A stretch of 63,971 nt of DNA, the filler included, from Circinaria calcarea (Eukaryota): NCBI GenBank assembly GCA_051942165.1. It is 4 parts of 4 records of this genome, joined end to end, with 100 filler letters (N's around TTAATTAATTAA, not from the genome) between each part and the next. Parts side by side here need not be neighbours in the genome. Positions count along the whole stretch, not along the records: positions 33,132 to 49,588 come from JAVECS010000321.1; 3 more parts are not named here. One strand, written 5' to 3'. Below, in pieces: positions 1 through 63,971 of this stretch. The stretch's first letter is position 1, and every line of letters begins with the position of its first letter. Both the position numbers and the translations under genes were made by a program. Under the pieces are notes generated by a model. The model searched no databases, had not been told where the DNA came from, and saw only the letters and a program-made list of their open reading frames with translations.

Positions 1-664
1 GTGTAATGGTTGAGGGGGGAAAGGGGGAGAAGGGGTGGAGTGAGGTCAAGTAGTGTACGATGATGATGAAAAAGGGGGCGAGGTTAGCATGGCATCGGCC
101 GCGTTGGATTTCCCTGGCTTTTCTCAAAAGTACGATCCGAAGAGAAGAAAAGAGAAGAAAAATGAATTGAACTGGATTGAATAACCGCGGCTTTCCTCAT
201 TCCTCCTGACCACTCAATAGACATATGCGTGCGAGATGAGAATTTGAAATTCAAAACTGCTGCTTGGCTTTTGGCGACAATATGCAATGAGGGGTTCTTC
301 CTCTTCCTCTTCCTGTTCTCCCTTTCGTAGTCGTCCGTTTAGATGTAAGCATTAGCGGGTTCTACGGAAAGATAGCCTTGGGCTGGACAAAATCTGGGTT
401 GGTGGAAAGGAAATCCATCAGTGGTACTGCTGTTGGATTTCAAGGGCAACAGTTTGATGGAAGATGGATACGTTGGATGGCGAAAGGGGGGGGGGGTTGG
501 ACAAAAACAATGGGGGATGAGTGGTTCAATAGGGTACCAGAGTGACATTGAGATCTTACGACATTAAGGTACTCTAAGAAGACCAGGCAAAAGAGCCGTC
601 CTTCGCGTTTATCCCTTTCCGCTTTCAGGCATTCCACATACCACCCCTCATGATCACCACCTCC

Positions 665-1326
<662 letters not shown>

Positions 1327-1647
1327 TGTTGAGGGTTTTGGAAGATGTTTGTTGTTGTTGATGTCGGTATTGAAAACGTTGTTATTAGATTATTGGAAAA
1401 GTTGCTGCTCTCTTTCGGACAATTTCAGCGCAGTGTGCCGTGGATTTAGCGTCCGGAGGATTTTGATTCCGCACCGGTTTTATATCAAGCTAGTTTGAAA
1501 TACTTTGCTCAATTTCCCTACGACAAATGTGAGCCACCAGACTTCACATCTGCCACAGGGTAACAATGAGCAACGACTTCAGCTGTTGACACTACATGAT
1601 TGTGACCTGTTGTAGCTAATTATTCCTTGAACCGCTTGCTGGGAGAA

Positions 1648-3671
1648 ATGCAGCCCCATGAAAGCTGTGAAATGGCACACTCAGCCATGAACGACATTGC
1701 CATTGGGATCATAGGGATGGGTGATATGGGAAAGATGTACACTAGGAGGATCTGTGCAGCAGGCTGGAGGTAGAACAATCTCGTGCCCTAAAGAACAGGT
1801 CCTGCATTTTATCAATATCGTAAGCTGATACTCTTCTTCCCGTGTCGACTTTGCAATGAAAATGATGAACTTGAGTGCATTTGGCTCGAGTATGGTCCGC
1901 CCGCCAGTACTGGCTCCATTTTGCAGTCTTCTTTGGTTGGCAGCTCGTCAATGATGTAAAATCTCAGCTACCTTTTATTATCTTGTCTGAACCGTTTAGC
2001 TTATGCACACGCACGAATCGATTTGACTATGATGATTCTGTGACTGATTCTTACGGCTTTATAGTGGTGTTATTCCTCATACTTGACCGACCGTGAAGAT
2101 GTTGATTGATGCAGGAGAGACTGATGTGGCGGGCAATATCTAGGGTCAACGCTTGCGATCGGCCAAACGAATTCGATAGCTTGAGGGAGGAGTTCGCTGG
2201 TAGTGTACAAAACAGCTTGGGAATAGGATATGGGCATGTAACTAAATAGTAATATAGTCTAATGTACACATCTATCCCAACGGGCATTTGGTTTCCAGGT
2301 CTAGCGACTACATCATCTACAGTGTACCAGCAGAGTCTATAGATTCGGTGGTTGCACTGTACGGGCCATGTATGTTCCAACAGTCAATCATCCAGACTGG
2401 GCATCGTACTAACTGTACTTCAGCCACCAAACAAGGTGCGATAGTTGGTGGACAAACATCATGCAAAGCTCCCGAGATCTCTGCCTTTGAAAAACATCTT
2501 CCTTCGGACGTTGAAATTGTATCGTGTCACTCACTTCATGGCCCCAACGTTGATCCAAAAGGACAGCCATTGGTCCTAATCAGACACCGTGCGTCACAGG
2601 AAAGTTTTGAGCTCGTCGAGAGGATACTCTCATGCTTCGGTTCAAAGCACGTCCATCTTACAGCGGAGACACACGATCGGATTACAGCTGATACGCAGGC
2701 TGTAACACACGCAGCCTTCCTCAGCATGGGCACGGCTTGGCAAGCCAACAATCAGTTTCCTTGGGAGATCAACCGGTACGTTGGAGGCATCGAGAACGTA
2801 AAGATCAATGTAACCCTTCGAATATATTCCAACAAATGGCATGTGTACGCCGGACTCGCCATACTCAATCCGTCAGCCAAGGAGCAAATCCGACAATATG
2901 CCGAATCGGTAACTGAGCTGTTCAAACTAATGCTCGGAGGGCAGCGTGAGGAGCTCACGAAGCGTATCAAGGCTGCCGGAGCGGCAGTATTCGGAGCCAG
3001 ACGCGGTAATGAAGATCTGCTCTTGCGAGATGATGTGCTAGATCGGTTTTCTTTGGGGAAAGTGCCCAAAGAAAGGACACCGAACAATCATTTAAGCTTA
3101 TTAGCAATCGTGGATTGCTGGTGGAAGCTGGCCATTGTCCCGTATGACCATATGATATGTTCCACGCCGGTAGAGTGCTCTGAACCAGCCAGGCCATTGT
3201 ATGAGGCTGATGTGGTATTTAGCTCTTCCGTCTATGGCTAGGTGTGACGGAGTACTTGTTCCGAAAACCTTTACTGCTTGATGAGGTTATCAACACTGCC
3301 ATCGAGGATAACACCTTTCGGTCCGATGACTTGGAGTTCACCTTTGCTGCTCGGGTAGGTACCAAGTCTGCTAGAACCACGCGGCTTGCTAGCGGTCACC
3401 TCTCAGTGGTTGTGGCTGGGCTAAATGACGACTTCTTCCCGGCTGCAGACTTTACTATGCTTCTGCACCGCCTGTTCACTATTGCCTGGGGTTTGACTAA
3501 CATGAGGTTTACGTACAGGGTTGGTCTGACTGTGTCACGTTCGGCGACTTCTCGTCCTATCGCGATCGCTTCGAAAAGATCCAAGCATACTTCGCACCAC
3601 GGTTTCCGGAGGCCATTAGAGTTGGCAATGAGATGATCAAGACCATTCTGGACAAGACCGAGAAGGACTGA
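1648..3671 (+). CDS. TYR1: Prephenate dehydrogenase (NADP+), multi-exon
   Basis: Exon 1 has the Rossmann motif IGIIGMGDMGKMY; core ORF 2288-3241 has GGQTSCKAPEI, CHSLHGP and HDRITADTQAVTHAAFLSMG; stop TGA at 3669-3671. Start ATG choice (1648 vs a downstream ATG) is uncertain. Confidence 0.93.
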
Positions 3672-4773
3672 AGCCTGTAACTTTTGCAACGGTTCTAGAT
3701 CTCCGCTGACGGTCTGGCTTGTTGCGACCAAGCAGGCAGGAGACGGGCAGTAGATTTAGGTCAGGAGCAATTACATGTGCTTATCCCTTCTCCTACCTAC
3801 CTGTCTGTTCGGTGCTATTCGCCCTCGGATCGAGATGATGCCAGACACCGCATCCAAAAGTTACCATAGTTTGAGGAACGGAAAAGGTTAGATCCCATGC
3901 CAGCGATGCCATCTATCTCACGTCGGTTTACCCGGATCGTTGCGCATTAGGGATCCTTCGATCTCATCTTTGATACAAATTCTTGGTGGCAACTGTTGCA
4001 AGCAGCGTCGTTGTACGTTGCGCGTCGCTGCCAACCTCGCTCCTACCCACAGTACTCATGTAACTCAATCATGGAGCCCTTTGTGCTAGACCAGTTTCCG
4101 ACAGGGGTTTATACTCGGTAGCGTTCTAATAGTGGATTAGCGTATAATCCGTCCCACAGCTGTGTCGAATTTGCCAAGCGAGCGGTAGCTTATGCAAAGT
4201 CAGGCTCTCTTTTGGTTGGAATGCCTAAGGTAGGCATTCTTGGCGGCAAGGGTAGGCGTTTTGGGGGGGTGGTTTGCGACTGTCCGAGGTATGTACGAAG
4301 GGAAGCTGGTGGTCGGCAGCCTACAAACCGTCTCCAATGGGACTGTCACTTCGTATATGCTTCCCTACCGGGGCCCAGCTTGGCGAGGACGGACGTGTGA
4401 AATCCAACGTCTATCTGTCGCCTCTCTATCAACTACTTCCGGTGTCGTTTGCTTTTGTTTTGTTCGACCGAAGCGGTCTTGCTTGGAATCGTGACAGCGA
4501 CCCTAAACAAACCGTCTTTGTTCTTTGCTCTCCCTACCTCTTCCCGCCTGGTTCTCGGACCTTGGTCACAAGCGCTAGGTTCTGCAGAATTACTAGAAGT
4601 TTGCCTATTGACCGAAGGTGATTGTGCAAAGATACGTGCTTCACGAGTGGCGATACCTTCTCTTTGGTTACTCTCCTTACCTCTCGTCGAGTGAATCATT
4701 TTCTGTGACGGTATCAATTTTGGTTTGCGGTCCTAGCTTTTTTGTTCCTACCAGTCCTTGACTATTCAGAGAC

Positions 4774-6305
4774 ATGAAACTCTCGATAGTCGCCTTGGTC
4801 CTCGGCATTGGTATGTGAGATCTTAATCTCGAGTTGTTATGAATGCTAACGAACAGTCACGTAGCCCTTGTAGACGCCCAAGTCGCCCAGTACTGCGTGG
4901 AGGAAGAAAACAATGTCTGCTACCGCGTGAACGTTCCGCCTCAGAGCGCCTCGAGTGGGCAGGGCGATATATACTTTCAGATCCAGGGACCGTCCTCGAA
5001 ACAGTGGATCGGTCTGGGGCAAGGGTCCCAAATGAGAGGTGCAAATATCTTCATTATATACAGTGACCCTAGTGGGCAAAACGTTACCTTATCACCGCGG
5101 CTAGGGGAAGGAAATTTCATGCCCCTCTATAACTCCGAAGCGCAGGTCTCTCTGCTCGATGGAACTGGTATTGCAAATGGAACGATGACGGCGAATGTTC
5201 GATGTAAGTCTCTTATGGATTGCTCATACGGCCTGAATACCATTGGGTTATGAATACCGTCTGATCTGTTGATTCCCAGGTTCTAACTGCTCAACCTGGT
5301 CCGGTGGCTCTATGGATTTCTCGGACCCAGAATCGCAATGGATCTTTGCTGTGAGAGATGGTTCTCCGATCAGCTCCAGCGACGTGACCGCAAATCTGCA
5401 ACAACACACCATCCGCAATGGGTTTACATTGGATCTGACCAGAGCCGTTGGTGGCAACTCACTAAACCCTTTTACTTCGACAGGTGTTGGAGGTAGTGTG
5501 CCTATATCTAACTCGTCTAGTAACGGTACAGCAGCGAGTAGTGAAAGCAGTGATACTGCTAACTTGGCACATGGGATCATAATGTCCCTCGCTTTTCTGT
5601 ATGATGCTTTCTCCATTCCGTCAGCACCAATGTACTGACGGCAGTAGGATATTCTTCCCATTTGGTGCCCTTACAGTCCGTCTTCTCTCTTTTCAAGGAC
5701 TTGTGTGGGTTCATGCTGGTGCTCAGCTTTTTGCGTATTCATTAGCATTGGCCGGATTCGGCGTGGGTATTTGGATCGCTGTCACGTCAGCGCAAGTAAG
5801 TAGTCTAACGACGATCTTGTCACTACTGAGCACCGGGAAACCGTAAACAGACAGTACTGATATTTGCCTCCTACAGCTTAGAATGGCCCATCCTATCATT
5901 GGTATCGTCGTTATCTCCCTTCTATTCTTCCAGCCGATCCTTGGACTCGTTCACCATATGATTTACCGGCGCACCCACAGCCGCACTCTATGGGCTCGTG
6001 TACACATATGGTACGGGCGAGCGCTGATGAGCCTCGGAGCCATCAACGGCGGACTCGGCTTGCAGCTCGCCGGGGATTCGGGCAGGCTTGAGATTGCCTA
6101 TGGTGTGGTCGCTGGGGTCGTGTTTTCAGTCTACGTTTTCGTTACTATACTCGGTACCTATAAGAGTAGAGACAAGTTAGAAGGCGAGACAGGGGCGACT
6201 GTGTTGAAAACTGGTGAGATAGGTATGGTGCCTCTAGGGGCGAAAGGATCAGAGACGGAGGCACTGAATTCCGAAGGGGGTATGAATGGGACTAGTGGGA
6301 GATGA
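4774..6305 (+). CDS. Secreted/membrane protein with CDH-cytochrome-like DOMON domain plus cytochrome b561 domain
   Basis: Signal-like MKLSIVALVLGI exon; WIGLGQGSQMRGANIFIIY..SPRLG..MP (DOMON); b561 His motifs AHGIIMSLAF, WVHAG, AHPIIG, VHIWYGR spread across intron-split ORFs. Confidence 0.85.
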
Positions 6306-6999
6306 GAAGCAAGTTAGGCAGATATTATTGATAATGCTGGGTTGCGGAATATTCCCTTTTAGGGGCCAGAGGGGTAAGAAAGGCCGTTTGGGAGAGTCGA
6401 GCTCTAGAAGCCGATCTGGATTTTGCGTTCTTGTACCATCTTCATGAATTTCATCGGCAAAAAGCCACCGTGCATCAGAATCAGAATTAATCACTAACAT
6501 TAAGATGATAAGATGTTGATGGGCTGAGGAATTCTTCATGTGGTAATATGCACCTTTCCATAATCTTGTATCTCGATCGATATTCTCCGAACCCAAATTC
6601 CAGCTCCACGGGCGTTCACTTAGATAATTCGATACCATTCACCGGAAACACGGCCACCTCTGTCCTTTTCCCTGGGGTGATAGCTCAATGCTGCCCACGG
6701 GTTTCTGTGTGATCCCTTATGCTCGATGGCTCCAACATCACTATTCTATCTTGCTCCGTCAAGAGCAATACCTCTGACTTACCTTGGCCATTTATGTTGT
6801 CCAGGTCAGCCTCTTGCCTCCAAAGTTCCATGCATACTCACTGGGAATGTCTAACAAGTTACCATAGCGCATGCTCTAATACTAATCTGAATGGCGAATT
6901 CCGGATACTTAGGATACAGAAGAACGGACCCATGATCTTACAAGACACTACGATAAATTAGAAACCCCTCTTGTCCGTATAAACCGCTTGATCTCCCTG

Positions 7000-8289
7000 A
7001 TGTCAGGAACTCTACTCACCATTTCTCTTCCCTCCCGCACCCTTCTTGGCGTCGATCTTCTCTCATTGACTACCTCTCCCACTATCCACGGTATATCCAA
7101 CATCCCGCCAGGGTGGCATTTTGTCTTCACCGGCGCGACAGCTTCCCTTTCTGTACGTCATGGTATCTGGTTTCATGTACCCGATACTTCTCATATCCAG
7201 CAAAACTCCCTGGGTGGATCCCTGATAGTCAGGAAGTGGGATGCAGGAAAGGAGGAGCTTGTGCCTGTCACGGACAAAATTGAATTGGAGACATGGAGGA
7301 GGAGGTTGCAGGCCGAAGGGGGAAAGTGGGGGAGCCAATATCTAATGGGGTACCGGCAGTCTGCCTCTGGGTCTAGCACTACGGTTGCGACTACGTCTAT
7401 AAGTTCGCCGCAAGAGGAGAAGGACGGACCTTCTACATGGTCAACTTTGACGGCTCACGCTACTCACTCTTTACTTTCCCGGCTCACGTCTAGAACCTTT
7501 ACCCTGACATCCACCTCCTGCTCCCTACAGGACCGAGATGAGATTCCAGGACTATCCGCCTCGGAGGTTGCCTCCGCACTGGAAGGAGAAGAGCTTGTGT
7601 TTCTCGGGATAGACCTTAGCAAGACGTGGAGGGACGGGGCGATTGGAAGAGAGCGGACGGAGGGTGCGCGGGATAGAGGCTGGGCTCTGGCCGAGGCTGT
7701 ACGGAAAAGTCGGGAAGAATGCAGTAAGTTTAGCAAGGGTGGCGAAGTGGAAGGAGAAGGCGAAGGGCAATGGGGAGATGAAGTACTGGGCGAGATGGAA
7801 GTGTGTTTTTTGATGGTATTGACCCTAGGAAACTATTCGTGTTTGGAAGAGTGGAAGAGGGTGCTGGAATTAATATTCACGAGCCGGCAGATTGTGAGAG
7901 AGCAAGAGGAGTTCTTCTGCGAAGCTCTAAGAATACTAGGACGGCAGTTACGGAGGTGCGAGGACGTTGAAGGCGGGTTGTTCGATTTCAGCGATGAGGG
8001 AGGAGGAGGAGCGTTTTTGAAGAAGCTGTTGAAAGGGTTTCGGCGGGCGCTGGCTGAAATGTTTGCGGATGATGGGACAGAAGGCGAGGGAGTAAAAGCG
8101 GAGATGGAAGAAGTGGAAGAGTGGGCGAAAGAAGAGTACGGGTGGGATCTGAGCGACGATATGCTCAGGAGGGGGATGTTGGTATTAGAGGATGGGGAGA
8201 TGGTGGAGATGGAAATGGATGGGGCGGAGGAAGAGGAGGAAAGGGGAGAGTATGCGCCCGTGATTGTGGAGCTAGGACAAGACAGTTAA
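7000..8289 (+). CDS. AAR2: AAR2 family U5 snRNP assembly factor
   Basis: LLGVDLLSLTT..IHGISNIPPGWHFVF N-terminal domain; LGEMEVCFLMVLTLGNYSCLEEWKR; acidic C-terminus ending EERGEYAPVIVEL; first ATG at 7000. Confidence 0.88.
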   Translation: MSGTLLTISLPSRTLLGVDLLSLTTSPTIHGISNIPPGWHFVFTGATASLSVRHGIWFHVPDTSHIQQNSLGGSLIVRKWDAGKEELVPVTDKIELETWRRRLQAEGGKWGSQYLMGYRQSASGSSTTVATTSISSPQEEKDGPSTWSTLTAHATHSLLSRLTSRTFTLTSTSCSLQDRDEIPGLSASEVASALEGEELVFLGIDLSKTWRDGAIGRERTEGARDRGWALAEAVRKSREECSKFSKGGEVEGEGEGQWGDEVLGEMEVCFLMVLTLGNYSCLEEWKRVLELIFTSRQIVREQEEFFCEALRILGRQLRRCEDVEGGLFDFSDEGGGGAFLKKLLKGFRRALAEMFADDGTEGEGVKAEMEEVEEWAKEEYGWDLSDDMLRRGMLVLEDGEMVEMEMDGAEEEEERGEYAPVIVELGQDS

Positions 8290-8633
8290 TTAAGGCCATG
8301 AACTCTTCTCAGCATTCCTATCCTCCAAAGAGACTCTTACTCATATTGTACTCACCGAGATGGTTGCCCTCGAGATTCACCCCCGAGATGTTATTTATAC
8401 ACCTCCTTGATCCAAGTCCGTTATCTAGTATGTTGTACTGTAGCCGCACCACTTACACGTCATCCGCACCACCAGCGGTAGATTCCTTAAGCGTGCCAGC
8501 GCCTTGCATCTACCTTAGGAATCAACAGCATGATTATACTCATAATATCAGGCACGACTGCATTCCTCTCAAATGCGATACTTTGTCAGACAATCTTAGC
8601 GCCCCTTGCATTCAGGTGGGGTCATCAACAACA

Positions 8634-10067
8634 ATGCGAACACCTCGAGGAGCCGAGAGAACCATTAAATGGTGCCGGAGGCTGTCAAAAGTCCTCTTCA
8701 CCCGTCAACCTCTGGAAGCAGCACCAGCTCCCGATAAAATCCACCTGGATACGAGCTGGGTGCCGCAAGACAACCATCTTCTAAGTCTGCCCTGCGAGCT
8801 TCTACTTCAGATAGTCAATGAAGTGTCCCCGTTTGACATCCTGAGCTTCTCTCTTAGCTGCAAGCAAATCTACAATCTTGCAGAGGATTTTGCAAAGGAA
8901 GCCAGGGAGTGTATCCCAAAATATTCGAGGGTGCCATCCGATCACGACTCCAGTTATAATCTAGACACTGCCTCCGCATATTTCCTCAGCCTTTTGAACG
9001 ACCTGGTGAGAAGACCTCGGATTGGTCTTTATATTACGGATTTCCGTATTCTCGGCTCGAGCTTGGGGTCTTATCTCAACAACGACATTCGGGGGTTGCT
9101 CAAGGCACCATCAACCGTTATTGAAACTTCTCTCTTCATAAACCCAAGCGAGAGCCAGCCGTGGCTTGACCAGCTGCTTACAGAAGAGGATCCGGATCTG
9201 GCAAATGCTCTCGTTCTACTGTTTCTTCCTAATGTACTACACTTAACCTTGTCAGCATTTCACACAGGCTGGGAAGGCATAGCCCAGCGCATAGCCCAGG
9301 TTGTTCATGATATAGCTTCTATGAAGCATGGTCGCACGTCTTCCCAGCTACTAAGTAAATTGGCTTCGGTAAAGGCTCGTTGGGCAACAGATGCTGGCCT
9401 TGATCTAGTCGCCTCCTTTGCAGCCCTTCCTTCGATGCGAGAAATCAGCGTTAGTGGTTTGCGAGGAGATCGCGGTCATTTCGAGAACTGGCCATTCGAT
9501 CATCTATCCACAGTTACAACGCTGCGGATGGATCACTGCACTTTTGGTATGGATCAAGTTGCAGCCCTCCTCGAAGGTTTCTCAGCATTACGGAGCTTTC
9601 ACTACCAAACGTATAGTCACGGGCCACCACAACATGATATTAATCCGAGGGCTCTCTGCAGAACGTTGGTAAAGAGGGCAAGGAGGAGTCTCGAAAGGCT
9701 CTTCATAGGTGTCAATTATTCTTGGAGAGTAAGTTCCGAGACGCCCACTTTCATTGGATCACTGCTGGAATTCCAAGTCCTAAAGTACGTCGGCCTTGAG
9801 ACTAGGTTTCTCTCACGATTTGGTATCACAGAAAAGCTGGTCGACATGCTTCCAGCTTCATTGGAGTCTCTCGAGTTGCTCTCCGCACTGACTTCAGAAG
9901 CCGCCTCAGCCATGTTGACGGACTTGCCTGAACTCAAGGAAACACGTTTACCAAACCTACAAGAGATAAAACTACAGGTTGCGCAGCTCCCCAAGCACAT
10001 TCATGCTTCGTGTAGTAGTATAGGCGTCTCTATCACCGATGCACGCGGTTCCATAATGCTGGAATAA
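8634..10067 (+). CDS. F-box protein with leucine-rich-repeat-like C-terminal region
   Basis: LLSLPCELLLQIV..VSPFDILSFSLSCKQIY F-box signature; LRR-like segments (LPASLESLEL, LPNLQEI). ATG at 8634 chosen as the plausible start. Confidence 0.75.
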   Translation: MRTPRGAERTIKWCRRLSKVLFTRQPLEAAPAPDKIHLDTSWVPQDNHLLSLPCELLLQIVNEVSPFDILSFSLSCKQIYNLAEDFAKEARECIPKYSRVPSDHDSSYNLDTASAYFLSLLNDLVRRPRIGLYITDFRILGSSLGSYLNNDIRGLLKAPSTVIETSLFINPSESQPWLDQLLTEEDPDLANALVLLFLPNVLHLTLSAFHTGWEGIAQRIAQVVHDIASMKHGRTSSQLLSKLASVKARWATDAGLDLVASFAALPSMREISVSGLRGDRGHFENWPFDHLSTVTTLRMDHCTFGMDQVAALLEGFSALRSFHYQTYSHGPPQHDINPRALCRTLVKRARRSLERLFIGVNYSWRVSSETPTFIGSLLEFQVLKYVGLETRFLSRFGITEKLVDMLPASLESLELLSALTSEAASAMLTDLPELKETRLPNLQEIKLQVAQLPKHIHASCSSIGVSITDARGSIMLE

Positions 10068-11154
10068 CTCTAGGAGTACAAGTGCCAATAGGAAACCTGG
10101 CATCGCTAGATAGTGAAGCAAGCGGCCGAACCACCCTTGAGACAACAAACATTCAACTTGATTAGAACGCGTTCCTCCATACCTATAACGGTCAAGGAAA
10201 TTTCATCCGCTTGACCACAGAGACCAAACCCGCCCTCGGGAACACGGCTAAGAGACGAAGGTAGAAGAGCATTACATACCAACACGAGCCGCCAACGAAC
10301 GAGAGCCAGCAGTAGAAAAAGTTAACCACATTGCCATGAACTACCTTTTGGTAGCCTATTCCCGAGCTTCATCTGGGCACGGCCCGAAGCTGCATAGAAG
10401 CAGATTTAGACCATCTCAACATGCAATAATTATTGTACAAAGTGAGGAACTTACAGGGTCTTGGCGGCTGACAGTTGGGCGGAGACTCACGGGGAAGAAG
10501 GCCGACGCCTTAGGAAAATGTGTGAAGGATATCACTGGACTCATTTCTTACATGCATACATAACGCCGTGCTCGAGAAGCATTGCACCCAATGGGAACCA
10601 CTCATCTATGATTAGAACTGGACGTTACAATTGGATGTTACGGCGCGTAGAAATCGTACTCCGCTCTGGCCATTTCAGCGGCCCTCCGCCGTTGACCGTA
10701 AACCAACGGGTCTGGTGGAGATTAACGACTGCCTCGCGTACAGAGATAAAAACACGTTGGAGACACACTCTCGGGCCGAATGTCGAAATTAGGGGTCAGG
10801 CACAGGGGTGGGAGCTAAGATTTAGCCTTGCCGGATGCCCTGAACCCCTTTTCGATATGCGGTAAGCTCCCTGATTGGTGACCCGAACACTTGGGTTCGT
10901 ATTAATAGCAGATACGAGCTTGGCGGCAGCTGTCTGTTAATCTCCTTTAGTTGAAGTCCTTCTTTTTATACACAGCCTGTTCACGTCAAATATTGTTCAT
11001 CTTCATCATTTTATCTTGACTTTGCTCAGTCTCATTTGACTACCACACTCGTTTGAAAAGCGCGCATAGTACCTTGTAATACCTCTAACATATCTTCAAC
11101 ACGATCACTGCCTCCTGTTTCTAGCCAAGAATCATTAGCCCAATCATCCGCACA

Positions 11155-12007
11155 ATGCCTTCAATTAAGCAGCTCATCATTAGCGCATCTTTTGTCGTCG
11201 CAGCTTTGGCTCAGTCACCAATCGGGTTCACCCAGACTCCAAGCGACACAGTCACGGCTGGTGTCTCTACTACGCTGGAATGGACGGGAGGTGATGGCTC
11301 ATCTGTGCGTCTTCCCAACTATGCTGCGAACTCGAGCACAGCTAAACCCCTCGCTCCTATAGACCATAACCATTTATCTCCTCAAAGGCGACGTTGAAAG
11401 CCCCACCTTAAACACAACCATTCTACAACGTTTGTTCCCCTCCCGCTTTGTTCCCTCAATCGTTTCAGCTGACCCTACCCTAGGGAACGCTCAAGGCACT
11501 TCATTCGACTGGACTCCTTCAAGCAGTCTTGCCAACGGAGACGATTACTCTCTCGAGATCTCTCAAGGTACCGATGTCAGCGTTTCCGGTTCATTTGCCA
11601 TCTCCAGTGGGCAAGGCGCCACGTCCTCGCTTCCAGAGGCGAGCACAACCTTCTTCTCGTCCCTGTCTACCAGTACCACCCTAGCTCCCTCCGCGTCCGC
11701 ATCCTCGGTCAGTGCTGCGCTCTCTTCTCTGAGCGAAGTACTTTCAAGCCTCGCTACCAGCAGATCGGTCATCATCATGACAACGACTGTTGGCACAGCT
11801 AGCGTTGGCACCGGCGTTCCCATTGCAGCAAACACAACATTTGTCAGTCAAACTCTCACGGCGCCGACGGGAGCATCCACGACTTCAGACTCGGCATCGG
11901 GTAGTACTGGTAGTCCTACCGCCGTTTCTACCGGCGGCGCTGCTGGTCTTGCTAGCTCCCTAATCCTCGTACTGAGTGCGGTCGTTGCGCTTGTGTGTGT
12001 GAGCTAG
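11155..12007 (+). CDS. GPI-anchored Ser/Thr-rich cell wall protein (Kre9/Knh1-like N-terminal domain)
   Basis: Signal peptide MPSIKQLIISASFVVAALA; WTPSSSLANGDDYSLEI motif; S/T-rich stalk; hydrophobic C-terminal GPI signal; two introns. Confidence 0.82.
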
Positions 12008-12944
12008 GTTTCGTTGCTGAGGGGGTCTGAGGTTTTCCTTAAGACAGTATGATGGATGTCAGAATTCTACACTAGGGATCCCTGGTTGAGCAAGGATACC
12101 ATGTTTTGTACTGTAGTTTGTATGGTGACTGGGGTTATTAATCTGGTGGCTGGGTATCGCCTATATAGTTCCCAACTACCCCCATAGTAATAAATCAGAC
12201 CTTTTGACAATAGAAGCTATATAGCAGCCATATCAGTAACATTTCGTTTGATATAAATCACTGCGCACCGAATCTTGTACCTGCGTGGATTAAGAAGTCA
12301 AAGGAACGTTACATCCGGCCTTCCCATGGTTTGCCAGTTGTTCACCGTGATGCCTTTCTTGCTTTTATGAAACTCCATTCCACGTTTACTGCGATCCATA
12401 TCTCGTGTCTAGTATCAACCTACTTACTTCATAGGGCATAGAGTGGAGCGGCCCGTCAAAACGCAGATGGTGCTCGGTTGCTGCATAGAGTAAAGGTGTA
12501 TTCACATCAATGAACAACCACCATCATTCGCGCTCTGTCAAAACCAAGCTTTTTGTTCCAGCCACTGACAGGCACTAGAGACACTAGATCCGTGCTGCGA
12601 ACATGAACCAAAGCGTGGGGGGACGGACCTTTGACGGGTGTCTGCCAAGCAGACGCCAGGCTGCACTGCCCATCCGACATCGTTCACCGGTGACGGCTGT
12701 CTCGGTGCTACACATATATCACACGCTGCAAGTTGGAAAATGATGAACAATGGATTGATCGAAAGATAGCCGGTTGAAGCCCAGAGCTTTCTACACCGCA
12801 TTGAAGACTTACGGATCTGCCCTCCCCCACCAGCTGATAAAAACCGCCTGACCGTACCTTCCGGAAACCGCGCCCACTGCCTGCTCCAGACCGATCTCGA
12901 GTGTTTCTTTCCACGCCGTCAGTCCCAGAATTTGGGGGCTTTGA

Positions 12945-25815: not shown

Positions 25816-26786
25816 TCTGCTGATAGACTGAGCTTAGCTATGAGTAGAAGTGTACAGCAAAACGAGGCTATAGCACTGGTCGCGGCTTATAAACAACTAC
25901 ATAATCATTTGGGTTATGTACGCAGCCATTCCCGAGCACGAAAGATATCCCTCATAAAGAAGGATGTATGATCTGTCCGGGGAAACTGCCATATCGGTGC
26001 AATAATTGTGGACAACGAACGACGATCACACGCACTTGAATATGGTACAGAGGGGCGATAACCCAGGCTAGAATACATAGGGGCCGTATTATGATAAATA
26101 CTGACCCTGATCCCTGTTTTCCCACACAAAAACAGTTCGTGCAGTAAAATACCACCCTTGTGTATTCTAGCCCACCCTCTGTAGATAAAATGTAACCTTG
26201 CTAGCGTACACATGTGGCTGCCACTCTTCTCGACTCCGCCCCGGATTTGGCATAAAGTATTGATGAACGCACGCGGCACAGAACGCAGGGGCGGCCATCC
26301 CGTTGTTTAAGCAAAATAGCGCCCTTGGCGGGAATGCGGGTGGTAGTAGAACTATCATCGTAATGGCAAAGCCCCGAGGAATAGGGTGTGGAAAATATCC
26401 AATCACTTTTTCTGTGCCTCAACTATTCCTTGTCTGCTCTTTGTACTCCGACAATCTTGATGCAGTGGATCTTCGGAGATGCTCCGTTAGCGCCCTCCAA
26501 TCTCAGGCAGGAAGAGGTCGTGTACCTCCGGAGGATTCCCACTCCCGTGTTGCATGCATATGTCGCTGTTATTCTTCGAGCCTTTGCCCCATCTCTACAT
26601 ATCACACATGTGTGCTGCAGTAACCACTATTTCCCTCGGCTGTTGCCGCATTGCATAATTCCGAAGTCGTGACATTTGGAAGAGCCGGTTCGGAGGAATG
26701 AGAGATATATATCGCATTCGTGGGTCTTTCGTTGAAAATATCTTCATGCTTTTGAATATAACAAGAGATTCCAAACACTGCCTATC

Positions 26787-28127
26787 ATGGGTGCATCCTA
26801 TTCACAGCAACAGATGATCGGCCTTGGCATTGCCTTTCTGATACTGCCGGTCGTTATTGTGGGTTTCCGGATATGGGCCAAGAAACTGGGGCGCAAAGGT
26901 CTAGCGTGGGACGATTACCTGATCATGATCGCGATGGTGAGAATTCATAGAGAAAGGAAGGAGTTTCTAATAGAAAGAAGTTCTGACATCGCCTAGGTCT
27001 TCGCGATCGGCTGCCATATCGTGCAGGTTGTTGGTACGCATCCTCTTCTCTGCTATATTTCGAGACGTATTTCTTCGCTCACTATGTTATAGCTGCAACG
27101 CGTGGTCAACTTGGACAGCATCAAACGAACGGGCCGGACGGCCAGCCCATTCTCGACGACCCGCGATTTCTTCTATATGAAAAGGTGGGCTGTATATACT
27201 AAACGGTTTGATTCTTGCACTGAGCTCACCGCAAATAGTGCAAATTTGCAGTAAATATGCTCGCGGTTATTGGTCTCGGTTGTACAAAGGCTTCAATCTT
27301 GGTATTCTATATGAATATCTTTTCAACGAGGCGATTTCGCATAATTGCACAGATAATGCTCGCCATTGTCGGTGGATGGACTATTTCCTTTTTTTTTAGC
27401 AACTTATTCATCTGTTACCCTGTTACTGCCCTAGTCGAAGCATTCTATCACAATGACTGCATCGATGGAGTTAGCATGTGGTACGCATCATGTATTAGCG
27501 ATGTCATTGTGGATGTCATGATTCTCATCATACCAATTCCAATGGTCTTGAGACTACAGCTGCCCTCAAAGCAGAAAGCTGCAGTCTTGGGGATGTTCCT
27601 CCTTGGAGCCACGTAATTCGCTCTCCTCGTCGTGTTAACATTACAAAACTAACATACTTAGTGTCTGCGCAATAAGTATCACACGCGTGGTTTTCTTCTT
27701 CCAGGTTGGGAACGGATTTCTGCTGCATTATAATGATGAAACTTGTAAGTGTGCCTAAGCATATCTTGAGCTTACATTAATCTTATTAGATTATACATCC
27801 CCAATCTTCCTTTGGACCAACATTGAGCTATCTTTAAGTGTCGTGAGCGCCTGTCTACCGACACTACGTCCGATATGGATTTACTTCAAGGGATCCCCAC
27901 AATCAAACAAGGTTTCGCTACCTCTGAGCTCATCCTCGGGATTCAGTTCTCGTTTCGGTAGAAAACATCAACGAACATCTAATACATTCGATGAACATTT
28001 AACGAATGAGTCTGGAATCAACACTTACATTCGGGCAAGCAAGTCCGACATTTCAAACCAATCTAATGAAAATGTTATTACAGTTCAGCGGAATATGTCT
28101 AGCAATAGCAGACCTTTGTCATATTAA
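26787..28127 (+). CDS. PTH11-like integral membrane protein (fungal rhodopsin-domain GPCR-like, no CFEM domain)
   Basis: GLAWDDYLI, TKASILVFY..IF, DVMILIIPIPMVLRLQL and WTNIELSLSVVSACLPTLRP motifs; multiple introns. Confidence 0.88.
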
Positions 28128-29583
28128 GGGACGCACGAATAAAGTGGCGCTGGGCGCTCTAATCAATGTCTTGTCATATTTTATACACGCCGAGAGTTTC
28201 CATATATAGCCCGCCCTTCAATTCTCTTCAATCAATGAATGAACACACATAGATGCCGCACTGGCTGGTACTGCACTGTGAAGGGAGATAGAGATTGTCA
28301 ATCCGTTCCTGGGGTGGCGCGCTGGGACTTGGAGAAATGACTGCTACCAGACTTGCACATGCATTTTCACCCTTAATACTGGAGGTGACGGGTCTTAGTG
28401 GCTGGGTACTATCCCACCTCCTCAATTGTGGCCCATTATACAGATGATGCGTCAACTTGACTCCGTACCGTTGACATGGAAGAGTGAAGGGGACATGACC
28501 GGCAAGTGTCGTCAGTAATGTATACGTAGCTGGCTCTTATTGGGCGATCTTGTCTTGCTGCTTGGTTGTGGAATTAAAAAAGAAGATTCACTTGCTATGA
28601 AACCAAGGTAATATGCAGGATTCGTAGCTGTCGACGGATACATTCCACCTTTGTCGTGATATACGGTGGTCCAATTGCCCAAAAGAACTTGTGTTTCAGC
28701 ACCATTGGTGCCTGAGGTACTCGGTATATTGGTCTATTCGCCTTGAGGCTGTCATAACTTTATATAGGAAGTAGGCGGGACGACCACATTGCTGGAAATG
28801 TAGACAATGGAAAACTTCACATAGAGAGAAATTGACAAACAAGACTCCTCTAGGCCATCTGATAGACTTGCCATTGGCAGGAAGGCTACTAGATTGTTTG
28901 AATGCCACGCCAGCTCGCAGGCCGCTACCCTATGACTTGCATGAACCCTTCGCATTGAGAAAATAAGTTGTGAGACTCGAGAGATCCAAGTATCAAAAAA
29001 TCACCAAGCCAATGCCCCAAGTGGATATTGATTGCAACTGGATGCGCTGTTTTCACATTCGATTGCAGGTATTATGTAGGGACCGCACATGCTTTCAGGG
29101 CAAGCTCCTGATTGGCTGTTGTGTCATCATCCAACGACCTTGACAAAGAGTCATTGATAGAACTCGTCTTAACTCGGTTTGCGCCCCACGACATAACTCC
29201 ACGAAAGCATCCGGTCGAGTTATAAAAACATACGGCAAATACATATACACGGTCAAGCTCAAGTACACCCAGGCAGATCTTACACCTCTCTTCGTAAACT
29301 GTACTGGATCCTCGTTGCATTCACGCCACATCCATAACTGGGTCGAAGCTATAAAAGCCGATCTCTACAAACCCCCCACCCCAGGTCATCAACAAAGAAT
29401 ACTCGGAAAGTGCCCACCTGCATTGTCGTGACCAGATTTACAGTCTTGTTTCCCCCAACCCTCCCTTTTGGAAGTCGTCCCTCCTCCAGCTAGCACCTTT
29501 AAATACGCCGTGATCCTTTGAGGTTACAGCGAGGTGCGCCTCTGGAGCGACCGGACAGACTTCCATTACTCCGCCATCAGCCT

Positions 29584-32500
29584 ATGAGTACCTATCTCTG
29601 GAAATACTATTTGGAAGATGATGTCGAGAACTTTCGACTGTTGTTGGCGAACGCCAACTATACATCTTCGGGGCATGGCAAACCCCAGGTGGCGACAACC
29701 TCGAGTGGACACGCCATAGGGAGCCCAGGAAAAGGACTGGCAACCTCGCCGACGCTTCATAACAAGGGCCGCAAGCCGTCAGGAGTGGGGGCGGGCCTGT
29801 CGGGAAGCAAGGGGCATAGGGCATTCAGTAACATAACTCTGACGAGAGCGGATATTAATTCGAAAGATTCCCATGGAGTTACGTTGCTGCATCATATCGC
29901 ATCGTCCTCGGCCGAGTCTGCTCCATCTTACGCAGTCGCCCTTCTGAACCTTCCTTTGCTAGATATTTCCATTCAAGACCTGGAAAGCGGCTGGACGCCT
30001 TTACACCGTGCGTTGTACTTTGGAAATGTTACAATTGCGCGTGCGTTGCTGGACCGTGATATGCAAGATACTATTGGATATAATAGCACGAACGGATACC
30101 ACGGTGCCGGGGGACTTATCAAGATCAAGGATCGTGAAGGTAACAGTCCTTTCGATGTATTTGGGGCAACTATCACAACTCGAATTCTACGGCATGGTGC
30201 GAGTGTCTCCACACTTCCTACCGGATCCGATGATGACGAAGATGACGTTGCGCATGGAGACAGTGGCGACAGGAATGAAGATGGACCTGGGAGTAAGGTC
30301 TTACTTCCACAAACATCTATCAATGGTGACGAGCTGTTCATGTTTGGAAGTAACAAGAATTTTACCCTGGGGTTTGGGGATGAAGATGATCGTCAGTACC
30401 CGGAACGAATCACGTTGAAGCGACCAGAACATCTGCTGCGTCGACTGCGAGCAGAACATCAAGCACGATCTTATTCCTTTTGTAGTAAAGCACGGTCTCC
30501 TAGGCAGGAAAAGACCGACTTTGTAGGGCCAGATTCAATACCAGCCTTAGTTGAATTTCAACCCATCGTTATCCAAGATGTCCAACTGTCTAAACTACAT
30601 ACCGCCGTCTTAACTATGGACCCTGAAGCTAATCTCTATGTCTGTGGTTTTGGACCTGGAGGAAGGCTGGGTACGGGTGACGAAACGACCAGATTCAACT
30701 TCACATGTATATACGGAGGAGGCTTAGTGGGTAAAAAAGTGATAGGCGTTGGGATGGGGCAAAACCATACGGTGGCAATTTCGAGCCTGGGAGAAGTGTT
30801 CACGTGGGGCAGTAATGCGTTTGGACAGCTGGGATATTCCGTGCCAAGCTCCAGCGTCAAAGACGAAGAACCATTGCAGCTGCTACCACGCCAGATCTTT
30901 GGTCCTCTCAAACGTGAAAGTGTCATTGGTACGGCCGCATCTCGAACACATACGGTAGTGTATACAGGTACCTCCTTGTATACGTTTGGCAAGAACGACG
31001 GACAGCTGGGCTTGGTCGACTCGGATGCAAGGTCTCTTGAGATACAGGTCACTCCGCGTAAAGTGGCAGCGTCGCTTTTCTCATCCTCAATCACTATGGT
31101 CGCAGCGATTGACAAAGCTACGGTTTGTCTTTTAGAGAATCATGATGTGTGGATATTTGCAAATTATGGATATACGAAGATGTCCTTTCCCTTGGACGGA
31201 TTTTCCAATTATTTCCTCAAGAACAGCTATTCTACCACGAGGTACGATAGCACGCCGAACCATATATCAAAGATCAGCGCTGGTGGCGACACAATCTGTG
31301 CCATGGCAAGGATGGGGGATGTGTTTACCGTTACTTTGAGCCAGAAAAGTGAGCTCGCGCCAGTAACAACCTCAACGACCAATCCAGCCAAAATCCGCGG
31401 CGCCTTGTCTCCACCTCAGCGTGTGTGGTCTCTTAGGAAGATTCACATGGCGGTAAGAGATGTTGACGTAGGTCAAGATGGCTCTGTTATCATTTGTACG
31501 GAGTCGGGTTCAGTATGGAAAAGAGTCAAGCGGGCAAAGATCAAGGAAACGGCTAGTCCTGCTGGTATTTCAGAGTACAAGCCTAAGGACTATAAATTCT
31601 CCCGAGTGCCTGGTTTGACGCGAATTACGGCGGTAAGGAGTAATGCCTTTGGTGCATTCGCTGCGGTGCGCAGAGATTGTGACGTTTTGAAAACGCAGAT
31701 CGGAGTCGCTAGCCATATGCTATGGAAGGATTTGTTTCCTTTGTTTTCATTTCATAATCTCTCAAGACAAGAAGACTCCGACACAGAAAACCCTGCTCCG
31801 CGTTTGTGGACTCCTCGTTTAACGGACAGTCCTGCTACAATTCGACATGCTGTATTAATATCTCCTAACGTGGAAGAGACTCTTGCTTGTATGTTTACAG
31901 CTAATCACGCTTCAGAGTTATCGAGCGGCAGATTTAGTCTTGGCACTACGACTTCTGATGTCTTGATACCTTGCCACGAATTCATGCTTGCAGGGAGAAG
32001 CAAAGTGTTAAGACAAGCATTATCAGAATTTCGTCAATCTTATTTCTTTAGCATCTCCGAAGTTCTCACAGTCGAGTACGGCAAAGATGGGAATGTCCTG
32101 GTACTCTTCCAAGGAATAGATTTTCTCACCCTTCTCAACCTGGTACTATATATTTACACGGACTCTCTCATAGACGTATGGCATCATACACGGCACTCTC
32201 CCCAGCTAGCTTTCAGGTATCGACAAGTTCGCACCGAGCTGATGAAAGTTGCAAGTCATCTGGGGCTAAGGTGTCTTGAGCAGGCGGCAAGACTAATGGC
32301 AGAGCCACCTAAGACTCTCCATCAAGATATGGAATGTGCAATCCTCGATCCCGAGTTCTTCGAAACAGGGGATATCAATGTTGAGCTCAACGGCTCTACA
32401 GTTAAGGTTCACAGTGCACTCATGTGCCAGAGATGTCCATTCTTTGAAGGTCTCTTTCACGGACGTGCCGCTGGCCGCTGGCTTACTTCGCGAAGGGAGC

Positions 32501-33031
32501 TCCTGGAGGAACCACAAGAAGCTATAAAAGTTGACTTGCAGCACGTTGATGTTCCTGTCTTTGAATTAGTATTACGACACATCTACGCGGATACTGGGGA
32601 AGAGCTCTTCGATGAAGTGATCTCTGCAGATTATGACGGCTTTCTCGATTTGATCATGGACGTCATGTCAGTTGCTAATGAGCTGATGCTGGATCGATTA
32701 GCTCAGATTTGCCAAAAGATACTTGGGCGCTTTGGTAAGCACATTGTTCTATACTTTAAAGATACTTATGGACTAATGGGCGTAGTAAACACTCGCAACA
32801 TTTGCCAGTTACTAAACGATGTAGCTCCTTGCTCAATTACCGAATTCAAAGATGCGGCCCTCGAGTATATATGCCTTAATCTAGAAGGCATGCTTGAGAA
32901 CAAGTAAGAATCTTAGATCTTTTTATATCATGGGTATGTGCTGACCAATGGATTAGCCTTCTGGGTGAGCTAGATAACGATCTTATGCTCGAGTTGGATC
33001 AAGTCGTCCGAGAAAATCAGCTTGCTTGTCT
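29584..33031 (+). CDS. Ankyrin + RCC1 repeat + BTB/POZ domain protein (Btb1/IBTK-like), truncated by contig end
   Basis: DLESGWTPLHRALYFGN ankyrin repeat; FGSNKNFTLG, GFGPGGRLGTGDE and WGSNAFGQLG RCC1 repeats; two BTB segments (CHEFMLAGRS, VHSALMCQRCPFF). Confidence 0.92.
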
Positions 33032-33131
33032 NNNNNNNNNNNNNNNNNNNNNNNNNNNNNNNNNNNNNNNNNNNNTTAATTAATTAANNNNNNNNNNNNN
33101 NNNNNNNNNNNNNNNNNNNNNNNNNNNNNNN
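33032..33131. other. Artificial contig linker
   Basis: N-run with TTAATTAATTAA, 100 nt. Confidence 0.99.
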
Positions 33132-33437
33132 GATGTTTGCAATCTCCACGGCGGATGAACCGCTTGCACCAGAGTCGGGTGCCTCTTGTAGATCTAGCCG
33201 GTTGCAAAAACGAACCTGTTTCCCTGACCTCGCTGTACGTGGCAGTCGTGTGGTCGTGTCACCCTCCCTGTAGCTACTTGTGTCGAGCTCCGTGAATACC
33301 GACATTCTTCGGTTTTTCGGAAGCGCTTCGGATGATGAGAGAGAGGGAGCGGTCGAAGGAAATTGCGTGCACAAACGATGATCAGCAGGTAGAAGTGGTG
33401 TTGGCTCCTCGAAAGAACGGGCGCGTAACGACGCCAT
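33132..33437 (-). CDS. Hypothetical protein, N-terminal fragment running into contig end
   Basis: Open frame from ATG (MASLRARSFEEP...RRMSVFTE...KQVRF) to the gap; no recognisable domain. Confidence 0.35.
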
Positions 33438-35248
33438 GATGTTGTAGGGCCCAGGCAAACGGAGCAAAGGGAATGGAGATGAGGTCGAAAATATCCAACA
33501 GCTGGTGGCAACACTGTGGTTCCAACTCTCATAGAGACATGATGAAGTGAGAAGAATAATCGTTTGAGAGCTGGAGATGGGTCAATCGGGGCGGGCAGGA
33601 CCAATCCAAGTTTGATGATGGGCTGGGCTACCTGACATATCTCGAGATTGCAGGAGACTCTCCCCGTAAACCAGTTGCGACCGCAGGGCGAACGAAAAAA
33701 TCCCAAAGGAAATGACGAAAGGCAAATTAATTTAGCTATGGGCCTAGCGCCGGGGCCGGCTCTGCCAAAAACAGGATCTCGGACGGATGCAAGAGCCAAT
33801 CAGTTGAGAGCCAACGCATATGTGGCGCTTTTTGATGGCAACCGTCTGCTCGATTAGGTTTCAGCTCCGCTCGCCAATGCCGACCTATCAGCTATAGCTC
33901 GAGCTACTTGGGAGGAGTGCCTGGTGCGGGGGCGAACGCTCTCGACCCATGAATTACACCGAATTACATGGCGGACGGAGGGACTCTGCAGCATACGTAG
34001 TGTTTCGGTATCCGATGAAGGCCACAAATGAACTGTCACCTGCAAGGGCCCGGAGGCCCTCCGCAGTAGCACTTGTTGGTATCTGAATGGCTGGCCGCTA
34101 TTCCAAATTGACACTGCAACGGCCGGCCGGATGGAGAGTAGGAGTCGTTACCGTTACGTCACAGTGTAGAAGCCACTACTGAAGAGAAGTACCTATATGG
34201 AGTGCATCGTGAGTGGACTTGGGTCTTCACAGCACCATGCCAACGTCTTCAAGTCGTAGAACTCCGATGAAATACTGCGTCTGTATTTTGGTGGCAACCT
34301 CCACTCTGTTACCCCTCAGCCTCGAAACGGTCCGATCGGTACCTTGCCGGACAACTGTCAGATCGAGTACAGACTACGCACACACAAACGAGTTGGAGAT
34401 CGAATATCCCAAGCAGGATCCTAGTGAAATGCAGCTCATAAGCATCATCTAAATGTAGACCCTCTCCTCCAATCCCCCATCCCCCTTCGCAGGAAGATCG
34501 CTCCTCGACAATCCCACTACGCAGCACAGCAGATCACTTCTCCTTCAATGCCTAATACAGCATGCGGCCAACCTGCCACGACAGCTGCAATTCTATCTTG
34601 AATCTCTTAAACTTCCTCGGCATAAAGAACAGACACAATAAAAGACGGGCCATTCGGAGAGACCGGGGAGAGGGGGAGGGTTTACACCTACGCTAAGAGG
34701 TCTTAGCAAACCCTAATTGGAGAAGCCATGTGATCTCTTCATTCATGGGTTCAGGTCCCCGCAACTTTGAACCACGGGAACTGGGAATAGATGTGGGAAA
34801 GTACCATGGCTCATCACATATGTGAGGCATGGTACGACTAGGCCAAGGACTCAAATTGGACAAGGTGGGTAAAACAATGCAGGTTCCATGTGGATACCAT
34901 GGCCTTCCTTACAGCTACGCTCGCCATTCTGCATGCAATCTGAACAGGGTCGGTCGGACCAGACCCGAGAACAATCTAACAAATCCGAATGCGAGGACAC
35001 TGAAATTCCAGTCAATATTAATCATAGAATCAGACGTCTATATATGGTGAAAGTATCCAAGCCTTGAGGCGCCCTAGACCACTGTACATCTCGATCGACT
35101 CCGCAACTTCACTTGGTATATCAAAATCATTAAACGCTCCGCTCATGCTTAGAACGCCAAAAATCCGCTGCACACCCCTCCCGAGTTCCCATCTATTGTT
35201 GCGCCTCCTTAGTTACAAAGCCGCTGCGGCAAAATCACCCCGCACATC

Positions 35249-38035
35249 TTAAAATGTGAACAGCATCAGCCCGGGATTCAGTGCGATCGGTAACACGAAA
35301 TGCGAGAACACACATATCGCCAGCGGGAAGATGGCTTGGAAGGTGGTGATGCGCCATAACGGAGGGGCAATGGTGGCGAGTACGATGATACCAGCGGTAG
35401 TAACGATCGTCCACATGAACATAAACTTGAACTTCTTCAATAACTTGGGTATTTCCTGGAAGAAGGTGGTGTTGTCGACTTCCTTGGCAGTGGCACCCCA
35501 ACTCATATCAATAGAGAACATGTGGGAGAGAAGAGCCTGGCTGACGTGGAGAGAAATACCACCAAGGAAAATGGCGAGGAGGAAAACCCATTTGAAGTTT
35601 CCCCACAGCGCGGCTATCAGCCCCTGCTCGCCGAGTCGATACCGTAAGATTGCGAGGGCGAGGTTACCGATTGCCGTAAAAACAATGATGATCGAAAAGA
35701 AAATTTTGAAGGAGTCGATGTAGTATTTGTCTAGCCATCCATTGAACCATCCAACGACACAGTAATTCATCAGGGTCAATAGCCAGGCAGACCCAATAGC
35801 GTAGTAAGTTCCGATGTAAGCCATGATGGTAAGCTTAGATGGCAGGGGCATTCTAGATTTGATGAAATTCTTGAACAGTGGAGTGAAGGGGCCTCGAACG
35901 AACCAATATCGGAGAGGGTGAAAGATGAGTTCGTTGCAGCCATAAGCATACTTCTCCCAACGAGCAAGTTCATCGTACACGGTAAGGGAAACACCCTCTT
36001 TGAAGCCTTGGCCGGTATATGCAGCTAGGCGAACAACGTAGCCGACGCTCTGAAGCCTTAGTGCCATATCGAAGTCTTCTGACACTGTTTTCTCGGACCA
36101 ATATTTCTCAGTTCCATCTACCTCATCGTTGTATGCGATGTCTTGCATAGCAGACCATCGTAGAAGAGCATTGTGACCGACAAAGGGAGCAACATCGCCA
36201 TTGGCAACAGCAAAGGTGATGGCTGTATAAATAAGATTTGTGAAGAAAGTAATACCGTTCTCGAAGAAACTAGTAGTAACGTTCAGGACACCGGCGGTGA
36301 ATTGGATAATAGCAACCTGAGGAGAGTGTTCCATTTCGCTAACGGCGTCTAGGAAGCAATCTTCCGGAACACGAGTATCTGAATCCACGATGAGAATGTA
36401 GTCGCCGATCCGAATATTGCCTTCTGCCCAAGTGACGCCTTCGTCTTCAGCGACAACCTGTTGCAACGAGCTATCATCGGCGTCCATTTCATCGTCGTGG
36501 GTCCATGTGGTGGGCCGTTCAATACTTGCGAGCTTATCTTCAACTCTTGCGCTGACAGCCATGGCGTAATTCATGTTCGAGGCCTTCTTGAATTTCCCAG
36601 GCCGGATGAATCCTCTCTCGCCTTCGGCTGGTTTCGGGTTGTGCTTTGGCCGTGAAACCCAGCCGATATTGTGCTCGTCATAAAAGTCCCTCCTGGCCTG
36701 GGCGTCTTCATTAGATATTATCTGCATCCCATCATCGTTGACGAAGATGTTTGCAGAGCCACCTTGCATCTCATATGTGGATATGGCGGCTTTCAAAGAT
36801 CGAATAGTCGGTTCGATGACAGAGTAAAGACCTTCCTTATAGACCGGACATTGGATGGTGACGTGTGGAAGGTCACCTTTTGAAATACGAACCGGGGCTA
36901 CGCCGGAATAGAATTTCGAGTTTTCATTGATCTGACTGATTGGTCCAATCATTTGAGCCAGACAACCGATGACTGACTGCATGAAAAACTAGAGAATCGA
37001 ATTAGCTCATAGATATTTCCAAAGGAAAGAGAGCATGCTGGACATACCAGAGCAAGCCACATTTGGAGGGGTACCACGGCGGCGAAAACTAGCCGCATCA
37101 TGGACTTGTCAACTGCGATTTCAATAACAATGTTTCGCCAACCGGCGCCAATAGCAGCTACTAAGATGATCAATGTGAGAGCGGTTATAGTAGCTTGGAT
37201 CAGCACCAGTTTCCGTGGTTTTTCGGTGATGAGTTCCTCGTAAACAATCTCACCATCTGGTCCTTCTTGGGGAACTTCTGTTATGAGCACGCTTTGGCTT
37301 TTGTTTGTCTTCTCATCGAATTCTGAGCTGCTATCCCAGATCATAGACATCAACTGTTCTTCGATTTTTTGTGCGCGGGATAACAGGTGTTTGGGTTCAT
37401 CGTCCCACACCACGAGAATTGAGGTGTCCTTGATGAAAGCTGCGAAGTGATGCTTCTGGCACGTGGGGAGAAAGGTGATGTTAGGTAGAATCTGAATGCG
37501 CAAGCCATCCTTTAGCGGAACGTACGGAAGGTCCTGACGCCGCAGGAAGAGTTTGATGACACGAGTGTTAACCGTCATGGCAGTCTGTACTCGTACGTTA
37601 GCCCGATAAAGAGACCGCAATCTCGATATGAGCACTACATACCCTGACATTAAGTCTAGTTACCGCGTCGAAGAGATCGCCTCGGTGATTGGAAAGCTCT
37701 CCTGGACACGCCGTGTAGGCGTCACGCCCCTTTTTGAGGACTACACCCTCGCCAAGACCACCGTTGGTCCACATGCGTTCCAATTGCTGCTGGTGTAGCC
37801 AGTTGACCATGACATCGGCCTTGATCTCCATTATGTCGTCCATGGTAGAGTTTCTGAAATCCCCAGAGGGATACAAAGAGGCGGGTCGAGATCCCGAGTA
37901 GGCTGGCGTCGCCGCTCCCGAAAACGATGGCGTTACTGGGGAATGAGGGGAGTTGGTCATTTCCACACTGGAAGCTGCGGCGGAGGCAGCTTTCTTCTTG
38001 TCCGCCGGATGGAAATACGACTTGAAGCCCTTCAT
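35249..38035 (-). CDS. Membrane-bound glycosyltransferase family 2 protein, 3 exons
   Basis: PHVTIQCPVYKE, KKASNMN, IVDSD, VSEDFD and ELARW (QxxRW-like) motifs plus C-terminal TM helices; N-terminal exons at 38035 and 37586. Confidence 0.9.
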
Positions 38036-40100
38036 GATGGCGGTAGAGTCGGAGCACACACGCCCAGTGTATTCTTGAATGTGTTCTTGAAATGTACCTT
38101 CAGATCAAGCCCAAGCGAATGAGGGCCGGTCGGAATTAAAAATAGTTCGGTAAGCGAATGATGTAGAAAAGGTGCGGACAGAGCCAATTACATATGGTAC
38201 GATGTTTAGCGAATACCAGAGAGAACGAAGGACGACGACACCCGTAGAAACCGGGCTCGAGCGCAGGCGGGAGGATACAGTACCAAAAGGAAAGACAAAG
38301 AGTGAAAAAGCGAGTAAGAAAGGCGGGCGGCCGACTTGATAAGCCCGGTTCCTGCTAGTACTGCCCATCAGTGCTCAGTACGCGCAGGGTCCCAGCCGGA
38401 CCTCCTGTGTGGCGAGCTGAAATTCCCACTGGATGGACTGCCGGTCCAGGATCAGTGGCTAGGCTGCTCAAAAGAGGATAGGCCAATCATTGAACTAGAC
38501 ATCTTTCGGTCCTCACTACTTTACACTTTGCTCCCGAAACAGGGGCCCTTCCCATCTAGCGGCCGAGAGCATGCTGGATTCGGTTGGACGACCATACTAA
38601 GATCGAGACCCCTCATCACCATTCCTCCATTCTGGACGGTTCAGGAGATGGCTAGTCAGGGGGGGTGGGAGTCGAACAGCCTTGCCGTGTGCTGGAACTT
38701 GGAAGGCGCCCCCGGTCCTACGCAGTCTTTGTGATCGATGGCGGAAATGAAATCTCGTTCCCATAGACCTCGCTTGCCTCAAAGCGATACGCGAAGAACG
38801 TGGGCTGAAACGCCACAATTCTACGGAATCCGGAATACGAAGGAGGAGGGGAGGACCAAAACAATGGGGCCGCCGAGGTGATGATAGGCTGCACAGCACG
38901 TATGCAGTACGGAGTGAGTAGAGTCACCTGCAATGCACTTCGCTTGGAGCTTTGTACGGGGCAACTGCATACACGTTGGTGATGCCGAAGAAGTCGGCAG
39001 ATTTTGGCTCATCGTTGTCATAAAGGTTTGATACCCTTGAACTGGCCGTAGCAGCAGAAGATGACTCCTGTCCACGGACCTGGGAAATATCGGGCGGACA
39101 TGGGCCGTCTTTTGGGGCAAAGTGCATAACCTTGTGGTGCGCTAGGCTGTCACTAGTGAGGCATCAGCCTATTTGGTGCATGGGCAAAACGCATCGGACC
39201 TCTGCCAAGTCATGACTCGAGCGGCAGTGAGCTTTAAGTTAGGAAGCGCGCTAGAGAATGACTTTTGCATCGGCTCACTGCGGTATGAATGCTCCGAGAC
39301 CCGTCCAGATCCAACAGATTTCGGAGATCAAGGCTGCTCGATGAGGTGAATATCCCTGTCAAGTCCATCAACGACGATCATTGAAGTCTATTGGTATAAT
39401 TAAAGCATCCACCAATACTCCCGTTAAGCTACATCGGGGAAAAGTCGGACAGGCCAGTTTCTCAACGGACGTGGCACTTGAGATAATCTGGAACCACTTG
39501 ATAGTCGCTCTGTGCAAAACAGTCTGCATATCTAAGTTTGGAAATTCTCTGTGGTTTACAATAACGAGTAAATGTTTGTCTCAGTAACCAACTGCTGGAT
39601 TGCCTAATCGTCCGTCGAGTCGAACACTTCGGTTGATGAAACAGTAAGACAGAGTCGCATCGGTTAGCGCCCTCCTAGCAAACGACTTGTACAGGGCGCT
39701 CGGGAAGACACGGGAATCGAAGCGGCAGGATGAAAAGAAATCTCCAGCAAAAAGCATTACTCCTTGCCGGCTCCGAAGATCTAGCAGTCGATTGCAGAAT
39801 CCTACCACCTAAATATATACTAGTAATCATCTATATTCCAGTCCCTTGAATACCGTCACATTAGCAAGGGACGTATCTCCCATATGCCAAGTCAGCCATC
39901 AAGTCGCACCAAGGTGGGTGAGATTCAAGAACACACATGTGATGGCCGTTCAGGTGGCTCCTCTGGACTGGTACAGCAGCTAAAAGACAGCTCTGTCGTC
40001 AAGCAAGTATGGTCGTGCAGATACTTACGCAGAGTGAGGACTTTCGGATGGTGTGCCATGGATGAGAAAAGACGGTTTCTCGTTGACGATACTCTAGATA

Positions 40101-40340
40101 GAGCCCAGCAGATTGGAGCCGACCTGACGTCAAGGAAGAGGAGTTGCATGGCTGACATGTGTTCAACCCGTGCTACGACGCCCCTTGCCTTTGGAGTTCT
40201 CTCCTTATCAATGATAGCCCATGTGTCTAATCGGAAATTATGCAAAGAGAGCCCCCACATCTGTACCTCCTTATCGCCATGCAATTTAACGCAGTGGAGA
40301 TTGCCGGGACTCGGGACGATCCATCTGGCATGTAATGCCA
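40101..40340 (-). repeat. Diverged duplicated segment, copy A (possible decayed fungal-type protein kinase fragment)
   Basis: Shares GAGATTGCCGGGACTC and CAGCAGA(T/C)TGGAGCCGA..CTGAC.TCAAGG.AGAGGA..TGCAT.GC.GACATGT with 41327-41520. Confidence 0.75.
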
Positions 40341-40664
40341 TCCTCCTGACGGAAATTGAAACGATTCTAACATTTACTGCAAGGGGAGATGGGGGTGGGC
40401 AAGACGAATGAATATTGGACAGGCAAGAATTTCAAATGATTGAGGCGTTAGCTAAATTTTCTGAGAGTTTTGTAATGTACGGGAGCCCGGTACCAATATC
40501 GTATGGTAGAGCCCCAGGTAGCAGGCCTACCCTCATTGGCGCAGAATCCAAGCAGCATATTAAGGTTCACAGCAGAGCATAGCTTCATTGTAGATGTAAC
40601 CACACACCCACAGTAGATGTTAGCGCGTTCTCGACAAAACCTGATGCCCTTGCAAAGCCCTGTC

Positions 40665-40900
40665 GACTGCAGCACCTGTGGCATGCATGGCCACGTGGCA
40701 ATCAACTGCCGTCGAGGTCATAAGGTTGGAATAAGCAAGATCACAGCCAGGTCGAGGAATTGGAACCCGGCTGGGGCAGAACGGGCGAAGAAGGAGGAAG
40801 AGAAACAGGAGAATTGAGAACAAGGAAGCATGGGCGAGAAAAAAGCAACAGATGAACGAGGATAAAGCGAGAGCTAAAGTGGAGAAGGAGAGGAGAGAAG
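40665..40900 (+). pseudogene. Frameshifted partial copy of the zinc-knuckle gene at 47125-48744
   Basis: CSTCGMHGHVAINCRRGHKVG..K.T.RS..NPAGAERA aligns with CTTCGMRGHVAINCRRGHKVG..K.T.RS..NPAGAERA; similarity continues (KEAWARKKQQMN..KARAK.EKER) only after a frameshift near 40810. Confidence 0.85.
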
Positions 40901-41326
40901 CAGAAGAAAGAGACAGGGGTTGGAGGGGTAGGGAAAATAGGGAAAGGACAGGGTTGGAGGAGGAGAGGAATAGATCGGGAGTGAAGAAAGAACCTGTGAG
41001 AAAGGAGGCTGTATAAATTGTAGGAGCGTGATATCGAGGATATCGTCCTGTGTATATTCCAGCTTTCTTTTTGAGCCAAACTGTCGTTTGGACCTCGTAT
41101 GAATATCGTAAGAAAACCACCCTAACATCTATTATGCCTGCGACCACAAGTGTAAACTGGGACGGTCCCTCCCAATGCTTAGGCGAGAAACCACCCCCCG
41201 CCCCCTTTCCAACGCCGAGTATGGCTCTCAAAGTTCCCACATTCGAGCGGAAGCCGGCGAGGGCAAGTACGCGCTTCGACAGAGACACGAGAAAGGAGGG
41301 AGCTGGAGAAGTCAGAGAGATACCCA

Positions 41327-41520
41327 GAGTCCAGCAGACTGGAGCCGAACTGACCTCAAGGGAGAGGAACTGCATAGCCGACATGTATCAAACTTTCAAC
41401 GATGCTGCCTTGACTTTGCTCTCCAAGACAACAAGTCCTTGTCGATGATAGTCCCTATGTAATTTAGCGAAGTAGAGATTGCCGGGACTCAGGGGGATCT
41501 ACCTGGCATATTATGCATCT
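41327..41520 (-). repeat. Diverged duplicated segment, copy B
   Basis: Same orientation as, and visibly alignable with, 40101-40340, with an internal deletion. Confidence 0.75.
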
Positions 41521-41680
41521 CCATTTATTCAGGTAGTCATGCGGAGATAGTAGACCCGTAGCACAGCGATTTGTAAACAGCGTAGGAAGTAAAGTAAGAC
41601 CCAAAGGAAAATAGCAAATCCAGCTGTGCCAGACCAAGAACGAGAGCGTCCAGAAAGACCAAACAAGAGCCAGTATTAGA

Positions 41681-41914
41681 CCAGACTGGAGAAATACGAA
41701 CCTCTGTAATGCCAGACAGGAAACACAAACATACCTTAGTCATGCCAAACTAGAATATAAATTCACGTCCGTCATGCCAGACAGGAAACACAAACATACC
41801 TTTAGTCATGCCAAACTGGAATATAGGCGCCTCTGTCATACCAGACAGGAAACACAACATGCATTAGTCAGGCCAAACTAGAAGAGAGGCTCACTTCAGC
41901 CATGCCAGGCTGGA
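41681..41914. repeat. Tandem array of eight ~32-nt units with alternating A/B (~64-nt) higher-order structure
   Basis: Core CCA(G/A)AC(A/T)(G/A)GA (last copy CCAGGCTGGA) starts at 41681, 41712, 41745, 41777, 41811, 41841, 41873 and 41905. Confidence 0.9.
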
Positions 41915-41956
41915 ATGGGATAAACTGCTGGACTAGGCAAGATCAGGTTGTTCTGA

Positions 41957-43837
41957 TCACTTGGAGGAAGACGCTCTCCGGAAGGCTTGCCGCAAAGTAG
42001 TCAGAGTAACGAAAGGGATTGCTGGATCTACTGGCTCATGGTCACAATTCTTTCTATTGGTGACTTTGTGGGTCGAATCGATGCCATTACAGCATCCAAT
42101 ACACCTGTACGTGTACGCAACGTATTTGCCGGTGGCAATCTCGTACATCGGAGTCTTGTCGATCCTTTTGGTGTCATCTGCTTTGCATATGCGGCACCAA
42201 ATAAGAACCTCAGTAGGATCACCACGATAAGGATCAGCTTCACGTTGGAGGTGCCTTGTGACACTGCCACCCTCCTCCCTTCGACCAGCGTGATTGAGCA
42301 TGTTGTAATGCGCAAGCAAGTTGTTCACCTTCGTCGAATTTTTCCTTCCGATCAGTGAATTGGCGTTTCCATACAGCTTGGAAGATGCCAATCCAGCCTT
42401 TCTTGTCATAAGACGGTGGATTGCTCCTGTCAAGGTCTGATTTGGACAGTCCTTCAGCAAATCCTCCACAGCAGCTTTCCCATTGATACCCTCACGAGCT
42501 AGCCAGAGTATGACAGGGTTGGCTAGGGTCTCAAATGTTCTTGGTGTTCCACCATCCCGTTCATATATCGTATCCCGAATCAAGATATCCAGCGCATTGG
42601 GGTGCTTCTCCCTACGAAATCGTTGATAGTAGGTGGAATCCATATCGATACCAGCAAGGGCTCCTGCAATATTCCAGGCGGAATCGCACTCCTTTCCAAT
42701 CGCCGTCTGGCTCGGATGCAACATCGCTTCCGGGTGATGCGTCCAGATAATCAAACGCATGATCTTGTTGTCCTCAGCAATATAAATGCTGGCAGGCACC
42801 CGGATATCCTCGCAAAACAGGAAAAAATTGGTGAGCTGTTTGGCGTATCGATTTGTGAACGAGATTCGGTTGGCGACACCAACAATCACCCAGACTTTGG
42901 CAAGGCTGGATTGAAAAATCCAGTTAGTAAACTCCTCATGGATATTTCTTACCTTCTCATCCCAGAGATCCATGGGCGTTAGTTTTTTCTGTCTTTCCGC
43001 CTGGGACAAAACCTTCGCCCGCCGTAAATACGCATCAGCCCACAGTGCGCCCTCTGTCGGTAACCCCTTTTGGTAAAGTATCAATGGGCAAGGGCTACCC
43101 AAATCACCGGTCTCACCCCAGGATAACTCGCTGGAGGTGGTGAAAGTTGGCCAATGCATCATGACTGCGAGGGGGTCGTCCAATGTCCCTGTGGGATGAA
43201 CGAGCATATCTGCTGGAAGACCAGACAGCTTGACTTCCTCAGCCACGAAATGCTGGAATTTCCTGACCATGGTACTGGACTGGGAGACTCCTAGGTATAA
43301 TGTCAGTTTAGTTCATATATAAAGGTTAGTGTATCGACCCAATTGCTCCCTTCCTTTCTTTAGGAACTCCCGCAGCATTATCTTGTACTCCGCCGGACAG
43401 TCGTCAAAGAAAATCTTGAGATAATAGGCGCTATCGTGCTCTATTATGGGCGATTGATCTTGCGATATTGAGCGGTCAACTTGATCCGCCAGGGCGTCCT
43501 CCAAGATATTCCTCATCTCTAACTCTGCCTCGTCTCCTACCTTCCGTCTCTTTGCCTGGCCACACTCACTCAGGGCCCCAGTTGCAGGCCCGCTGAGCCT
43601 GGGGGCCTTGACCTCTCCAACCTTTTGCCCCCTACCCGAGAATATATCCTCCTGCCCAATCTTCACGGCCCCAAATGGTATTTTCTCTTTCCTTCTCTTC
43701 TCTTCAGCCTCCCGCTCCAGTTCATCCTCCCTTTTCCTCTTCCTCTCCAACTCCTCCAGTTCCCTCCTTTCCCTTACCTCCTTGGGGACACGTACGGGAG
43801 CAGGTTTGGGTTTGAACTTTAGGGTTGGGGGAGCCAT
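41957..43837 (-). CDS. Uncharacterised protein: charged N-terminus, possible uracil-DNA-glycosylase-like domain, C-terminal CxxC..CxxC cluster
   Basis: ORFs 43313-44029 and 41957-43270 share a frame and are separated by one stop inside a candidate 48-nt intron (43338-43291, GT..CTGAC..TAG); motifs AKVWVIVG, IIWTHHPE and CRIC..CIGC. Confidence 0.7.
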
Positions 43838-44827
43838 TCTTATGAAATTGATGGTTTTTGCTGTATATAGAAGTCTATCTACCAGTGTATCACGTTGTAC
43901 AGACAATGGAAAAGAGATTGTAATCTGACAGTATCTGGACAGTAAGAACTCAGGGAAACATAAAATCCACGCCGCAGTCCCATCCCCCACATCCGGACAT
44001 CTCACCACACGAATATGGCCATGCCCCACATCTCTCAGGATAAAACTGGCAGTCGCTCTGGACGTTCCCGGGAATTCGGCATCGCCATTGGCTGCTAATG
44101 GGCTTGGCGCATTAGCTGCCCCCGTTAAGTCTTGCCATTTCGAGAAAATCTCTCACTACCCATACCAATTGACTGAAACACAAGAATGATAACGAGCGAA
44201 GCATTTAGCTAGCATGATCGAAGCTGCGAGCATCTTATAGAGACAAAGTTGATGTATTTTAGACAAGAATTTGTGGAGATCCACTGTTATGAGTGGCGAC
44301 TTGAGGCGACTTGAGGCGAGTGAGCAGAAGTCGTTGCCGAGGATAACAGTATGGTACTGGAGGGCCCCTCATACAGGATTATAGCTCATTAAATTTATGA
44401 ATAAGACCTGGAACGTAAGTCCTGTTTCAAAAACTCGATCAAAAGGTAGTAGGAACGGAGCACCCCTCATGTACTAATTGTTTTTTATCGGCAACGATTT
44501 CTGCACATCGGCCTCGACTGCAGCGAAACGATATTTGGTGTTAGATGAATTTGGACGTCAGAATAAGTGCCATAAAGCAAAGAAAGGGGTAAGTATCATA
44601 TATACCCCTTCAAGTACTGGAGGATACTTCCGAGGCGGACAGTCTATTATAGCCACCAAGGGTTTAGCTAGTACCTCCAGAATACGCCCAAGAATAGCAT
44701 AAACACCGAAGGCGTTGATTGCTGTTATGGGAGAGGAAGAAGAAGCATGTTAGAAGGCCAGTGAGCCTTAAAACCTGAATCAGGCAATAGATAGAATGAA
44801 GTAATTCTACCACCGTGTTACATAAAG

Positions 44828-45195
44828 ATGACCGATACATTCTCTCCCGTCTTACATGGCATTGACCAAGCCGTTCGATGGAGAGTAGTATACCCTGGAG
44901 AGCCTATACCTCCACCTTATGATATTCTCACAAAATATTCTAAGCCACCAGAGGAACTGCAGCGTAAGGCAAGGCGGGATCTCGATAAGGTAGTTGCTGC
45001 AGCAGATGTTAAGAAAGCCCCCCCGAAGCTGAAGGGCAGGAAGAGAAACCGGGACCAAATAAAGCCTATGTCAGGGCTTAATGTTGATGAACTGCTCGGA
45101 CGCAAGAAGAAAGTCAAGATTTCTCGAGATAATGCCATTCCTGATTTCCGACAAATATTAGATAATACAAAAGACCTGAAGGCGATAGAGATATG
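44828..45195 (+). pseudogene. KU80: Internal fragment of Ku80
   Basis: DTFSPVLHGIDQAVRWR..PGEPIPPP..LTKYSKPPEEL..AADVKKAPPKLKGRKR..KPMSGLNVDELL..KISRDNAIPDFRQ resembles the post-core region of filamentous-fungal Ku80 as I recall it; no recognisable Ku80 sequence on either side. Confidence 0.8.
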
Positions 45196-45856
45196 GCAAG
45201 ATAGCTGCTGTACTACCTTTCCACTTGGACGATGACTTGGGTACTCGGATCATGGTATAACCAGTAAGTGATATCGGTGAAGGCTTCGGCCGAGGTCATT
45301 TTTAAATAAATGCAACTTTTATACCGCTTGTCCAGGGTCATGGATTTCAGTAATCTCGATTTCGTTACGAAGACCCCTTCTTGTAGATGGAAGACAGACC
45401 CATCAGGGCTAATATAGAACATGAACATGCGGCCTTCTATTACGCTAAGAATAAACTCTTAGTTCGAACAGTATTATTGACTTTGGTTGTCGTTGATACT
45501 GAGACTTACGGCTTCTCGGTATTCTCAGCTTGTCTATCCTCTTCACCAATGTCAAAGTCAATTAGGTTCACCCGTTGCTTGCATACAACGCCATTCAGGA
45601 TGCGGCAAACTAGCGTGAAGGTTATTGGCATAGAGTTCACTGTCGCAAATGGCTCACTGTCGTAAATGGCTTACTGCGTTCATTACATTCGCGTAAAAAT
45701 CACTGTCGTCAGTGGCATACCATACGGTACAGTGGCATTGCGACAGCGACCTACTAAGAATCGCGATAGTAAAATATGCCTTTTTAAAATATCTGGAAAT
45801 ATAATACCATACTGGAAGTTAAAAAAAGTGCTAAACCGTAGAAAAAAATTGCAAAA

Positions 45857-46039
45857 TTCCGGCACCAAGAATCGAACTCGGGTCTCTTCGGCACACAAGT
45901 GACTGGGATTTTGATTAGCGTTTCGGACTTTGAAGGAGTCGAAACAGGCAAAGGAGATCGGAATTATATGTTAGGCAACACAGTTTTGGTAAAGGGAGCA
46001 CATACGAGCGAAGTATCCTAACCGCTAGACTATACCGGA
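45857..46039 (-). tRNA. tRNA-Glu(CTC) with a 103-nt GT-AG insertion after position 34 (46005-45903) and an 8-nt canonical intron (45899-45892)
   Basis: Full cloverleaf: acceptor TCCGGTA/TGCCGGA, D arm GTCT-AGCGGTTA-GGAT, anticodon stem CTTCG/CGAAG, T arm CCGAG-TTCGATT-CTTGG, discriminator A, downstream T-tract. Confidence 0.85.
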
Positions 46040-46752
46040 TATTTCATATAATTAAAGGTTTCTATAAAATATATATTGTAAATTTTCACAAATTTATCAT
46101 GTTCGCTTGGGCCGGCGCAATCCTACAAGCCATGTATTTGGCACTGTGCAGCTATATCCCATTTATTTTATTACTGAATTTATATACTATGTACCTGGGA
46201 GCATGCCTTTACTACGTGACAGACTTGGTCAGAACTGCTCAAGTTATATAGGTTCTTTCTATTTTTATTCTAAAGATGCTCAGCGGCTAGTGGGTGACGA
46301 AAACTTTTGCCATGGGGACCACCGCGATCTGTGGCTTAGTTATGACCATTAAATTTGTGAGGATCTTCAAGAATCAAAGACCAGGATGGCATACTATGGA
46401 GTTGGTTTACGCCAAAGTAATCCAGCGTACCAAACTTTGTGCCAAGCGCGAGCGTGGGCTCCTTTCCACGCTCTACATTGGGAAGAGCGTAACTACTAAC
46501 CATCACGCAATACTCCGTATCAGTTTTATTAGTTACTCACCAGCTACTAATTAATACAACTACGACAATGCAAGGACATCCAAGTAGTGGGAAACCATAA
46601 TTGATTGTATCCCGATCCAAACTATTATACAATACAAAAAACATTTTCGCCATAGCCGGCAAACAGAAAAGTCGAAGCCCTGGTATATCGACAGAACCTG
46701 CTAGCATATCCGTTTGAATTCTGGCTGTGGGTTAATGCATCTGATAGTTAAT

Positions 46753-46880
46753 CAGGAATTCGTTCGCACATCTGCATCGAGACAGGAATTTGTTAGTACG
46801 TCTGCATCGAAACAGGAATTTGTTAGTACGTCTGCATCGACACAGGAATTTGTTAGCGTATCTGCATCAAAACAGGAATT
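46753..46880. repeat. 30-bp tandem repeat, ~4.3 copies
   Basis: Units CAGGAATTTGTTAGTACGTCTGCATCGA.A start at 46753, 46783, 46813, 46843 and 46873 (partial). Confidence 0.95.
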
Positions 46881-47124
46881 ACCTTTGACTTGAGCATCTG
46901 TCATCAGATAGGCACGGCCTTCGATCCTTGCCATGCCAGGCAGAAACAGTATTGAGACACAGAAGAGGGTTATTTGGCTGAGCGTTGCTGGATGCTGCAT
47001 GGCACGACCATTGAAGCTTGCCTGAATACCCCTTGTGTTTTGAGGCCCGTGATACGGGATATATGCGCTCCGGCCTATCTGAGGCCCATAGGCCGGAGAA
47101 CTCGTATCCAGGCGCAGAAGAGGG

Positions 47125-48744
47125 TTATCTGGCTTTGCGTTGCTTCGCCTTGTCTTGCAAGATTTCGGCGCACTGGTTGTAGCCCTCCCTCCAGGGCGCC
47201 CAATTTCGGCGAACCAGCTCAGCGTGCTGGAAAGGCATGCCGAAGGAACCATGCTGACGCTCCGGACCGTAACCGGTTGGAACTCTCCAAGAAGCCCATC
47301 GTTCCGGGTTCTTGGGGTATTCGGCTCGGCCGATCCTTGCTACCTCCGCCTGGGAATACGAAATCCAGGCTGGATCTTGGTCGTCGAAGACCGGAAGATC
47401 CTCGTCCCCTACCAACGGAGGAACGCCTGAGCGCTCACGCTCCACTGGTTGAGGTGGCGGAGGATTGCTGGGCCCCCCTCGCTGCACAGACGTAACCTTC
47501 CTGGCTCCGTCCCGAATCTCTACCCTCCTCTGTGTCTCATTGAAACGAGGCCTATCGGCCTCTTCCTCCCCGAAAAGTCGCACTCTCTCCCTCCACGCCT
47601 CCGCATATTGCTCCTCTTGGCGAGCAGCAGCCGCAGCGTCGTGCTCTCTCACACCACCCACAAAAGCTGCCCACGGGGCTGCCATTTGCTCCTGAGGAGC
47701 CCGTGGGGGGCGCGCTTGCTGTGAGTAGCCACCGCGCTTCTCCGGCCGTCGGAAAGCCTCGGCCGGAGGCTGCCCTGAGGCGCTCATGGACGCGGTGCGC
47801 TTTTTGGATGGCGCTTGGGGTGGTGCTGGCTGAGGAGCCAATCTTTGCGGAGGCTGGACCTGCCTCGCCTGGCCGTAACCAGTCACGGTGGAGCTGGGAG
47901 CAGCTCTTGATGTTGACTGTTGGACCGTAACATGGTCAAAGCCCGGTTGACCAAGCCGTATATCTTGTGAGCGGCGAGGCGGGAGACTGGCGTTCGGATC
48001 CAGCCGAGGACCGTATGATCTCGGCGGCGGCGACCTCTCTTCGAATTGCGGACGGCGAGGACGACTCCCAGGAGTCCAGCTTGGTGCTGCTGTCCTCATC
48101 GCAGAGGGAGCCGCCGGCGGCAATCGGGAGCTCGAGGGCGGGAAATTGACCCGAGGATCAATGCCGCCTTGCTCGTCACCAAACACGGAAGCAGTCTCGA
48201 AAGCCTCCGGCTGATATCGAGGCGGATTGTGCCTCGGAGGCGGAAAGGAGACGCGGGCACGCTCATCGGACTGCTCTGGCTCGTACACAGAAGCAGTTTC
48301 GAACCCGTACTGGTTGTGATGGTAAGGCGGCTGCCTTCTAGGCTCGAGCTCGCCCTGGTAACCATATCCGGGTCCCAGCAACATTCCCGGTCTACCCCTT
48401 TCTTGTCCGCCCCTTTCTTGTCCCTCCCTTTCCATTCTCTCCTTCTCCGCCTTATCCCTCGCCTTCGCCGCATTCATCTCCTGCTTTTTTCTCTCCCAAG
48501 CCTCTTTCTCTTCTATCCTCTTCTGCCTCCTCTCCTCCTCCTCCCTCGCACGTTCTGCCCCAGCAGGATTGTACCTCATGGACCTATTTGTGACTTTCCC
48601 CCGTCCAACCTTGTGGCCTCGACGGCAGTTGATTGCCACGTGGCCACGCATGCCACAGGTGGTACACTCGATACGGCACGAGGCGGTAGGATGAGGGCCT
48701 TGGCATTGGGCACATGGTGGGCCGGGAGGGAAAATAGTCGACAT
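47125..48744 (-). CDS. CCHC zinc-knuckle protein with charged coil and long Pro/Arg/Gln-rich disordered region
   Basis: 539-aa ORF; CAQCQGPHPTASC and CTTCGMRGHVAINC knuckles; internal duplicated FETASV..EQ..D.R..FPP motif; branch point and TAG acceptor immediately upstream of the ATG. Confidence 0.75.
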   Translation of the reverse strand: MSTIFPPGPPCAQCQGPHPTASCRIECTTCGMRGHVAINCRRGHKVGRGKVTNRSMRYNPAGAERAREEEERRQKRIEEKEAWERKKQEMNAAKARDKAEKERMEREGQERGGQERGRPGMLLGPGYGYQGELEPRRQPPYHHNQYGFETASVYEPEQSDERARVSFPPPRHNPPRYQPEAFETASVFGDEQGGIDPRVNFPPSSSRLPPAAPSAMRTAAPSWTPGSRPRRPQFEERSPPPRSYGPRLDPNASLPPRRSQDIRLGQPGFDHVTVQQSTSRAAPSSTVTGYGQARQVQPPQRLAPQPAPPQAPSKKRTASMSASGQPPAEAFRRPEKRGGYSQQARPPRAPQEQMAAPWAAFVGGVREHDAAAAARQEEQYAEAWRERVRLFGEEEADRPRFNETQRRVEIRDGARKVTSVQRGGPSNPPPPQPVERERSGVPPLVGDEDLPVFDDQDPAWISYSQAEVARIGRAEYPKNPERWASWRVPTGYGPERQHGSFGMPFQHAELVRRNWAPWREGYNQCAEILQDKAKQRKAR

Positions 48745-49362
48745 TTTCTATAAAGCGGTGAGTTAGTCCATCTGTTAATAATCTGTTAACGAAGCGAGTA
48801 TGTAAATGATTTTTTTATATTTGGAACTCTGAATGAACAGTCGTTATGCAGAAAGAGAAAACAGTGGATGCCAGAACTTGGAAACGCAAAAACGACAATG
48901 TCATGGTACTCACAGATTTGCTTCTGAAGCGTGTTTACGTAAATGATGAGATGATCAGTCTATAATCAGTATACCGTTTAATTTGATTTTACGGCCATGG
49001 TCGCTGATTGATGTTATGTATGCTGAAGTGGGAATGGGGGGAATGGCCAAATGGAAGTGGGTATACGCCCCGAAGGATATTCCCTTCACGTATTATTCAC
49101 CCCTAATTCTGACGTTATTGATATGCAACCACCGCAAAATCCTATTACGTATTATTGGGGAACGGTACGATAAACAGAAGAATTCATATATAAAGTCTGA
49201 ATTGTAGAACATACAAGACTAAATGGAGTTGAAAAGGGGCAGCATGAAATGGGAAGGAAATTTACTACCATCGTATTTCAACCATCTATCGGTAGGCAAT
49301 CCAATCATGTACAAGAAACCACCAAGCCCAAGTCCTTCATCCTCTTCATCCACCACATTTTT

Positions 49363-49588
49363 TCATAACCTCTCCTTCAGATTTCCCTTCATCCGCCTCT
49401 CCACCGCCTTCATATACTCCGTCGTCGTCGCATAATCCCCCCTCTCCGTCTTCCCGCACGCCAGCGCCAGGTCCTTGGTCATGATACCATCCACATCCAC
49501 CGTATCCACGCACGCCTGCTCCAAGCTCTCCGCAAACGCCACCACCTCGGGCGTCTCGTCCAGCGTGCCCCGCTGCGCCAACCCGCGC
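49363..49588 (-). CDS. IDP1: NADP-dependent isocitrate dehydrogenase, C-terminal end (rest lost at contig end)
   Basis: RGLAQRGTLDETPEVVAFAESLEQAC..GIMTKDLALACG..TTEYM matches the IDH1/IDP C-terminus. Confidence 0.88.
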
Positions 49589-49688
49589 NNNNNNNNNNNN
49601 NNNNNNNNNNNNNNNNNNNNNNNNNNNNNNNNTTAATTAATTAANNNNNNNNNNNNNNNNNNNNNNNNNNNNNNNNNNNNNNNNNNNN
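49589..49688. other. Artificial contig linker
   Basis: N-run with TTAATTAATTAA, 100 nt. Confidence 0.99.
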
Positions 49689-49752
49689 TTTCCCTCCAGG
49701 CCTTCAAGATTGCTATCTCTTCTCTTCCTTGCTTTCTTAGGTCGCCGACAGC

Positions 49753-63971: not shown

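Follow-up and report, generated by a model that had tools for sequence, protein, structure and literature searches.

The window analysed here is a stretch of 63,971 nucleotides of DNA from Circinaria calcarea. It contains a tRNA gene on the minus strand that is interrupted twice, once within the anticodon and once at the site of canonical tRNA introns. This is the sole tRNA found in the window by ARAGORN when introns are allowed. The parts of the gene and the elements flanking it are as follows:

45857–46039, minus strand: whole tRNA gene, 183 nt in the genome and 72 nt without the two inserts (Rfam RF00005, ARAGORN)
46006–46039, minus strand: exon 1, tRNA positions 1–34 (sequence and ARAGORN cloverleaf)
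45903–46005, minus strand: 103-nt spliceosome-type insert between anticodon positions 34 and 35 (computed coordinates, ARAGORN deletion test)
46000–46005, minus strand: putative 5' splice site GTATGT, which matches GTRNGT at the exact upstream end of the insert (sequence)
45914–45919, minus strand: branch-point-like GCTAAT, with the presumed branch A at 45915, 12 nt from the 3' end of the insert (sequence)
45903–45905, minus strand: putative 3' splice site CAG (sequence)
45900–45902, minus strand: 3-nt middle exon TCA, which provides anticodon positions 35 and 36 and A37 (sequence, ARAGORN)
45892–45899, minus strand: 8-nt canonical tRNA intron CTTGTGTG at 37/38, reported by ARAGORN as i(38,8) once the 103 nt are deleted
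45857–45891, minus strand: exon 3, tRNA positions 38–73 (sequence, ARAGORN)
45842–45856, minus strand: T runs resembling a Pol III terminator, T4 at 45853–45856 and T7 at 45842–45848 (sequence; putative terminator role)
46062–46075, minus strand: A+T-rich, TATA-like stretch 23–36 nt upstream of tRNA position 1 (sequence only)

Exon 1 comprises the 5' strand of the acceptor stem, the D-arm, the 5' strand of the anticodon stem (CTTCG), C32, T33, and C34. Exon 3 contains C38, the 3' strand of the anticodon stem (CGAAG), a 4-nt variable loop (AGAC), the T-arm, the 3' strand of the acceptor stem, and the discriminator A. A complete minus-strand cloverleaf had been proposed for the locus, and both programs agree with it. 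The Rfam family RF00005 aligns to the gene over model positions 1–71 with a score of 41.0 bits (E-value 2.3e-7, gathering score of the family 29) and a 113-nt gap in the anticodon loop, and in the ARAGORN drawing 21 of the 21 stem pairs are Watson-Crick or G-U, with no mismatch. A search of the entire window at the Rfam gathering threshold gave no matches, and the tRNA is recovered only when the locus itself is searched by E-value. Similarly, ARAGORN run on the window without introns found no genes. No Pfam family was detected in the four overlapping stop-to-stop open reading frames across the tRNA locus or in the four larger ones neighbouring it. The T4 run starts directly 3' of the discriminator, and the box-like elements and the putative T-run terminator of the gene are intact in the sequence. 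The A+T-rich stretch upstream of the gene may act as a promoter element, by analogy with fungal Pol III genes. In Aspergillus niger, runs of 5–12 T are located 2–27 nt behind the tRNA genes listed in the table of PMC6108506.

The identity assigned to the gene depends on which inserts are removed. From the genomic sequence, with introns allowed, ARAGORN calls c[45857,46039] as tRNA-Thr(cgt) with a 111-nt intron at position 38, which is exactly the automated call that the original prediction had foreseen. When only the 103 nt at 45903–46005 are deleted, the call changes to tRNA-Glu(ctc) with an 8-nt intron at 37/38, also as anticipated, and the removal of both pieces leaves a 72-nt tRNA-Glu(ctc). 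The anticodon CTC is seen in a 7-nt loop only with both inserts removed; the genomic reading is CGT.

The 103-nt insert runs from 46005 down to 45903. It starts with GTATGT, contains GCTAAT, ends in CCCAG, and is followed by TCA, CTTGTGTG, and C38; coordinates and signals that we recomputed agree with those proposed previously. The features of the insert are those of U2-type introns: GTRNGT at the 5' end, CTRAY shortly before a YAG 3' end, and a length within the range of the fungus's own introns. Against this, the insert lacks a pyrimidine-rich stretch between the branch motif and the 3' site, and its exon context, CTC|TCA, does not conform to a classic proto-splice site. The window holds 739 signal-bearing GT..AG candidate deletions, and a tRNA across the junction is called only for 45903–46005; a control in which both ends of the candidates were shifted by 7 nt likewise gave one junction-spanning tRNA call from among the shifted candidates. 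As stated in the original prediction, the insert lacks a run of four T, its longest run being three. The argument for Pol III read-through that was built on this carries no weight, because 103-nt windows free of TTTT are common on the gene strand (44569 of 63262, and 540 of 998 near the locus).

The signals of the insert had been described as the same as those used by mRNA introns of this genome, and five mRNA introns of the window, with lengths of 57, 106, 113, 58, and 59 nt, agree with this. The introns were verified by ORF continuity or extension, using explicit joining of exons and a check of the reading frame. This procedure replaced an ORF-bridging intron scan that was too permissive (126 regions, six of them with full-signal candidates). 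The 5' sites of the verified introns are GTAAGT, GTAAGC, GTAAGT, GTATGT, and GTATGT, so that the hexamer at the start of the tRNA insert is also the 5' site of the mRNA introns 36989–37047 and 37585–37642. The branch motifs found in the verified introns are CTGAT, CTAAT, GCTAAC, and GCTAAT, and in one of the introns CTAAT is followed by 13 nt after the branch A and then CAG. The transporter exons among those joined were confirmed by a match to MFS_1. Two further candidates were excluded: removal of the fourth candidate intron of the transporter (from 51544) does not produce an open frame, and the segment 37456–37525 is not an intron because its removal shortens the ORF.

The second insert, CTTGTGTG, fits the rules of canonical tRNA introns in its position at 37/38, in its pairing with the anticodon loop, and in its length. 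The antepenultimate G (intron position 6 of 8) can pair with C32 and thus form the anticodon-intron (A-I) pair, which according to PMC10275265 connects C32 or U32 with an antepenultimate A or G of the intron. The introns of A. niger Thr(CGT) genes are 7, 8, and 13 nt long and have an antepenultimate G in each case (table of PMC6108506).

The body of the tRNA contains the pair T1–A72, an 8-nt D-loop, and the 4-nt variable loop AGAC. Comparison by eye with the A. niger table found this layout in 12 of 12 rows of Glu(CTC), 5 of 5 of Glu(TTC), and 14 of 14 of Asp(GTC), and in none of the three rows of Thr(CGT), which start with GC and in which the D-loop has 7 nt and the variable loop 5 nt. The body is, however, only about 60% identical to that of A. 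niger Glu(CTC), also as judged by eye. Metagenomes were scanned with an 18-nt D-arm word, a general pattern that occurs at at least 120 loci. ARAGORN identified 190 tRNAs among the matches listed, 63 of which have bodies that are at least 70% identical; of these, 43 are Glu and none is Thr, although selection on the D-arm biases the set. The 13-nt core of the anticodon arm of the spliced form is identical to that of two uninterrupted, eukaryote-like Glu(CTC) genes (L093 and L105). The layout compared by eye and the biased metagenome set point to a body of the Glu/Asp type and not of the Thr type, as the original prediction held.

The metagenome matches listed for the D-arm word are tRNAs of a generic kind (archaeal, bacterial, algal, or otherwise eukaryote-like), and among them none contains the insert. 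The junction pattern matched genome contigs once, in a bacterial MAG at a site that is not a tRNA, and gave no match in viral contigs. Among the matches listed for these metagenome, genome, and viral contigs there is thus no orthologue of the interrupted gene.

A parallel may be present in the tRNA table of A. niger NRRL3 (PMC6108506, supplementary file 6). Five of the six rows labelled 'Pseudo' in this table become clean tRNAs when a GT..AG piece of 55–59 nt is removed: three are tRNA-Trp(CCA) and two are tRNA-Asn(GTT). We read these rows by eye, and the reading is ours and not the interpretation of the authors of PMC6108506. The interrupted copies have, by eye, identical exons and diverged intron interiors in which GTAAG and CTAA[CT] are kept. 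The three annotated Asn models of the table do not look tRNA-like by eye, and the table holds no credible uninterrupted Asn gene, which argues that the interrupted genes are used. Should interrupted genes be the sole source of Asn(GUU) in A. niger, tRNA maturation by the spliceosome would be indispensable there. As in C. calcarea, tRNA genes of a filamentous ascomycete are split by GT..AG pieces with a branch-like motif, which in A. niger have the form GTAAG...CTAAC/CTAAT...AG. The A. niger rows differ in isotype and in insertion site (the Trp rows are interrupted in the anticodon stem, the Asn rows in the D-loop); their inserts are shorter and do not adjoin a canonical intron, and the several copies provide evidence of conservation for the A. 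niger rows.

On the sequence evidence, the 103-nt piece in this tRNA gene is probably a genuine intron of the spliceosome type. We consider it fairly likely that this filamentous ascomycete has, at the locus, a nuclear gene for tRNA-Glu(CUC) in which two introns of different kinds lie three bases apart. The reading that we favour, on balance, is that the 103-nt piece represents a U2-type (GT-AG) spliceosomal intron at 34/35 and the 8-nt piece a canonical tRNA intron at 37/38. The tRNA would then probably need both splicing machineries for its maturation. Pol III would transcribe the gene from internal A and B boxes and terminate at the T runs. The spliceosome would excise the 103 nt in the nucleus and join C34 to U35, which would create the anticodon CUC, and the tRNA splicing endonuclease and ligase would subsequently excise the 8 nt. 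The order of the two steps would matter, because an endonuclease acting first, and measuring from the tRNA body, would excise 111 nt, and the product would be a body of the Glu type bearing the anticodon CGU. There is a slight chance that both routes are used, so that one gene would give rise to two anticodons, CUC by way of the spliceosome and CGU by endonuclease-only processing. If so, the balance between the splicing machines, or their separation between nucleus and cytoplasm, would set the decoding identity of the tRNA, which would amount either to a quality-control problem or to a regulated recoding switch without known parallel.

The alternative that survives best, although we regard it as rather unlikely, accepts the spliceosome-type intron as genuine and takes the gene to be a dead or redundant copy that is unexpressed or unproductively spliced, with intact Glu(CUC) genes elsewhere in the genome. 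The intron would have been gained, for example, by reverse splicing or by an introner-like insertion, and a newly inserted intron would have perfect signals irrespective of the function of the gene. A. niger, a member of the same subphylum, has 12 Glu(CTC) genes, all of them intronless (table of PMC6108506), and an interrupted copy in such a multi-copy family may therefore be redundant and dead. However, the cloverleaf of the C. calcarea gene is free of mismatched stem pairs, and its putative T-run terminator and box-like elements are undamaged. The A. niger Trp and Asn genes with inserts of this kind also speak against a dead copy, since by eye they are multi-copy genes with the same exons and intron interiors that have diverged.

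In another reading, the endonuclease would remove all 111 nt at 37/38 as a single long canonical intron, and the mature anticodon would be CGU (Thr). This is what ARAGORN reports; tRNA introns on record from eukaryotes reach 133 nt (PMC10275265), the A-I pair between C32 and the antepenultimate G is equally compatible with it, and CTTCG on the 5' side of the anticodon stem is similar to the CTTCA of one A. niger Thr(CGT) gene. Against it stand the Glu/Asp-type body, the acceptor start, D-loop, and variable-loop size of which occur in none of the three A. niger Thr(CGT) rows, and the lack of Thr among the 63 nearest bodies in the metagenome matches listed. According to the authors of the A. niger study, tRNA introns longer than 100 nt were not known in fungi (PMC6108506). 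Furthermore, when random 111-nt canonical introns were placed behind the fixed sequence CTCGTA, a hidden full-signal GT..AG piece that restores a Glu anticodon occurred in just 75 of 200000. We therefore consider a single long intron very unlikely.

It is more improbable still that the locus is a pseudogene formed by the random insertion of 103 bp into a Glu(CTC) gene, with fortuitous splice-like signals. A loose composite of splice signals is indeed common by chance: the window contains 37 sites on both strands, compared with a mean of 36.6 in 30 shuffled versions, and is thus not enriched. The first-stage scan, moreover, covered very many windows. The signals are informative only because of their exact placement. 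None of 200000 random 103-nt inserts had the full set at the exact insert ends (GTRNGT, CTRAY 6–35 nt from the end, and YAG). The insert has neither a target-site duplication nor a second copy in the 64-kb window, in which the best other match is 14 nt long, and the remainder of the gene is undamaged.

In archaea, Cyanidioschyzon, and nucleomorphs, a bulge-helix-bulge (BHB) motif defines the tRNA introns at non-canonical positions, and the endonuclease cuts them. The weakest alternative, an intron of this type at 34/35 removed without the spliceosome, is suggested by the occurrence of multiple tRNA introns at non-canonical positions in those lineages (PMC3978253, PMC4390854) and has hardly any chance of being correct. 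The best BHB fit at the insert ends reaches three of four central pairs and one outer pair, while 824 of 20000 random site pairs do better with four central and at least two outer pairs. The minimum-free-energy fold has no BHB motif, which would consist of a 4-bp helix with a 3-nt bulge on either side at the splice sites. The structure of the insert is not out of the ordinary (z of -0.9 and -1.5), and all three spliceosomal signals are present in it instead.

The C. calcarea gene nevertheless shares with the genes of those lineages (PMC3978253, PMC4390854) the presence of more than one intron, one of them outside 37/38, and therefore standard tRNA finders miscall it. It differs from them in the failed BHB test and in the GT...AG ends and branch motif of the insert. 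Reviews describe eukaryotic nuclear tRNA introns as being of one kind, located at 37/38, cut by TSEN, and unrelated to spliceosomal introns (PMC10275265, PMC12530127). The 8-nt piece corresponds to the canonical TSEN/tRNA ligase introns of PMC10275265 in its site, antepenultimate G, and C32 pair, and the A. niger Thr(CGT) introns in its length, whereas the 103-nt piece at 34/35 has spliceosomal signals and fits neither BHB nor BHL. TSEN acting alone by its ruler mechanism would produce the anticodon CGU.

Spliceosomal introns have been published in U6, U1, U2, and U5 snRNA genes and in rRNA genes, and in Schizosaccharomyces pombe and other fungi mRNA-type introns occur in the U6 snRNA genes, which are transcribed by Pol III (PMC5855946, which cites Tani and Ohshima 1989, 1991; Takahashi et al. 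1993, 1996; Bhattacharya et al. 2000). The precedent invoked by the original prediction, spliceosomal introns in fungal U6 and U2 snRNA and rRNA genes, is thus in print. As in those genes, GT-AG and branch signals are located inside a short, structured non-coding RNA gene with Pol III features, and reverse splicing, or an accident of a similar kind, is the presumed origin of the intron. In contrast, the host of the insert is a tRNA, which is not a component of the spliceosome, and the insert splits the anticodon and adjoins an endonuclease-type intron; two splicing systems would therefore act on one 72-nt RNA. The full-text literature searched yielded no description of spliceosomal introns in tRNA genes. 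If our reading is correct, an anticodon assembled by the spliceosome would break the separation between tRNA and spliceosomal introns, and U6 would not be the only Pol III gene in which spliceosomal introns can become established. It would also account for tRNA finders miscalling or discarding such genes, as in the Thr(CGT) call at the C. calcarea locus, and the gene counts and isotype sets of fungal tRNAs may therefore be systematically wrong. Annotation had the same effect in A. niger: the study dropped 14 ARAGORN models with introns longer than 100 nt, among which there may be further cases of this kind, and labelled other interrupted genes 'Pseudo' (PMC6108506).

On the minus strand, positions 46039 to 45857 of the window form a complete tRNA gene, as read within the sequence of 45700–46200. 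Judging from sequence, it probably encodes a tRNA-Glu(CUC), the anticodon of which is split by a spliceosome-type intron with a canonical 8-nt intron adjoining. The Rfam tRNA model matches the locus end to end with 41.0 bits (gathering score 29, E 2.3e-7), and the anticodon loop of the match holds a gap of 113 nt. A search of the whole window at the Rfam gathering threshold gave 0 matches, with the tRNA locus staying under the filters, and ARAGORN without introns called no tRNA gene in the whole window. With introns allowed, ARAGORN found a single gene in the window, tRNA-Thr(cgt) at c[45857,46039] with a 111-nt intron at position 38, which is the automated call that the original prediction had anticipated.

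Parts of the interrupted tRNA gene, from 5′ to 3′
34 nt, minus strand: exon 1, closing with CTTCG (anticodon stem, 5′ strand) followed by C32, T33, and C34
46005 to 45903, minus strand: insert of 103 nt, with GTATGT at its start, GCTAAT, and CCCAG at its end
45902–45900, minus strand: middle exon, TCA
45899–45892, minus strand: 8-nt piece, CTTGTGTG
Minus strand: exon 3, with C38, CGAAG as the 3′ stem strand, a variable loop of 4 nt, the T-arm, the acceptor strand, and discriminator A

The GCTAAT of the insert holds the presumed branch A, which is followed by 12 nt. A T4 run lies directly after discriminator A, and a T7 run nine bases later.

Deletion versions of the gene were spliced by script, and each was run through ARAGORN. 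The genomic version was called Thr(cgt) with a 111-nt intron, the version lacking the 103 nt Glu(ctc) with an 8-nt intron at 37/38, the version lacking both pieces a 72-nt Glu(ctc), and the version lacking the canonical 111 nt Thr(cgt). The claim that removal of 45903–46005 exposes a Glu gene with a small canonical intron was thus borne out, and no other of the 739 GT..AG candidates in the window created a tRNA when deleted. All 21 stem pairs in the ARAGORN drawing are Watson-Crick or G-U. The main rival explanation, that the insert is intron-like but the copy is dead or redundant, is a possibility to which we give modest weight.

The isotype of the tRNA body was judged by two proxies, the tRNA table of Aspergillus niger NRRL3 (PMC6108506, supplementary file 6), inspected by eye, and the identities of metagenome tRNAs. 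All Glu(CTC), Glu(TTC), and Asp(GTC) rows of the table (12/12, 5/5, and 14/14, respectively, by eye) start with T and have a T1-A72 pair, a D-loop of 8 nt, and a variable loop of 4 nt. The Thr(CGT) rows (n=3, by eye) begin with GC, and their D-loop and variable loop measure 7 and 5 nt, respectively. In layout, the present gene agrees with Glu/Asp, and its variable loop, AGAC, also occurs in A. niger Asp rows (by eye). The metagenome proxy comprised 190 ARAGORN-called tRNAs from at least 120 loci, a set that is biased because all loci were picked by the same D-arm word, and body identity was computed with the anticodon masked. Among the matches listed, 63 tRNAs have at least 70% body identity: 43 Glu, 8 Val, 5 Gly, 4 His, 1 Leu, 1 Gln, 1 Asp, and 0 Thr. 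Two metagenome loci, L093 and L105, are uninterrupted eukaryote-like Glu(CTC) genes that have a 13-nt anticodon-arm core in common with the spliced form. The predicted Glu/Asp-type body is favored by the layout and by the lack of Thr among the nearest tRNAs listed, but the body matches A. niger Glu(CTC) at only about 60% identity (counted by eye), and in its 5′ strand the anticodon stem is similar to that of one A. niger Thr(CGT) gene. The same D-arm word also matched many archaeal-looking tRNA genes (L004, L063, L028, L032, L035, L069, L072, L107, L109, and L120) with long inserts either at or close to the anticodon loop or in the T-arm, such as i(39,54), i(42,62), and i(39,75). These are presumably BHB introns, unrelated to the tRNA-Glu finding.

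A single long canonical intron in a tRNA with a Thr anticodon, as called by ARAGORN from the genomic sequence, is unlikely. According to the A. niger paper (PMC6108506), no fungal tRNA intron longer than 100 nt was known, and its authors discarded 14 ARAGORN models with introns of that length. When CTCGTA and C38 were held fixed and a random 111-nt canonical intron was placed between them, a full-signal GT..AG piece, the removal of which leaves a Glu anticodon loop, arose in 75 of 200000 trials.

The window has about 49% G+C and contains split genes, the introns of which provide a reference for the insert of the putative tRNA-Glu gene. In an MFS transporter gene, the exons of which match MFS_1, joining across three introns gives one open frame of 476 codons. 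These introns are 57 nt (GTAAGT, no CTRAY-type branch motif, CAG), 106 nt (GTAAGC, CTGAT, TAG), and 113 nt (GTAAGT, CTAAT with 13 nt after the branch A, CAG) long. Removal of introns 37585–37642 and 36989–37047 on the minus strand, which have a GTATGT start, GCTAAC or GCTAAT, and a YAG end, lengthens the longest ORF, which has 263 codons before and 596 codons after removal. The gene containing both (36200–38800, minus strand) encodes a protein, 596 aa or longer, that has membrane-like segments; a third candidate, 37456–37525, was rejected as an intron because its removal shortens the ORF. The tRNA insert therefore fits the verified mRNA introns in its hexamer and branch motif as well as in branch distance and length, in agreement with the original prediction. 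The loose composite GTRNGT ... CTRAY ... YAG is found at 37 sites in the window, where 30 shuffles average 36.6, and the signals of the insert are informative only because they are placed exactly where removal restores the Glu anticodon. A chance insertion is unlikely, since none of 200000 random 103-nt insertions into an intact Glu gene had full signals precisely at its ends. The CGT on a Glu/Asp-type body is accounted for by neither of the two random models. As for a possible dispersed, introner-like repeat, no second copy of the insert was found within the window, where the best other match is 14 nt. An endonuclease-type (BHB) intron at 34/35 is also unlikely, because it needs a bulge-helix-bulge, the best drawable version of which has three of four central pairs and one outer pair, and the folds are unremarkable (precursor, z -0.9; insert, z -1.5).

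The 8-nt piece conforms to the position and pairing described for eukaryotic tRNA introns in the relevant section of Phizicky and Hopper 2023 (PMC10275265), which places them between N37 and N38 and pairs C32/U32 with the antepenultimate A/G of the intron: here, the partner of C32 is the G at position 6 of 8. The A. niger Thr(CGT) introns are 7, 8, and 13 nt long, with an antepenultimate G in each, so that a canonical intron of 8 nt is nothing unusual for this fungal group. If the locus is a tRNA-Glu gene, it would be transcribed by Pol III, the 103 nt would be excised by the spliceosome to give the anticodon CUC, and the 8 nt would then be excised by TSEN and ligase. The same section describes the endonuclease as measuring from the tRNA body, with TSEN54 as the ruler (PMC10275265). 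If the endonuclease acted first, 111 nt would be lost and the anticodon would be CGU. Spliceosomal splicing, being nuclear, would naturally precede, if the published processing case applies here too. The insert lacks TTTT, as had been noted in favor of Pol III read-through, but the point is weak, as 70% of 103-nt windows on the strand are also without TTTT; near the tRNA locus the share is 54%.

Spliceosomal introns in U6, U2, U5, U1, and rRNA genes are recorded in the pertinent part of a U6 review (PMC5855946), which confirms the precedent invoked for U6, U2, and rRNA genes; what governs intron insertion into non-coding RNAs is described there as unclear, and that part does not name tRNAs. 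Full-text literature searches, with few subscription journals among their sources, found no description of spliceosomal introns in tRNA genes. The A. niger table contains comparable candidates among its 'Pseudo' rows, interpreted by eye only together with the annotated Asn models (rows 218–222, 262, and 49–51 in all). Five of six 'Pseudo' rows become clean tRNAs after removal of a 55–59-nt GT..AG piece that contains CTAAC or CTAAT. In three of them, the exons, 28 and 45 nt long, are identical, and the inserts, of 57, 55, and 56 nt, share a GTAAGTT start, TTCTAACA, and a CAG end and differ in their interiors. Their spliced product reads as tRNA-Trp(CCA), with a junction equal to the sequence of the sole annotated, intronless Trp gene. 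The other two are interrupted in the D-loop by 57 and 59 nt, in which GTAAGC and TTACTAAT occur and AAG comes last, and would yield tRNA-Asn(GTT). The annotated Asn models (n=3), also viewed by eye, are 95–128 nt long, two with anticodon ATT, and are not tRNA-like. If this reading is right, A. niger Asn(GUU) is encoded by interrupted genes only, which argues for the in vivo removal of such introns. The A. niger rows support the kind of feature and not the Circinaria calcarea locus itself.

Nothing points to coding sequence over the tRNA locus, where four ORFs gave no Pfam family. A 540-aa ORF at 47125–48747 (minus strand) starts with a zinc-knuckle-like CX2C...C, followed by a long proline-/arginine-rich body, and a shorter ORF 7 kb away at 40620–41387 (minus strand) has a similar glutamate-/arginine-rich stretch; neither has a Pfam family. 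One possibility is that both are what is left of a repeated or mobile element that flanks the tRNA region. The N count of the whole window is 264, and an N run within 49346–49644 breaks a minus-strand ORF at what looks like the C terminus of a metabolic enzyme.
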